UHGV virus genome: UHGV-0211472 | Length of the DNA: 64,000 bases | Direction: 5' to 3' (one strand) | DNA from: a virus | In this document: in pieces, positions 1 through 64,000 of the stretch | Position numbering within the stretch: position 1 is the first letter of the stretch | Layout of the letters: each line of letters begins with the position of its first letter | Notes under the pieces: model-generated | What the model was told of the DNA's origin: nothing | What the model saw: the letters and a program-made list of their open reading frames with translations, nothing else | Databases searched by the model: none | Translations under genes and position numbers: made by a program

Positions 1-312
1 ATGAGATTGGAGAGAACTGGTATAGACTTTGACAATGTAACTAACGAGTGGAATCAGAAGCACATAAACAGGTTCCGCCCACAAGTAACAGGGTCAGGTA
101 CATACATATTCCAAGCGGGTGGTAGTCAGTATTCTGACCAAGAAGATAGACACATTCATAGTGAAAAGTCTTATACGATCGGTGTTGACAGACATATAGG
201 TGTCCGACTGAACCATCCGTATCTATTCTATAATGTTATAGATAATGATGTTAACAGTAATGCAGCTATCAATGGACTAACTATTGAGTTTGCTGTTGGC
301 GGGCGAAGATAA
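1..312 (+). CDS. hypothetical virion protein (103 aa)
   Basis: ORF begins with ATG at window base 1; the window end carries AAAGGAGG followed by a 6-nt spacer, consistent with this being its RBS if the ends are contiguous; lies in the structural gene block. Confidence 0.4.
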   Translation: MRLERTGIDFDNVTNEWNQKHINRFRPQVTGSGTYIFQAGGSQYSDQEDRHIHSEKSYTIGVDRHIGVRLNHPYLFYNVIDNDVNSNAAINGLTIEFAVGGRR

Positions 313-362
313 TAACAAGGGAGCTTCGTGCTCCCTTTTCTTGTTTATTATAAGGAGGGTCT

Positions 363-1331
363 ATGGGTGCTGGTGGCTTTCGTAAGAATACCGGAAGAAA
401 CAACACAACACAACCTTACAGTGTGGGCTTTCTAAACACCTCTGAGAGTGTAGAAACTAACAACGTTGCAATATATGATGAACTACAGAACATTAGCACT
501 GCAACTAACCAAATGTTCCAAGCTATAGATGAAATCCATGAGGAGATTGATGTTCGTATTAAAGCTCTTCATGCTATGAATTTACAATTTGATGAATTAG
601 AGAATCGTGTTACGACAGAGATTGAGACTGCCATCGCAGATATTATAACACAAATGGGTAACCTATCCACCGATGATATTTGGGATAATTCAGTTAGTCC
701 TCCTGTTAAGTTAGATTCAACTATGTCTGGTATTAAGACTTCTATAGAAGGTAACACAGCATCTATACAGACTGTTGAAGGGATTGTTAATGATCAAGGA
801 CAAGAGATTGCCCTTATCCAATCTGACCTGACGAACGGAACAGGTAGTGCATCTCAGTATATGAAGCTCACTGAGTACGAGGCTACTTGGGGCGTTAACT
901 CCACGGTGAATGGTAAGACAGCAGGGGTAAAACTGACAAATAATGGTTCTACAAGCCAATTCCAAGTCACTGCTGATAAATTCCTTGTTTCCGATGGCAC
1001 ATCAGGGAGTACTCCTTTTAAAGTAGTTGGTGGAAGGGCAGTTATGGAGTTTGCTGATATTACTAACGTTGTGATAACAACTGCTCAGATAGCAACAGCT
1101 AGGATTCAGTGGGCACAAATTGATAACGTTAGCATAACAAATGCACAGATTACAAGTTTGTCCGCTGATAAGATAACAGCTGGGTCAATGTCAGGAACTA
1201 ATTGGCGTCTTACGGTTGGTGGTGATTTTGTTTTGGGTAGGACTTCTAGTTCTCAGCTTTGGATGAATGGTAGTCGTATCGACTTCTATGATGCAAGTGG
1301 TACTCTTCGTATTAGAATAGGGAGTTGGTAA
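363..1331 (+). CDS. tail fiber-like structural protein
   Basis: RBS AAGGAGG upstream; Thr/Ser/Asn-rich with short repeats (ITNVVITTAQIATARIQWAQIDNVSITNAQITS) typical of fiber shafts; position among structural genes. Confidence 0.5.
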   Translation: MGAGGFRKNTGRNNTTQPYSVGFLNTSESVETNNVAIYDELQNISTATNQMFQAIDEIHEEIDVRIKALHAMNLQFDELENRVTTEIETAIADIITQMGNLSTDDIWDNSVSPPVKLDSTMSGIKTSIEGNTASIQTVEGIVNDQGQEIALIQSDLTNGTGSASQYMKLTEYEATWGVNSTVNGKTAGVKLTNNGSTSQFQVTADKFLVSDGTSGSTPFKVVGGRAVMEFADITNVVITTAQIATARIQWAQIDNVSITNAQITSLSADKITAGSMSGTNWRLTVGGDFVLGRTSSSQLWMNGSRIDFYDASGTLRIRIGSW

Positions 1332-1332
1332 T

Positions 1333-2367
1333 ATGGCGTATGGAATATGGACAACGCCAGTCGGACCGGGACCAGCTTCTCCGGCTGAGCTTTTTATTGA
1401 TAGTGATTCTACTTTCCCTCAATTCAAGAACAGGGTTAGTGGTAATTACAACTTTAATGGGGGTAGTAGAGATTTCCCTATTTCTGGATGGGATGGCTCA
1501 GGCCAAATCGTTGTAGTCCCCACCGGCTCTTTGTGTTGGCAATGGGAAGTCCCTCCTAATCTTGTCCCTGATGTGTATGTTGTAAACAATATCAGTATTG
1601 TAAATAACTCAACTTTCAGGGTTAGTATAAACATGAATCCCGGAAGTAATCCACTGTTTGACGTGGCTTTCAATGTATACCAAATATGGCCTAGAGCCAA
1701 TAGAAACTATGGTATAACCTTTTCAAACACAGCTGATTACTTCTCTATATCAGATGCTGGAGTTGTTGGTCAATGTATTTGGGCTTGGGAAGGAAACATT
1801 AATGGCTCTATGCAAATACCAGCAATCAGTGGTTTTGATATGTCTAGAGCTTCAGTGTTTGCTAACTGGTCTGGAGGACAAGGTTTACTCTATGATGCTG
1901 GGAGTCGTAATATCAGGGTTTACCAAAACAGAACCTATGATAACGGAAACAACAACCAAACAGGAACAATTAATAATGTGAGAGTTGCAGTGTTCTGTAA
2001 CGGGGCTGGTGTTCCTACTCACAATGGTGGATTAAACATATATTCACCTAATGGTTCTCAGTGTGTATTTTCTACTTACAGAACACCTTTTATGGTTGAT
2101 CGTTTTATGGCTATGAGTGGAGGGAATACTGGACTTACATATCCTATGATACCTCTGACGAACGGGGCAGGTTCTATTAGGGGTCAGGCGGGGAGTTGGT
2201 ATTTCCAACATGCTAGATCTCATACGATGAACGGCTCTTCTTTTGGTACAGGGTATGGTCGATATATGTTCCAGTGGGATAGAAACTACGATATGGGTGG
2301 TGGTGGGGCTATCTCCCTTCAGATTCCAGTCCTAGATGCTAGGAAGATTTTTAGAAGCATACAATAA
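1333..2367 (+). CDS. putative tail/structural protein (344 aa)
   Basis: start ATG 1 nt after the stop of the upstream gene (TAATATGG); Gly/Asn-rich, structural-module context. Confidence 0.5.
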   Translation: MAYGIWTTPVGPGPASPAELFIDSDSTFPQFKNRVSGNYNFNGGSRDFPISGWDGSGQIVVVPTGSLCWQWEVPPNLVPDVYVVNNISIVNNSTFRVSINMNPGSNPLFDVAFNVYQIWPRANRNYGITFSNTADYFSISDAGVVGQCIWAWEGNINGSMQIPAISGFDMSRASVFANWSGGQGLLYDAGSRNIRVYQNRTYDNGNNNQTGTINNVRVAVFCNGAGVPTHNGGLNIYSPNGSQCVFSTYRTPFMVDRFMAMSGGNTGLTYPMIPLTNGAGSIRGQAGSWYFQHARSHTMNGSSFGTGYGRYMFQWDRNYDMGGGGAISLQIPVLDARKIFRSIQ

Positions 2368-2376
2368 GGAGAACTT

Positions 2377-3159
2377 ATGGCAATTAGAATGGGTATAGAA
2401 GAATTAGACCCGATGGTTCAACAGGCTTCAAAGAAGTATGGTATACCAGCTGCTTTGATTCATGCTGTAATTCAAAGGGAGTCTAGTGGTCGTCCTAAGG
2501 TGGCTTCCGGAACTGGTCCTGTTGGTTTGATGCAGATCAGTAAAGGGTTAGCTAAAGATTACGGTTATAAACTAGAAGATAGGCTTGACCCAGCTAAGAA
2601 TATCGACATGGGTGCTCGCTATATCAGAGATAACCTTAAAGCTTTTAATGGTGATGTTAAGAAAGCAATGGTTGGTTATTCAGAAGGTATTGGTGGAGCT
2701 AAGCAGATGTTCGCTGGTAAAAGAGGGTTTACTCCTCAGGCTCTCGACTCTATGAATAATAAGCACTTCCTTCCTTTCTACGGTGATGCAGCTTCTCAGA
2801 TTGCTAACCCTATTGGAGCTTTACAAGCTATCCAACCAGTCAACCAGTTTAATCCTGACTTACTAGACAGAGAGAAAGCTGCACAAGCTCCAACTCAGGC
2901 GGAGATTGCTGCTTCTAAGACAGGAGCTTTAGGAGGTAATCCGGTAGAGTTTTACTCTGATGAAGTGCAGGAAGGGGAAGATCAGAAGCCTCAACAGAAC
3001 TTTGGTAATGCAGTATTAGGAGTAGCTGCTATGCTTGCTGGTAAACCTCCTACTTCTCAAACAGTTCAGAGGGCAAGTGCACCACATGCAGCAGGTTCTC
3101 AGTACAGTCCACAAACACAAGCAGTGCTTAGACGTTTGGCTAGCATTGGTGTAAAGTAA
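2377..3159 (+). CDS. lytic transglycosylase (SLT-domain) protein, probably virion-associated peptidoglycan hydrolase
   Basis: N-terminal motif ...IHAVIQRESSGRPKVASGTGPVGLMQI matches the SLT catalytic Glu-Ser...GLMQ signature; RBS AAGGAG; located between structural genes. Confidence 0.7.
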   Translation: MAIRMGIEELDPMVQQASKKYGIPAALIHAVIQRESSGRPKVASGTGPVGLMQISKGLAKDYGYKLEDRLDPAKNIDMGARYIRDNLKAFNGDVKKAMVGYSEGIGGAKQMFAGKRGFTPQALDSMNNKHFLPFYGDAASQIANPIGALQAIQPVNQFNPDLLDREKAAQAPTQAEIAASKTGALGGNPVEFYSDEVQEGEDQKPQQNFGNAVLGVAAMLAGKPPTSQTVQRASAPHAAGSQYSPQTQAVLRRLASIGVK

Positions 3160-3178
3160 TAATCTTTAAGGAGGACTT

Positions 3179-4231
3179 ATGTCTTTATTTGGAAAATCAG
3201 CTTCTAGCAAAACCACAGTGGCCCCTTCCTCTCAGGTTGATGCCCTGCTGAAGCAGATTGTTGCTAATGCTCAGAAGATGCAGAACAACGATCAGGGATT
3301 CATCTCCCAACAGCTGGCTGGGTTTAATAACAATCAACAAGGTGCTCTGAACAACTTATCAGCTTCTACAACTCAGAAGCAACTGGCTGACATGTACACA
3401 CCTCGTACACAGCAAGGGCTGGACCAACTTAACTCTCTTGCTCAACAGTATCAGAATATTGTCAATGGTGGTGGAGTGACAGCCGAGGGGGTTAATAACT
3501 TTAGTAAAGGGTTAAATAATTCTGCTCTTGCTCAAGCAACTAGTAAAGCAGCTTCTAATGTATCTCTCGGAAATGGTTCTGACTCAGGTTCTCTCCGTAG
3601 AGCTGCTGCTCAGGGTGCTGCTCTGAACGGTGCTAATACAAACTTAGCTCGTACTATCAGTGGTAAGAATATGGGAATCAGTGCCCTGCAACAAGACCAG
3701 AACTTCCAGAGAGGTTTGCTTGGTGCTCAGTCTGGTCTAGCTGGACAGAATCTCAATCTTGGTGCTCAAGGTGTTCAGGCAACTCAACAAGCTATTCAGA
3801 ATCAACTTATGGCTGGCAATCTACAACAGCAACAGGCTCAAGCACAAGCTGATATCAATTGGCAGAACGCTATTGGTTCTCAGCAGTACGGATGGAATCA
3901 GCTTAACAACCAACTTAATGTATTAAATAGTGTAAGCCCAATGGCTGGATATACAATTAAGAATGCCGCTCCGGGCGTTAACGTAGGACAACAGCTCCTA
4001 GGTGCTGGTATCACTGGTTTAGGTATTGCGGGTCGTATGGGTGCTTTCTCTCCTAACCAACAGACTCAGAATGCTTGGAGTTCATATAACAACTCGGGTG
4101 GGCAATCTGGAATGGCTGGTCCTATGATTGGAGGTTCTAATCTTTCTCAACAGAGGGGTCAGTCTAACTGGTTATCCACGGCAGGGAGTAATATCTTAGG
4201 TGGGGTCTTGGGGGCATTTGGAGCAAACTAA
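3179..4231 (+). CDS. Gln/Asn/Gly-rich structural protein (paralog A)
   Basis: RBS AAGGAGG; begins MSLFGK...; shares the GFNNNQ..ALNNL segment and overall Q/N/G-rich composition with the next ORF. Confidence 0.55.
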   Translation: MSLFGKSASSKTTVAPSSQVDALLKQIVANAQKMQNNDQGFISQQLAGFNNNQQGALNNLSASTTQKQLADMYTPRTQQGLDQLNSLAQQYQNIVNGGGVTAEGVNNFSKGLNNSALAQATSKAASNVSLGNGSDSGSLRRAAAQGAALNGANTNLARTISGKNMGISALQQDQNFQRGLLGAQSGLAGQNLNLGAQGVQATQQAIQNQLMAGNLQQQQAQAQADINWQNAIGSQQYGWNQLNNQLNVLNSVSPMAGYTIKNAAPGVNVGQQLLGAGITGLGIAGRMGAFSPNQQTQNAWSSYNNSGGQSGMAGPMIGGSNLSQQRGQSNWLSTAGSNILGGVLGAFGAN

Positions 4232-4243
4232 AGGAGAATATCT

Positions 4244-5212
4244 ATGTCACTTTTTGGTGGAGGCGGAAGTAAAACTACTTCCCAAATGATTCGCCCTGAA
4301 TACATTCAACAGTATATTGACCAGCTTAATAAGCAGATTGGTAATACTAGTTCAGGGGATTATGTTTATCGAGATAATGTAGGGTTTAATAACAATCAGA
4401 CAGAGGCACTTAATAACCTAGCACAATCTGGCGCTTTAGGCACTCTCTCACAGCAATATATGGATGCAGCAGGTCAAGGCTTGGGTTATCTAGATAATGC
4501 CTATAAAGGCTATCAGAGCCTCTCTGGACAAGGTGGGATTACTGGAGAACAAATTGGTGCTCTCGCTGGTCAACTGTATGATGATGATGCTGTGCAAGCA
4601 GCTATTACAGCTAATAACGAGCAGGTTCAACAGAACTTGGCACGTAATGCTCTTCCTCAATTAGCTCAACAGTATGCTGGTCAGCAAGGCTCAGGTGCTC
4701 GTATGGCTAAATCTTTTGCCCAAGGTGATGCTCTGAATCAGATGCAAGGGCAAGCAACAGATATTACCAACAGTGCCTATAACTCTGCTATCAACCAAGC
4801 TGAAAGCATTCTCTCTGGTAATAGACAGAATCAGGCAGCTGCTCTCTCTGGTCTTTCTACTATTGGTTCTAACCTTTCTAACCTAGGTCAGCAGGGTGCT
4901 AATTTGTCTCAACAGCAAATAATGAATCAATGGAATGCAGGGTTGCAGCAACAACAGCAACAACAGAATGAATATGATAATGCCTACCAGAACGCTCAGA
5001 ACGCAGCTAATTGGGGATGGCAAGATATCAACAACCAACTCGGTGCAGCAGGTGTACTTAACGGTGCTCTCGGACAAACTACAACTACTAAAACATCTGG
5101 TGGTAGTGGTGGCTTCTTAGGTGGGGCCATGAGCGGTGCAGCAGCAGGCTCTGCGTTTGGGCCTTGGGGTGCATTAGCTGGGGGTGTAATCGGTGGGTTG
5201 GCTAGTACTTAA
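4244..5212 (+). CDS. Gln/Asn/Gly-rich structural protein (paralog B)
   Basis: RBS AAGGAGA; begins MSLFGGGG...; paralogous to 3179..4231. Confidence 0.55.
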   Translation: MSLFGGGGSKTTSQMIRPEYIQQYIDQLNKQIGNTSSGDYVYRDNVGFNNNQTEALNNLAQSGALGTLSQQYMDAAGQGLGYLDNAYKGYQSLSGQGGITGEQIGALAGQLYDDDAVQAAITANNEQVQQNLARNALPQLAQQYAGQQGSGARMAKSFAQGDALNQMQGQATDITNSAYNSAINQAESILSGNRQNQAAALSGLSTIGSNLSNLGQQGANLSQQQIMNQWNAGLQQQQQQQNEYDNAYQNAQNAANWGWQDINNQLGAAGVLNGALGQTTTTKTSGGSGGFLGGAMSGAAAGSAFGPWGALAGGVIGGLAST

Positions 5213-5225
5213 TTAGGAGATAAAT

Positions 5226-6875
5226 ATGCAACAGACAACTTACGCTCAGGTCAGAAGTCGTGACCCGAGAAATACTTTCTATGGTGTTAATCCGGGAGCG
5301 GCTTCGGCCTCTCCTTATATGGCTAGACCCGTTCAGACAGCAGATATTTCTATGTATCAACGACCTGCTGTACCTGCTGGGTTATCTGCTCTAGTAGGTC
5401 AGGCTTCAGTTGATCATCAGAATATGTTAAATCCTGTTCAGAGTAATGGTCTTCCTTCTGACATTCCGAATGATGTACAACCTCAAGCACAACAGGCTGT
5501 AACTCTTCCTGAGTTTGAGAATCAAGAAACCATGCAAGCTGCTGGGCTTTCTCCTTCTTCTATTCCTCCAGAATCAGAACCTCTTCCGGTAACACCTCCT
5601 ACTAAACCGTTAGAAGCTGGTCCTATGGAGTTTACTCCTTCTCAGGTGGAACAGGCACAAGGTGTGGTTAACACTCTTGCTCAAGGACAAGACACTGGTG
5701 ATGGGATGGCTGCTGCTACTCGCGCTAAAGATCAAGAGCGTGTTAACAATGATATCTTGCAAGTTGCTAAAGCTAAAGACCCTTCAGAAGCTTGGAACAA
5801 GCTACAGAAAGAGCCATTCTATCAGAACTCTAGTTTCTATACAGGTTTGATGGGTGTAGGTCTTTCCATTATGTCAGGTAAATCCCCTATCGAAGCTTTC
5901 CAAATTGGTCAGGGAATGGCTAATCAAGATGAGACTAAGAAGCAATTGGAAGCTAACCGTGATGCATTGGTTGAGCAAGGTTTCTCTCAAGACTCTATTG
6001 CTGCTGCTATTGCAAGCGGTGACCCTTCTCTTCTGAAGATGAAAACTAAAGACCCACTCCAACAGGAGGCTCTGTATGCTGCTCGTGAAGAACGACAGAA
6101 TGCTGAATGGGATAGACGTCAACGGATTCAAGAGCAGACTATGCGTGAGCGTGCTGATGAGACTCGTCGTGCCGCTGAAGAAAGGGCTAACCTGAACTTT
6201 GAACGTCAGAAAGAGTTGATTGGCTTCCGTGATAAGGTTAAGGCTGAACGTGCTGAACAAGCTGCTCAGAGTTTTAACTTTAACCCGAAAGAAGTTCGTC
6301 TTGCTCAGAACACAGCTGAAGGTACAGTTGCTAAGCAGTGGGCGGAGAAAGGTGGTCTATTTAATCAATCCAACAAAGACTTGGATTTGGCTGACAAAGC
6401 AGTTAAAGATAAAGATTATCAGACAGCTCGTTCTGCTTACATGCAGGCTATCATGAACTCCGCAAGGGCTGAAATCGGTGCTACTCGTTCACTTACTGAA
6501 GAGGACTTGGGACACTTCGCAGAAGACCCGTCGGTCTTTGTTCGTGTTGGCAACAAGTTTGCACTGAAGTCTGGATGGCGTCCTACTGATGCTGCTCTTT
6601 CTTATGCTCGTAAGCAAGCTAACGTTGGTCACACCTCTGCAATGAAAGGTGTTGCTGATGCTAAGAAAGCGACAATTGAAGCTTACATCGGTTCTGGTAT
6701 GGATAAGAAGAGAGCTACTGCATTGGTTAACCGTGCAATTCCTTCTGGTGGTTTCTATGACCCTCTAGGTGTTTTCTCTGAGCAAGCGGAAGAATCTGTT
6801 GGGGGTGCAGCAACCAACCCTAAGCTTAATGGTGCTTTATCAGCTGTCGAAGACACTAGCTGGTTCACTCAATAA
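5226..6875 (+). CDS. putative internal virion protein (549 aa)
   Basis: RBS TAGGAGA; long ORF in structural block; Pro-rich N-terminal part and charged coiled-coil-like C-terminal part. Confidence 0.5.
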   Translation: MQQTTYAQVRSRDPRNTFYGVNPGAASASPYMARPVQTADISMYQRPAVPAGLSALVGQASVDHQNMLNPVQSNGLPSDIPNDVQPQAQQAVTLPEFENQETMQAAGLSPSSIPPESEPLPVTPPTKPLEAGPMEFTPSQVEQAQGVVNTLAQGQDTGDGMAAATRAKDQERVNNDILQVAKAKDPSEAWNKLQKEPFYQNSSFYTGLMGVGLSIMSGKSPIEAFQIGQGMANQDETKKQLEANRDALVEQGFSQDSIAAAIASGDPSLLKMKTKDPLQQEALYAAREERQNAEWDRRQRIQEQTMRERADETRRAAEERANLNFERQKELIGFRDKVKAERAEQAAQSFNFNPKEVRLAQNTAEGTVAKQWAEKGGLFNQSNKDLDLADKAVKDKDYQTARSAYMQAIMNSARAEIGATRSLTEEDLGHFAEDPSVFVRVGNKFALKSGWRPTDAALSYARKQANVGHTSAMKGVADAKKATIEAYIGSGMDKKRATALVNRAIPSGGFYDPLGVFSEQAEESVGGAATNPKLNGALSAVEDTSWFTQ

Positions 6876-6942
6876 GACCTAAGTCCTGCCTTCTATAATG
6901 TATATAGGGGGTAGGACATTTTTATTTATAAAAGGAGACGTT

Positions 6943-9900
6943 ATGGCTAACATTAAACCGTGGGAAGAAGCTTCCAAAGCTCCTGCGTATCTGAATGCCT
7001 CTCCGGAGCAACAAGCTCAAATGAGAGAACAATATAAGGCAGCAGGTGGCTCTATTCCTGAGGAACAACCAGTAGCACAACCACAACAAGAAGAACGTGG
7101 TGCTATAGGTGAGTTTGCTCAAGGTGTGTCAAATGCTCTTCAGTCCGGCAGTGCTAACATCTCTGCTAATCTTGCTAGGGGTATTGGAGGCTTAGTTGAG
7201 ATTGGTGAAGATCTAACTGGAGCACAAACCGGTTACGGGAAGCGTATGCAAGAGAACGCTCAAAATCTCTTGAAAGAACGTATGGATAAGATTGAGGATG
7301 GGATTGGTAAATCTGCTGGTCAGTATGCTGGGGTGGTTGCCGACATTGGTCTGACAGTTGCTAACCCATTAGTTGCCGCTGCTATCATCGCAGGTCGTGA
7401 GACAGGTCGTGCATATGCAGACCAAACCCCTGAAGAGGGGGAAGATAAGTCTGTTCTAGATGCAGCCCTAGTTGGTGGTGCTAACTATGCAGCTCAAAGA
7501 ATCCTTCCGGGTGCTGTTGGGACAGCTGAATCAGCTCTTGGTCGTATCGGTCAGAACGTTGCTAGTAACGCAGTGGCTGGTGCTAAAGGTGGTGCTCTTG
7601 TTGGTGCTGCTGAGGTTCAGAACAAGTATGGTGATGACAATGATCTAGCTAAGACATTGGAAGGTGTTATCGAAGAAGGTGCTATGGGTGCTGCATTCGG
7701 TGGTGCAGTTGGTGGGGTTCATGGTTTGATTAGCCGTCCGGATTCTGCTGTCTTCAGGAATACTCCAGAGTATGCGAAGACTGATATTGCTGCTGATGAC
7801 GAACTGATTCGTAGTGCTAAGAATGTTGATGAATTGAAAGAGGCTTACTCTAAAGCTGAAACTGCTAACGCTGCTTCTGCTCTGAACCTTCTCGATGAGA
7901 ATGGATTCCGTATTACAGATGCTGTTGCTGTAGATTCTCCTGCTGCTCAGCGTATTCTTAATACTGACCAAGCTCGTGCTGAGAAAGCTGCTTCCGTTCA
8001 GAAAGAGCATTCCAACATTCCGGGCCTTAATCCTTTAGCTTCTCCTGCTAAGACTCGTGGTAAAGCATTCGCTGATAATGAGCACAACCAGAAGCAGGCT
8101 GTTGCTATGAAGGATGCAATGGCTGACTACACCAAAGACAACACGAAAGCTCTTACAGATGTTCTGGATAACCTAGATCGTGAATTAACTTCTCTCCGAG
8201 CTTCTGGTGATTTTACTGGTAGTCCGATTGATATTAAGAACCGTACACAAGCCGACCGTGATTTCATTGATGCTTACAAGACTTTCTACAATGAAGCAAA
8301 TCGATTCAAAGCTCGTGATGGTGAAGACTTTAATAACTTTGTAGAGAAAGCTGCTGAACTACAGAAGATGGCTGATAATGTTTCTCCAGAGATGAAGAAA
8401 GCTATTGGTGGGTTGAAGAAACTGAAAGGTATGCCTGAAGGTTTTAATCCTATCCAAGATGCTTACACTCTGAACAATACAGCTAAGTTCATGAGCAATC
8501 AAGATCGTGGTTGGACTTCCCTGACTGATGATGGCTTCCGTGAGGCTTCTTCACCTAGTCTGGTAATGAACACTCTTGGTGCTGCTAAGTATGCTCTGAA
8601 TCGCTTCTCTTCTCAGCGTGCTCGTTCTCAGCGTGTTAAGCAACAAGAGTCTAACAGCGAAGCTATCCGCTCTCTGGCTCGTGGTGATTTGGAAGTTGCT
8701 CGTGCTAAATCTACTGCTGATGAAGCTCGCGCTAAGATGGAAGAAGAACCAGTTGTTGATGACATTAAATTTAAGATGCAAAATGATGTAGAAACCGAAC
8801 CGGTTCGGGAGCCTTCTTCTAGTACTGTGACGGAAGAAAATCTTCCTTCTTCTGTTCCTCAAGAAGCCCCTCTTACGGCTCGTGATTTAGTTGCTCAAAG
8901 ACGTGCAGTTAAGCAGGTGGAACAGCGTCGTGCGCAAGAAGAGGCCGCACAGGCTCCAGAATCGACCGTAGAGGAACCAACCATCAAAGCTGAGCCATTA
9001 CCTGCCCGTGCCCCTAAAGCTCCTAAGGAAGCTGTACAGGATGTTAAACCATCAATTGGTGTAGAACGTTTAGCTGCCATGTCCAGTGCTGCTCGTCAAG
9101 CTACTAAAGATCGTGCAGAACGTTTTGCTCGTTCTCTGTACTCTAAGGCTGCTAAGGCTAAAGCAACTGCTGAGAACTTCTTATCTTACAAGGGTGATCC
9201 TAAGGAGTTGATGCGTCGTATTCGTCAGGAAGATAATGCTATCAACACTGAACGTCATGAAGAAATGGCTCGTAACCAGCTGGCTTCTCAGCAAGGCATT
9301 GCTACTGCTAAGAACAACACGGTACGAACTAATTTTGCTGAATGGGTTAAGGAACGTGGTCTTCCAGAAGACATTGCTACTAAGGCATTACGTGCTGAAG
9401 AGAAAGGTTTAGGTGGGAACGTAACTAACTTGGATAGCCTGAAACGTCGTGCAGAAAGGTTATATCAGAAGCAGCGTGAGGATGAGTTTGATAGGCTGTA
9501 TCAACAAGCTCTTGAAGAGAACAAAGCTTTCGATAATAAGAATGCTCCTAAGCTGGTTGACCAGAAGAAAGAGCTTCAGTCTGAGATTGATGCTTTAATT
9601 GATTCAGAACCTTTACGTCCTGCTCAGAAAGATGCTATGCGTAAGCTGATGAATGACTTTGTAGATGGGAAGTTTAAATCTTCAGAGAAGGCTGGTAGGG
9701 AAGAGGCTTTGGAAGTTGGTCAGATGAAGGATATTTGGGATGGGTTTATCAACACCTATAACAGAGAAGTGAATGCCTTCAACAGAGCTAATAAGAACTC
9801 TCAGTATGAAGCTTTTGCTAAACACATACAGGCTCGTGAAGAACGTCTTGCTACTCTGAAAAATAAAGCTCAGGCTCGTTCAGATGCCAAGGCTGCTGTT

Positions 9901-11250
9901 GAGAATGAACGTAAAACTCTAGAAGCTATTGCAGCTCAAAAGAGTGAGATTGAGAAGATGATGGAAGGTTTACCTAAACCTGTTCGTGAGGCTCAGGAAT
10001 CTCGTACATTGAAACAGTTGGCTGCTCACCACGACAAGAACTCTCCAGTTCCTCCAGAGAAGTTCCGTAGTTACATTGAACGTATCCATAACGCCGAGTC
10101 AGATTACCTTGATCGTCAGCGTCGTTTAACTGATGCAGAGGAAGATGCTCGTCAGGCTAAATGGAATAGGATGTATGAGCAAGCGGAAGAGATGAATCGT
10201 AAGTTTGATGTGGACAAGAGAGTTAAGCGCAGTGAAGAGCTTAAAGCGGCCCAAGAGCGTGAGAATGACCTTATGGCAGTACAACGTCAACGTGATGACA
10301 TCCATCGCCGCCTGATGCGTACTATGGAAGATAAGGGCATATCTAGAGAGGATGCTGAAGCATTTGCTGGTTCCTACATGGACAACCGTTATGCACTTCT
10401 TGAGAAGCCTATGACTCCTACTGAACATCAGAATGCTCGTTCTCGTATCGAAGCTGATGTTGAGAAATTCGCTAAGAAGTACGAATCAATGACTCCTATC
10501 GAGAAAGAGATTGTTAAGGTTACTGGAGATACTGAAGGTAAGCTTGATAACTTGGATGCGGATACTAGGAAGGCTATTGAGGAGGCTCAGAAGGTTGACT
10601 CCGATATTAAGAAACTGCAAGAGGAAGAATTGGAGATGGAGAAGATTCGTTCTGCTCTGCCTGATGATGAAAAATCTCAAGCAAATTCTGATATCTTGGA
10701 AAGCATTAAACAGCAGGAAGAAGCCTTTGCTGATAAAGCAGAGAAAGCTTTCTTGAATGGGAAGAGCTTGGACGAATTAGTCAGTGTGGCTGAAGTTTTA
10801 GACAGAGTGCATGGTGCAGACAAGGCTGGTAACAACCGTCGCTTTGTACGTGCATTGCAGACTGCTGCTGAAAACAAGAAGAAGTATGGAGATAATCCGG
10901 TAGCTTGGTTTAGTGCTGATGATTATTCTGCCATTGCTAAACTTGGTGCTTCTTCCGCAGGTGGTAACAAATCCAGAGCACTGGAGAAGATTTTTGGTTC
11001 TACAGCTGAACAGGCTAAGAGTAAGTTGCTTGGTAGGGATGATGTAGCGAAGATGAGACGTGTGATTGAAGAGAACCCTGATATTAAGATTCCTTCTTAC
11101 AAGACAACGAATCGTACTGAGTACTTGCAGTTCTTGGAGAAGTTTAATGACGAAGGGAAGCCGAAGATTAAACGTGGCTCATTGTCAGAGAAGCTTGAAC
11201 GCAGTAAGCGTCAATCGAGACTCCGTGTAAGAGTTCGACCTAAGGAGTGA
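6943..11250 (+). CDS. large coiled-coil internal virion / ejection-like protein (about 1435 aa)
   Basis: ORF track 6898..11250; preferred start ATG at 6943 preceded by AAAGGAGACGTT; highly charged, Ala/Glu/Lys-rich, last gene of the plus-strand structural unit. Confidence 0.55.
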   Translation: MANIKPWEEASKAPAYLNASPEQQAQMREQYKAAGGSIPEEQPVAQPQQEERGAIGEFAQGVSNALQSGSANISANLARGIGGLVEIGEDLTGAQTGYGKRMQENAQNLLKERMDKIEDGIGKSAGQYAGVVADIGLTVANPLVAAAIIAGRETGRAYADQTPEEGEDKSVLDAALVGGANYAAQRILPGAVGTAESALGRIGQNVASNAVAGAKGGALVGAAEVQNKYGDDNDLAKTLEGVIEEGAMGAAFGGAVGGVHGLISRPDSAVFRNTPEYAKTDIAADDELIRSAKNVDELKEAYSKAETANAASALNLLDENGFRITDAVAVDSPAAQRILNTDQARAEKAASVQKEHSNIPGLNPLASPAKTRGKAFADNEHNQKQAVAMKDAMADYTKDNTKALTDVLDNLDRELTSLRASGDFTGSPIDIKNRTQADRDFIDAYKTFYNEANRFKARDGEDFNNFVEKAAELQKMADNVSPEMKKAIGGLKKLKGMPEGFNPIQDAYTLNNTAKFMSNQDRGWTSLTDDGFREASSPSLVMNTLGAAKYALNRFSSQRARSQRVKQQESNSEAIRSLARGDLEVARAKSTADEARAKMEEEPVVDDIKFKMQNDVETEPVREPSSSTVTEENLPSSVPQEAPLTARDLVAQRRAVKQVEQRRAQEEAAQAPESTVEEPTIKAEPLPARAPKAPKEAVQDVKPSIGVERLAAMSSAARQATKDRAERFARSLYSKAAKAKATAENFLSYKGDPKELMRRIRQEDNAINTERHEEMARNQLASQQGIATAKNNTVRTNFAEWVKERGLPEDIATKALRAEEKGLGGNVTNLDSLKRRAERLYQKQREDEFDRLYQQALEENKAFDNKNAPKLVDQKKELQSEIDALIDSEPLRPAQKDAMRKLMNDFVDGKFKSSEKAGREEALEVGQMKDIWDGFINTYNREVNAFNRANKNSQYEAFAKHIQAREERLATLKNKAQARSDAKAAVENERKTLEAIAAQKSEIEKMMEGLPKPVREAQESRTLKQLAAHHDKNSPVPPEKFRSYIERIHNAESDYLDRQRRLTDAEEDARQAKWNRMYEQAEEMNRKFDVDKRVKRSEELKAAQERENDLMAVQRQRDDIHRRLMRTMEDKGISREDAEAFAGSYMDNRYALLEKPMTPTEHQNARSRIEADVEKFAKKYESMTPIEKEIVKVTGDTEGKLDNLDADTRKAIEEAQKVDSDIKKLQEEELEMEKIRSALPDDEKSQANSDILESIKQQEEAFADKAEKAFLNGKSLDELVSVAEVLDRVHGADKAGNNRRFVRALQTAAENKKKYGDNPVAWFSADDYSAIAKLGASSAGGNKSRALEKIFGSTAEQAKSKLLGRDDVAKMRRVIEENPDIKIPSYKTTNRTEYLQFLEKFNDEGKPKIKRGSLSEKLERSKRQSRLRVRVRPKE

Positions 11251-11252
11251 TA

Positions 11253-11297
11253 AAAGAAAAGCCCTCAAGGTGAAATCCAAGAGGGCTTTATTTATTT
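11253..11297. terminator. bidirectional rho-independent terminator at operon convergence
   Basis: GCCCTC-(14-nt loop)-GAGGGC hairpin flanked by A-run on one side and TTTATTTATTT on the other; sits where plus- and minus-strand units meet. Confidence 0.6.
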
Positions 11298-11536
11298 CTA
11301 GATCTTCTTGTAGGTGATAGTTCCTTCTTTAACAGCTTTATCATAAGCTGCTTTGAATTTTTCTATCATAGCGATTTTACTCTGTTTTATCTTTTCAAAA
11401 TCCATCAAATTCATCCTCATACATCCCAATTTTCCTCAGAAGTCTGGGTGTTCATCTTCAAAGCACCCTGAGACACCGCCATAGAACCAATCGGATTTAC
11501 TGCCAAGAATAACAACTTCTTCATTCATATTTCCTC

Positions 11537-11764
11537 CTAGATCAAATCATAATATTGAATAATATCTGAGAGCTTGAACTCTCGAATCTCATCTTTCTCT
11601 ATATCAATTGCTGTCATAATCCAACAAGGTTTGCCACCGTTATGAAAACGGGAGCTAGCAACGGAGGTTCGGAGTGGAATAACGGACCGGTCAGCAACCT
11701 CGCCTCTCCAATTGCGATAGCGAAAGCGAAGCACTTGTTGCGTAGATTTTTGATCATTACTCAT
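11537..11764 (-). CDS. hypothetical protein (about 75 aa)
   Basis: internal ATG (MSNDQK...) of track ORF 11537..11905, overlapping the HNH stop by a few nt; weak RBS. Confidence 0.3.
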   Translation of the reverse strand: MSNDQKSTQQVLRFRYRNWRGEVADRSVIPLRTSVASSRFHNGGKPCWIMTAIDIEKDEIREFKLSDIIQYYDLI

Positions 11765-12158
11765 TTCCTTTTTTGAATTGTTTTCTTGCATCATTCTCTT
11801 CTTTTGTTTTAATCTTATGACAAGGGTCTTTACACAGAACCTGAAAACCTTCTTTCTCACACAGAGCACGAGAGATGATCTCATCCCAAGTTGCTTCATG
11901 GTCAAGAGGGACTATAGGCTCTATGTGGTCAATAGCCATATCCTTTACAGGGTGGTCAGAACCACACATGGCACACTTAAAGTGCATTGCCAGTCTACCT
12001 GTCTTCGGGTTAATCTTCTGCTCTGTCTTGGAGTCTGCTAGTGCATCAAACATGGGCTTCCACTTTCTAGTCAGAGAACGAATCCCTGACTTGATGAATG
12101 AGTTGTAACGAGCTTCAGTCCACGTTCCACTACAGCGTGTCTTCTCAGACTTCGCCAT
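11757..12158 (-). CDS. HNH endonuclease
   Basis: Cys/His-rich motif HFKCAMCGSDHPVKDMAIDHIEPI...LCKDPCHKIK consistent with HNH zinc-finger nuclease. Confidence 0.6.
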   Translation of the reverse strand: MAKSEKTRCSGTWTEARYNSFIKSGIRSLTRKWKPMFDALADSKTEQKINPKTGRLAMHFKCAMCGSDHPVKDMAIDHIEPIVPLDHEATWDEIISRALCEKEGFQVLCKDPCHKIKTKEENDARKQFKKGNE

Positions 12159-12334
12159 AATCAGCTTCTTCCCAAACTCGTTTGTTTACACGATGACTTA
12201 CTTTACCCTCACGAGGAATACGACCAGTCCGCTGATCAAATAGTTGATGTTTAATTTTTTGGTCTTTACGGGATTCACGATTGGAGGAGTTTTCATCATA
12301 TGAACGATAATCAAATTTACCCATTATAATATCC

Positions 12335-13156
12335 TTATTTCCAAGTTTTTTCGAGCCATGACCAATCAAATAGGTCTTCCGGAGTCTGACCAACAAATAG
12401 AAGCCGAGCATTCTCAAGCATCTTCTCTTCATCTTCAGTATCGAACTTCTTATAATATTCCATTCGTACTATATGATACATGGTCCACTTATCTGTAACA
12501 TCAGCCAGTAATTTAGCTGCTGCCCTCTTCCCTATGCCTTGACGTCGAAGCTGAAGCTTACCACCCCACATAACCTCTTTACGTTCCCCACATCCGGGAA
12601 TATTATCCGTACCATCCCCAATCAACATTTGATAGAAGAAGTTTTGCCATGAGACTAAATCAGATACGTAGTGAGGGGGTACCTCTTTCTGCCTTTCTCC
12701 ACAAGCCCAGCGATAGTGCCATCCGGGGGTTATTAATAAATCTTTGTCTCTAGTACAAATGATAGTGTTCTTGTCTCTACGTTGCCTTTCAGCTAGTGCA
12801 TCATCAGCCTCTCTCCCAAATACATCTATGTATTCATATTTACCTTTAATATAATCACCAACATTTTGCCAGTGAAAAGGTCTTTCTCCGGGAGGTCTAT
12901 TTGCTTTGTAGTCTTGCTGCTTAGCGACATCGAAACGGAAGTTACCACCTTCGCTGAAGTAGAACACAACCTTACTACAACCTGAGCGAGCAATGATAGT
13001 ATCTATCTTGTACTGAAGTCGTTCAATCATGAAATTATAGTCAACTGGAACACGTCCTGTGTCAAGAAAGGGATGCTCCTGAGTAAGAGCACCTACTTCA
13101 TAACGAAGAACATCCGCGTCCACAATTGCTACTTCAGGGAGCTTAACATCTCCCAT
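12335..13156 (-). CDS. 5'-3' exonuclease / flap endonuclease (FEN family, T7 gene 6-like)
   Basis: acidic catalytic clusters and H3TH-like motif MLIGDGTDNIPG; 273 aa. Confidence 0.8.
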   Translation of the reverse strand: MGDVKLPEVAIVDADVLRYEVGALTQEHPFLDTGRVPVDYNFMIERLQYKIDTIIARSGCSKVVFYFSEGGNFRFDVAKQQDYKANRPPGERPFHWQNVGDYIKGKYEYIDVFGREADDALAERQRRDKNTIICTRDKDLLITPGWHYRWACGERQKEVPPHYVSDLVSWQNFFYQMLIGDGTDNIPGCGERKEVMWGGKLQLRRQGIGKRAAAKLLADVTDKWTMYHIVRMEYYKKFDTEDEEKMLENARLLFVGQTPEDLFDWSWLEKTWK

Positions 13157-13157
13157 A

Positions 13158-14427
<1,270 letters not shown>

Positions 14428-14620
14428 TCTCTAACTCTTGTTGATGCTTCTCTCTATCAAGATTGTTACTATCTGTTCGGTATTCATTGAACTTCATACC
14501 TCCAAAGAACACGAGAGCAGAGAAGATGATAAAACCTACATTATCACTTAATGTACTTTTCATATTGTCTCCAACGAAAAAAGCCACCCGAAGATGGCTA
14601 AGCTATAACAAGGAGAGTTA

Positions 14621-15367
14621 TTAGAATGGGCTATCGTTGTCGTCTTCGTAAGTAGAAGCAGGTTCTTTATCAATCGTAGGGATTGAAGGAGTAGCTTCTT
14701 TCTGTTCTGTTTCAGAAGCACGAGTAATTTCACGACCAGCCAGAGGCATGTTCTTAGCGTCAATAGCTTGGGTAAGCAGGTTGCGCTGGAACGGGAACAT
14801 CAGTTGATAGGATGCTACGTTCTCATCGGTTTCAGCATACGGTTCGAAGAATACCAGAGGACTACGAGCTTCACCAACTGCTGCACGATATTTGGTTGGG
14901 ATTGGAGAAATGGTCTTGATGGAGTTTTTAACTTCACCAGCTTTGTTAGTGTAAGAATTAACCAGAATGTTAACAGGCTGACCTAACAACACATCCTTAA
15001 ACCAAGACAGATCACCTTTCAGTGCTTGGATGCTTGGGTCAATCATCTTGCAGAGATCAAGGATACCAGAGTTCTTGGCTCGTGGGTTTACATCATAGCT
15101 CTTGAACTGGCAAGCCGGACGCGGTTCTAATGCCTTACCATCGGAATCTTTACCAGTAGCATCAACACCAATCAGCTCGAAAGCCAAATCCATACGGAAA
15201 GCCGGATTCTTAGGGGTTACTGCTTTGGTCTTCGGGTCAATCCAAGGGTCACGATTGTGAACACCCAAACCTACTACACGAACGATACGTGCTTCGTATT
15301 CACCATCAGGGATTACATCGTAGTTGGATTTACGGGAAGCAGTTGCGATAGTTGGGATCATGCTCAT
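14621..15367 (-). CDS. single-stranded DNA-binding protein candidate
   Basis: 248 aa ending in acidic tail ...TYEDDNDSPF with C-terminal Phe, as in SSB/T7 gp2.5-type proteins; within replication module. Confidence 0.5.
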   Translation of the reverse strand: MSMIPTIATASRKSNYDVIPDGEYEARIVRVVGLGVHNRDPWIDPKTKAVTPKNPAFRMDLAFELIGVDATGKDSDGKALEPRPACQFKSYDVNPRAKNSGILDLCKMIDPSIQALKGDLSWFKDVLLGQPVNILVNSYTNKAGEVKNSIKTISPIPTKYRAAVGEARSPLVFFEPYAETDENVASYQLMFPFQRNLLTQAIDAKNMPLAGREITRASETEQKEATPSIPTIDKEPASTYEDDNDSPF

Positions 15368-15933
15368 TATTAATTTCCTTATTTAATTTGAAAGATTGTT
15401 GCTCTCTTTGAGCGGTTATGTATAATATACATTACATATATAGTGTAGGAACTACCGGAAGGTAGTAGGTTTTGTCCAAACAAAAGTCTCTTTAGAGTTA
15501 TTTGTTGGGGACTGTCTCTTATAAACCCGAGACTGTCTAGCAGTTACATAAGCTCTAGCTTTTTCTGTAGCTGCATACTTATGATTAAATTTCATGGTAG
15601 TATATCTCTAAGTGCTATAATATATATAAGTTATAGCTGATAAAGTTATTGCACGGGACTGACGACGATAAGGCGCAGACGACAACCTCTCATAAGTTTG
15701 TAAGAAATTGAGAGACTACCGGAAGGGCAGGAGCCACCTGCGAGATAAAAATAGAGAATTAAGGAATCCTTGATTTAGGTTGTAGGGACTCCTAGGGACT
15801 TTGATTCTCTATTTAAAAGAATAAATAATTATTACATCTAACACTAAACAAACTGAAACAAAGATAAGAAACTTCTTATAAATACTCATTACTTATCACT
15901 TAAACAGTTAACTAGCCTCTGATATAAAGAAGT

Positions 15934-16122
15934 TTAAATCAAGCATCCATCACAAACATAATCTCCACTAAGAGATTCTTGTAGCAAGCGATTTTGTTCC
16001 TCTGAATATAGAGAATCTACTAATTCTTTTAACTCTGAAAGAGTAATGAAATCAATAGTATTTCCATTATCTAAAATAGAAGAGTTGAGTATATATTCAT
16101 TATCTTTAATTTTATTGATCAT
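15934..16122 (-). CDS. hypothetical protein (62 aa)
   Basis: ORF; start ATG overlaps stop of an upstream short ORF (ATGA). Confidence 0.4.
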   Translation of the reverse strand: MINKIKDNEYILNSSILDNGNTIDFITLSELKELVDSLYSEEQNRLLQESLSGDYVCDGCLI

Positions 16123-16259
16123 TTTTCTATTCCTTTTACTTCAGCGTATACTTTAACTTCTCCCTTAAGGATTACCTTGGAAGCATTAGCGCTTTCTTCG
16201 GAGTGGTGTACAACGGTCATCTCTTTCTTTCCAATCTTATATGTGTGAATCCAAATCAT
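16119..16259 (-). CDS. short ORF (46 aa)
   Basis: not in ORF track (<60 aa); MIWIHTYKIGKKEMTVVHHSEE...; stop overlaps next start. Confidence 0.3.
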   Translation of the reverse strand: MIWIHTYKIGKKEMTVVHHSEESANASKVILKGEVKVYAEVKGIEK

Positions 16260-16310
16260 TATTTCTTAATCCTTTTAGACAAGAAAAGCCGCCCTAAGGC
16301 AGCTTCTTAT

Positions 16311-16487
16311 TTAACTGTTCACTTTAGCTTCAAGTGTTTCGTTTTCAATACTCAAGTCAATCACTACACCAGTAAGCTCAACGACTGCTTGGCGAAGGGC
16401 ATCTTTACCCATAGAGTGTACTTGAGATAAGAAGAAAGCTTTCCCTTCTTCAGTGGATAGGGTTTCTTTCAGTTCAGTTGCAGTCAT
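16311..16487 (-). CDS. short ORF (58 aa)
   Basis: not in ORF track; ATG preceded by GAGAGAGGAAAAGA; MTATELKETLSTEEGKAFFLSQVHSMGKDALRQAVVELTGVVIDLSIENETLEAKVNS. Confidence 0.35.
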   Translation of the reverse strand: MTATELKETLSTEEGKAFFLSQVHSMGKDALRQAVVELTGVVIDLSIENETLEAKVNS

Positions 16488-16680
16488 TCTTTTCCTCTCT
16501 CTCTTTCCATAGTTCAGCTAATTCTAAATAGTATTGTGCTTCATCAGCACGTCCTTGTTCATTACAGATGGCGCTTTGACGATAACACCAATCCGATGGC
16601 ATCTCTTCCACTTCAATCTCCTTATGATGAACTAATCAATAAGACTAGTTCATTTGTGTTCCTGTCTTTCAGTTCTGCCT

Positions 16681-18525
16681 TTAGTGCGTATGCATCCAAT
16701 TTAATCCAATCTGACAATCAGAAGCCAGAGGACATTCCATGTTCAAGTACTCACCAGCCTTCTTAACACAAAGCTCAGTGTGCTCTTTGAGTTTCTGTAC
16801 ATCATTACGATTTACTGAGAATTGGCCCTCATCGTGCATATCAATTACCTTAGCACAACGAACCCCATCCTTCTCAATCCACTTGTTAAGGAACATCATA
16901 GCATATTTCATAACAACAGCACCAGCACATTGCAGGAGTGTGTTAAGGGCTTTATGAACCATAACTTTACCAGTGGCATCTCTTCTCATTGTAATCTTAC
17001 GACCATCAACTCCAATCAAGTATCCTTGAGCAGCTTTCTCTGTCATACGATCAATGAGGATTGCAATACACGGGTTCTCTGCTAAGAAACGCGCTCGCAT
17101 CACTGAACCTTCGTCAGCCCCACCACCTACAATTGAACCAAGCTTAGCATCACCAGCACCGTAGTTGAATGCATAGATAAATGTCTTAGCGTTGTCACGA
17201 GTAGGAAGACCAGCAAGTTTCTGGTTGTGGGAGTGGATATCACCTTCAAGGAGAATATCACGATACATAACAGCAGAAGCTAAACCGCGTTCTGCCAGAG
17301 CTTTCTTAGCTGGGTTATTCTCTTCGATTGCTTCAGCAAGCATATCTCTACACTCTTTGATGAGGTAGTGAGCGAGCATACGAAGTTCAAGTCCAGAACC
17401 ATCATACCCTAAGAATATTTCTTTACCAGCGGGTATGTAATATTTGTAAGCACCTACAGGTTTGTCTTTCTTCCCCGGCTTACCTTTCTCGTAAATTACG
17501 TTAGTACCTTTTCGTATATAACAATCATCAGGAACAACGTTAGTAATAACGAAAGGACGAGAGTGATCACTGTCTGAGTTATAGTCAGACTCAAACAAAC
17601 TGCGACACTCATGACCAAACAAACCACGGGAGGGAATATTAACCACGATACGATGTTTGAATCGAAAAGTCGGCGTAGCACAGCTGTTAGCTTCTGCCGA
17701 AAGTTTACCATCTTTGCGTTCCTTTGCTATGAGTCCGCTGATAAGGCCTAGCCTGTGAGCCGCTACAACACGTCTCTTAAGCAAACTTCCGACACTCCCT
17801 AGCTCACCCCCTAATCCTTCTTCAAGGGTCTCCTCGAGGTTTGTAGGAGCTGTAGGCCACTTGTTTGAGGTAGCTAGTGCTATCTTAATCTCGTCAAAAG
17901 TGATAGGCCTACGTCGGTTAGGATTTAAACCTAAACCAAATACATAAGCCTTCATGTAGTTCTTAGTCTTAAACCTAAAATGCTTCTCTAAGAACTTCCT
18001 GATATCAGCGTCAACCATCTCGGCTGTCTGCTTCTGTTTAGCATTACCTCGCATCCAAGCTGAATACCATGCTTGGTATGTTCCATACTTTCTCATATCT
18101 TTCTTAATTTCAAAAGTATTCCAAGGCTTCTTAGATACGTTAAACTCTGGAGGAAGAAAGCCCTCATCCATAAGAGCTTCTTTAACTCGTGCATCCTTCG
18201 ATGGGTCAAAGTCTACGTATTCGACACAGGTAAAAGCTCCACCAATGTCTTCTCTCTTCAGCCCAACCCTATCGCAATAAGCTTGAGGCCACTTCTGCAA
18301 AGCCCCAGACTTCTTAAATGGCTTCATATAAGTAGAGCCATCTAATCTCATCTTAGGTAAGAGAGGAATTAGTTCTTTATCAATATTAACAATAATCTCT
18401 TTAAGGAGGTGAACATACCACCGAGCATTTCTTCGGTTGAAACTCACTCCGTGCTTTGCTTGCTTAGAGATTATATCAGCGACAGTCATCTCTGTCAAAA
18501 ATGGGAGAGCGTCCGGGTTGCTCAC
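16681..18525 (-). CDS. DNA polymerase family A, polymerase domain only
   Basis: motif A DGSGLELR, motif B RDNAKTFIYAFNYGAGDAKLG, motif C IDMHDEG; no 3'-5' exonuclease motifs in this ORF. Confidence 0.85.
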   Translation of the reverse strand: MSNPDALPFLTEMTVADIISKQAKHGVSFNRRNARWYVHLLKEIIVNIDKELIPLLPKMRLDGSTYMKPFKKSGALQKWPQAYCDRVGLKREDIGGAFTCVEYVDFDPSKDARVKEALMDEGFLPPEFNVSKKPWNTFEIKKDMRKYGTYQAWYSAWMRGNAKQKQTAEMVDADIRKFLEKHFRFKTKNYMKAYVFGLGLNPNRRRPITFDEIKIALATSNKWPTAPTNLEETLEEGLGGELGSVGSLLKRRVVAAHRLGLISGLIAKERKDGKLSAEANSCATPTFRFKHRIVVNIPSRGLFGHECRSLFESDYNSDSDHSRPFVITNVVPDDCYIRKGTNVIYEKGKPGKKDKPVGAYKYYIPAGKEIFLGYDGSGLELRMLAHYLIKECRDMLAEAIEENNPAKKALAERGLASAVMYRDILLEGDIHSHNQKLAGLPTRDNAKTFIYAFNYGAGDAKLGSIVGGGADEGSVMRARFLAENPCIAILIDRMTEKAAQGYLIGVDGRKITMRRDATGKVMVHKALNTLLQCAGAVVMKYAMMFLNKWIEKDGVRCAKVIDMHDEGQFSVNRNDVQKLKEHTELCVKKAGEYLNMECPLASDCQIGLNWMHTH

Positions 18526-18541
18526 TTTATACTCCTTTAAA

Positions 18542-18946
18542 TTATTGGTAAAGTAAATCTGTAAATGCTTGATTGTCAGCTATTGCATCTAGGTCATTAG
18601 GAGATACTCGGATAGTGTTACCTTCAACTCTCCACGGAGTTGGCGTAGGTGAAGACCTAACTTCAAGAGGCTGCTCTCTGACTAGATGGGCCATGACCTC
18701 CTGATCGGCAACTTCCTCTCTTTCTCGAATATCTCTCTGGATGTAGGCCAGCTTCATGCCCCAAGCTTCTTCAAACTCTTGAGGGTGTTTATCACTGATC
18801 ACTACATATCGACGATTGACGGAAAACCTTCTTGCTTTCAAAATAAGATTGCAAAGATCTTCTACTTCATCTTCTTCTAGGTTGTTATAAATATCATCCC
18901 ACTTCACTACACAGAAGCGGTTTTGGTGTCTAGTTGGTAGTGGCAT
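18542..18946 (-). CDS. hypothetical protein (134 aa)
   Basis: ORF in replication/metabolism operon. Confidence 0.45.
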   Translation of the reverse strand: MPLPTRHQNRFCVVKWDDIYNNLEEDEVEDLCNLILKARRFSVNRRYVVISDKHPQEFEEAWGMKLAYIQRDIREREEVADQEVMAHLVREQPLEVRSSPTPTPWRVEGNTIRVSPNDLDAIADNQAFTDLLYQ

Positions 18947-18949
18947 AGC

Positions 18950-19234
18950 TTAACCTTTCGGGAATGGCATTAAAGATTCCATAGCAGATTTAATTTCGCT
19001 ATTGATTCGAGCATCACGATAAGAGATAAATTTACCTTTGCTATCACGTAACATTACATGGGTTCTGGCTGTTTCGTGAGGAAGCAGTGTGATACTGGTT
19101 GGGATAGTATCAATCCCTACAGGTAGTTTGTAAATAGTCTTACTCTCAGCTAGTAGGTAAGACCAAGTACATGGTTTCTTCTCCGGATGGTTAGGGTATG
19201 TATCTCTAATCTGAACCATAGCTAATTTATTCAT
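18950..19234 (-). CDS. hypothetical protein, tandem paralog 1
   Basis: C-terminal ...KGKFISYRDARINSEIKSAMESLMPFPKG closely resembles the adjacent ORF. Confidence 0.45.
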   Translation of the reverse strand: MNKLAMVQIRDTYPNHPEKKPCTWSYLLAESKTIYKLPVGIDTIPTSITLLPHETARTHVMLRDSKGKFISYRDARINSEIKSAMESLMPFPKG

Positions 19235-19235
19235 A

Positions 19236-19487
19236 TTAAACTCCTTTAGGAAATGGGATGAGGTTTTCTATTGCAACACGGAAAGGTTTTTCTACATTCT
19301 TATTTTTATAAGAGATGAACTTCCCATCAGCCCCACGAAGGATTACGTTAGTGCGAGCTGTATTGGGATCTAGATTGATCATAGAGGTGATGTTCTTTTT
19401 TGAGTTGTTGTAGTTGTTATCGAAAGTCCACTTATCCAGATGATTAGCTATTACATCAATAATAGTTACAGTTTTTACAATAGACAT
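19236..19487 (-). CDS. hypothetical protein, tandem paralog 2
   Basis: C-terminal ...DGKFISYKNKNVEKPFRVAIENLIPFPKGV; paralog of 18950..19234. Confidence 0.45.
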   Translation of the reverse strand: MSIVKTVTIIDVIANHLDKWTFDNNYNNSKKNITSMINLDPNTARTNVILRGADGKFISYKNKNVEKPFRVAIENLIPFPKGV

Positions 19488-19520
19488 ATTTGTTACCTAA
19501 GAAATTTAATTTAGTTTATA

Positions 19521-19550
19521 TAAAAGAAAAGGCCACCCGATTGGGTAGCC
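19521..19550 (-). terminator. rho-independent terminator (minus strand)
   Basis: hairpin GGCCACCC-GATT-GGGTAGCC followed on the minus strand by a T-run; directly after the stop of 19556..19873. Confidence 0.4.
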
Positions 19551-19555
19551 TCATA

Positions 19556-19873
19556 TTACGATGAGCTTAAAGCTCCTTTGCGAGATCCAGCTGCTTTTCC
19601 AGCTCGATCACCACTTTTGCCGCCGTTTGAACGGTTTGAGCTGACTGATTCAACACGTAAGTTGCTTGACGCATTAGAGCCTCCAGACTTGATAGCTCGT
19701 TTGTGTCCAACATCTTTACCTCTGACAGCAGCTTTTCCATCGCGCTTTTCAACGATGCGACGTGCACGGTGGCGCTGAGCATCTCCGCTCTTGCTCCCAA
19801 TGCCTGTCTCACCACGGGCAATTGCGGTACGTCTTTCTTGTGCATAATCTCTCTTTCCTACATGGTCTGCCAT
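19556..19873 (-). CDS. basic Arg/Lys/Gly-rich protein (105 aa)
   Basis: ATG preceded by AAGGAG with 6-nt spacer; overlapping alternative frame 19567..19845 judged less likely. Confidence 0.4.
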   Translation of the reverse strand: MADHVGKRDYAQERRTAIARGETGIGSKSGDAQRHRARRIVEKRDGKAAVRGKDVGHKRAIKSGGSNASSNLRVESVSSNRSNGGKSGDRAGKAAGSRKGALSSS

Positions 19874-19929
19874 TTAGAACTCCTTAATATATCAGTGTAC
19901 ACTAAGGAGTATACATTATAAGTTACTGT

Positions 19930-20667
19930 TTAAGCTTTCTTTTCCATTGCTTTAACAATCGCCTTACAGAAACCAGAACGAACAATGTCATCCGATTCGC
20001 CGTCTACAATCTCAGCAAACTCATACAGATCGTGTTCATCAATAAAGTTAGTAGCCCAAGTTAGACCACTCTCGCGACCACGCATATCATGCTGGTTTGT
20101 ATCACCCATGCAGAACAATTGAGAGGTTTCTCCCAATCGAGTCATGATAGAGAAGGCTTCATCTTTAGTGGTGTTCTGGAACTCATCCACGATAACAATG
20201 GCATCATTGAAGGAACGACCACGGAGATATTCCAGAGGTACAAATTCAATGTTACCATTTCCGATCTGGCATTCATAGAATCCCTTACCATATCGCTGAG
20301 TGATAACATCAATGATAGGCATCAGGTAAGGTTCAAATTTCTCACGCATTCCTCCCGGAAGTAATCCAAGAGAATTACCCATACCAACTGAAGGACGACT
20401 AAGAATGATCTTTTGAATCTTACCGCTCTTCAGTGCATCGATAACTGTGGAGGTAATTACAAAGGTCTTACCACAGCCCGCAGGAGCGTCTGTGAACACA
20501 ACTTGCTTAGTCTTGATAGCATTGAGTAGCTCAGACTGAAACTGGTTCTGAGGGACTACAGGCTTTGCTAAAACCACCTCTTCATACTCTCGCTTACCCT
20601 TACGAGTAACGAGTGCTTCCCGACGAAGGTCTTTCCGTGATTCTTTCCGTGATTGACGACGACTCAT
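19930..20667 (-). CDS. phoH: PhoH-like ATPase
   Basis: Walker A DAPAGCGKTFV and overall PhoH-like layout. Confidence 0.8.
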   Translation of the reverse strand: MSRRQSRKESRKDLRREALVTRKGKREYEEVVLAKPVVPQNQFQSELLNAIKTKQVVFTDAPAGCGKTFVITSTVIDALKSGKIQKIILSRPSVGMGNSLGLLPGGMREKFEPYLMPIIDVITQRYGKGFYECQIGNGNIEFVPLEYLRGRSFNDAIVIVDEFQNTTKDEAFSIMTRLGETSQLFCMGDTNQHDMRGRESGLTWATNFIDEHDLYEFAEIVDGESDDIVRSGFCKAIVKAMEKKA

Positions 20668-20849
20668 TTACGCTCTCCAATTTCTTCGTAATGACACTCA
20701 GTAGTTAAGCAGTCTTTACAGATTGCTGTATAAACCCTGACGTTAGTAAATCGTTTGTTCTTCCCTTTGGTTGGAGAGTCTTTGGCAAGCTCTCTGATAA
20801 CCTTGTTACTTAAATGAAGGTTTGTTCCTTCACATCTAGAGCACTTCAT
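20664..20849 (-). CDS. small zinc-ribbon protein (61 aa)
   Basis: CxxC ... CxxC arrangement (MKCSRCEG ... CKDCLTTEC). Confidence 0.4.
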   Translation of the reverse strand: MKCSRCEGTNLHLSNKVIRELAKDSPTKGKNKRFTNVRVYTAICKDCLTTECHYEEIGERK

Positions 20850-21165
20850 GGTTCATATCTTTATGAATCCTGTAAACAGCTGTCGCCATACAAGCAACAG
20901 CCTCATTGTGTGGGAGGTGCATCCCTGTAGAACCATCCCAATCTTTGAACTCATTGTCAAAGACTCCAGTAGGTTCTGGATACAGAGCTTGCAGCTCAAC
21001 CAAATCATTAGCAACTTGTTGCCATTTATCATCAGACCAGATAGGGTCATCCAACCAGTAATACAAATAGGAATGGATGATCAATTGCCTTCTGTGCCGA
21101 TTAATTATTTCAGCGGGACTTATCTCACTTCCGTTTGAAGTCCTAAATGTATTACTGTCAATCAT
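20836..21165 (-). CDS. hypothetical protein (109 aa)
   Basis: ORF in metabolism block. Confidence 0.45.
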   Translation of the reverse strand: MIDSNTFRTSNGSEISPAEIINRHRRQLIIHSYLYYWLDDPIWSDDKWQQVANDLVELQALYPEPTGVFDNEFKDWDGSTGMHLPHNEAVACMATAVYRIHKDMNHEVL

Positions 21166-21167
21166 GA

Positions 21168-21824
21168 TTACTTATTCCAAGTAGTTGATAAGGCTTTCCA
21201 AGAGATTGGATAGAGCTTCTTCATCTCTTCATCAATAGTTTGTGCAAATAGTCGGACCTCATACTGAGCGTGTTCTGACAGACGTTGACGGCATACTTCT
21301 GACCAGCCATATAAGGAGCCAGTCCAGATCCACTCCGTCGTCATTCCCTGAGGTAGGACAAACCGAGCTTGCTCAGGGGCAATCAGGTCAATCAGTTTTT
21401 CATAATTACTAACAGCTACTTCATATGCCTCGTTAATCAGTGTGAGAGCTTCTGCACGGGCTTCGTCTTGTAATAGGATACCAGAACCTTTGTGAAGGTC
21501 TTCAGGTCGGGAGAAGATCTCTTGTGGAATGAATACATCAACGTCTCCATCTTTATATCGACGGCTCATCTCATTCCAGCTAAACCCCGTCTGATGTTTT
21601 CCTAGCTGGCGAGCAATAGCAATAGGTGCTACACATCGGAAGGTTACTTGTGGGTGCCTAAAAGGAGTCACATGTTTTTCACGAGCGAGGAAGTTGATGA
21701 GACGTTCATCACGTTCATTTAAATCACCTTCACGGGTTACTCCAAAGGATACACGAGCTGCATTTACTACAGTTTTATCCGAGCCTAAAAACTCTACCAG
21801 TTCTGCTTTAAGCTGATCATTCAT
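21168..21824 (-). CDS. ThyX-like (flavin-dependent thymidylate synthase family) protein with divergent active-site motif
   Basis: segment FRCVAPIAIARQLGKHQTGFSWNEMSRRY resembles the ThyX RHR...S..RY signature but reads KHQ with the Ser position shifted. Confidence 0.6.
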   Translation of the reverse strand: MNDQLKAELVEFLGSDKTVVNAARVSFGVTREGDLNERDERLINFLAREKHVTPFRHPQVTFRCVAPIAIARQLGKHQTGFSWNEMSRRYKDGDVDVFIPQEIFSRPEDLHKGSGILLQDEARAEALTLINEAYEVAVSNYEKLIDLIAPEQARFVLPQGMTTEWIWTGSLYGWSEVCRQRLSEHAQYEVRLFAQTIDEEMKKLYPISWKALSTTWNK

Positions 21825-21855
21825 TACTTTTTCTCTCCATCCATGAATTTCCTTA

Positions 21856-22065
21856 TTAATATTCTTTTACATAATAAACCACTAAGGTTCCCATCTCTGA
21901 CAATGTTGATTTATGTAAGCTTACTTTACTATAAATCTTTGGAGACATCTTAAGAGCCTTCTTAAAACGGCGAGCGTCTTTACGAGTAGCAAAGTGCTCT
22001 GTAACAGGTATAGCCGGGTCTTGGTAGAGGTAGTATACCACCGTCCAATATTTTTTCATAATCAA
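21856..22065 (-). CDS. hypothetical protein (69 aa)
   Basis: ORF. Confidence 0.4.
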   Translation of the reverse strand: MIMKKYWTVVYYLYQDPAIPVTEHFATRKDARRFKKALKMSPKIYSKVSLHKSTLSEMGTLVVYYVKEY

Positions 22066-22334
22066 ACACCTAGGGCAGTAGTTAAGAATGCTTTCAGGTT
22101 TGCTTCGGTTTGCATACCAGAGAGGCTGTAATGTGCACCACTGTTACGGTCAGGTACAACGAAAGCAGGGATGCTACGAACTCCGTACTTAACAGCTTGT
22201 TCACGACCATCACCTTCAAGGATGTTAATCTCTTCCACTTCTACATCGAACTCCTTAACAACCTTCTCAAAGATAGGAGCCATTGCTTTACATGGAGCAC
22301 ACTGATCACTATAAAACTTAATCACTTTAGACAT
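22062..22334 (-). CDS. thioredoxin/glutaredoxin-like redox protein
   Basis: CxxC active site YSDQCAPCKAM in a 90-aa thioredoxin-fold-sized protein. Confidence 0.65.
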   Translation of the reverse strand: MSKVIKFYSDQCAPCKAMAPIFEKVVKEFDVEVEEINILEGDGREQAVKYGVRSIPAFVVPDRNSGAHYSLSGMQTEANLKAFLTTALGV

Positions 22335-22342
22335 GTAAACCC

Positions 22343-22522
22343 TTATGCAGTCAGGAGGTGAAGCAGGAATGGGATAACAACAGCTACAATAACCATGATG
22401 GTTGATGCTGTTTGAAGCTCACCTTTCTTGTCAGGGGTTTCTTCAATAAGCTTACCAGAAGCCCAATAAACACCACCACCAATAAAGATAGCCCAAATAC
22501 CCCATACGATTGCTGATAACAT
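22343..22522 (-). CDS. small two-helix membrane protein (59 aa)
   Basis: not in ORF track; ATG preceded by AAGGA; MLSAIVWGIWAIFIGGGVYWASGKLIEETPDKKGELQTASTIMVIVAVVIPFLLHLLTA has two hydrophobic helices; preferred over overlapping track ORF 22384..22683. Confidence 0.35.
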   Translation of the reverse strand: MLSAIVWGIWAIFIGGGVYWASGKLIEETPDKKGELQTASTIMVIVAVVIPFLLHLLTA

Positions 22523-22582
22523 ATATCTATATCCTTATAAATAAGTTCGCCCCACCTCGGGTTAGGAGACAGGGCGTAGGTT

Positions 22583-23146
22583 TTAGTAAGACACATCACC
22601 ACTTGAATGGGACATGTTGCTCTTGACAAAGTAACAATACTTGCCAAGACCTTCATTAATTTCTTGAAGCATACTCTGATCAACTGGATAAGTAGCTAAA
22701 TCGCCATCAAACTCATCCATCTTCTCAATAATACACATCAAGGTCATGCACATATCAGAGAGCATACCATCCATGTCTAGATCAGCATTACCCTCTGAGA
22801 ACCAAGCATGAGAGAGGTAGTTAGCTGCTGTAGCATCCACTTTAACACAGTGGTAGCGCATACGTTCAGCAATACGATCTCCTACTTGTCGTGCGTAATC
22901 TTCCAGCTCGTCAAACATACCATGAACACCCTGAAACCCTGCACCAGAGACGTTCCAGTGGTAGTTCTTAGCTTTGATATGCAAGAGTTCCATGTTAGCT
23001 TGTAAGCAGCTCAGGATGTGTTCTAGGCTGTTTCCGCTAATCATGCCTTGCATCGTTTCAAGGCGAGAGATTGAAAGCTCAGACCGGTCTAACACACTAT
23101 AGCTGTCACGACCAATCTCAGGTAAATCAAAAACATTCTTATGCAT
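22583..23146 (-). CDS. Dps/ferritin-like protein
   Basis: NYHWNVSGAGFQGVHGMFDELEDYARQVGDRIAERM resembles the Dps HWNV.G..F..LH..FEE ferroxidase-site region; preferred start ATG at 23146 with GGAGAAA upstream (track ORF extends to 23203). Confidence 0.55.
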   Translation of the reverse strand: MHKNVFDLPEIGRDSYSVLDRSELSISRLETMQGMISGNSLEHILSCLQANMELLHIKAKNYHWNVSGAGFQGVHGMFDELEDYARQVGDRIAERMRYHCVKVDATAANYLSHAWFSEGNADLDMDGMLSDMCMTLMCIIEKMDEFDGDLATYPVDQSMLQEINEGLGKYCYFVKSNMSHSSGDVSY

Positions 23147-23468
23147 TTGGCTTTTCTCCATCAAGTTCAACTGAATTAGCAACGTTACGTTCCAGATTGT
23201 CAATTACCTGCTGGGTAATTACGATGCAGTTCTGTGGATCTACTGACTTAGAACGCCCCATTTCAGGGTCATACACCTTAACACGCTTAGCAGTTGAACC
23301 TGTAACCTGAAGAACCTTCAACAGATATCCCTGATTACCAATAGACCAAGCAACAACATCACGATTCTTGATAAAGCGACCAAGCATATCACGATGATAA
23401 AACTGTTGCATCACCTTGGATTTTGTAATCTCTTCAGTGGGCGGGGCCACTTTACTCAAATCTAACAT
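23139..23468 (-). CDS. hypothetical protein (109 aa)
   Basis: ORF. Confidence 0.45.
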   Translation of the reverse strand: MLDLSKVAPPTEEITKSKVMQQFYHRDMLGRFIKNRDVVAWSIGNQGYLLKVLQVTGSTAKRVKVYDPEMGRSKSVDPQNCIVITQQVIDNLERNVANSVELDGEKPNA

Positions 23469-23540
23469 AACTCTCTCCTGTAAAATACAAATTCTTATTG
23501 TACTCTATATACATTTGAGAGTTACCATATCTACTACCAA

Positions 23541-23768
23541 TTAGTAGTGTACTTTTCCACTGAGATAAACACGACCAGAGGAATATTCTCTGGCCTTATG
23601 GATGCTAACGCTCTTAGTTAAGTCCCCATGAAACATAGACTTTTTAAAATCTCGAGCCCGTTGACGAGTAGGTAATGAGGTCATAGTCGTACAACCAGAT
23701 GACCACTTAATCTTCACTAACCAGAACTTTTTCATAATGATATCACACACCTTTAGACGCAACCACAC
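23541..23768 (-). CDS. hypothetical protein (75 aa)
   Basis: ORF. Confidence 0.4.
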   Translation of the reverse strand: MWLRLKVCDIIMKKFWLVKIKWSSGCTTMTSLPTRQRARDFKKSMFHGDLTKSVSIHKAREYSSGRVYLSGKVHY

Positions 23769-24276
23769 CTTCAGAGTTATTATAACGACCCTTCACTGCA
23801 TAAGAATGCTCTCCTGCATGAGAGTGCTCAAACATAACCATCTGACCAACACGCATACCAGAACGGATTCTTAAGCTGTGATGTTTGGTCACATTATGAA
23901 ATTCAAACGTCAATTTACTGTTATTAAACCCCCCATCTGCCCACCCGGCGTGAAGATGGTTCAAACCACAACGAGCCATAGATGAACGAAGAACAAACAA
24001 GCTTGAGATGTTATCTGGAAGGTTAAACTCTTCCATAGAGTGAGCCAAGAAGAACTGACCCGGAGTAATAACCAAACCCTCTTCAGGAATCTTTACTTCC
24101 TTCCACTGAAGATTCTCTTTCGCATCAATATCAACGATGCCATCAGCCTGTTCTTCAACAAGGATAGTATCACCAATACGGATATCCACACTAGCAGCGT
24201 TAACATACTTATGCTCCGCATCCAAATAGCCATTGTCAATTACATCGTGCAGTTCAACACTTCCTAGTAAACTCAT
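23743..24276 (-). CDS. dCTP deaminase / dUTPase-superfamily protein
   Basis: motif ASVDIRIGDTIL resembles the dCTP deaminase (A/N)SxDLRLG signature; 177 aa. Confidence 0.65.
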   Translation of the reverse strand: MSLLGSVELHDVIDNGYLDAEHKYVNAASVDIRIGDTILVEEQADGIVDIDAKENLQWKEVKIPEEGLVITPGQFFLAHSMEEFNLPDNISSLFVLRSSMARCGLNHLHAGWADGGFNNSKLTFEFHNVTKHHSLRIRSGMRVGQMVMFEHSHAGEHSYAVKGRYNNSEGVVASKGV

Positions 24277-24297
24277 TCTTATTCCTTAGTTATTTGT

Positions 24298-25599
24298 TCA
24301 CACTTCAAAAGAGAAACCGCGACCCGATTCATCGGCAAACCGAACTGTACGGGTTTGAGGTTCTAATACTTCAGGGTTGTTGGCAACAAATCTATCAGCG
24401 AGGCTATCTCCTAAATCCTCTATCACATCTTCATCAGTCCACACAGTCCTAACCGGTACATCAAAGTCACCAGCAACAAAACCCTGACCGGAGAATTGAC
24501 GTGCGCTGACAGTAAAGTCATTTGACCGACCACGAGAAGAACCAGTCATCCACCGCTCTGTAGAACCGTTCGTAATACCAAGAGCCTCTTCAAAAGATGT
24601 TCTAGGATCGGGGCTTTCACTTCGTGACTCTTGTGCTCGACGCATTTCAGGGACTGCAAACACCCCTTCCATTGTGTTGTGATGATTAGTCTCATCTTCC
24701 CGACCAAGTAGATCTCCACTTGTATTGGTTGTTAAGTTTGTCAACCCTTCAGACCAATACGCACTAATCTGACTAGATCCATGAACACTTGACATTAACT
24801 GGATTTCTTCATAAGGGATTCCAAAGAATCGACTCATGTCACGATTAACACAATACTGAGCACTTGTTGTATCCTCAACAAGAGCAACCTGACCCCATTC
24901 ATTGATCAGATGACTGACCGGTTGAGGTGTGGGAAGATATCGAGATTGTGCCATATATTGGTATGCAACAGATGGAGCGGAGAATCTTAATACCTGTGAA
25001 TTAGGCCACTTCTTGTGAACATACTTGATTTCACGACCAGAAACAACTACTGGACAGGGGGAGGTCATAGCCAAATATCCATGAGGGGTCATGAATAGAT
25101 TGTCAAGAGTAATCGCACCACGGCACATCATAGGAAAGCTGTCCAACACCTCTTCAATAGAAGTAGGATAGTTAAACATGAATTGGATACGAACCCCACT
25201 CCACTGGAACTCAATAATATCGGTAAATGTTAACAGAGATCCTTCAGCGTAGGCTTCATTCGTAGCTTCAGCAAGAAGGGAAGAGTACTCAATATCTTGA
25301 GACTCGAGCCACTCTTTCACGTTACTTTCAACCTCTCGTCCGAGATCTTGCCACTGGTCATGGTGGATAAAGGTGTTTCGAGTTCTTGGGGCCTGTCCTC
25401 TGACAATAAAGATATCAATGTCATGAGGTGCTCTGTTATTAAGAACAGCATCACGAACAGCCCCACCAGTGATGATGGGACAAATACAGTCTGGAATCAA
25501 GTTGTTGTTAATCAGCTGTTCAATGAAGTGACGACCAACAGCGATATCAGGTTGTTGAGCAACCTTATCTGCAATTCGGTTAATCGGGATAACAATCAT
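24298..25599 (-). CDS. Pol-beta-superfamily nucleotidyltransferase with CCA-adding-enzyme-like head
   Basis: ITGGAVRDAVLNNRAPHDIDIFIV matches the GGxVRD...DxD head-domain motif of class II tRNA nucleotidyltransferases/poly(A) polymerases; preferred start ATG 25599 (one nt after the exonuclease stop); long Ser/Gly/Glu-rich C-terminal region. Confidence 0.6.
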   Translation of the reverse strand: MIVIPINRIADKVAQQPDIAVGRHFIEQLINNNLIPDCICPIITGGAVRDAVLNNRAPHDIDIFIVRGQAPRTRNTFIHHDQWQDLGREVESNVKEWLESQDIEYSSLLAEATNEAYAEGSLLTFTDIIEFQWSGVRIQFMFNYPTSIEEVLDSFPMMCRGAITLDNLFMTPHGYLAMTSPCPVVVSGREIKYVHKKWPNSQVLRFSAPSVAYQYMAQSRYLPTPQPVSHLINEWGQVALVEDTTSAQYCVNRDMSRFFGIPYEEIQLMSSVHGSSQISAYWSEGLTNLTTNTSGDLLGREDETNHHNTMEGVFAVPEMRRAQESRSESPDPRTSFEEALGITNGSTERWMTGSSRGRSNDFTVSARQFSGQGFVAGDFDVPVRTVWTDEDVIEDLGDSLADRFVANNPEVLEPQTRTVRFADESGRGFSFEV

Positions 25600-25600
25600 T

Positions 25601-26158
25601 TTACATTTTCCAATATAATGAAGGTGGGTCGTAAGGGTCAAATCCTGTGAGTTCACACAAGTATTTATAAACCTTAACAGTTAAATTAACGTCCTGTTCA
25701 CAATAAGTAAACATATCCTCAGTGAAAGCATCCCATGCTTCCTCTTGCTCACCGTAATCACCTTTAAGTTCCCCTAAGAACTCACCCCATTGCTTCAAGC
25801 CATGACCTCTTGGGCCATGTCTAGGGTCGCCTTTCGGGTACTCAGGACTGTCACCAATACGGTCAGGTTTAAGATATCGACTAAGACATAAAGTGTCAAA
25901 GACGTTAAAACGATAGTTAATCAGATTGGGATACATCTTCTTCAGAGCACAAAGGTCGAAGTCAATAATATTGTGACCCACGAGCACATCTGCTTCTGTA
26001 AGTTTATGAATCCCATCTTCAATTTGGTGAGGCCGATAGCCCCACCTTTCACCAGTTTCAACATCGAAAACATAAATACACCATACTTTGGTTATATCAT
26101 CGTATAGTGCATTACTCTCAATATCGAATGCAAACACTTTCTTCTTTTTCTTTACCAC
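25601..26158 (-). CDS. DnaQ-like 3'-5' exonuclease (stand-alone proofreading domain of family A polymerase type)
   Basis: Exo I FDIES, Exo II HNIIDFD, Exo III YCEQD motifs; GTG start overlapping the upstream stop. Confidence 0.7.
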
Positions 26159-26712
26159 GGTGAAGCTCCATCTGCTTGGCTGACGAGAGAAGCTGCATCC
26201 TCTCCGTTAGTTAAAACGAATGGATTATCTTCATCAACTTCAAAGTCTTCCCTTTCTACAAGTCTACCGGTTTCACTGATATACTTAGTATAACAGACAC
26301 CTGTCTGACCGTAGTTACGTTCTTTCAGTAATCGAATGACTGAGAGGTTCTTAGCTAAGCCGTCAGCTTGCTTGTCACGCTCAAAGCCAATGATACACTG
26401 ACACCAACGCATAAGAGAACGAGAGCCAGTGAACTGTACTTCACGTACCTGTCCACCTTCTTCATGAGGAGCACCACCTGCCGGAGCATTAAGGTGAGAT
26501 AGCACGAAAGCGGTAAAGTCTAACTCTTTACACATACCAGCAAGCTCGGAAGCGATCTTACTGATTTCAGTGTTAATCTCTGAAGGTGTTAAATGAGATA
26601 CCAGAGCGGTAATGTTATCAAGGATGATAAATTTACACTGGTTTTCAACTACCCAGAAACGAATACACTGTTTAATGTCTTCCCATTCGTTTTGCAATAA
26701 TTCAATGAAGGA
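26152..26712 (-). CDS. primase-helicase, exon 2 (helicase C-terminal part)
   Basis: [33 protein letters not shown]... continues the T7-gp4-type helicase (H2 onward) in frame once the intron is removed; 5' boundary predicted. Confidence 0.65.
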
Positions 26713-26947
26713 CGCAACTCCTTCACCCGTAGCATTATATCTACTGCCCGTGGTTTCCCACGGGATTGGACTATATCATCACTCCTATTAAGGAGGCTAG
26801 GCGCTTCCACTAGCATTAGCTTCTAGTGTACTCCTTTCGGATAGTCTCTGCACTTTCTAGGATGTATCCTAGCTTAGCTCAGGATTGGCATATCTTTCGA
26901 CTTAGCTTTCCCTGAATTCACCTAGTTTTACTTCGGCCATTGTGTTA
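26713..26947 (-). ncRNA. group I self-splicing intron (ORF-less) within primase-helicase gene
   Basis: no ORF; begins with in-frame UAA; P1 pairing of exon end ACUUCGGU with intron GGCCGAAGU (terminal U-G wobble); R-like GCAGAGACUA and S-like GAUAUAGUCC; P9-like hairpin CCCGUGG-GAAA-CCACGGG; terminal G; boundaries uncertain by a few nt. Confidence 0.65.
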
Positions 26948-28195
26948 ACCGAAGTTGTCATACAAGAAGAATTTGTCTGCATAACGAAGTGCTTCATTAC
27001 GCAAATCCTCTTCATCATATTCAACATCAGGTCGGTGGAAAGGAATTGATGCTGACTTACCAGCGATGTTCTTAACAGACATGCCTACCTTCTCTTCCAA
27101 GAAGAAGCCACCCCCATTAAAACCATGTTCTAAGCACAGATGAGCAACAAGTTCGTGAGCAATTAGTGTTTTACCACTACCTACACCACCACCGATGGCT
27201 ACCACCTCTCCCCATCGAATACCGAAGGTCATCTCATTCAGAGTCTTCCACGGGTAGGGGATACCCCACTCCGCTTTCTTCAGAGCATCATCAAGACAAT
27301 CAAAGATTGTTACAGCTCCGGCAGGAGATTCCCGCTTTGCTGAATACTTGAGAATGTTGAATAACTCTTGACCGCGACCAGACAGAAGCATGTCATTCGC
27401 ATCCTTAATCTCTTTCTCCACACCGTTGTATGGGAAAGTTCCTTTAGGAATACGAGCAAACTTAACATGAGGGAATAAAGAACGACCTTTTGTTAAAGCT
27501 ATCTCACCTGCATCATCGTTGTCCATGCAGAGCACAACCTCCTCAAAACCATTTACGAAGTCTCGGTTACGAGACAACACAGAAGAGATTGAACCTGCAC
27601 CGAACGGTAAAGAAACACAGGCTGGTTTAATGTTTGTTGCATTTGTAAAAGCTGTAAGGACATGGAAACCAGACATACAAGATAGCGGGTCTTCAAAAAT
27701 GAACAGCTTCTTGTTGTACACGTCTCCCCGTTGAGCTTGTGCCATACCAAATAAATCTGCTTCTTTCACACTGCCGACGTAATAAAACTTCTTACTATCT
27801 AGCAGTTTAACCTCATATCCGACAATGTTTCCATCACGTTCACGAGGAAAGAAGTAACTGTCTGGTGTCTGACCATCAGTTTGACTGAGACCAATACGAC
27901 ACTCAAAACGCTCTGATACAGCCTTGGGAATTAAACGGCGAGTAAGTTCACCCTGAGGGAGTTCTAAGCAATCATCTAAGACTTCTCTCAACTCTTCAGG
28001 GGATAACTCTTTCTTCTCATTTGGAGTAGGTGTAGTGCCCTTTTCGAACACTTCGTAATTCCCACAACGGTTACAACTTCCCCACTCCTCACCGGTCTCT
28101 TCGTTACGGAAGAGAATCATGTGGTTGTGGGTTTTATCACGACCATGAGAGATACATTCCTTACAACCTGTGTCTCCCAAAATGATCTTTGACAT
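26948..28195 (-). CDS. primase-helicase, exon 1 (zinc-binding primase, TOPRIM, helicase Walker A)
   Basis: N-terminal Cys4 zinc ribbon (CKECISHG...CNRCGNYE), TOPRIM-like acidic motifs, Walker A GGGVGSGKT, ends ...KFFLYDNFG like T7 gp4 ...FHLYDSFA. Confidence 0.8.
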
Positions 28196-28221
28196 GCTCT
28201 TCCTCCTTGGAATCCTTGAGC

Positions 28222-28425
28222 TTAGTAGAACGAACGGATTTCATCCCACACTTGTTCCTGTTCTTTCCTATAAAAAGAAAGTTGGGTCTTGAACATCTCC
28301 ACTGATGATTCAAAGTTTTTAGATTGTGCAGCTTCAACGAAACGTTCATGTCTGTTGATTTTGCACCGTAACATTAAATACTTGGCTTCAAGTCTCCGAA
28401 GAGCTTGTCTTTTCTCAAGATTCAC
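28222..28425 (-). CDS. hypothetical protein (67 aa)
   Basis: ORF; overlapping alternative 28161..28349 considered less likely. Confidence 0.35.
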   Translation of the reverse strand: MNLEKRQALRRLEAKYLMLRCKINRHERFVEAAQSKNFESSVEMFKTQLSFYRKEQEQVWDEIRSFY

Positions 28426-28840
28426 TTTTCAGATACTCTGACCAGTCACCAGATTCAACCAGAACATCTTGTTCTTCGTCAATATGGTAGATATAGCATT
28501 CAACAATTTCACCTGAATCCATCTTGACGTTGACCAGAGACCTGTTGTAGAAGCTATCTTCAGGGCTATGTTTGTTGTAACCTTCCAGTCGGTCATATGG
28601 ACCTTCCAGACCTGCTTTGTCAGTAGCAAACACTTCTACACGAACAGGCTTATTGTTATTGCTGTGTGCGAGAGAGATGCTCGGGAAGTAGGAACCACCG
28701 TAACGGAACAGATCGAAGTTATCTTCAGTCCAACCTTCACCGATTGACTTAGCACCAGCTCGGTCATTAACTAAATAGTTAGCTTGACCACTTCTCAAAG
28801 ACCCATAACATGCGACTAAAACTTTATTTTGTTCTGACAT
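28415..28840 (-). CDS. gamma-glutamyl cyclotransferase-like (AIG2/GGCT family) protein
   Basis: N-terminal VLVACYGSLRSGQ (YGSL motif) and downstream ...GPYDRLEGY... typical of AIG2/GGCT fold. Confidence 0.65.
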   Translation of the reverse strand: MSEQNKVLVACYGSLRSGQANYLVNDRAGAKSIGEGWTEDNFDLFRYGGSYFPSISLAHSNNNKPVRVEVFATDKAGLEGPYDRLEGYNKHSPEDSFYNRSLVNVKMDSGEIVECYIYHIDEEQDVLVESGDWSEYLKSES

Positions 28841-38424: not shown

Positions 38425-38787
38425 CTATTGGTTTTTAATCAACTCAATCGACTTACGGATATAAAGAATATCTCGGAAGTTTCGATAGTTGTTCATAAAT
38501 TGGTGCTTCTGGAAAGTAGCTTCTTCCAGAGCTTTCTTTGCTTCTTCGTAGTTTTTACGGGCAAGATGTACAACCCGCTCTGGTAACACATTTGCACGAC
38601 GGATGATATACTTGTGAGCTTTCATGTTGCTTTGCTCACGAGCAATCTTACTTTTAGCAACTTTGATACCATTTGCAATCCAAGCAAGTTCTTGCTCAAG
38701 CTCATCGTTGGACATACCACCGAGGTTTGATGCAACCTTGTTCAGAGTTTCAATATTAACGTTGCCCTTAATGGGACGTGTATTCAT
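38425..38787 (-). CDS. hypothetical protein (120 aa)
   Basis: ORF. Confidence 0.45.
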   Translation of the reverse strand: MNTRPIKGNVNIETLNKVASNLGGMSNDELEQELAWIANGIKVAKSKIAREQSNMKAHKYIIRRANVLPERVVHLARKNYEEAKKALEEATFQKHQFMNNYRNFRDILYIRKSIELIKNQ

Positions 38788-38789
38788 AC

Positions 38790-38942
38790 TTACTCCTGTT
38801 GTTTACACTCGTCAGTAACCCACTGATAAGTGGATTGCCCAGAAAAGAAACACTGAATAAATCCAGATGTTCTCTGCGTTACCAGTGCTAGTGCACAAAT
38901 CACTACCGCTGCTGCTAGCAGTTTTAAACCTAATTTAGACAT
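38790..38942 (-). CDS. short secreted/membrane peptide (50 aa)
   Basis: not in ORF track; ATG preceded by GAGAGGAAAT; MSKLGLKLLAAAVVICALALV... hydrophobic N-terminus; stop adjacent to next start. Confidence 0.3.
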   Translation of the reverse strand: MSKLGLKLLAAAVVICALALVTQRTSGFIQCFFSGQSTYQWVTDECKQQE

Positions 38943-38961
38943 ATTTCCTCTCATTGAATTT

Positions 38962-38986
38962 AAAAAAGGACTCTCCGAAAAGAGCC
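38962..38986 (-). terminator. putative rho-independent terminator (minus strand)
   Basis: minus-strand hairpin GGCTCT-TTTCGG-AGAGTCC followed by TTTTTT. Confidence 0.35.
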
Positions 38987-39208
38987 AAGCTTTAAATCCA
39001 AAAAAAAGATATTACCCAATATCTGTGGATAACCTGCTCTTAAAATATCTATCCGACGGATGTTTGAGGAACACTCCTCGCCCTAGCATCGGCCCCATAC
39101 GGGAAATATATTAAGATTAGGTTAGTTGAGTTAGAATAACTCACATAGCCCTCCGAAGAAGGCTATAGGCGTTACTACAACTAAAAATCACCTGATTTTA
39201 CAAAATCA

Positions 39209-39442
39209 TCACTCGCCTTTCTTAGCACGATCTTTGGCAGTTTTGCCAGTGCGGATGCGATAGGAAACGTTAACCAGAGTGCCACCATCAACTACGGTAA
39301 CGCTCTTGTTTTTAGCCAGATCAAATACAGTCTTCTCTGTGCCACCCAAGCGAATCTGCTTAGGCTCGCTGAAGGTTTGGGTTGATTTGGATTGGAACTG
39401 GAACGGTTGACGGATTGCATCGATTGCGCTTACTTTAGACAT
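39209..39442 (-). CDS. hypothetical basic protein (77 aa)
   Basis: ATG preceded by AAGGAA at about 10 nt. Confidence 0.45.
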   Translation of the reverse strand: MSKVSAIDAIRQPFQFQSKSTQTFSEPKQIRLGGTEKTVFDLAKNKSVTVVDGGTLVNVSYRIRTGKTAKDRAKKGE

Positions 39443-39673
39443 AGGGGAAATTCCTTAAAAAGTTATGGCTGCGTAGAGGGAATTCCCTACGCAAATTGGG
39501 CCGCCTACAGAGAGGCGTCATAGTACTAAAAGGAGGAGAGAAGAAGGCTTATTTAGCTACCTTTTTCTGTCCATTTACGAACCAGATAATTGAACCGTCA
39601 GGCTGTCGTTGACCGAAGCCTTTCTGGGTAATCATATCGTCATAAGAATATGCTTTACGTCTCATTTGTTTTC

Positions 39674-39922
39674 CTATGGAGTTAAGATAATTTCAGCCTT
39701 ACTAAACTTCTCACCAACAACCATATCTCCAGAGATGACACGTAGTTCTCCAGTACCCAAATTAACAGCTCCAGCAGGTTGGCAACCTCTGCTCTTAGCT
39801 GTCATCATGTAAATCTTTTTATTCTGGCACTCTTGAAGTGTGAACACATCAGACATGTTTAGATCTTTAACACGAAGAACTATCTTTTCTATGGAATCAA
39901 CCTTGATACTGATAGTGCTCAT
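39674..39922 (-). CDS. hypothetical protein (82 aa)
   Basis: ORF; overlapping plus-strand ORF 39609..39812 judged spurious. Confidence 0.4.
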   Translation of the reverse strand: MSTISIKVDSIEKIVLRVKDLNMSDVFTLQECQNKKIYMMTAKSRGCQPAGAVNLGTGELRVISGDMVVGEKFSKAEIILTP

Positions 39923-39927
39923 TGGTA

Positions 39928-40173
39928 TTACTCCTGAACCACTGACATGCGAATCATTTCCACCTGAGTATCAGCACCTTTAGCACATAAGACCCCTGTG
40001 AGAAGATTTACCACAGTAATCCAACCGTTAACTACACTAATATTGCTAGAAGTGTTTTCAACTCTCATGTAATATTGAGGAGATGCTGAGCCACGTTGAA
40101 TTACGAATGGGTTTCCGGGAATGATAGTAGACAAGGAAACAGTATTATCTTTAATCTTGGGAATGATCTTCAC
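39928..40173 (-). CDS. hypothetical protein (81 aa)
   Basis: ORF. Confidence 0.45.
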   Translation of the reverse strand: MKIIPKIKDNTVSLSTIIPGNPFVIQRGSASPQYYMRVENTSSNISVVNGWITVVNLLTGVLCAKGADTQVEMIRMSVVQE

Positions 40174-40181
40174 ATTGATTC

Positions 40182-40493
40182 CTATTTAAGTTTGAGGCTA
40201 ATATTAAGGTGCATACATGCCCTGTTCTGTACAGCAGCATAACTTCTACCGAGCATGTCAGCCATTCTCTGAATAGACATGAACCCGGCATTACGGATAA
40301 CAAACTGATCTTCTTCTTCAGACCACTTTAATCGAGCTTTAGCGCGAGAGATTTTAAAACGAGAGCACGCAGCATTAATAATCTGTGCTGTTGTTCCCAT
40401 CATCTCTGCTACTTCTTCAACTGTGTGATCTTTAATCAGAGTCTTTAGCAAATCAATTTGCCAAGGAGTCCATTGAATCTGTGCAGGTTTCAT
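40182..40493 (-). CDS. putative HTH DNA-binding protein (103 aa)
   Basis: two HTH-like segments (TVEEVAEMMGTTAQIINAACSRF and SIQRMADMLGRSYAAVQNRA). Confidence 0.4.
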   Translation of the reverse strand: MKPAQIQWTPWQIDLLKTLIKDHTVEEVAEMMGTTAQIINAACSRFKISRAKARLKWSEEEDQFVIRNAGFMSIQRMADMLGRSYAAVQNRACMHLNISLKLK

Positions 40494-40787
40494 ATACCCT
40501 CCAATTAAACATTTATATAAGACTTGCTTAGATAAAGATTCAATAAATAGGGGGAGGGGACGAATCCTCCCTTATCCTATTAGTTACTATTGCATGTAAG
40601 ATCTAACAATCGGTTGCCTTTGTAGGAATAAGCGTTATGCTAATCCAGCACTAAACTCCCGCCCCCTTAGTGGGCTGGGTTATTAAAGGGTAACGCCCTT
40701 ATGGGCTAGTTACATGAATGTTAGTTTGATAGGAGATCTGAAGTCCTATCTCAAAGGACTCTCGTAAGAATCCTTCACGATAAGTTC

Positions 40788-40985
40788 TTAATACACTAAG
40801 CCGTGTAAAAGAAACACCCTCTTTGTAAGCTCTGCTTTAGCTCTGTAATAAGCCCTAGAACCTAACAGACGGCTCTTAACAAAGAACTTAATGTCATTGC
40901 TAACATCTTGTATTAAACGCTCCTGTACAGCTTCTGAGGAGCTATTAATCGAATCAATTAACACCTTTGTAGATGTGTAATTCAT
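40788..40985 (-). CDS. hypothetical protein (65 aa)
   Basis: ORF. Confidence 0.35.
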   Translation of the reverse strand: MNYTSTKVLIDSINSSSEAVQERLIQDVSNDIKFFVKSRLLGSRAYYRAKAELTKRVFLLHGLVY

Positions 40986-41084
40986 GTCACTACTCCCTAC
41001 TAATTACAGCCTGTAAGGGCCACACAGACGATGAAGATACAGATTAAGGATATTACACCACCCCAACTCATAACACACCTCATT

Positions 41085-41600
41085 CTATTTAGTTAACCAA
41101 AAACCTTTCGGCTTTTTAACAACACCAAGAATCCTACATCTCTTATGGACAGCCGAATCACTAACACTCAGTAACCTCCCTACTACGTACACGGGGTAAA
41201 TGTCTATTAAAGACTGAAGAGATTCTTTTGTTATTTCAAACCGTCTGCTATCTAATTTGGCACAAAGCTGTGAGCAAAACCTTTGGTTGCTATTCTCTGA
41301 AACAAGGTAAATCTCTCCACAAAAAGAACATAATCTTTCTTCCATAACAGCCCCATGATGATGCCTGCTATGCTCCTCATAAGTCATGATTTCTAAATTA
41401 GATGGTTCGTTGTTTAACTTATTCTCATCCTTGTGATGAACCACTAGGTCAGAGTTCAGTTCGACACCGTAGAAATTTTGAGCAACATACCTATGAACAT
41501 ACACCTTTCCAGCTTTATTGGCCATAGGGTGTGTTGGTTGGTACACATACAAATAACCAACACCTTTATCAACAACTGCTTTACTTAGATCTAGCTTCAT
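41085..41600 (-). CDS. HNH endonuclease
   Basis: VVHHKDENKLNNEPSNLEIMTYEEH HNH core plus C-terminal Cys-rich region. Confidence 0.65.
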   Translation of the reverse strand: MKLDLSKAVVDKGVGYLYVYQPTHPMANKAGKVYVHRYVAQNFYGVELNSDLVVHHKDENKLNNEPSNLEIMTYEEHSRHHHGAVMEERLCSFCGEIYLVSENSNQRFCSQLCAKLDSRRFEITKESLQSLIDIYPVYVVGRLLSVSDSAVHKRCRILGVVKKPKGFWLTK

Positions 41601-41720
41601 AATACCTCAAGAACTCTTAGCGAGGGTGACAGGACTCGAACCTGCATACTCCATTTACTTCTTTAACGACCACTTAGAAGGCGGGGAAGATACACCCTCA
41701 CTAAGAGCTCTCGTTAATCC

Positions 41721-41972
41721 TCAAGCACAAGCAGGGAGTGTGATGATCTTATACTTACCTTCAAACTCTCCAAACAAACCCAAGAATGTAGGACTGTAGG
41801 TTCCAGTACAAACAAACTCATCAAACAATTCGTTATAGCTAGGCTTAATCTTCCAAGCCCATACATAACCCATCCTATCAATCGCAATGTAACGAGTGTT
41901 CAGAGGAACAGTCATCATCACACCATCAACTTCAATCACTTTAGTTATTGGTGCAGCTTGAAAGTTTTTCAT
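41721..41972 (-). CDS. hypothetical protein (83 aa)
   Basis: ORF; start overlaps stop of upstream short ORF (ATGA). Confidence 0.45.
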   Translation of the reverse strand: MKNFQAAPITKVIEVDGVMMTVPLNTRYIAIDRMGYVWAWKIKPSYNELFDEFVCTGTYSPTFLGLFGEFEGKYKIITLPACA

Positions 41973-42145
41973 ACTTTACCTTTGATAAAAATATCATTAC
42001 CACAGACACAGCATGAACGAACAACAGTAGCGCCACGCTGAACGATACGAACCTCTTCCTTAACCAGATTAATACGAGCACCGCAGCAAGGAGAATTGAC
42101 ATAAGAGTAACCAGCTTGTGTATTCTTGATTGTTTGCTTAGACAT
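41969..42145 (-). CDS. short zinc-ribbon protein (58 aa)
   Basis: not in ORF track; ATG preceded by AAGAGGAAG; MSKQTIKNTQAGYSYVNSPCCGARINLVKEEVRIVQRGATVVRSCCVCGNDIFIKGKV with two Cys pairs. Confidence 0.35.
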   Translation of the reverse strand: MSKQTIKNTQAGYSYVNSPCCGARINLVKEEVRIVQRGATVVRSCCVCGNDIFIKGKV

Positions 42146-42190
42146 TTTTAGCTTCCTCTTGTTAGTTTAAGTAAGAGTTGTCCCTTAATT

Positions 42191-42230
42191 AAAACAACAA
42201 AGGCCACCCGATTGGGCAGCCTTTTTATTT
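42191..42230. terminator. rho-independent terminator hairpin (same stem sequence as at 19531..19550)
   Basis: GGCCACCC-GATT-GGGCAGCC flanked by A-run upstream and TTTTTATTT downstream. Confidence 0.4.
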
Positions 42231-42671
42231 GTTAGCTGTTATAAGTCCAACCACCTTGCTTGTTACGAATGGCAGACATTGCATGAAGCCAGAAGTCTTC
42301 CAGTTTCAGAGCACCGTTAGCTACTGCATCCATACGTTCAGGGCGGTTCATACGTTTGGTTGATACTTTCATACCTATCTCTCTTTGTTAGTGGAGGCAT
42401 TATTGCCAGTTGATATAGCGGATAGCTCTCACTATAGAGCCAACTACTCTACAAACTGGTGAAGACTCCCTACCCCTAGGAAGTCTCCTGAATCCCAAAC
42501 CAATACGTACCCCTACATATCGGAAAGTCTTTCGAAAATTAACAGGTTTTAGTCTAGCACCGGATGTTCGAGCAAGCTCTCCCTAGCGGTGTGGCATATG
42601 CCTGAATTAATAAGTTAATGAGGAACACCCTCACATAGCCCTCTGATGAATACAAGGGCTATAAGTCGGTG

Positions 42672-42968
42672 TTACTTATCAGCTTCAATCTCTTGATGCT
42701 TAGCAATAGCTACTCGCAAGTCTTCATTAGCACGAGCAAGGCGTAAGACTTCGTGGTTGAGATTCTGAAGACGGTTGTTTCTGTCTTCAACTTGCATAAC
42801 AAGATCATTAAGAGTTACTTTAACTTTCTCGCTATACATTTCATCTACTTGAATCAGAGATTTATACTTTCTCTCCCAGCTTGCTGCTTTGTTTCTAAGA
42901 ATAATAAATCCTATAACACTGATAGTTAAACAGCTTACAAAAAGGAATTTATATACTTCTAAAGTCAT
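42672..42968 (-). CDS. membrane-anchored coiled-coil protein (98 aa)
   Basis: N-terminal hydrophobic helix FLFVSCLTISVIGFIIL then charged coiled-coil-like region; adjacent to hydrolase gene. Confidence 0.45.
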   Translation of the reverse strand: MTLEVYKFLFVSCLTISVIGFIILRNKAASWERKYKSLIQVDEMYSEKVKVTLNDLVMQVEDRNNRLQNLNHEVLRLARANEDLRVAIAKHQEIEADK

Positions 42969-43167
42969 ATTATTTACCCTTTATCAGAGATTAAAAGTAA
43001 TATTATTTAAGTAAGTTATATTTAGTAAACTTATTTTCTAAGAAATTTTCAAAGGGTCTATATACAGAGCATTACTCATAGTCCCAGAATACTACCATCT
43101 TTTTCAATAAATTTACTAAGTGGTTGGTTTATAAAGGAATTTAGTTTGTCAAATCTGGCACTAGTGA

Positions 43168-43557
43168 TTATTCCCTAGAGCTATTATCGAATACTAAATC
43201 ACCACAATACATAGGATTGGCATACCATTTTGGCACCCCTTCGCTCTTACTCTGAAAGTAAGTCCCACTGTACAGCGGAACATAATTCTTCTTAAGGGCA
43301 CGTTTAGCTAGCTGCTCACTTTCTCCAATGGCTTGCTTAGTCATCGGATTTTTATCACGAATCAGCTTCACATAACGTTTATAAGGTTTCTCCTGTTTTA
43401 ATAGTACCGGAATCCACTCAAACTGGTTCTTTTGTCTTATCACCTGTTCAGCGGTCAGTTTTCGTTGAGCCATTCTATTTATTACGGTATCCGCAACCAT
43501 AGCTTTACATGCGGTTGGCTGATTCCCTGCCTCATAATAAATAGTCAATGTCAACAT
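43168..43557 (-). CDS. cell-wall hydrolase (SleB-like) - candidate endolysin
   Basis: N-terminal IYYEAGNQPTACKAMVADTVINRMAQ resembles the SleB-type cell wall hydrolase signature (IY.EARGE...A.VILNR). Confidence 0.5.
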   Translation of the reverse strand: MLTLTIYYEAGNQPTACKAMVADTVINRMAQRKLTAEQVIRQKNQFEWIPVLLKQEKPYKRYVKLIRDKNPMTKQAIGESEQLAKRALKKNYVPLYSGTYFQSKSEGVPKWYANPMYCGDLVFDNSSRE

Positions 43558-43631
43558 TAGCTGGGCCGTTGTTATCAGAACTTGCTACCTCCTTTGTTTA
43601 TAGGCCCCCAATTGTGGGGGCCTTCAGTCTG

Positions 43632-44042
43632 TCATTCAATAACTTTGTAAGATATTACGTCGCCACCGTTTTTGTGTATGTTCCAGTTCACATCTTCGGA
43701 CTTTATGACCTCTTTTCCGCCATCCCGATATATAACACTAACAATTTTACCGGTGGCTGGGTTTTCTCCGCCTCCCCAATAGCTCCACCATTTAGAGGAC
43801 TCTTCATTTTCATCGGTTGTGACAGACTCTATTGCTTTGTATTTTCCGACTGTGGACCCTGAAGAGTTCATAGCGTAGACTACGCTATACACTAAAGCGT
43901 CGCCTACTTCCTTTAAGTGTAAAGTGAACGGTCCATCAGAATCAACCGCATCTATTTTATTGCTTTTAGCGTGGTAGGAGAAAGTTTTAACCTCATATAG
44001 AGATTCTGACCCATCGTTACGCATAGCTTTTAATGTAAACAT
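43632..44042 (-). CDS. hypothetical protein (about 136 aa)
   Basis: preferred start ATG 44042 with AAGGAG at 8 nt; track ORF start at 44135 would overlap a terminator hairpin. Confidence 0.45.
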   Translation of the reverse strand: MFTLKAMRNDGSESLYEVKTFSYHAKSNKIDAVDSDGPFTLHLKEVGDALVYSVVYAMNSSGSTVGKYKAIESVTTDENEESSKWWSYWGGGENPATGKIVSVIYRDGGKEVIKSEDVNWNIHKNGGDVISYKVIE

Positions 44043-44090
44043 ATTATTCTCCTTCTTCGTAGTTAAGAAATAATCTCGTTTTACAGGCAT

Positions 44091-44116
44091 AAAAAAGCCC
44101 CAGCCGTAGCCGGGGC
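44091..44116 (-). terminator. rho-independent terminator (minus strand)
   Basis: GC-rich hairpin GCCCCGGCTACGGCTGGGGC followed by TTTTTT on the minus strand. Confidence 0.4.
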
Positions 44117-44281
44117 AAACCTGAAAGCAACACATGACCGTTGCTATAAATACACTCGCAAATGCACTTACAGCAACGCAAAAAGCCGCTCAAAGGCGGC
44201 TATGCGGAAGCTTCAAATGGGGAGAGGGCACGACGCTACAGAAAGAGCGTCACAGTACTAAAAGAGGGGGCTATATTCCTA

Positions 44282-44725
44282 CTACTTAACCCTTGCTTCT
44301 TTGATGGGGTCGATGTATTTCTCAACTCCCCACTTGTGTTTACTATCTGCGTAGAATACATCAGGTGCACACTGGCTAGTCTTAGGAAAAGCCTGCGGGT
44401 CTTTCGTGCTACCCTTAAACTTCTGTTTACCACGGGTGCGACCATTACAGAAGATTTCTAACTTCTTCTCCTCTTCTGTTTTAGCTCCCCCGCTCTGTAA
44501 TAAAGAGCGTTTATGATCGGCTAACAATAACGCATCAGCACGATGGACACGATGGCCTACACGTTTTGTCACACTGGAAGGAACATGGGATTCAGCCTCA
44601 ACCTTTGCAGCACGACGTTTTAAACTACGCTTACTAACGTGATTGGTTGCCTTTGGTTTCTCTTTCTCCAGTTCAGAGATAGAAAAACAACGACCGCCCT
44701 TCATGCTGATTTTAGATTTAGCCAC
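44282..44725 (-). CDS. basic protein (147 aa), possible nucleic-acid-binding
   Basis: Lys/Arg-rich ORF; overlapping plus ORF 44162..44461 judged spurious. Confidence 0.45.
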   Translation of the reverse strand: MAKSKISMKGGRCFSISELEKEKPKATNHVSKRSLKRRAAKVEAESHVPSSVTKRVGHRVHRADALLLADHKRSLLQSGGAKTEEEKKLEIFCNGRTRGKQKFKGSTKDPQAFPKTSQCAPDVFYADSKHKWGVEKYIDPIKEARVK

Positions 44726-44794
44726 AATCTTATTCCTTTTAGTGATAAGTTATATCGGGCAAGCCCATCAAGGCGATAGGCTTGAACAAACAAC

Positions 44795-45001
44795 TTAATT
44801 AAGTAAACCGAACGACTTCCAACTACGTGTTAAAACTGTACCATCATCCATCTTAACGGACATATTGAGAAATTTCTTTCCTTGTGTACTAATCGTTGCA
44901 ACTACTCCCGTCATTGCCTTACCTTTATTTAAGTATCGGTATGAAACACGACGCCCAAGAAGGGCTATAGGAGTCTTACTAAAAGGTTTAATATTAATCA
45001 T
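44795..45001 (-). CDS. hypothetical protein (68 aa)
   Basis: ORF. Confidence 0.4.
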   Translation of the reverse strand: MINIKPFSKTPIALLGRRVSYRYLNKGKAMTGVVATISTQGKKFLNMSVKMDDGTVLTRSWKSFGLLN

Positions 45002-45222
45002 GCTGCTTGATACCTTTTCATATATTCGATGCGGTGGGAATGTGTGTATGACGCTTTAATTGCCATTGCTCTGACTTCTTCTAAGCGTTGGTTTTCGTAA
45101 ACCTTCTTTGCTTCTTCATGGTTATGTCGTTTCTGGAGAATCTTACTACATTTACGATGGTTTCCCGTGCTGCGATGTTTCTCACAAATAGGACACTTAC
45201 CAAAGCCTTCACTAATGATCAT
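44998..45222 (-). CDS. small zinc-finger protein (74 aa)
   Basis: GKCPICEKH...HRKC motif. Confidence 0.4.
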   Translation of the reverse strand: MIISEGFGKCPICEKHRSTGNHRKCSKILQKRHNHEEAKKVYENQRLEEVRAMAIKASYTHSHRIEYMKRYQAA

Positions 45223-45482
45223 TTTCTCAATCCTACCTTACGTAGTACACGGCCTAACGTTGTTTCTTGCGTGATGGTATAACTAATCGCTTCACGTTCT
45301 AACGTCTCAATCTTCATTGGCGACGGATACCATTCACCGGTAAGCATACATTTATATTCAATGCCATACTTCTTAGATAGGCGGTAATGTTGACCGTTTC
45401 GAAGGTTTCTGTAGATCGTGGTATGTGTAGTTAACATAGTCATCACCTTTGATTGGATTCTTTGATTAATGCACTGAATCAA
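45219..45482 (-). CDS. hypothetical protein (87 aa)
   Basis: ORF. Confidence 0.4.
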   Translation of the reverse strand: MIQCINQRIQSKVMTMLTTHTTIYRNLRNGQHYRLSKKYGIEYKCMLTGEWYPSPMKIETLEREAISYTITQETTLGRVLRKVGLRK

Positions 45483-45490
45483 TGCACTGA

Positions 45491-45526
45491 TAAAAGAAAA
45501 GGCGCTACCCGTTAAGATAGCGCCTT
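45491..45526 (-). terminator. rho-independent terminator (minus strand)
   Basis: AAGGCGCTA-(10-nt loop)-TAGCGCCTT followed on minus strand by TTCTTTT. Confidence 0.4.
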
Positions 45527-45548
45527 ATGTTTATTTAAATTGTCTTAC

Positions 45549-46448
45549 TTATGCTGCCTGACGTGCTGCCATAATTTCAGCCGCTTTGCGCAGTACTTCT
45601 TCCTCTTCTGCTTTCGCAGCTTGCTCGGTACGAGTAGCAACCGTTGAAGAGATACGACCGCGCAGACTTTCTAACTTCTCCTGCATAGCTGCAACAGCCT
45701 TTTCCATTTCATCAGCGTATGAATCAAGTGATTCCAATTCCTTGCTTGATGCGTTCATCAGGTAGTCATCAGAGATTGCTACCGTTGAGGCCGTGACTTT
45801 CTTGATGAGTGAATCAAAGGACTTTTTAACTTTGCCGACTTCTTCGCTCAGGGCAATAGTGTTATCACTAGTTGCGCCGTTGCGCTCATCAGCTAGTAAT
45901 TTAGCTTCAATACGGATTGCATTCAAGCGTTCAACCAAAGCGTAAATATCTTGGTTAAAATCTTCCTTGTTTTTCGCCGGGATTTGCAGGTGTGCCGCTA
46001 CGTTGTCGTTGCAACCTTTGTAGAAGTTAGGATTATCAACTTCAATTTCACGACCTAAAGCAAAGTTTTCGAAAGCGTTTGACCAGCGAGCGCGGTTTTG
46101 TTCCATTTTGGTCTTAATCTGCGCTTCTTTCGCATCTTCTTTCGCTTTCGCTTCACCTTCCAGATTAATCCACTTTTTACGACCATTTGCCGCATCGGTG
46201 TTAAACTTGATAGGGGTTAAGAAAGTGATTGCGGTAGCAATAACATCCATATCGCGGAAGCGTTCAGTTAACAGGAAATCAACCGCCGTCTGTAATACGT
46301 CCAGTTTCTTACCGTTGCTGCGGAAGTGCTGCAAATGACCTAACAGGAAGTTAGAAACATCTTGTTTGATCGCCGCGTTATTGCTACGAATGTTGTTAGC
46401 CAGAGCATTAAAACCGGATTCGTTAACCAGAGTAAAGATTTTAGCCAT
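45549..46448 (-). CDS. hypothetical early protein (about 299 aa)
   Basis: preferred start ATG 46448 with AAGGTG at 7 nt (track start 46457 is GTG); first gene downstream of the ORF-free region. Confidence 0.5.
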   Translation of the reverse strand: MAKIFTLVNESGFNALANNIRSNNAAIKQDVSNFLLGHLQHFRSNGKKLDVLQTAVDFLLTERFRDMDVIATAITFLTPIKFNTDAANGRKKWINLEGEAKAKEDAKEAQIKTKMEQNRARWSNAFENFALGREIEVDNPNFYKGCNDNVAAHLQIPAKNKEDFNQDIYALVERLNAIRIEAKLLADERNGATSDNTIALSEEVGKVKKSFDSLIKKVTASTVAISDDYLMNASSKELESLDSYADEMEKAVAAMQEKLESLRGRISSTVATRTEQAAKAEEEEVLRKAAEIMAARQAA

Positions 46449-47370
46449 GATATTCACCTTTCAATTGTAAGGGCACTTTGCCCCGCTCTCTATGAGCTTG
46501 CTTAAGTCACTATTAACTTAACTCTAACCACTCACTATTAAGTAGTTATAGGTAAGTGGAGCGGTCTTATCAGGAATTAACCTTGCCGCTCCCTTATCCG
46601 TGATGTTTCATCTGGTATCTTTAATTAGTCGCTATAAACAAAGCCGACCTGATAGCGATGATCAATCATCACAATAAGGCAGTGCGTCCGACTCTAATTA
46701 GTTACGTTATTGTAACCGTCGGCAATATCGTCTACTTTGCTTTCGCTCTCGCCTATCCTTTTGTATCAACTCTCAATCGCTAGTCATCGCCCACTACGGG
46801 ATACTATTGCGAAAGAGTCATTGACCGTCTAATATTCCGACGTTTTATATCTTTCAGCGAGTTTACTACATAAACCGACTATGTACTTTCATCATGAGAT
46901 GAATCTCAAGCCGTTCACATTGTAAACGTTCACACTAAACCTTATTGTTAAATAGCAATTTGCCACTTTTTAACCACTCCCCGCCGCTCTCAATTGAGCG
47001 TTAATTCGTCGGACTTATCTACCCTGATTAACTTCTTTCACCGTAGCGCCTTGTTAGCGATGACCGCCGCTACCCTTAACCGTGGGCGATTAGCTTAAGT
47101 CGATGCGTGCACTCGATGAATCTGCTTATCAGTGGTGATGTTTCCAGTAAGGGATTGTAAGGCTGTTTTCTCTGATAGTTTAGAGAGTCTTACACCGTTT
47201 TATCTGGTATGCTTTCCGATGGTTATTATCATCAAGCATATTCAACCGATATAGGAGAACGTTTAAATTGTTAAAGAGCGGTAAATCTATCAGCGCGCTT
47301 TCTCACGCTATGCAACTGTTAGCCGTTGTTACGCTATTCACTGAAGCGGTGATTTGCTTAAGTGATGCTC

Positions 47371-47703
47371 ATTATGAATCATGTTGTTTTAGCTGTCAAC
47401 CACTTTTTTAATCTTTTTCGTCGTTCCCGTTATTGGGAGGATATACCAATCAGCTTTATTCGATTGGAGATTAAGCGGTAAGGCTTAACTTATGATTCAT
47501 ATTTTTAAAGAGCGGTTACTACATTCACAGCTTAACACATCGTGTTAGCTTGTCAACTCTTTTTATCATCTTCTTTGAATTCCTTTCCCTTATCTCGCGT
47601 GAATCTCTGCGAAAGGGCAAGATGATAAGTTTTTAAAGAGCAATTGCAAGTTTCCTTGCTTTGTTTCTGATACCCATCTTACTACATTTGGGCATCTTGT
47701 CAA
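47371..47703 (-). promoter_or_regulatory. cluster of three tandem sigma70-like promoters on the minus strand
   Basis: three perfect TTGACA -35 boxes (plus coords 47394-47399, 47551-47556, 47698-47703), each preceded by an A-tract (AAAAAG); copy 1 has -10 CATAAT at 17-nt spacing, copy 3 TAAGAT at 16 nt; copy 2 -10 is weak. Confidence 0.4.
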
Positions 47704-48061
47704 TCTTTTTATTTCTTATCGATTACCTGTTTTTCGTACGACTTATCAGGTTGTCTACTTGGCACTGCTTAACCGATGAATAGATAATAGTGGAAGTGAG
47801 GGAGGAAAGCAACACTTATTTTGATTATTTTCAGGGAAGGAAGATATAAAAGAACGCGCACGCGAATAACATACTAAAACAGGCTTGTAAAGCACTAGTT
47901 GACGCTCTCAGACGCATCACAACGAGCTAAAAGGAAGTAAGGCATACAATCACCTTATAAAAGAGAAAAGCCTCACTAGGAGGCTTACAGGAAGGATTAG
48001 AGAATCAGATAGATTATGACCATAGGCATGACTACGGCACAATACAGGAGAAAGATTAAGC

Positions 48062-48427
48062 CTATGGATTTACACATTGACCGTTGCCGGATTTTATTTC
48101 GTTCATAGACTCGTCAAAGAGCGTCAACGACGAGCGCAACAAGTGATCGACCGTAATTTGTTTGCCAGTGGTTTCGTTAGTCATATAGATAGACTTGTCA
48201 TAGACTACAACACTCTCAAAATCTTCTACATGTAAAATAATAACTTTAGGTGACTGTTTACCAGTTTCATAATCTTCTATCAAATAGGTGCACTGTAGAC
48301 CTTCGATAGTATCAGGTGTGAACGTTGCAGCCTTCACACTACCCATAGACGATAGCAGGACACCTAACAGGAGAACAACAAGGAAGAAGCCTACAACCGT
48401 TTTAACGACGAATTTAATAAACCACAT
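48062..48427 (-). CDS. secreted or membrane-anchored protein (121 aa)
   Basis: N-terminal hydrophobic signal/anchor FIKFVVKTVVGFFLVVLLLGVLLSSMGSVKA. Confidence 0.45.
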   Translation of the reverse strand: MWFIKFVVKTVVGFFLVVLLLGVLLSSMGSVKAATFTPDTIEGLQCTYLIEDYETGKQSPKVIILHVEDFESVVVYDKSIYMTNETTGKQITVDHLLRSSLTLFDESMNEIKSGNGQCVNP

Positions 48428-48521
48428 AGCAGTAAACCTTTTTAGTCAGAGAATGTAAGAATACAGCATATCAGCGACGAACAACGCTACCGTAACGACG
48501 AACAAGCAACGCCAAAAATAA

Positions 48522-49052
48522 TCATGAAGCATCATTGCTACCCTCGACAAAAAATACTATACTGATTTGTTCCACTTCTTCCAGCGACAGGAGAATCCCA
48601 CGTTGAGCTAAATACTTCCCAATAGCGAGATAATCTTGCACTAAATAGACCGCAGGAAAGCTAACGGTTTTTATCTTACCCTTCGTAAGAAAAGACAAAT
48701 AAGCATAGTCGATTGACTCATCAAAGGAGAGCGTAACGCCACCGTAATTATGCGTATCAATCAGCGCAATAGTTTCATTACCCATTGGTATCACACTCCC
48801 AAAACAACTAACAGATAGTAAGCGATTGCAGTAGCAATCACCGTGAAAATTAAAGATAAAATGGTTGAGCTGGTATTGCAAACCATTCTTTTTAAATGTC
48901 CCATTCTTTACCTTTAGTGGAAGTGTTGCCACCGCAATGAGTTGCTCGGGAGATAAAGTCTGACTTCTTCCAATCAGCTTGTGTTTCCATATCACGCTCA
49001 CGATAGGCTTTCTCATCAACAGATCCACCATTAGAGCAGCTAGCACCTTCAT
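48522..49052 (-). CDS. hypothetical protein (frame overlaps next gene; true start uncertain)
   Basis: track ORF overlaps 48892..49221 by about 160 nt in another frame; may start at an internal Met. Confidence 0.3.
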   Translation of the reverse strand: MKVLAALMVDLLMRKPIVSVIWKHKLIGRSQTLSPEQLIAVATLPLKVKNGTFKKNGLQYQLNHFIFNFHGDCYCNRLLSVSCFGSVIPMGNETIALIDTHNYGGVTLSFDESIDYAYLSFLTKGKIKTVSFPAVYLVQDYLAIGKYLAQRGILLSLEEVEQISIVFFVEGSNDAS

Positions 49053-49221
49053 ACTTCATATCAATTTCACCAGAAGGAACCTTAACCCCATCTTTCCAAC
49101 GCATTACACAAGTACCCTCAACTCCCAGAGCACACCAACCGTTGGGACGCGGAGAAGAAGAACATCCAACAGTTGAGAGAACAGCTACAGATAAAAGAGC
49201 AGATGCAATCAGAGTTTTCAT
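48892..49221 (-). CDS. secreted lipoprotein-like protein
   Basis: preferred start MKTLIASALLSVAVLSTVGCSS (signal peptide ending in Cys) with AAAGGAA RBS; track ORF extends to 49269. Confidence 0.4.
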   Translation of the reverse strand: MKTLIASALLSVAVLSTVGCSSSPRPNGWCALGVEGTCVMRWKDGVKVPSGEIDMKYEGASCSNGGSVDEKAYRERDMETQADWKKSDFISRATHCGGNTSTKGKEWDI

Positions 49222-49290
49222 TGTCTTGATTCCTTTAGTGTTGTCTTGATGAGGTAATAATACTGCCAATCAATAACCGTGTCAACAACT

Positions 49291-49767
49291 TTATTTTGCT
49301 TTAACACAATCACCCATCTGGAAGCGGAACGTCCAGATACTATTATCAGCAGCATAGACGGAAGTGGCTAACATGGTTTCTTGCATTGTGCCATACGTTA
49401 CCAGATTAGTCACAACTTTAGAGCCTTTGATAGTCTGCACATCGCCAAAGGTAATCAACTCAGGGTCATTGTCTTTGCGAGAAAGGAGAATATCCTCATT
49501 GTTCTGATTGTCAAGTGTATGAGTAGACAGCACCATACCACGATTGGTTACGTTAGATAACTTAACCTTCATCAACGTAGTGACATTATCTGAATCCAAC
49601 CCTTTACAAACCATCCAACCTTTAGGAGCGTTGCTAACGAATGTATCAGCAGCATCATTCACAACTACAGCAGCTTGAGCAACTGGAGCACTAGCAATCT
49701 TGTCAGCGATAGCCATGCTACCGAAGGTTAATATCAGAGCACCGATTACAAAGTTTGACTTAGTCAT
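49291..49767 (-). CDS. secreted protein (158 aa), first gene of minus-strand early unit
   Basis: N-terminal signal peptide MTKSNFVIGALILTFGSMAIA; RBS AAAGGAA; sigma70-like promoter just upstream. Confidence 0.5.
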   Translation of the reverse strand: MTKSNFVIGALILTFGSMAIADKIASAPVAQAAVVVNDAADTFVSNAPKGWMVCKGLDSDNVTTLMKVKLSNVTNRGMVLSTHTLDNQNNEDILLSRKDNDPELITFGDVQTIKGSKVVTNLVTYGTMQETMLATSVYAADNSIWTFRFQMGDCVKAK

Positions 49768-49808
49768 GATTGATTCCTTTAGTTGGTATGCTTCGTTTCA
49801 ATGAGATA

Positions 49809-49837
49809 ACTATACTTCTTACTACACAACAAGTCAA
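49809..49837 (-). promoter_or_regulatory. sigma70-like promoter (minus strand)
   Basis: minus-strand TTGACT (49832-49837) - 17 nt - TATAGT (49809-49814) with AT-rich upstream region. Confidence 0.5.
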
Positions 49838-50129
49838 CAACTAATTTTAATTCTTTTATGATTCACGATGTAGCCTGAGCAACCGCAGTTCTCAGAGAGC
49901 CATTACTCACTTGGCTTCTCCAGTGACCCGATAGTGTTCCAGCCTTAGCCAGTCAATCGCGGAGTCCTTACATCTAATCACTTTCCACTACTTAGGACGA
50001 TTATCCTTCATGGAACCTACTACTATCTAGCTACTTGGTATCGCTACTTCGCTTCGATGAATACAATTTACTACTTCTTACTAAGGAAAGCAAGCGCTAC
50101 GGGTAAAATATTTCTACTATCTATATAGG

Positions 50130-50572
50130 ACGGGGAGATAACAACCGCAGGACAGACCACGGGGAAGGGTAGCCAGATAGTGCGGTAATAATATACCACT
50201 TAAATAATTGTATAACTCAAACATCAAAGACCGTTCGTACTACGTACTCACCATTCGCTACGCTCATGTACGCTGAAAAAGAAAGTAATAAAAGAATATA
50301 ATAAACATCAAACATAATCTTTCCACTTAATTAATACATACATCATTATTGCACTCATAATAACAACTATTGAAACTATTATCAACGTAACTATGGGGGC
50401 TTGTGACTGTTACTCATGGGCATTATATCGCCTTAATCTATTGGTACAGTGGAAGACCATTATCAGTGCTAGCCTTTCATCCATTCAGTAAAGGGGAACT
50501 AAATAAACGGGTAGGTAATGAATAGGATGGTATACACGGGGAAAGAATAACGGGGAGTAGGCACGGGGAAGG
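50130..50572. repeat. iteron-like direct repeats ACGGGGA(A/G), five copies in two clusters
   Basis: copies at 50130-50137, 50160-50167, 50536-50543, 50550-50557, 50563-50570 inside the ORF-poor divergent control region. Confidence 0.5.
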
Positions 50573-50999
50573 TTGGAACGTTGAAAGGGAAGGTAAAGGC
50601 ATTCCCATATGAGCTTTTTTAAATGAGGACTCCCCTTTTTTAGGAAACGCGCGGAAGCTGCCTAGCCCCACTCGGTCAAATTGAAATTTTAAACTGTTAT
50701 ATATAAGCTTGATAACTTTATTACGGGGTTGGATACTACACATGAAGTAGTTCACTACGTTCAAGTAGCCTTAACGTGACATAGCCTTTATGGGAGTGCC
50801 TTAATGTGAGGTCCCCTTTATGTCTTAACTTTATCAGAGGGATTTATGACTGAAGATGAATATGGTAGCTTCTCTGAAGAAGACTACGAAAATGAATACA
50901 GGTATGCTCACGGGTATTAATGTGAGGAGGCCTTTACGGGTAGGTAGTCATCAGAGAAGATGATGTGCCCTTTATACTTTCTACTCAGAGGAAAATAAT

Positions 51000-51110
51000 A
51001 TGGGATGGTTCCTGTTGGGTTTAATTCTTTTTGCCACTGTTCCTATTGTTGCTGTGTTTGGTTGCATAGCCGCTGACTTATTGGGAATAAAGAAAGGAGA
51101 TGAATTATGA
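51000..51110 (+). CDS. short hydrophobic peptide (36 aa)
   Basis: not in ORF track; ATG preceded by GAGGAAAA; MGWFLLGLILFATVPIVAVFGCIAADLLGIKKGDEL; stop overlaps next start (ATGA). Confidence 0.3.
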   Translation: MGWFLLGLILFATVPIVAVFGCIAADLLGIKKGDEL

Positions 51111-51463
51111 GATTGGATTTAAGAGGTTGTACTAGGTCAGTTATATTGTTCAGAGGTTATGCTATCAAGATTCCTACTTTTAAATCTTGGAAGCTTTTCT
51201 TAAAAGGGATTCTTGCTAACCTACAAGAGAGACATTTCTCTGAGATGAAAGACCCCAACCTTTGTCCTGTAGTCTTCTCTGATAAGTTTGGTTTCTTAGT
51301 AATAATGAAGAGGTGTAAGGTGGTTAAGCACAAAGGATTGTGGATGGCAGAGCTTCACACCTTGAAAGGCTCCCTTCCTAAAGAATTTTACCTGTCAGAC
51401 CTTAAGCCAGAAAATTATGGATACCTAGGCGGACGGTTGGTTAAATTAGATTATGGAGATTGA
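51107..51463 (+). CDS. hypothetical protein (118 aa)
   Basis: ORF; first long gene of plus-strand unit. Confidence 0.45.
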   Translation: MRLDLRGCTRSVILFRGYAIKIPTFKSWKLFLKGILANLQERHFSEMKDPNLCPVVFSDKFGFLVIMKRCKVVKHKGLWMAELHTLKGSLPKEFYLSDLKPENYGYLGGRLVKLDYGD

Positions 51464-51687
51464 TCATGAATTTAATACTAGACTTTTTATCAGAGGTGAT
51501 TCCACGGTTCAGAACAGAGACTTGCGCCTTTGTTAAGATATCCCCTGAAGAATTAGAATGCATCGGTCGTCTGGTTGACTTGGATGACGATGAAGAATTT
51601 GATGCAACGATGGAAGTTAGTAGCCTAGGATGGTTATTCTTCCGAGCGTTCACCACTATCAAACCACACACTTATAAGGAATATTAA
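51460..51687 (+). CDS. hypothetical protein (75 aa)
   Basis: ORF, start overlaps upstream stop. Confidence 0.4.
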   Translation: MIMNLILDFLSEVIPRFRTETCAFVKISPEELECIGRLVDLDDDEEFDATMEVSSLGWLFFRAFTTIKPHTYKEY

Positions 51688-51690
51688 TTT

Positions 51691-52092
51691 ATGCTAGACT
51701 TAATCCACACTACTCGCCCTGATTCTAAAACTAAAACACAACCATCTACTCTGGAAGTAGTTGAATACGAATCTACTAAATATGATCACCTCCCTGACTA
51801 TGCTCGTGCAATGATTGAGATGATTGAAGAAGCTGAATATGAAATGCTCCATGATTACATTACCTCCAAAGATGAATGGCATCGTGATGTTCGCATCGAA
51901 GAAGATGGTACAGAAACAATTACGTGGATTCACAAGAGTGAGTTAGTAGACGACGCACTGCGAGACTACGAAAAATTTTTGGTCGACGGCTCTATTCTTT
52001 TAGAGGAAGAGAAGGGTGCAGAACTTCCGTGGGAAGGCGAGACGATTGCTCTTGGTAAGATGTTTAACCTGTCCGTTGGTGATTGTAAGTAA
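51691..52092 (+). CDS. hypothetical acidic protein (133 aa)
   Basis: ORF. Confidence 0.45.
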   Translation: MLDLIHTTRPDSKTKTQPSTLEVVEYESTKYDHLPDYARAMIEMIEEAEYEMLHDYITSKDEWHRDVRIEEDGTETITWIHKSELVDDALRDYEKFLVDGSILLEEEKGAELPWEGETIALGKMFNLSVGDCK

Positions 52093-52148
52093 TGTTTGCC
52101 TCCTTTGGGAGGCTTTTTGTGTTGTTGATAATGTAGAAGGAGTATAAA

Positions 52149-52622
52149 ATGTTTGGAGAAAACGGAGAACTCACACCTGCACAGGTAGCTGAGATTACAG
52201 GAAGATTACCCGGAGTAACGGAAGAACTTGAAGTCCGTGGTATGAACCCAAGCAATGGGAAGTTTCAAAAGGGAAATAAATTCGGACGACCCAAAGGTAG
52301 TAGAGGTAAACTGACACAATTAATGTTGGACCGTGTTGCTGCAAGTCATTTGTCTCCTGATGAAGTGTTAATTCAAATTTACGAAGATCCTAATATTCCA
52401 CCTGATCTTAGATTCAAGGCTGCATCAAAAGTTGCAGATCTGGTATATCCTAAGGCGGCCTCTGTTGAAGTTAAGATTGAGGAAGAGAATGTAATCAACG
52501 AAGAATCATTGAATGCACAAATCAAGGACTTCTTGACTGGAGCACTTGGTATCGATGTTATGCCTCCAGAAGAAGATAACTCTGAGGACGCTGAAAAGGG
52601 GGAGGAAGCGGACGAGAGTTAA
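52149..52622 (+). CDS. putative terminase small subunit
   Basis: immediately upstream of large terminase; basic N-terminal segment NGKFQKGNKFGRPKGSRGK typical of small-terminase DNA-binding regions; acidic C-terminus. Confidence 0.4.
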   Translation: MFGENGELTPAQVAEITGRLPGVTEELEVRGMNPSNGKFQKGNKFGRPKGSRGKLTQLMLDRVAASHLSPDEVLIQIYEDPNIPPDLRFKAASKVADLVYPKAASVEVKIEEENVINEESLNAQIKDFLTGALGIDVMPPEEDNSEDAEKGEEADES

Positions 52623-52691
52623 GTAAAGGAAAGAAGGGGAGGTTCTTTGACGAAGGGACTTTCCCTTTTCTATTTTTAAACTGGAGGAAGT

Positions 52692-54233
52692 ATGTCATTA
52701 GATAAACAAATTTATGAAGCTCTAACTGGTAACAACCTTAGTGTAGATGAAAAGAAAGCACTATTGAATATGTTGAAAGAGCGTGACCAATGGAGGAAGT
52801 ATAATAGGATTTTGTCTTTCAAGGCGTATGACTTCCAAAAGAAATTTTATGCAGCAGGATTGAAGCATCGCTTTAGATTCTTGTGTGCAGCGAACCGTGT
52901 TGGTAAATCTTATAGTGAGGCATACGAGTTTGCTTGTCATGTCACAGGTCGCTACCCAACTTGGTGGACAGGATATAAATTTAAAAGACCTATCTTAGCA
53001 TGGGCAGTTGGTATTACAGGGGATTCCACAAGGAAAGTATTGCAAAAGGAATTGTTTGGTACACCTATCGGAAAGGATACAAATTTATTAGGGACAGGTG
53101 TCATTCCTCGTGATGCTATCGTCATTGATACGATAGAACGAGATGGTAACAAACTTCAAATCGTACAAATCAAACATCAAAATGAGAGAGGAGAGTTTGA
53201 CGGTTTAAGTACATTAGAATTCCGTTCAACCCAACAGGGTGAACATACATTGATGGGTGCAACAGTTGACTACATTTGGTTAGACGAAGAAGATCCATAC
53301 GAGTCTATGGCTATATTCGCACAGTGTGTCACACGTACACTCACAACTAAAGGTCTAGTTACAATTACAGCTACACCAGAGAACGGTTTAACTGAACTGG
53401 TAGATAAATTTATGAAAGGTGAAGGAGATGAGAACACGGGTTCTCTATATTTCCAGAATGCTTCTTGGTGGGATGCTCATGCAGACCTAGGTGGACATAT
53501 CACTGACCAAGATATAAAAGATATGACTGAAGGTATTCCAGCGTGGCAATTAGAGATGCGTTCAAAAGGTATGCCATTGTTAGGAAGTGGTTTGATTTAT
53601 GATGTATCGGATGACACAATTAAATGTGAACCATTCGAAATTCCTGATACGTGGAAACGTGTCTGTGCAATTGATATTGGTATTGATCACCCAACTGCTG
53701 CTGTTTGGACAGCTTACGACGCAAACACGGATACTATCTATGTTTACGACTCATATAAAGAAGGTGGCTTTACTCCAGTGTATCATGCTCCAGCTATTAA
53801 TGGTCGTGGTCAGTGGATTCCTGTCATCCTACCGCATGACGCGGACAATATTGAGAAAGGTAGTGGTTCATCTGTTGCTCAATTCTATAAGAATGCAGGA
53901 GTTAATGTACAGAGTGATACCTTCTACAACAAAATTGGAATGGATGGTAAAAAGAACTTCTTTGTAGAACCGGGAATCACAGATATCCGAGAAAGAATGA
54001 TGAGTGGACGCTTTAAAATCTTTAACACAGCCGCTAACGCTAAGCTATTCGAAGAGAAAGCTAGATATCACCGTAAGGTTGGTAAGATTATTAAAGAACA
54101 TGATGACTTAATGGATGCAATGCGCTATTCAGCGTGCTCTGTTACACATCGTGGTCGCTCTAAGCATGATGTTAGCTACGGAAGCGCTTCTTTGTATGAG
54201 GCAAACGTAAGCAGATGGAATCAGAGTTACTAA
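52692..54233 (+). CDS. terminase large subunit
   Basis: Walker A CAANRVGKS, Walker B VDYIWLDEE, C-terminal RNase H-like nuclease acidic residues (CAIDIGIDH, DDLMDAMRY). Confidence 0.85.
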   Translation: MSLDKQIYEALTGNNLSVDEKKALLNMLKERDQWRKYNRILSFKAYDFQKKFYAAGLKHRFRFLCAANRVGKSYSEAYEFACHVTGRYPTWWTGYKFKRPILAWAVGITGDSTRKVLQKELFGTPIGKDTNLLGTGVIPRDAIVIDTIERDGNKLQIVQIKHQNERGEFDGLSTLEFRSTQQGEHTLMGATVDYIWLDEEDPYESMAIFAQCVTRTLTTKGLVTITATPENGLTELVDKFMKGEGDENTGSLYFQNASWWDAHADLGGHITDQDIKDMTEGIPAWQLEMRSKGMPLLGSGLIYDVSDDTIKCEPFEIPDTWKRVCAIDIGIDHPTAAVWTAYDANTDTIYVYDSYKEGGFTPVYHAPAINGRGQWIPVILPHDADNIEKGSGSSVAQFYKNAGVNVQSDTFYNKIGMDGKKNFFVEPGITDIRERMMSGRFKIFNTAANAKLFEEKARYHRKVGKIIKEHDDLMDAMRYSACSVTHRGRSKHDVSYGSASLYEANVSRWNQSY

Positions 54234-54294
54234 AGTAAGGGGGAGGTTTATCCTCCCTTCTTTTATTTAAGCTATCAACCGAGGGAGAGAATCG

Positions 54295-56538
54295 ATGGCT
54301 AAGCAAAAATATAGTGAAGAGGTGTTGGACGAGTTACGTGTTGACCTTCAACGTCGTTTTAATTATGCTCAAGGCTACGTAGACACAGCTGTTAAGGGCT
54401 ATGCTCGTGAAGCTTGGGAATATTTCTATGGTAACTTACCTGCACCAGTAACTGCTGGCAGCTCTAGTTGGGTAGATCGTACTGTTTGGGAATCTGTTAA
54501 CGGTACATTGCAAGATATTATTAACGTATTCTGTTCTGGTGACGAAGCGGTTACTTTCGTAGCTGACAACCAACAGGATTCTGATGCTGCTGATGTAGCA
54601 ACTAAACTAGTTAACCAAATTCTTCTGCGTGATAATCCGGGATATAATATTATCTCTTCTGCTGCACAAGAATGTCTGGTTACTCGTAACTCTTTTATCA
54701 AATATTATTGGGATGAGCAAACTTCTACTCAAACTGAAGAGGCTGAAGGTGTACCACCGGAAGCATTGGCTGCATATGTTCAGGGATTAGAAGCTGGTGG
54801 ACTCAAGAATCTGGAAATCTTCACTGAAGAAAATGAAGATGGTACAGTAGATGTTAAAGTTACTTACGAACAAACTGTTAAACGTGTGAAAGTTGAATAT
54901 GTTCCTTCAGAGCAAATCTTTGTTGATGAACATGCTACCTCTTTTGCAGATGCACAATACTTCTGTCATCGTGTACGTCGTTCTAAAGAAGATCTGGTTG
55001 CTATGGGCTTCCCTAAAGATGAGATTGAAGCATTCAACGACTGGACAGATACGATGGATACCACTCAATCTACAGTTGCTTGGTCTCGTACTGACTGGCG
55101 TCAGGATATTGATGCTGATATTGGCACAGATACCGAAGATATTGCTTCTATGGTTTGGGTTTATGAGCACTACATTCGTACAGGTGTTCTAGATAAGAAT
55201 AAAGAGTCTAAACTCTATCAGGTTATTCAAGCTGGTGAGCATATCCTTCACACTGAAGAAGTAACTCACATTCCGTTTGTAACCTTCTGCCCATATCCTA
55301 TTCCGGGTTCCTTCTATGGTCAATCGGTCTATGACATTACGAAAGATATTCAAGATTTACGTACCGCGTTAGTTCGTGGTTATATCGATAACGTCAACAA
55401 TGCTAACTATGGTCGATACAAAGCTCTTGTTGGTGCATATGATCGTCGCTCTCTGCTTGATAACCGTCCCGGTGGAGTGGTTGAAATGGAACGTCAGGAC
55501 GCTATTGACCTGTTCCCATACCATAACCTACCTCAAGGTATTGATGGCCTCCTAGGTATGTCTGAGGAGCTTAAAGAGACACGTACAGGTGTAACCAAAC
55601 TAGGTATGGGTATCAACCCTGATGTGTTTAAGAATGATAACGCTTATGCAACCGTAGGCTTGATGATGAATGCTGCACAGAACCGTCTCCGTATGGTATG
55701 TCGTAACATTGCTCACAATGGTATGGTTGAATTGATGCGTGGTATTTACAGCCTTATCAGAGAAAATGGTGAAGTTCCTATCGAGGTACAAACCCCTCGT
55801 GGTATGGTTCAGGTTAATCCGAAACAATTACCAGCTCGTCACAATCTTCAAGTTGTTGTAGCTATCTCCCCTAATGAGAAAGCAGAACGTGCACAGAAAC
55901 TGATTAGCTTGAAACAGCTGATTGCAGCAGATGCACAGTTAGCACCTCTCTTTGGTTTGGAGCAAGACCGTTACATGACTGCACAGATCTTTGAGTTGAT
56001 GGGTATTAAAGATACACATAAATACCTTCTGCCTCTGGAACAATATCAGCCTCCAGAACCTTCTCCGATGGAAATCCTCCAGCTCGAGATGACTAAAGCA
56101 CAGGTTGAGAACGTACAGGCTTCTTCTCAGAAGATGATTGCTGATGCATTCGACCAACGTGAACGTACTACATTCGAACAGCAGAAAGCTGCGGATGAAT
56201 TAAGTCTGCGTCAGGAAGAGTTGCAGTTCAAGCAAGAAAATGCAGCAGATGCAATGACTCTGGAAAACCGTAAAGAAGATAACAATGCTACTCTGGAACA
56301 AGCTAAGCACAAGTTAGCTCTTATGCAACAGCAGGTCCGTCAGTATGAATCTGTACTAAAAGAGTTGCAGATGGTTATGTCTCATCAGGTTGACCAAGAG
56401 AAGCTTAATGAACAATCACGCATTCAAAACAAGACTTTGGAACTCCAAAAGAAAGAAGCTAATGTAACTAAGAAAGAGCAACAAACTTCTCTCAAAGATT
56501 CACGGATTCAAGGCAAACGTCTTGGAAGTAAAAAGTAA
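54295..56538 (+). CDS. portal protein
   Basis: 747-aa ORF directly after terminase with coiled-coil C-terminal region; synteny terminase-portal-scaffold-capsid. Confidence 0.6.
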   Translation: MAKQKYSEEVLDELRVDLQRRFNYAQGYVDTAVKGYAREAWEYFYGNLPAPVTAGSSSWVDRTVWESVNGTLQDIINVFCSGDEAVTFVADNQQDSDAADVATKLVNQILLRDNPGYNIISSAAQECLVTRNSFIKYYWDEQTSTQTEEAEGVPPEALAAYVQGLEAGGLKNLEIFTEENEDGTVDVKVTYEQTVKRVKVEYVPSEQIFVDEHATSFADAQYFCHRVRRSKEDLVAMGFPKDEIEAFNDWTDTMDTTQSTVAWSRTDWRQDIDADIGTDTEDIASMVWVYEHYIRTGVLDKNKESKLYQVIQAGEHILHTEEVTHIPFVTFCPYPIPGSFYGQSVYDITKDIQDLRTALVRGYIDNVNNANYGRYKALVGAYDRRSLLDNRPGGVVEMERQDAIDLFPYHNLPQGIDGLLGMSEELKETRTGVTKLGMGINPDVFKNDNAYATVGLMMNAAQNRLRMVCRNIAHNGMVELMRGIYSLIRENGEVPIEVQTPRGMVQVNPKQLPARHNLQVVVAISPNEKAERAQKLISLKQLIAADAQLAPLFGLEQDRYMTAQIFELMGIKDTHKYLLPLEQYQPPEPSPMEILQLEMTKAQVENVQASSQKMIADAFDQRERTTFEQQKAADELSLRQEELQFKQENAADAMTLENRKEDNNATLEQAKHKLALMQQQVRQYESVLKELQMVMSHQVDQEKLNEQSRIQNKTLELQKKEANVTKKEQQTSLKDSRIQGKRLGSKK

Positions 56539-56547
56539 GGACGTCGA

Positions 56548-56784
56548 ATGAACATTAGGCATCAATTCAATAAAGAGCACGCCGCCGCTTTGGCGGCTCT
56601 CAATCTTAACGGCAGTCTTGACGCAGCATTAGAGGCATTGAAAGAAAGACTCATGACCGAGATAGTTCAAACTGAACCTCATGAGAATAAGAAACGCGAA
56701 GATTGTTATCAAAAGTATAAAATGGTGGGTAGCTTAAAAGAGGTCATAAAAGCTGCTATCAATAGTGCAGGAGATGTTTCATAA
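56548..56784 (+). CDS. hypothetical protein (78 aa)
   Basis: ORF between portal and scaffold. Confidence 0.4.
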   Translation: MNIRHQFNKEHAAALAALNLNGSLDAALEALKERLMTEIVQTEPHENKKREDCYQKYKMVGSLKEVIKAAINSAGDVS

Positions 56785-57860
56785 TGCCACAAGATAATTA
56801 TATTGACCCGAACGATTTTAAATCTTTCCTCCAACTGGATGACCTGAAAGGTTCTTTCAAAGAAGAACTCGGTCGATTAGAATCTGAACAAGAGCCAGAA
56901 GTGGACATTGACGATGAGTTCCCGGAAAAAGACGGTGACGATTTCGACTTTGATACCGACCTTCTCGGTGAAAGCGATGAGCTTAAGTTCGAAGATGAAG
57001 ATGGTTGGGAAGATCATGATGAGGAAGGCGAAGTCGAAGAAGATGAAGATGAATCCTCTGAAGCAGAAGAGCAAGAGGAAGAAGATTCAAGTGATGCAGG
57101 GTATGAAGATGATTCTGCTGACGGTGAAGGTGAAGTCTTTGATGTAGACTACGAAACCGTTATCACCCTTCCTGATGGACGTGAGATGACTATTGAAGAA
57201 CTTTCTAATGGCTATCTTACTGGTGCTGATATGACAGAACGAGAATCAACTCTTCAGCGTCATATGGAAGCATTTGAGGAACGTGTAGTAGGTTTGAAGG
57301 ATGTATTAGAATTAGCGTCTTTAGAAGCAGACCGAGTAATTGAAGATTACAATGGTTTTGATTGGGACAAGCTTGCAGTAGAAGATCCTCAAGCATATGT
57401 TGAAAACAAACGTTTCCTAGAGAAGTACACAGCTCGTCGTAACCAGCTTGAACAGGCTCAAGTCCGTATTAAGCAGGAAGCAGCAGCTAAAGAGCAGGAA
57501 GCTTTCCAAGCCAAGAGTGTTGAGTGCGTTAATATTCTGAAACGTGAGATTCCAAATTGGGATGAAAACTTATATCAAAACTTAATGCAATATGCAATTG
57601 ACTTAGGTGCTACTGAAGAAGAAATATTGAAGGAAAACCGTCCGTCTATTTTCCTAGCTCTCCACAAAGCATACCAATTTGATAAAGGTAAGCAGCAGGT
57701 GATGGCTAAGATTAAACGTCCCGGTGCTCCACGCAAGGTTGTGAAGTCTGATGCTGCAAAGTCTCGTACTTCCAATAAGCCCGACAACGCTAAGGTTGCC
57801 AAGGCATTCGCAGAGGGTCGCGTTAGTCACGAAGACGCATTCAAATTCCTCGTAGATTAA
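56784..57860 (+). CDS. scaffolding protein candidate
   Basis: highly acidic Asp/Glu-rich segment followed by coiled-coil-like region; immediately upstream of capsid gene. Confidence 0.5.
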   Translation: MPQDNYIDPNDFKSFLQLDDLKGSFKEELGRLESEQEPEVDIDDEFPEKDGDDFDFDTDLLGESDELKFEDEDGWEDHDEEGEVEEDEDESSEAEEQEEEDSSDAGYEDDSADGEGEVFDVDYETVITLPDGREMTIEELSNGYLTGADMTERESTLQRHMEAFEERVVGLKDVLELASLEADRVIEDYNGFDWDKLAVEDPQAYVENKRFLEKYTARRNQLEQAQVRIKQEAAAKEQEAFQAKSVECVNILKREIPNWDENLYQNLMQYAIDLGATEEEILKENRPSIFLALHKAYQFDKGKQQVMAKIKRPGAPRKVVKSDAAKSRTSNKPDNAKVAKAFAEGRVSHEDAFKFLVD

Positions 57861-57900
57861 TCGACAAATTAATTATTAATAGTATAGGAGCTAATATAAC

Positions 57901-58962
57901 ATGGCTAGTCCAACTTTATTTGTATCGTATGACCAGAATGGTAAAAAACTTTCTTTTGCTAACTGGATTTCTGTTCTGTCCCCTCAGGATACCCCGTTCG
58001 TATCTATGACCGGTAAAGAGTCTATCAACCAGACTATCTTTAGCTGGCAGACCGATGCACTGGCAAGCGTTGACGGTAATAACGCACACGTCGAAGGCTC
58101 TCGTGCTGAAGACGGCGAAATGAAACCGACTGTTATCAAATCTAACGTTACTCAGATTCTGCGTAAGGTTGTTCGTGTTTCTGATACTGCTAACACCACC
58201 GCTAACTACGGTCGTGGTCGTGAACTGATGTATCAGCTGGAGAAGAAAGGTAAAGAGATCAAGCGTGACCTCGAGAAAATCCTTCTGTCCGGTCAGGCTC
58301 GTACCGACGTTCTGGCTGACCAGTACCTGACTAACTCTGCAACTGATCCTGCTGTTGTTGGTCTGAATGACACCCATACAGCTCGTAAGACTGGTGCATT
58401 CCAGTTCCTGTGTGCTCACGGTGGTCTGGCTGGTGGTGTTGTTGACAAGACCAAGAATGGTCCTGCTGACCCGGATACTGGTGCAATCACTGTTAAAGTT
58501 GCACAGAATGCTTCTAACCCGACCACTAACATTGGTTTCGACGAAGCTGATATCTTTGATATGACTCTGCAACTGTATACCGCTGGTTCTGAAGCAGATA
58601 TCATCATGATTAACCCGGCTCATGCTAAGATCTTCGCTGGTCTGCAAGAAAATACTCAGGGTTCACGTAAGCGTATCTTTGAGAACACCAAGCAGTTCAT
58701 CTACGAAGTTAACAGCATCACTGACCCGCTGGGCCAGAGCTACAAAATCATCGTTAACCGTTGGATGCCTACCGATGCAGTTTACTTCTTCCGTAGCGCT
58801 GACTGGACTCAGATGGTTCTGCGTGCTCCGAAACGTACTGAACTGGCTAAAGATGGTTCTTATGAGAAATGGATGATTGAAATGGAAGTTGGTCTGCGTC
58901 ACCGCAACCCGTATGCTTCCGGCGTTCTGTTCACTGCTGCGGGAAAGGTAGCGGCGGCGTAA
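57901..58962 (+). CDS. major capsid protein
   Basis: synteny (after scaffold), RBS AGGAG, strongly biased codon usage (CGT, CTG, GGT) suggesting high expression, followed by Ig-like extension and terminator. Confidence 0.7.
   Translation: MASPTLFVSYDQNGKKLSFANWISVLSPQDTPFVSMTGKESINQTIFSWQTDALASVDGNNAHVEGSRAEDGEMKPTVIKSNVTQILRKVVRVSDTANTTANYGRGRELMYQLEKKGKEIKRDLEKILLSGQARTDVLADQYLTNSATDPAVVGLNDTHTARKTGAFQFLCAHGGLAGGVVDKTKNGPADPDTGAITVKVAQNASNPTTNIGFDEADIFDMTLQLYTAGSEADIIMINPAHAKIFAGLQENTQGSRKRIFENTKQFIYEVNSITDPLGQSYKIIVNRWMPTDAVYFFRSADWTQMVLRAPKRTELAKDGSYEKWMIEMEVGLRHRNPYASGVLFTAAGKVAAA
58941..58947 (+). other. predicted -1 programmed ribosomal frameshift slippery heptamer G_GGA_AAG
   Basis: X XXY YYZ heptamer in capsid frame 5 codons before stop; the -1 frame is open from 58881 and continues GKGSGGVTVDSVTVSPSS... 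into the Ig-like ORF. Confidence 0.55.
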
Positions 58963-59045
58963 CAGTAGATTCCGTAACTGTTAGTCCTTCGTCGGTTGCA
59001 AGCCTTCCGACGGGGGCTACTCAGCAGTTTACAGCTACAGCAGAA

Positions 59046-60065
59046 ATGAGTGACGGCTCCACAAGCACAACTGGATTTAATTGGTCCGTTGAAGGCGGTG
59101 GGGCTATTTCTGTTTCTGGGCTATACACTGCACCGAGTGCGTCGCAAGAAACCCCAGCAATTATTACGGCAACGAAGTCATCCAAGAAAGGGACGGCTAC
59201 TGTTAATTCTATCTACGAACCAGCGACTATTGTATCAAAAGGTCCTATTACTGGTAAGATTGGTGGCAGCACTACAGCATTCACCACAATGTTTACAGCA
59301 ACCAACTCAGCATTCTCTGATTATGAGTTTGAAATCACTCCTCCGTCAGCAGGTTCTTTTAACCTGTCGGGTGTATTTGGTTTAGATGACAATGCATCTG
59401 GAACAGTGACTGTAAAAGCAACGCATAAAACTCAAACCTCAGTTACTGCAACAGGGACAATCAGTGGTGTAATTCCTAAAGCTACTATCACAGGTAAGTC
59501 TCTTACCGGTAAGGTTGGTGGTGATGTGATTCCTTTTACTGACATGTTTACTAGTAACAAACCAGCATCGGAATTTACTTACGCACTGACTCCTGATGGT
59601 GAAGTTGGTTCAATCAACACTACTACTGGTGCACTGACTTTAGCACTGGCTCCTACAGATGAACTTATGAGTGTTAAAGCAACCCATAAAACACAAACTT
59701 CTGTAACAGCTACTGCTACAATTACAGCAACACCGAAGTTGACAGGTCTTGTCCTTTCTTCTGTGACTAACACCACGGTTACTGGAAGCCCTGCGGTTCC
59801 GGCTGAATCTGATACAATTACTATCACTGATTCAGGTGTTGCAGGTGTTGCTCGTGTAGATGGGGTTCCTCAAGGAGCTTTAACTGGAGCTTTGGCCTAT
59901 GATGTAGAAGGTACAGATTCTTCATTGATGACAGTGGATTTAACCAGCAATGTGTTAACTATCACCCTGTCAGCACCGATTACCAGTGAAGATACAAAAA
60001 TTACCATCCGAACTAATCCGGGTTCTGATGTTTTCCGTACTTATATTGTTAAATCTGGTGCATAA
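59046..60065 (+). CDS. Ig-like (BIG2-type) domain protein, probably expressed as C-terminal extension of capsid protein by frameshift
   Basis: repeated VKATHKTQTSVTAT... Ig-like units; the first domain (VTVSPSSVASLPTGATQQFTATAEMSDGST) begins upstream of the annotated ATG in the -1 frame of the capsid gene. Confidence 0.6.
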   Translation: MSDGSTSTTGFNWSVEGGGAISVSGLYTAPSASQETPAIITATKSSKKGTATVNSIYEPATIVSKGPITGKIGGSTTAFTTMFTATNSAFSDYEFEITPPSAGSFNLSGVFGLDDNASGTVTVKATHKTQTSVTATGTISGVIPKATITGKSLTGKVGGDVIPFTDMFTSNKPASEFTYALTPDGEVGSINTTTGALTLALAPTDELMSVKATHKTQTSVTATATITATPKLTGLVLSSVTNTTVTGSPAVPAESDTITITDSGVAGVARVDGVPQGALTGALAYDVEGTDSSLMTVDLTSNVLTITLSAPITSEDTKITIRTNPGSDVFRTYIVKSGA

Positions 60066-60068
60066 GAA

Positions 60069-60098
60069 TAAAGCCGCCTTCGGGTGGCTTTTCTTGTT
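60069..60098 (+). terminator. rho-independent terminator after capsid/Ig module
   Basis: AAGCCGCC-TTCG-GGTGGCTT hairpin followed by TTCTTGTTTT. Confidence 0.55.
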
Positions 60099-60164
60099 TT
60101 AAGACCTATACAAGTCAGTGTGTAATGTATATTCTTTGTCTACATATAACAAGGAGGACAACCT

Positions 60165-60917
60165 ATGGCAATGCCAGATGTGGCCTATCCGATTAACACG
60201 TATGGCTGGCTTAAGAAAGCTGTTGCCTTGTGGGCCGATCGGGACGATGATGAATTTGTCAATCAAATTCCAAACTTTATTAACTTTGCAGAGAAAGAGA
60301 TCTATCGTAACTTACGTATTCCTCCTCTGGAAAAAGAAGTGTATTTAGATATCAAAGATGGAGTGGCTTATATTCCTCCTGATTACTTAGAAGCTCAATG
60401 GATGATGAGAGCCAAAGATGGTGCAATCTTCCAAGTAACATCTCCTGAAGAGATTAGCTATCGTAGACAGCATGGAACAATTAATCCATCTCACTGGAAT
60501 AACCAACCTGTTAACTTTGCTCGTTTCGGGAGTCGTTTCATTTTCTACCCTAGTATTGAAGCAGATACTCCATACTACCCTGATGATGGAAGCCCTTTGA
60601 TTCCAGCAGAAAACTCAGTAATTCTTAGTTATTATGCAGATCCACCGGAATTCCACGAAGATACAGATACCAGCGCTATTCTTACTATAGCACCAGAACT
60701 TCTTCTGTATTTTACCCTACGTCATGCTTGTCTGTTTGTTCAAGATGATAACGGTGTTCAGAAATGGTCAGCATTAGGAAAAGCTATCCTTGATGAAATG
60801 GTAGAGCAGAACAAGAAACAAGAGTACTCAGGTTCACCTATCGCAATTCCGAATAACATGACTCGACTTCAGAGCAGCTTGCCTGATATTTATGGTATTC
60901 GCACTTCACGTGTATAA
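60165..60917 (+). CDS. virion structural protein (possible head-tail adaptor / tail tubular protein)
   Basis: RBS AAGGAGG; position between capsid and tail fiber genes. Confidence 0.45.
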   Translation: MAMPDVAYPINTYGWLKKAVALWADRDDDEFVNQIPNFINFAEKEIYRNLRIPPLEKEVYLDIKDGVAYIPPDYLEAQWMMRAKDGAIFQVTSPEEISYRRQHGTINPSHWNNQPVNFARFGSRFIFYPSIEADTPYYPDDGSPLIPAENSVILSYYADPPEFHEDTDTSAILTIAPELLLYFTLRHACLFVQDDNGVQKWSALGKAILDEMVEQNKKQEYSGSPIAIPNNMTRLQSSLPDIYGIRTSRV

Positions 60918-60926
60918 GGAGAAAAC

Positions 60927-63659
60927 ATGATTAGTTACAACAATTCAGCACCTAAAGCGGTAAATAATGTAGGGCAATTCGGTGCTACAGAAGGGTCCAT
61001 TGGTGCATATAAATCAGCAGCTGAGTATGCGTCTGATGCTAAATACTGGGCACTTCTATCCCAAACTAAATACTCTTCAGTAGAGGATATTCTGGCTGAA
61101 GTAGAACGCCTGTATGCTCAAGGTTATCTACTGGAAGAAGATATTAAACAGCTTAAGAGTGACTTTGAGTCACAAGAGCAAGTGCTCTTAGGCTTGATTC
61201 AATCCACAGGAACTGCAATTGACAACACTAATGCAGCAACTGAACTTTCAAAAGAGGCAACTCAAAATGTTCTAGCACAACTTGACATTATCTCTAATAT
61301 GACAGTTCAAACAACGCTACTCCCTCCCGGAAGTTTAGCAACTGGATCTTATGACAACTTAACTGGAGAGTTTTCTTTTGGTATTCCAGAAGGTAAACCG
61401 GGCCGTGATGGGACAGATGGTACGATTTCTGATATCGGCAGTGTTCCTATTGGTACCCCTGTTACTGATGACTTCGGTTTCTATGTAGATCAGGATGATG
61501 GTGGTTTATACCGAGCCAATATGTCTGATATTGCCAACCTAGTGCCTTCTATCCGATCTATCTCTATCAACGGCGGTGCAGAGCAGACGGGTACTGTATC
61601 TTTTAACTCTGTATCTAGTTTTAACACTCGTACCGGAGATGTTGTATCACAAACTGGTGATTATGAAGTAAGTCAAATCACAGGGGCGGCTGCTAGTGGT
61701 GATAATTCAGATATTACATCCCTTTCTGGCCTTACTACAGCAATATCTGTTTCACAGGGTGGTACAGGGGCTACATCTGCTGAGAATGCTCGAGTAAATC
61801 TTGGACTCGGTTCAGTGTCTGTGGAAAATGTAACCCCTTTAACTAAAGGAGGTACAGGAGCTACTACACCTTCTGGTGCACGTAGTAATCTTGGCTTAGG
61901 TTTAGTTTCAACTGAATCTATCGTGCCAATCACTAAAGGTGGTACAGGGGCTACATCTGCTGAGAATGCTCGATTGGCATTGGTTGCAGCTAAAAGCGGT
62001 GCTAACTCAGATATTACATCAATGACAAATAGCGTCACTTTTACCCAGCCAATATCTATTGCCGATGGGGTAAGTGCTACAAACGCTGTGAACCTCGGTC
62101 AAATTTCCTCAAATCAAGGGGCTTCTTTAATTGGTGTTAAGCAACCCTTTACAAACACAGTAGCTCGGACACAATACGACAAGAATGCGGAGATGATATC
62201 CATTCGTGACTTCCATCAGAGCACTGACCCTGACTGGACGCTTGCGTTTAATCGTGCGTCAACAGTATCTGCACAGCAGGGGAAAATTATATTCGTACCT
62301 GCCGGTGAGTACAAAATATCAGATTCTATCCTTCTCTATGATTCGGAAGATGTTTACAACGAGAAATATTATCAGCCACCAGGGAGCCGATTTGTCGGGG
62401 AGGGCCGCGCATCTATTATTCGCAAGACAGCGGTAGGGACTCAGGACATTAACGCTGTTTTCTACAACAAAGGTAAGCGCGGTAATGTTGTCCGTGGACT
62501 GCGCATTCTGGATGAGACAACGGATAGTTACGGGTATTACACACCCAATACAGCTGTATACCAGGAATTTAGCGATCTGTTTATCCTGGCACAAAAATGG
62601 GGAATGTATTTTGGAGGTAATACCTTTGTTGGTGTTTCCCTCCGCGAAATCGTTGTCCAAGGTTCAAACGCTACGGGTATATATGGTGGTATTCATATCC
62701 ATGGCGGGACGAGCTACGTAGTATCTCAATGTAATGTGTTTAAAGCGAACTACTGTTCCTTTGAGTTGACTGGCTCATACTGCGAAGTGGGACCATTAGC
62801 ATCTGATGATTGCACTGGGACTCCGTATATTTTTAACGCAGGCTCGTACAGCGTTTCATCTTTAGGCTGTGAGCAGCCTTCGCGCCAGAACAGTGGAACA
62901 ATTATTAAGGGAACCGGGGCTAACTTGCAGATAGACAATATACATCTGTATGACCAAACGCAGATTGCCGGTAGCTACATGTTTGACCTATCCGGCTATG
63001 CGAAAGTAAGTATTAAGCAACTAATCACCAGCTCAACCACTACTTTCAATGGTGCGATGGCCCGTTTAAACAACGGTGCTAAGTTAGAAATCGTGTACAG
63101 CAATAAGGTTGAAACGTCGTGGCCTCAAAGGAATTCTTATGACACAACAACAACAACTTTCGCTACGTTAGGAAGTCTTGGTGGTGTGGCAACCATCCCG
63201 ACATTCGGAACTACTATGTGCCGAGATATAGCTCTACCAAATCCGAACCAGGAGAATGGTCCCTACTATCGTATTGTTGGTGGTCAATATGGAACTCGTG
63301 GTTGTATTGGAACTATATTCACTCTACGTAGTGGTACTGGTATGACTCCTATCGCAGGTGCTTATAATCTTAACACAGTAAGCAGTAACACTGCTACGAA
63401 CGCAAAATTAGTTAAAGCTGCTCATTGCGACACTGAAGCCCTCAAAGACTATGATAAATGGTTCACTGGTACGTACGAAGGGACGTCTTATCTATTTATC
63501 CGTATGCCTATTGAAGGCGGGGATCGCAACCTCGGGACATTCTTCTCTGGTGTTGTTTTTGGACAAGATCGAAATATGTTCAAAACCTTGTTAGGGAGTG
63601 AGATCTCCGGACTAACTGAATATTCGTCGGGTAGTATTCTTACCGCGCAGGCAACTTAA
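60927..63659 (+). CDS. tail fiber / tailspike-like protein
   Basis: 910 aa; three copies of KGGTGATSAENAR-(V/L) repeat typical of fiber shafts; Gly/Thr/Ser-rich C-terminal region consistent with beta-helical fold. Confidence 0.6.
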   Translation: MISYNNSAPKAVNNVGQFGATEGSIGAYKSAAEYASDAKYWALLSQTKYSSVEDILAEVERLYAQGYLLEEDIKQLKSDFESQEQVLLGLIQSTGTAIDNTNAATELSKEATQNVLAQLDIISNMTVQTTLLPPGSLATGSYDNLTGEFSFGIPEGKPGRDGTDGTISDIGSVPIGTPVTDDFGFYVDQDDGGLYRANMSDIANLVPSIRSISINGGAEQTGTVSFNSVSSFNTRTGDVVSQTGDYEVSQITGAAASGDNSDITSLSGLTTAISVSQGGTGATSAENARVNLGLGSVSVENVTPLTKGGTGATTPSGARSNLGLGLVSTESIVPITKGGTGATSAENARLALVAAKSGANSDITSMTNSVTFTQPISIADGVSATNAVNLGQISSNQGASLIGVKQPFTNTVARTQYDKNAEMISIRDFHQSTDPDWTLAFNRASTVSAQQGKIIFVPAGEYKISDSILLYDSEDVYNEKYYQPPGSRFVGEGRASIIRKTAVGTQDINAVFYNKGKRGNVVRGLRILDETTDSYGYYTPNTAVYQEFSDLFILAQKWGMYFGGNTFVGVSLREIVVQGSNATGIYGGIHIHGGTSYVVSQCNVFKANYCSFELTGSYCEVGPLASDDCTGTPYIFNAGSYSVSSLGCEQPSRQNSGTIIKGTGANLQIDNIHLYDQTQIAGSYMFDLSGYAKVSIKQLITSSTTTFNGAMARLNNGAKLEIVYSNKVETSWPQRNSYDTTTTTFATLGSLGGVATIPTFGTTMCRDIALPNPNQENGPYYRIVGGQYGTRGCIGTIFTLRSGTGMTPIAGAYNLNTVSSNTATNAKLVKAAHCDTEALKDYDKWFTGTYEGTSYLFIRMPIEGGDRNLGTFFSGVVFGQDRNMFKTLLGSEISGLTEYSSGSILTAQAT

Positions 63660-63664
63660 AAATA

Positions 63665-63685
63665 AGGCCCTGTTTGGGGCCTTTT
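63665..63685 (+). terminator. rho-independent terminator after tail fiber gene
   Basis: GGCCC-TGTTT-GGGGCC followed by TTTTAG. Confidence 0.45.
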
Positions 63686-63754
63686 AGCAGTATCACACTG
63701 CGATAAGTAATGAATATACTATACTTAAGAGGTTAAATAATAGGAGGATGATAG

Positions 63755-63973
63755 ATGAAAATAATGAAACAAGTTACATACGGATTAGCGTGTCTAAGCA
63801 CCGGGTTTGTGATTTCAACCGCACTTCCAGTAACAGCAGGACACTCTCTGATTACTACCTCTGCACCAGCAGAGAAGCTTAGCTCTCATTGTAAGCAACG
63901 TACTATACAAAATAACCTCGTTGTTATCTGCCCTGATGCTGAATCTAACGCCCTGAGAAAGATGCTACCTTAA
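63755..63973 (+). CDS. small secreted protein (72 aa)
   Basis: RBS TAGGAGGA; N-terminal signal-peptide-like LACLSTGFVISTALPVTAG. Confidence 0.4.
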   Translation: MKIMKQVTYGLACLSTGFVISTALPVTAGHSLITTSAPAEKLSSHCKQRTIQNNLVVICPDAESNALRKMLP

Positions 63974-64000
63974 TAAAGGGACTACAAAAGGAGGTTAGAA

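Follow-up and report, generated by a model that had tools for sequence, protein, structure and literature searches.

The region at positions 49768 to 51106 of the DNA analysed here (a 64,000-nucleotide stretch of the UHGV virus genome UHGV-0211472, referred to below as the window) appears to contain the ends of the viral chromosome. Judged from its sequence, the contig comes from a phiEco32-like (Kuravirus) podophage and was assembled in circularly permuted form; the ends of the phage genome can be placed by homology. The region would correspond to a concatemer junction composed of right-end unique DNA (49768-50470), a collapsed direct terminal repeat (DTR, 50471-50663) and left-end unique DNA (50664-51106). 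We consider it probable, on balance, that the region is such a junction in a permuted assembly and that its short repeats are cis-acting terminus signals used in concatemer processing and packaging.

Window positions 50471-50663 (plus strand) are homologous to the 193-bp DTR of phiEco32, with 93.5% identity over 184 of 193 nt. The exact 193-bp DTR is carried by the phiEco32 record, and compared with SU10, Paul, MN03 and others, identity was 86-92% across 95-99% of the repeat. Base 1 of this repeat is also the first base of at least six independent records (phiEco32, SU10, WFI101126, CHD5UKE1, Paul and IMEP8); the ends of the Paul record were annotated by PhageTerm. The phiEco32 repeat was reported by Savalia et al. 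2008 (as cited in PMC9965538) and is also known from SU10, Paul and YF01. DTRs have been demonstrated experimentally in phiEco32, Paul and YF01, and 193-bp DTRs have been established by restriction mapping with primer walking, PhageTerm and nanopore reads (PMC9965538). The offset of the terminase gene (window 52692 versus phiEco32 2240) puts phiEco32 coordinate 1 within about 20 bp of window position 50471, the offset of about 20 bp being explained by indels in the left-end DNA. The DTR of the window has the same length, boundary sequences and position as that of phiEco32 and other Kuraviruses, with the last leftward early gene on one side and the TerS/TerL genes on the other. Compared with phiEco32, it is internal and in one copy, the phiEco32 left-end gene 1 is missing, and 51107-51741 is occupied by a different gene module. 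One internal copy, as found in the window, is the expectation for a collapsed assembly (PMC10438801).

From the alignment, the predicted virion ends fall between 50470 and 50471 (GTGCT^AGCCTTTC) and between 50663 and 50664 (GCCT^AGCCCCAC), and CT^AGCC is present at both DTR boundaries in the window. At the right boundary (...GGCT^AG) the CT^AG motif was kept in 16 of 16 aligned genomes. At the left boundary it was kept in 13 of 16, with AT^AG in ev_rybdy3 and TH38 and CT^GG in MN03. CT^AG is also retained by the lineage with a 250-bp DTR, in which NC-B has an annotated repeat_region at 1-250. Some additional TAGCC copies were seen that are not conserved among the relatives.

The virion chromosome would begin at 50471 and finish at 50663 with the DTR at either end, and the sequence as read in the window would exist in replicating concatemers. 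The terminase would cut at the two CT^AGCC boundary motifs, the DTR being duplicated as in T7-type packaging. If the region is made up of right end, DTR and left end, its two halves would lie at opposite ends of the virion chromosome and would not be adjacent in the injected linear DNA, and it would therefore not be one divergent intergenic control region, as proposed in the first-pass annotation. That description holds in so far as leftward early genes lie on one side of the region and rightward packaging and structural genes on the other, and sigma70-like promoters are present; what it missed are the physical ends inside. Placing the true ends at the two predicted sites corrects an annotation as a single intergenic control region and matters for phage engineering and rebooting, since DTR genomes need both repeats.

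Two families of short repeats surround these ends. The five ACGGGGA(A/G) copies in two clusters noted previously were all located (50130, 50159, 50536, 50550 and 50563, all on the plus strand), while the rest of the 64 kb held only 2 copies, both on the minus strand. The total of 7 compares with 1.6 expected by chance, and none of 100 shuffles reached 7. For the more degenerate heptamer ACGGGKA, 9 of 18 window copies lie within the region, all on the plus strand, against 0.19 expected (binomial P = 6.7e-14). ACGGGKA was enriched nowhere else in the 64 kb, which argues for a feature of the terminus and not a genome-wide regulatory word, and it was not found at the other operon starts of the window. 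The right-end cluster (50099-50165, plus strand) consists of ACGGGTA at 50099 and ACGGGGA at 50130 and 50159, spaced 31 and 29 bp apart, and sits 311-371 bp to the left of the DTR. The array within the DTR (50507-50569, plus strand) consists of ACGGGTA at DTR position +37 and ACGGGGA at +66, +80 and +93, spaced 29, 14 and 13 bp apart. Spacings between the repeats group at 13-15 and 26-31 bp.

The repeats are conserved in relatives as well as non-random; lack of conservation had been named beforehand as an observation that would speak against a function, and this was not what we found. Of 16 aligned genomes, 15 have the right-end cluster at the corresponding position, always on the plus strand, with Bas93 as the exception, and across the 16 genomes all ACGGGKA copies but one were on the plus strand. 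DTR positions +37 and +66 were retained even where the flanks could not be aligned. These conserved positions amount to only about 3-4 independent observations, because genomes of one lineage are close relatives of each other. In TH43, MLP3 and NC-B, the lineage with the 250-bp DTR, ATGGGTA replaces ACGGGGA in the right-end and DTR clusters together, and the first copy of each cluster is still ACGGGTA. Such a coordinated switch is what would be expected for sites read by one diverging trans-acting factor, and the sequence comparison argues for this. A 7-bp complementarity between ACGGGGAGT and ACTCCCC was considered and dropped, as it showed no co-variation in the ATGGGTA lineage.

The second family, SCCYTTA in units of 14-16 bp, accounts for the TTAAYGTGA and GCCYTTAYGGG motifs described earlier. 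It forms a tandem array on the plus strand of the left-end DNA (50766-50822; GCCTTAA at 50768, GCCTTTA at 50784, GCCTTAA at 50798 and CCCTTTA at 50814), of which every relative has 2-5 units, all on the plus strand. Inside the DTR the motif occurs twice in inverted (+19, +124) and once in direct orientation (+162). A repeat search also recovered a 25-nt unit, GCCTTAAYGTGA-N4-SCCTTTAYG, that joins both right-hand motifs and is present in 3 copies. Further left-end units lie at 50910-50976 (plus strand): ACGGGTA at 50910 and 50936, TTAATGTGA-GGAG-GCCTTTA at 50917-50936 and TGATGTGCCCTTTATAC at 50960-50976. The window holds three TTAAYGTGA copies and no more, at 50771, 50801 and 50917; the first two had been placed at about 50795 and 50806, which is off by about 25 and about 5 bases. 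GCCYTTAYGGG, said to occur several times, has two exact copies in the region (50784 and 50930) and one elsewhere, and reaches several when the degenerate form CCCTTTAT at 50813 and 50967 is admitted. The terminal regions of the relatives are mosaic, with frequent indels.

Together, these are two families of uniform polarity, ACGGGKA in the right-end DNA and DTR and SCCYTTA mainly in the left-end DNA, with steps of 13-16 bp or multiples thereof. Such arrays could mark the junction and orient it for concatemer processing and packaging, and would probably be bound by an oligomeric protein. We infer the binding of a protein to the repeats, the identity of that protein and packaging as the process served; the position in and around the DTR, the fixed polarity and a parallel in T7 (see below) point to the packaging or terminus role.

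Besides the repeats, several blocks of the region are conserved. A sigma70-like promoter on the minus strand (TTGACT-17-TATAGT, 49837 to 49809, 10 of 12 consensus matches) was found as previously described, proximal to the first leftward (early) gene with its start codon at 49767. It is placed like the early promoter that, in published work, precedes the last leftward gene of SU10/phiEco32, but the sequences are not homologous. The alignment further revealed a conserved minus-strand block at 50176-50209 with an extended -10-like TGGTATATT; it is a possible second leftward promoter, recognized by eye and unflagged by the consensus scan. Between the heptamer clusters lies an AT-rich stretch (50268-50345, 78 bp) with 23% G+C compared to 42% for the window. 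It is followed by the most conserved right-end block (50346-50400, minus strand), identified by alignment and promoter scan, which contains a leftward sigma70-like TTGATA-17-TATTAT with a TG extension (50385 to 50357) and TGCAATAAT, invariant in the relatives. The most invariant DTR block, CTTTTTTAAATGAGGACTCCCCTTTTTTAGGAAACGCGC (50614-50652, plus strand), stops 11 bp short of the right boundary and was 92-100% conserved even where a lineage's DTR was otherwise unalignable; it matches the conserved DTR region at 'positions ~130-170' noted earlier (PMC9965538). Beyond the boundary, the alignment defined an invariant left-end block, AGCCCCACTCGGTCAAAT...TTTTAAAC..TTATATATAAG (50664-50708, plus strand), in which the SU10 authors saw a potential sigma70 promoter driving the left-end genes. 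This block was unflagged by the sigma70 consensus scan, its -10 being weak. Inward-facing sigma70 promoters are predicted at the right end, and the left end has a weaker candidate. A search for tRNA genes found none. At the gathering threshold, Rfam matched a group I intron only in the whole window, outside the region, and a permissive Rfam scan of 49700-51200 gave no match. Folding indicated neither a structured RNA in the 346-nt leftward leader (z = -0.17) nor a hairpin end in the DTR folded as single-stranded DNA (z = +0.83).

The first-pass annotation saw no credible ORFs in the region, which agrees with our result for 49768-50845, where no ORF of at least 20 aa had a ribosome-binding site (RBS) or was conserved. 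The 95-aa ORF at 50477-50764 spans the DTR, and none of the relatives' records examined has a CDS annotated there. The right-hand part does hold two short plus-strand ORFs preceded by a Shine-Dalgarno RBS. One, at 50846-50920, encodes a short acidic peptide of 24 aa (MTEDEYGSFSEEDYENEYRYAHGY) found in MN03, phiEco32 and Bas89 and missing from most other relatives. The other, at 51000-51110, encodes a hydrophobic peptide of 36 aa (CAGAGGAAAATAATATG) and is the first clear rightward gene of the genome.

A putative small terminase (TerS), the homologue of phiEco32 gp6, is encoded at 52149-52622 (plus strand), immediately upstream of the large terminase (TerL, 52692-54233) with Pfam domains Terminase_6N and Terminase_6C. 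The top PDB matches of the putative TerS profile, both of them small-terminase entries, were marginal (7JOQ, E = 0.012; 6W7T, PaP3 TerS, E = 0.18), a single-sequence PDB search was empty, and the AlphaFold model was poor (pLDDT 63, pTM 0.26) with meaningless Foldseek matches. HHpred gave the same small-terminase assignment in a previous study (PMC9965538). It may be counted among the proteins that could read the junction signals. When co-variation of TerS with the heptamer variant was tested, none was seen: the putative TerS is 91-93% identical between the ACGGGGA and ATGGGTA lineages, a divergence no greater than within a lineage. The reader of the heptamers may therefore be another protein, and the invariant blocks at 50614-50708 are the more plausible target of TerS.

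As a control, the same analysis of T7 recovered CCTAAAG 13 times, on one strand only. The sites were at -106 and -77 (right-end DNA), at +17, +41 and +60 (DTR) and from +175 to +332 (left-end DNA), with spacings of 13, 25 and 26 bp, and the hexamer CTATCT is common to both DTR boundaries. The heptamer arrays adjoining the 160-bp terminal repeat of T7 were reportedly named SRL and SRR by Dunn and Studier in 1983; to our knowledge, their function has never been established. T7 and the window are alike in having a one-strand heptamer in about 10-13 copies over right-end DNA, DTR and left-end DNA, spacings of about 13 bp and multiples thereof, a boundary hexamer shared by both DTR ends and inward-facing host RNA polymerase promoters near an end. 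They differ in that there is no sequence homology (CCTAAAG in one family versus ACGGGKA and SCCYTTA in two), the Kuraviruses have neither a phage RNA polymerase nor phiOL/phiOR promoters, and carry their early genes at the right instead of the left end. Since the array motifs differ, the T7 arrays are an analogue and not a homologue, and what the likeness transfers is the pattern, not a proven mechanism. In T3 and T7, the determinants of packaging specificity map no further than 5% of the genome from its ends, and it is at the concatemer junction that processing begins (PMC3276506).

Short repeated elements within about 40-200 bp of the cuts, as proposed here, also occur in lambda cosB (R1-R3, bound by gpNu1), in the pacL/pacR boxes of SPP1 and in the PaP3 cos 20-mer. 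The latter is bound by PaP3 TerS (PMC7672466), a distant relative of which is encoded near the region. The PaP3 cos oligonucleotide GCCGGCCCCTTTCCGCGTTA has CCCCTTT...CGCG in common with the invariant DTR block and CCCCTTT in common with the left-end units. In contrast to the cos systems, the predicted ends here are of the blunt DTR type and not cohesive. There is also no co-variation between TerS and the form of the ACGGGKA motif.

Whereas terminus or packaging cis signals are the most likely role of the repeats, the earlier suggestions of origin iterons or regulator binding sites are possible ones, with the adjacent AT-rich stretch as the only positive support. ACGGGKA could represent origin iterons bound by an initiator that opens 50268-50345, or the region could contain a T7-style origin primed from the leftward promoter at 50385 to 50357; we regard this as unlikely. 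The T7 primary origin combines a promoter with AT-rich DNA, and the layout here resembles it: two direct-repeat clusters lie either side of the 78-bp, 23% G+C stretch, directly adjoined by sigma70-like promoters. The direct repeats of lambda ori, P1 oriR and pSC101 adjoin an AT-rich stretch in the same way. However, a core of 7-8 bp repeated at intervals of 13-15 and 26-31 bp contrasts with 17-22-bp iterons in helical phase; Rep-like or initiator domains were not found in the neighbouring ORFs; and the copies are divided between two chromosome ends, so that half of them, in DTR or left-end DNA, would be 77 kb from the AT-rich stretch in the infecting linear genome. The cumulative GC-skew minimum at 49-50 kb fits an origin but is explicable without one because it coincides with the switch in gene orientation. 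Moreover, T7 has like arrays at its termini, and its primary origin is located away from them. Equally doubtful is that the repeats are operators through which a phage or host regulator controls the early promoters at both ends, for example in early shut-off. The predicted promoters are flanked by repeats on both sides, and the coordinated motif switch implies a trans-acting reader other than the conserved TerS. Variability in these genomes is greatest among the end-adjacent early genes (PMC8948821), and a variable early protein could therefore fill this role. Against operators, the copies share one polarity although the promoters diverge, most are 100-350 bp away from the predicted -35/-10 elements with no overlap, and the motif is missing from other early promoter regions in the window. 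The only shut-off factor in the literature surveyed, gp79, is presented there as an inhibitor of the sigma70 holoenzyme and not as binding DNA (PMC8948821, PMC12276001).

Promoters for the phage sigma factor, which the first-pass annotation called ECF-like, fared worst of its three proposed functions and are unlikely. It is very improbable that the TTAATGTGAGG elements and TAATGAATA in the DTR are gp36 promoters for late rightward transcription of the left end. The gp36 (phage sigma) element is tAATGTAtA (PMC8948821); TAATGTGAG matches its first six bases but is mismatched at positions 7-9, of which 7 and 9 are capitals in the published consensus. TAATGAATA at 50516, one mismatch off, is the region's only match within one mismatch, and some relatives have TAATGTATT at the equivalent position. 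A late promoter is also known upstream of gene 1 in the distant relative 7-11 (PMC8948821). The six mapped phiEco32 promoters, in contrast, are upstream of genes 6, 13, 26, 40, 58 and 68 (PMC4331800, PMC8948821), with none in this region though phiEco32 has the same elements, and the true homologue of the gene 6 promoter is TAATGTAGA at 52129. At the equivalent of 50801 most relatives have AACATGAAG or ATGAAG instead of the TAATGT kept by phiEco32, at the equivalent of 50917 TAATGT is kept only in phiEco32 and MN03, and ACGGGKA would be left wholly unexplained. Just as remote is the view that the arrays are functionless by-products of recombination, slippage or repair at chromosome ends. It would suit the mosaic, indel-rich termini and the non-conserved extra TAGCC copies, but single-strand polarity, conserved DTR positions, regular spacing and a coordinated change of two clusters are unexpected for neutral debris, and a like pattern arose independently in T7.

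With the arrays read as terminus signals, the region offers a compact map of cis elements that may serve to recognize the ends, in a family with unstudied packaging: the two CT^AGCC boundaries, the invariant core of about 95 bp across the right boundary (50614-50708) and the two polar arrays. If the arrays were required, the T7 parallel would revive the old question of the role of terminal repeats; if they were dispensable, the region would simply be the expected terminus of a phiEco32-like phage. A broader proposal, which we put forward as speculative and rather unlikely, is that short same-strand arrays with a step of about 13-15 bp at the DTR are a general cis signal of DTR phages, evolved independently in T7 and the Kuraviruses and read by a lineage-specific factor other than TerS that gives the junction its polarity or directs repeat duplication. 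If this were true, Kuravirus lineages that naturally differ in the motif would offer a genetic handle on the reader factor and on the T7 arrays.

The DTR itself was already known. The heptamer arrays appear to be undescribed: the phiEco32-family literature surveyed mentions neither the arrays, with their polarity and spacing, nor the repetition of CT^AGCC at the boundaries, although the first reports on phiEco32 (Savalia 2008, Pavlova 2012), outside that survey, may do so. An exact-pattern scan of IMG/VR with the DTR core returned phiEco32 itself only. The 2.8-kb terminal intergenic region of phage 7-11 has other repeats and no motif in common with the window. LUZ24 has no clean heptamer array, and GGGGAATATCCC is common to both of its DTR boundaries.

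In a full-length alignment, the segment 50471-50663 was 93.5% identical to the exact 193-bp repeat found at each end of the phiEco32 record, and its first base is the record start for phiEco32, SU10, WFI101126, CHD5UKE1, Paul and IMEP8. Counting from the large terminase gene places phiEco32 coordinate 1 no more than ~20 bp from window 50471, and indels in left-end DNA account for the difference. The Paul record carries the annotation 'direct terminal repeat predicted by PhageTerm'. Kuravirus-like phages have direct terminal repeats (DTRs) of ~190 bp with a core conserved at positions ~130-170 and package from concatemers as T7 does; experiments established the DTRs of phiEco32, Paul and YF01, and similarity revealed them in 30 phages (PMC9965538). 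In short-read assemblies the two DTR copies are commonly merged into one and the contig is opened at another place (PMC10438801), and only one copy was found in the window. The homology to the phiEco32 DTR, the record starts of the relatives and the single, collapsed-type copy indicate with high confidence that 49768-51106 is the DTR junction of the concatemer. In virion DNA, 49768-50663 would form the right end and 50471-51106 the left end.

The stretch 49600-51300 matched 122 phage records at ~80-84% identity, almost all of them from phiEco32-group Escherichia phages (Kuravirus, Gordonclarkvirinae), and a 24-kb piece around the junction was ~93% identical to several of this group over ~69% of its length. 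The gene order is that described for the group, with leftward early genes (minus strand) ending at 49767, and a putative small terminase (TerS, 52149-52622) and the large terminase (52692-54233) both running rightward. The stretch 51107-51741, which separates the left-end arrays from an 'ABC transporter'-like gene, carries other genes than genes 4 and 5 of phiEco32 (PHROGs 4301 and 12698); from 51742 on, identity to phiEco32 rises abruptly to 98%, which indicates a mosaic module boundary. Gene 1 of phiEco32, which encodes a 66-aa Cys/His-rich protein and directly follows the left-end promoter in most relatives, is absent from the window, where ~55 bp (50713-50767) stand opposite phiEco32 243-410. 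The region had been described as free of credible ORFs; this held up to 50845, but two short ORFs with ribosome-binding sites lie beyond (50846-50920 and 51000-51110).

The anatomy of the junction was derived from a 16-genome alignment. In the window, the left DTR boundary reads GTGCT^AGCCTTTC and the right one GCCT^AGCCCCAC; both predicted cuts lie in CT^AG(S)C. All 16 genomes have CT^AG at the right boundary and 13 have it at the left, the exceptions being ev_rybdy3 and TH38 (AT|AG) and MN03 (CT|GG). A second lineage (TH43, MLP3 and NC-B) has a repeat of 249-250 bp with unchanged boundaries, annotated in the NC-B record as a repeat_region at 1-250. The most invariant DNA, 50614-50652 (TTTTTTAAATGAGGACTCCCC..TTTTTAGGAAACGCGC), stops 11 bp short of the right boundary. 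The 45 bp directly after that boundary (ACTCGGTCAAAT..TTTTAAAC..TTATATATAAG) are also invariant, and were listed by the SU10 authors as a potential sigma70 promoter. The right-end DNA contains an AT-rich stretch (50268-50345, 23% G+C), a gene-proximal promoter and, within a strongly conserved block (50346-50400), sigma70-like promoters that point leftward. The boundary word TAGCC is enriched (eight copies on the plus strand, none on the minus strand), and only the two copies at the boundaries are conserved.

All motifs reported in the first-pass annotation were recovered, including a leftward TTGACT-17-TATAGT site (49837 to 49809); what that annotation made of them holds in part. ACGGGGAR occurs at 50130, 50159, 50536, 50550 and 50563, and at just two other places in the 64 kb, the expected number being 1.6. 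Of the 18 window copies of the slightly wider ACGGGKA, nine fall in this 1.3-kb region, each on the plus strand (P = 6.7e-14). TTAAYGTGA was found at 50771, 50801 and 50917 and nowhere else in the window, and GCCYTTAYGGG matched exactly at 50784 and 50930 within the region; these two motifs are halves of a single 25-nt unit present in three copies.

Two repeat families emerged from the 16 genomes. Family 1 (AYGGGKW) lies on the plus strand with one exception among ~160 copies. It occupies +37, +66, +80 and +93 of the DTR, is clustered again 250-450 bp to the left, in right-end DNA, with two to four copies (only Bas93 lacks this cluster), and has a few copies to the right as well. The relatives' '+323 ACGGGGA' copy sits within gene 1, where it may simply be coding sequence. 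DTR copies in the 250-bp-DTR lineage are at +37, +66, +94 and +109, and there ATGGGTA replaces ACGGGGA both in the DTR and in the distant right-end cluster, the first copy of each cluster staying ACGGGTA. Binding sites for one diverging factor would be expected to change in this coordinated way in separate clusters. Family 2 is SCCYTTA preceded, at 3-5 nt, by TGA or GTGA. Every genome has it in left-end DNA as tandem units of 14-16 bp, without exception on the plus strand; of the copies within the DTR, those at +19 and +124 are inverted and the one at +162 is direct. Distances between copies group around 13-16 bp and about double that in both families.

T7 has the same architecture with unrelated sequences. 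Around the exact 160-bp DTR of the T7 record, the 13 copies of CCTAAAG share one strand and lie in right-end DNA (-106, -77), in the DTR (+17, +41, +60) and in left-end DNA (+175 to +332), with spacings of 13, 25 and 26 bp, and CTATCT spans each DTR boundary. LUZ24 has a 12-mer (GGGGAATATCCC) common to both boundaries, and no clean heptamer array was found in its ends. CTAGCC plays this boundary-repeat role in the window, and a direct repeat common to both boundaries may mark DTR cut sites more generally.

We tentatively read the arrays as terminus signals in concatemer processing and packaging; the junction assignment and this reading, taken as a whole, are somewhat favored. A replication origin is also possible, with the repeats as iterons beside AT-rich DNA and a promoter, but the unit size and phasing of the repeats do not fit, an initiator gene is lacking and the copies are divided between both chromosome ends. 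The repeats could likewise be operators, although their uniform polarity and their distance from promoters argue against this. Promoters for the phage sigma factor (gp36 of phiEco32), also suggested in the first-pass annotation, are unlikely: the mapped consensus is tAATGTAtA, its six known sites all lie outside this region, and at 50801, one of the three TTAAYGTGA sites, most relatives read AACATGAAG or ATGAAG, even though phiEco32 keeps TAATGT there. The region was also searched for structured RNA, for members of known RNA families and, up to 50845, for overlooked genes, and none was found. Separately, TAATGAATA at 50516-50524, inside the DTR, is one mismatch from the gp36 element, and PGN6866, ev_rybdy3, TH38 and SGF2 have TAATGTATT there; a phage-sigma promoter within the terminal repeat would, if true, parallel the phage-polymerase promoters near T7 ends.

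As to what might read the proposed signals, the candidate TerS, a homologue of phiEco32 gp6, gave marginal profile matches to 7JOQ (E = 0.012) and 6W7T, the PaP3 TerS (E = 0.18), both small-terminase structures; the assignment also comes from a published HHpred result (PMC9965538). Since the protein is 91-93% identical between the two heptamer lineages, the invariant core is its more likely target than the variable heptamers. PaP3 TerS, a distant relative, binds a cos 20-mer, GCCGGCCCCTTTCCGCGTTA, containing CCCCTTT..CGCG (PMC7672466). Both words recur in the invariant DTR block (50625-50652), and CCCCTTT in the left-end units (50807-50820); as a match between sequences, the shared CCCCTTT offers a lead. 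The putative TerS also has an invariant GNKFGRPKGSRGKLTQ segment (residues 38-65; window 52187-52207) with a weak DUF5681 match, whose GRPKG core resembles an AT-hook and might fit the A/T runs of the invariant junction blocks.

The DTR and its conserved core are already published. The literature examined, which did not include the two original phiEco32 papers, mentions neither the arrays, with their spacing and polarity, nor the boundary repeat, the motif switch between lineages or the parallel with T7.

Two further observations concern the early region and the replication genes. The 121-aa early-region ORF at 48062-48427 (minus strand) belongs to a 'terminase'-labelled PHROG (phrog_13168), and the record of phi32_125, its homologue in phiEco32, likewise reads 'terminase'; since no Pfam terminase domain was found in the ORF's product and its neighbours are early genes, this label seems to be an inherited error. 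At 26747-26957 (minus strand), a group I intron (Rfam RF00028, 86 bits, E = 1.4e-20) is placed between ORFs 26945-28195 and 26152-26697. The second of these ORFs matches the DnaB-like helicase C-terminal domain weakly and below threshold (21.4 bits, cut-off 27), and the primase/helicase gene thus appears to be split by the intron.

Follow-up and report, generated by a model that had tools for sequence, protein, structure and literature searches.

A frameshift that adds an Ig-like extension to the major capsid protein is already published and annotated for the Kuravirus group of coliphages. Joined CDSs are given in the GenBank records of phages Paul ("Frameshift at GGGAAAG") and YF01, and the frameshift site was described for YF01 and the Kuravirus group (PMC9965538). 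For SU10 the site was described together with capsid forms of 38.5 and 55.4 kDa detected by mass spectrometry (PMC4281155), and a minor capsid form was detected by proteomics in Privateer virions (PMC7881722). Detection of a long form in phiEco32 is cited second-hand in a passage of PMC7881722 and in the Paul record. Cryo-EM of SU10 gave no density or gel band for the extended form (PMC9509320; PMC9965538); the 2014 proteomics and the 2022 cryo-EM of this phage conflict over it. The SU10 GenBank sequence carries a 1-nt insertion that leaves the -1 frame open for just 13 codons.

As is predicted for the locus described here, gene 10 of T7 and T3 (10A/10B) uses a -1 shift near the end of the capsid gene, so that a longer capsid protein is made as a minor form and assembles together with the short one; a terminator follows the gene. 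In T7 the slip sequence is different, the extension is much shorter (~50 aa) and the capsid proteins are not known to be closely related to those here. The analogy with 10A/10B, which had been proposed from the sequence alone, is also drawn in the literature (PMC7881722, PMC9965538). Phage lambda G/GT has the identical heptamer G_GGA_AAG, a low slip rate (~3.5% in the figure quoted in PMC9965538) and, like here, no canonical strong stimulator. In lambda, however, the gene is that of a tail chaperone and the product is an assembly factor, whereas here the gene is that of the capsid and the product a predicted virion decoration.

We consider it very probable that the -1 programmed ribosomal frameshift known from coliphages of the phiEco32/SU10 type (Kuravirus group) also operates in the DNA analysed here, a stretch of 64,000 nt referred to as the window. 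This analysis provides the frameshift signal with its register and conservation, and the coding status and fold of the extension; the long form in relatives comes from the literature.

Capsid gene and slippery heptamer

The following features were located at the locus:
57886..57890, + strand: Shine-Dalgarno sequence AGGAG of the major capsid gene, read from the sequence; anti-SD duplex of -6.5 kcal/mol
57901..58962, + strand: major capsid protein, zero-frame product (353 aa, 38.7 kDa)
58941..58947, + strand: slippery heptamer G_GGA_AAG (Gly348, Lys349), in register and conserved in relatives
58947..60065, + strand: -1 frame extension (372 aa and stop)
58960..58962, + strand: zero-frame stop TAA, with a second stop TAG two codons on
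60070..60101, + strand: intrinsic terminator of the capsid/extension transcription unit, a 9-bp GC-rich stem followed by a T-run (-18.2 kcal/mol)

The capsid protein matched Pfam SU10_MCP (E = 3.3e-77), the SU10 major head protein (PDB 7Z45; 98% identity, E = 2e-234) and PHROG 1328, major head protein. Its gene is flanked by scaffold and adaptor genes (Pfam SU10_adaptor was matched), in synteny with Paul and phiEco32. The locus shares its capsid family, at 98-99% identity, with the Kuravirus group (phiEco32 gp11/gp12, SU10 gp9/gp10, Paul and YF01). As in that group, GGGAAAG lies 3-5 codons ahead of the capsid stop and is followed by a Gly-rich linker, a first Big_2 domain and a terminator after the extension. 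The locus differs only in its extension, both in length and in sequence: it is 372 aa long here, whereas that of phiEco32 has 178 aa and those of YF01 and Paul have 543-545 aa.

At the junction the capsid frame reads GCG GGA AAG GTA GCG GCG GCG TAA, which gives the register G_GGA_AAG. As the sequence-only reading had stated, GGGAAAG occupies 58941..58947 in slip register, five codons before the stop. AAG is the fifth codon, and four sense codons lie between it and the stop. The heptamer was identical in 18/18 Kuravirus-group junctions, while the flanking bases on both sides and the linker codons differed, and Proteus phage J3S also has it at 57% capsid identity. Conservation of the site thus exceeds protein-coding need, the heptamer being invariant beside variable codons. 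GGGAAAG by itself is not enriched in the window (8 copies observed vs 7.0 expected). Of the copies in the window, only that at 58941..58947 lies in slip register within a long ORF and is followed by a long -1 ORF, and the capsid gene has no other X_XXY_YYZ heptamer in register. Viral and metagenome contigs were also scanned with the exact 16-nt junction pattern, which gave 35 and >120 loci respectively; nearly all of them were chance matches, and one further real junction, phiEco32-like, was found (L061).

The same protein product would arise if RNA polymerase slipped at GGGAAAG and left the mRNA one base short or long. Transcriptional slippage requires a long homopolymer, as a rule at least 7 A or T, and the longest runs at the site are G3 and A3. 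Only tRNA re-pairing depends on the X_XXY_YYZ register, and this register is strictly conserved. The same heptamer is cited in PMC9965538 as an established site of ribosomal slippage in lambda G-T. We give polymerase slippage next to no probability. Stop read-through was also considered as the source of the extension and was ruled out by the frame and by the second stop, TAG, two codons past the TAA.

Probable translation of the -1 frame

Following TGA 58878..58880, the -1 frame runs without a stop from 58881 to TAA 60063..60065, and its reading ...GKGSGGVTVDSVTVSPSSVASLPTGATQQFTATAEMSDGSTS... agrees exactly with that quoted earlier. The full fusion CDS, join(57901..58947, 58947..60065), encodes 721 aa with a mass of 75.7 kDa. 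Its product outweighs the capsid protein (38.7 kDa computed) by 37.0 kDa, in agreement with the ~37 kDa expected beforehand. Over the extension there are 0 stops in the -1 frame, vs 23 and 34 in the other two frames. The dN/dS of the extension was 0.21 (vs EP335), with per-domain values of 0.14-0.31 in all four domains, and by this sequence measure it is under purifying selection. Codon usage of the extension is weakly optimised (GC3 0.28 vs 0.46; CTG 5/19 Leu vs 19/23), as expected for a low-abundance product. The extension matched PHROG 13745, 'Ig domain containing protein' (E = 7.6e-66), and 48 homologues were found. EP335 gave the closest full-length match with 76% identity, and a metagenomic protein (P0003) was 93% identical to the part after Met 59046. 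No terminator was found between the capsid stop and the extension; the sole strong one follows the extension, where the Paul and SU10 records also place it. For detection of the fusion, trypsin would give a junction peptide of 80 residues, and Glu-C or Asp-N a predicted peptide from 58947..59045, for example SVTVSPSSVASLPTGATQQFTATAE.

The first ATG, GTG or TTG in the -1 frame is the following codon:
59046..59048, + strand: ATG used by gene callers for a separate 'Ig domain protein'; no Shine-Dalgarno sequence; within Big_2

If this were a real start, the Ig-like ORF would be a separate gene and would encode a free 34-kDa protein, either a non-covalent capsid decoration or a protein with another role. 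The computed mass of this ORF product is 34.2 kDa, below the ~36 kDa named in the sequence-only reading. The locus is annotated in this way in many GenBank records and in all metagenomic gene calls found, PHROG 13745 begins at the Met corresponding to 59046, and the authors of the SU10 cryo-EM study took gp10 as a possible minor capsid protein (PMC9509320). However, no Shine-Dalgarno sequence was found at Met 59046 (0 kcal/mol, vs -6.5 to -11.4 for five neighbouring genes). The Ig-like domain would moreover be incomplete if started there. The Big_2 domain does begin upstream of this ATG, at 58965, as had been proposed, although the Met lies 27 codons inside it and not 25. Nor is the Met conserved. 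It is missing in the phiEco32, ECBP2 and TH42 lineages, and in other lineages its codon is AAA (Lys) or TTG/CTG (Leu). The first start candidate in each relative is GTG at +30, GTG at +51/54, ATG at +105, or none before +144; these candidates always fall within the first Ig-like domain and none is conserved, whereas in every relative the open -1 frame extends upstream past the heptamer. The 55.4-kDa gp9+10 form found in SU10 by mass spectrometry (PMC4281155) also speaks against a separate gene. From the sequence, ATG 59046 is probably not a real start, and we regard a separate gene as very unlikely.

The -1 frameshift proposed in the sequence-only reading is supported by an invariant heptamer in register, the lack of a conserved start and a coding extension. 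According to this model, most ribosomes would translate the capsid gene to TAA 58960 and release the 353-aa HK97-fold capsid protein. In a minority, tRNA-Gly on GGA and tRNA-Lys on AAG (58942..58947) would slip one base back to GGG_AAA, and these ribosomes would go on with GGU in the -1 frame, past the capsid stop. The tail added in this way would consist of a Gly/Ser linker and four tandem Ig-like beta-sandwich domains, 372 aa in all. The 721-aa protein would keep the capsid body whole and is therefore expected to be built into the prolate head beside the short form, as a minor subunit, presumably with the Ig array displayed on the outside. The SU10 head has 715 capsid copies (PMC9509320), and at an assumed slip rate of ~3.5% about 25 extended copies per head would be estimated.

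RNA structures around the slip site

Three local structures were predicted near the heptamer:
58884..58923, + strand: stable local RNA hairpin immediately 5' of the slip site (-15.0 kcal/mol)
58927..58965, + strand: stem-loop whose loop contains the heptamer (-16.0 kcal/mol); its stability ranks third among local folds
58982..59019, + strand: conserved RNA hairpin of 13 bp with one bulge (-18.3 kcal/mol, z = -3.42)

The downstream RNA was folded, as had been proposed earlier as a check. No canonical stimulator (stem-loop or pseudoknot at 5-9 nt spacing) was found, the 38 nt after the heptamer folding no more stably than shuffled sequences (z = 0.17); the stable hairpin 58982..59019 starts 34 nt 3' of the heptamer. 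A downstream stimulatory structure 5-9 nt away is common in -1 frameshifting and is not obligatory. No other local fold of the 2.2-kb unit is as stable as the hairpin 58982..59019, which a lower stem extends to 58976..59029. In 16 sequences 96.6% of its cells were paired, and slid controls were far lower. One of its pairs covaries (GC:7, UA:5, AU:4), and a synonymous Ser codon position co-varies with the opposite, non-synonymous position.

The upstream hairpin ranked 4 in stability of 1095 40-nt windows in the 2.2-kb unit. The heptamer stem-loop is supported by an RNAalifold helix at columns 1-6/20-25 and appears disrupted in phage LAMP, as judged by eye from the alignment; a counterpart has been described in SU10 (PMC4281155). 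An outer RNAalifold helix (columns 31-34/101-104) was rejected, as by eye it appears unpaired in TH42, TH43 and E20-1.

We suggest only tentatively, and think it rather doubtful, that the structures at the slip site may set or tune the frameshift rate or protect the mRNA of the extension, which would seldom be translated, with the Ig array as a fast-evolving adhesion module. The element in such a reading would be 58884..58923 and the heptamer stem-loop and, above all, 58982..59019, which would act at a non-canonical distance of 34 nt.

Ig-like domains and related capsids

The extension was divided into four domains:
58965..59195, + strand: Ig-like domain 1 (Big_2), extension residues 7-83; Pfam Big_2, AF2 strands E7-E86
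59217..59480, + strand: Ig-like domain 2, residues ~91-178; AF2 strands 94-176, pLDDT above 90
59481..59738, + strand: Ig-like domain 3, residues ~179-264; AF2, tandem duplicate of domain 2
59739..60062, + strand: C-terminal beta-sandwich domain 4, residues ~265-372; AF2 strands 267-370, no Pfam family

The extension is confidently predicted to fold as four tandem beta-sandwich domains, the AF2 model being all-beta with a pLDDT of 91.9. With the whole model as query, the top Foldseek matches were tandem Ig/cadherin arrays (titin, protocadherin and DSCAM) and LigA arrays (E = 1e-8 to 1e-12). A Pfam scan of the whole extension gave no match; Big_2 (PF02368) was marginal and passed only with an isolated 93-aa fragment of domain 1 as query (25.1 bits vs a cutoff of 22.8, E = 1.7e-5). 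The assignment to Big_2 is also supported by precomputed PF02368 matches on homologues and by the Foldseek match to LigA. Domains 2 and 3 share 43% identity (E = 8e-12). When the extension sequence was searched against the PDB, the sole match was to a lectin and attributable to chance (E = 0.35).

The heptamer and the -1 ORF might instead be an evolutionary remnant, with an extension that is decaying and no longer made in useful amounts. This would fit the closed -1 frame of the sequenced SU10, a phage that is viable nevertheless, and the variation in sequence and length among the extensions of close relatives, whose best identity is 76% on capsid bodies of 98-99%. A decaying extension is hard to reconcile with 372 stop-free codons, the low dN/dS of each domain, the confident four-domain fold and a heptamer unchanged across all junctions. 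Distant relatives, in addition, retain the Ig-tailed capsid form through other genetic routes. We therefore assign hardly any probability to a remnant.

These distant relatives are Salmonella phage 7-11, Aeromonas phage BUCT695 and Cronobacter phage GAP52, which have short and long, Ig-tailed capsid genes. Like the phage analysed here, they have a capsid of this family (~56% identity), and like the predicted fusion, their long form has a C-terminal Big_2 tail. Their two forms, however, are encoded separately: a terminator follows the short gene, and the second gene carries the tail in frame, with no recoding. The two-isoform outcome itself is thus conserved. Among the Kuravirus-group relatives, the length of the extension changes in steps of one Ig domain, from 2 to 6 domains on near-identical capsids. 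The downstream hairpin, these one-domain steps and the capsid duplication in distant relatives may be points not reported before.

Big_2 and I-set domains occur on phage structural proteins, often through frameshifting (Fraser et al. 2006, as cited in PMC9965538 and PMC7885116). Both papers also cite weak carbohydrate binding as a proposed role of virion Ig-like domains, with the mucus-adherence model of T4 Hoc. Unlike Hoc, a separate capsid-binding protein, the array predicted here would be covalently fused to a capsid subunit. Most likely it would serve as a weak adhesin for surface carbohydrates and not as an essential structural part. Mucin binding by the Kuravirus ES17 was assigned by its authors to the tail fibre and not to the Ig domain (PMC7885116), and the Ig extension was set aside as its source.

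Most database records and every metagenomic call found split this locus into a capsid protein and a truncated 'Ig domain protein'; the proper annotation is a joined CDS for a 721-aa minor capsid protein. The capsid frameshift brings no new principle and is another case of recoding that attaches Ig-like domains to phage capsids at low dose. As the extension changes by whole domains on near-identical capsid bodies, it is a candidate determinant of where therapeutic-candidate coliphages stick.

The capsid gene and its Ig-like extension

The region belongs to a phiEco32/SU10-like coliphage of the Kuravirus group, subfamily Gordonclarkvirinae. The ORF at 57901..58962 matches Pfam SU10_MCP (E = 3.3e-77), and its product shares 98% identity from end to end with the SU10 major head protein (PDB 7Z45). 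The gene after the capsid and Ig-like ORFs matches Pfam SU10_adaptor, and the gene order (portal, small ORF, scaffold, capsid, Ig-like ORF, adaptor, fibre) is that of phiEco32 and Paul. No record identical to the window was found in the phage collection; its last 24 kb are ~93% identical to several Kuraviruses over ~69% of that length. The tail fibre gene (60927..63659, 910 aa) carries central repeats of G-G-T-G-A-T-S/T-x-x-x-A-R-x-N-L-G-L.

The capsid gene ends in GCG GGA AAG GTA GCG GCG GCG TAA. As the sequence-only reading had claimed, GGGAAAG lies at 58941..58947 in the G_GGA_AAG register, followed by four sense codons and the stop, and no stop interrupts the -1 frame between 58881 and the TAA at 60063..60065; its translation is the one quoted there. 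By itself the heptamer is unremarkable, at 8 copies in the window vs 7.0 expected. None of the other seven copies lies in register in a long ORF backed by a long -1 ORF, and 58941..58947 is the only in-register X_XXY_YYZ motif within the capsid gene. Following the established model for this heptamer, tRNA-Gly and tRNA-Lys would re-pair from GGA_AAG to GGG_AAA. The post-slip product joins capsid residues 1-349 to 372 new residues (721 aa, calculated 75.7 kDa), the normal form having a calculated mass of 38.7 kDa. Read-through of the stop cannot produce the extension, as the extension is in a different frame and another stop lies two codons beyond the first.

The -1 frame has no stop in the 372 extension codons; the two alternative frames have 23 and 34. 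Compared with phage EP335, dN/dS of the extension is 0.21 overall and 0.14-0.31 across each of the four domains. In PHROG the extension falls in family 13745, 'Ig domain containing protein' (E = 7.6e-66). A Pfam scan of the initial 93 residues gave Big_2 at residues 7-83 with 25.1 bits (gathering score 22.8); this match runs from 58965, bearing out the prediction of an Ig-like domain that starts upstream of Met 59046, the ATG taken by gene callers as the start of a separate ORF. Because the whole extension has no Pfam match, the Big_2 assignment is marginal by sequence alone. The AlphaFold2 model of the extension, made from an alignment of 43 sequences, was all-beta and confident (mean pLDDT 91.9), with four strand clusters.

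Strand clusters in the AlphaFold2 model of the extension
First: residues 7-86
Second: residues 94-176
Third: residues 181-262
Fourth: residues 267-370

Foldseek searches of the PDB with this model returned tandem Ig/cadherin arrays (protocadherins, DSCAM, titin), S-layer proteins and the Leptospira LigA Big_2 array. SU10 fibre chains 7z4b_DW and 7z47_G were also matched, via shared beta-rich domains only. Domains 2 and 3 are 43% identical (E = 8e-12) and therefore represent a tandem duplication. GC3 is 0.46 in the capsid body vs 0.28 in the extension, and CTG supplies 19/23 vs 5/19 of the Leu codons, a codon usage that fits an extension made in small amounts on a capsid protein made in very large ones.

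Frameshift or separate gene

Evidence of four kinds points to a frameshift and away from a separate gene: heptamer conservation, start codons, the ribosome binding site and the transcription unit. The heptamer is identical in all 18 Kuravirus-group junctions compared (genera Kuravirus, Nieuwekanaalvirus and Suseptimavirus), even though these junctions differ at the sixth base upstream of it, in the linker codons that directly follow and in where the zero-frame stop falls. It is also present in Proteus phage J3S (57% capsid identity), adjoining the stop (GCG GGA AAG TAA). The start codon that an independent Ig-like protein would use is not conserved across the junctions. The first candidate is ATG at +105 nt in the window lineage, GTG at +30 in phiEco32, LAMP and MN03, and GTG at +51 in TH42, TH43 and E20-1, and there is none before +144 in ECBP2 and KBNP1711. 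Elsewhere, AAA (Lys) or a Leu codon stands where the window has ATG; the phiEco32 GTG corresponds to GTA in the window; and all candidate positions fall within the first Ig-like domain. Upstream of Met 59046, Shine-Dalgarno complementarity is wholly lacking, in contrast to values of -6.5 to -11.4 kcal/mol for the portal, scaffold, capsid, adaptor and fibre genes. No terminator was found from the capsid stop to the extension, and a strong one (60070..60091) lies directly 3' of it. The sequence observation at the capsid end is confirmed, and its interpretation as a programmed -1 frameshift is supported.

This frameshift is already known and is ordinary for the Kuravirus group, and the value of the finding lies in correct annotation. 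In GenBank MN045231 (phage Paul) the CDS is annotated as joined and bears the remark 'Frameshift at GGGAAAG; Frameshift in PhiEco32 major capsid protein product as well (PMID: 18294652)', and OQ025076 (YF01) has a joined capsid CDS. The YF01 paper describes two capsid forms in YF01 and other group phages via GGGAAAG slippage, the extended form being ~500-550 aa long in most members but 892-894 aa in YF01 and Paul, and compares the slippage with the lambda G-T (~3.5%) and T3/T7 gene 10 (~10%) frameshifts (PMC9965538). Privateer has the same heptamer, and its minor capsid form was detected in virions (PMC7881722). The SU10 genome paper reports the same slip site, a stem-loop enclosing it and, from mass spectrometry, capsid protein in a 38.5- and a 55.4-kDa form (PMC4281155).

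In the SU10 cryo-EM study the head showed no density attributable to an Ig-like protein (PMC9509320), which the YF01 authors explained by a premature stop in the SU10 -1 frame (PMC9965538). We confirmed this stop: relative to phiEco32, SU10 (L186, KM044272, 1391..1440) has a 1-nt insertion 25-30 nt past the heptamer, so that the -1 frame ends after 13 codons and the Ig-like ORF falls in the capsid's own frame. The insertion is at odds with the 55.4-kDa gp9+10 form seen in 2014, and may reflect either a sequencing mistake or a stock that has changed. The apparent loss in SU10 suggests that the extension is dispensable in the laboratory.

RNA structure around the slip site

The sequence-only reading had proposed folding the downstream RNA in search of a stimulatory structure. 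At the canonical spacing none was found, the 38 nt past the heptamer folding much like shuffled sequence (z = 0.17). We scanned the 2.2-kb capsid/extension unit in 1095 overlapping 40-nt windows (mean -6.0, sd 3.1 kcal/mol).

Most stable 40-nt folds, in order, and the RNA hairpin
58982..59021, -18.8 kcal/mol
the terminator, -18.2 kcal/mol
58926..58965, heptamer in the loop, -16.0 kcal/mol
58884..58923, -15.0 kcal/mol
58982..59019 (extended 58976..59029), RNA hairpin, -18.3 kcal/mol, z = -3.4

Three of the four most stable folds fall within ~60 nt of the heptamer, making this an unusually structured stretch. The fold enclosing it is the one reported for SU10; in phage LAMP it is disrupted, as judged by eye.

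The hairpin sits 34 nt past the heptamer, with the zero-frame stop 19 nt before it; its counterparts in phiEco32 (z = -2.7) and TH42 (z = -3.3) are stable too. Across 16 sequences 96.6% of cells are paired, and only 33-54% when partners are slid 1-3 columns as a control. One pair occurs in three Watson-Crick forms (G-C in 7, U-A in 5, A-U in 4), joining the third base of a Ser codon (TCG, TCA, TCT; synonymous) to the middle base of the opposite, variable codon (CCG, CTG, CAG, GAG; non-synonymous); one other pair is broken in six sequences. The sequences come from close relatives and the changes probably go back to no more than two or three independent events, so the covariation is rated as suggestive and not as proof. 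The putative hairpin could tune the slip from a distance, mask internal start codons, stabilise an mRNA segment translated by few ribosomes, or serve as an RNase III-type processing site.

Variation among relatives and the capsid pair

Capsid bodies are 93-99% identical across the group. The best extension identity among annotated phages is 76% (EP335), and one metagenomic protein is 93% identical over the part after the Met. Extension lengths, compared between window 58947..60062 and relatives' loci L001, L002, L015-L019, L024, L025 and L181-L185, step by roughly one Ig domain from 178 to 545 aa.

Extension lengths
178-180 aa: phiEco32, NJ01, ECBP2, LAMP, MN03
264-271 aa: Ptacy1479, TH42
351 aa: SGF2
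370-372 aa: TH43, E20-1, EP335, window
457-459 aa: SR02, Bas86
543-545 aa: YF01, Paul

Against EP335, dS is higher in the extension (0.83) than in the capsid body (0.32). As judged from these sequences, the length steps and raised dS suggest recombination or domain shuffling. MZ417522.1, 'Mycolicibacterium phage J1' (24,953 bp), contains a capsid junction of Kuravirus type with 79% identity to the window; the record is apparently mislabelled or contaminated.

If the slip rate were a few percent, as in lambda, extrapolation to the 715 capsid subunits of the SU10 head (PMC9509320) would give ~25 subunits per head with the Ig array. From the general literature on phage Ig-like domains, the array would be displayed on the outer surface and may act in weak carbohydrate adhesion. 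For ES17, the sole Kuravirus studied for mucin binding, the authors credit the tail fibre (PMC7885116).

Among distant relatives (56-66% capsid identity), four uncultivated contigs (L009-L012) have no canonical heptamer. Their capsid genes end in CTG AAG GTA AAG GCG/CCC TAA, around 4900..4925, with an Ig-like -1 ORF of 88-169 aa; a domain scan of L009 and L012 gave Big_2 in the former and Ig_3/I-set in the latter. A GC-rich hairpin begins ~5 nt past the capsid end in L009-L011. Another relative's locus, L014, has A_AAA_AAG at 4897..4903 with a -1 ORF of only 40 aa. These five junctions may be candidate non-canonical slip sites. No -1 ORF was found at the capsid end of locus L013 or of GAP52. 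Salmonella phage 7-11, BUCT695 and GAP52 have two tandem capsid genes: a short one, then a terminator-like hairpin, then a second gene with an in-frame Big_2-like tail.

Tandem capsid genes
7-11 (L021): 1482..4258
BUCT695 (L022): 2501..4781
GAP52 (L023): 2492..4629

This is a gene-duplication route to the pair of short and Ig-tailed capsid proteins. The accessible papers, which do not include the original phiEco32 paper, held no description of the downstream hairpin, the domain-step variation or the gene-duplication alternatives. Taken across the clade, the arrangements described above make the short and Ig-tailed capsid pair a conserved outcome, reached by differing genetic routes.
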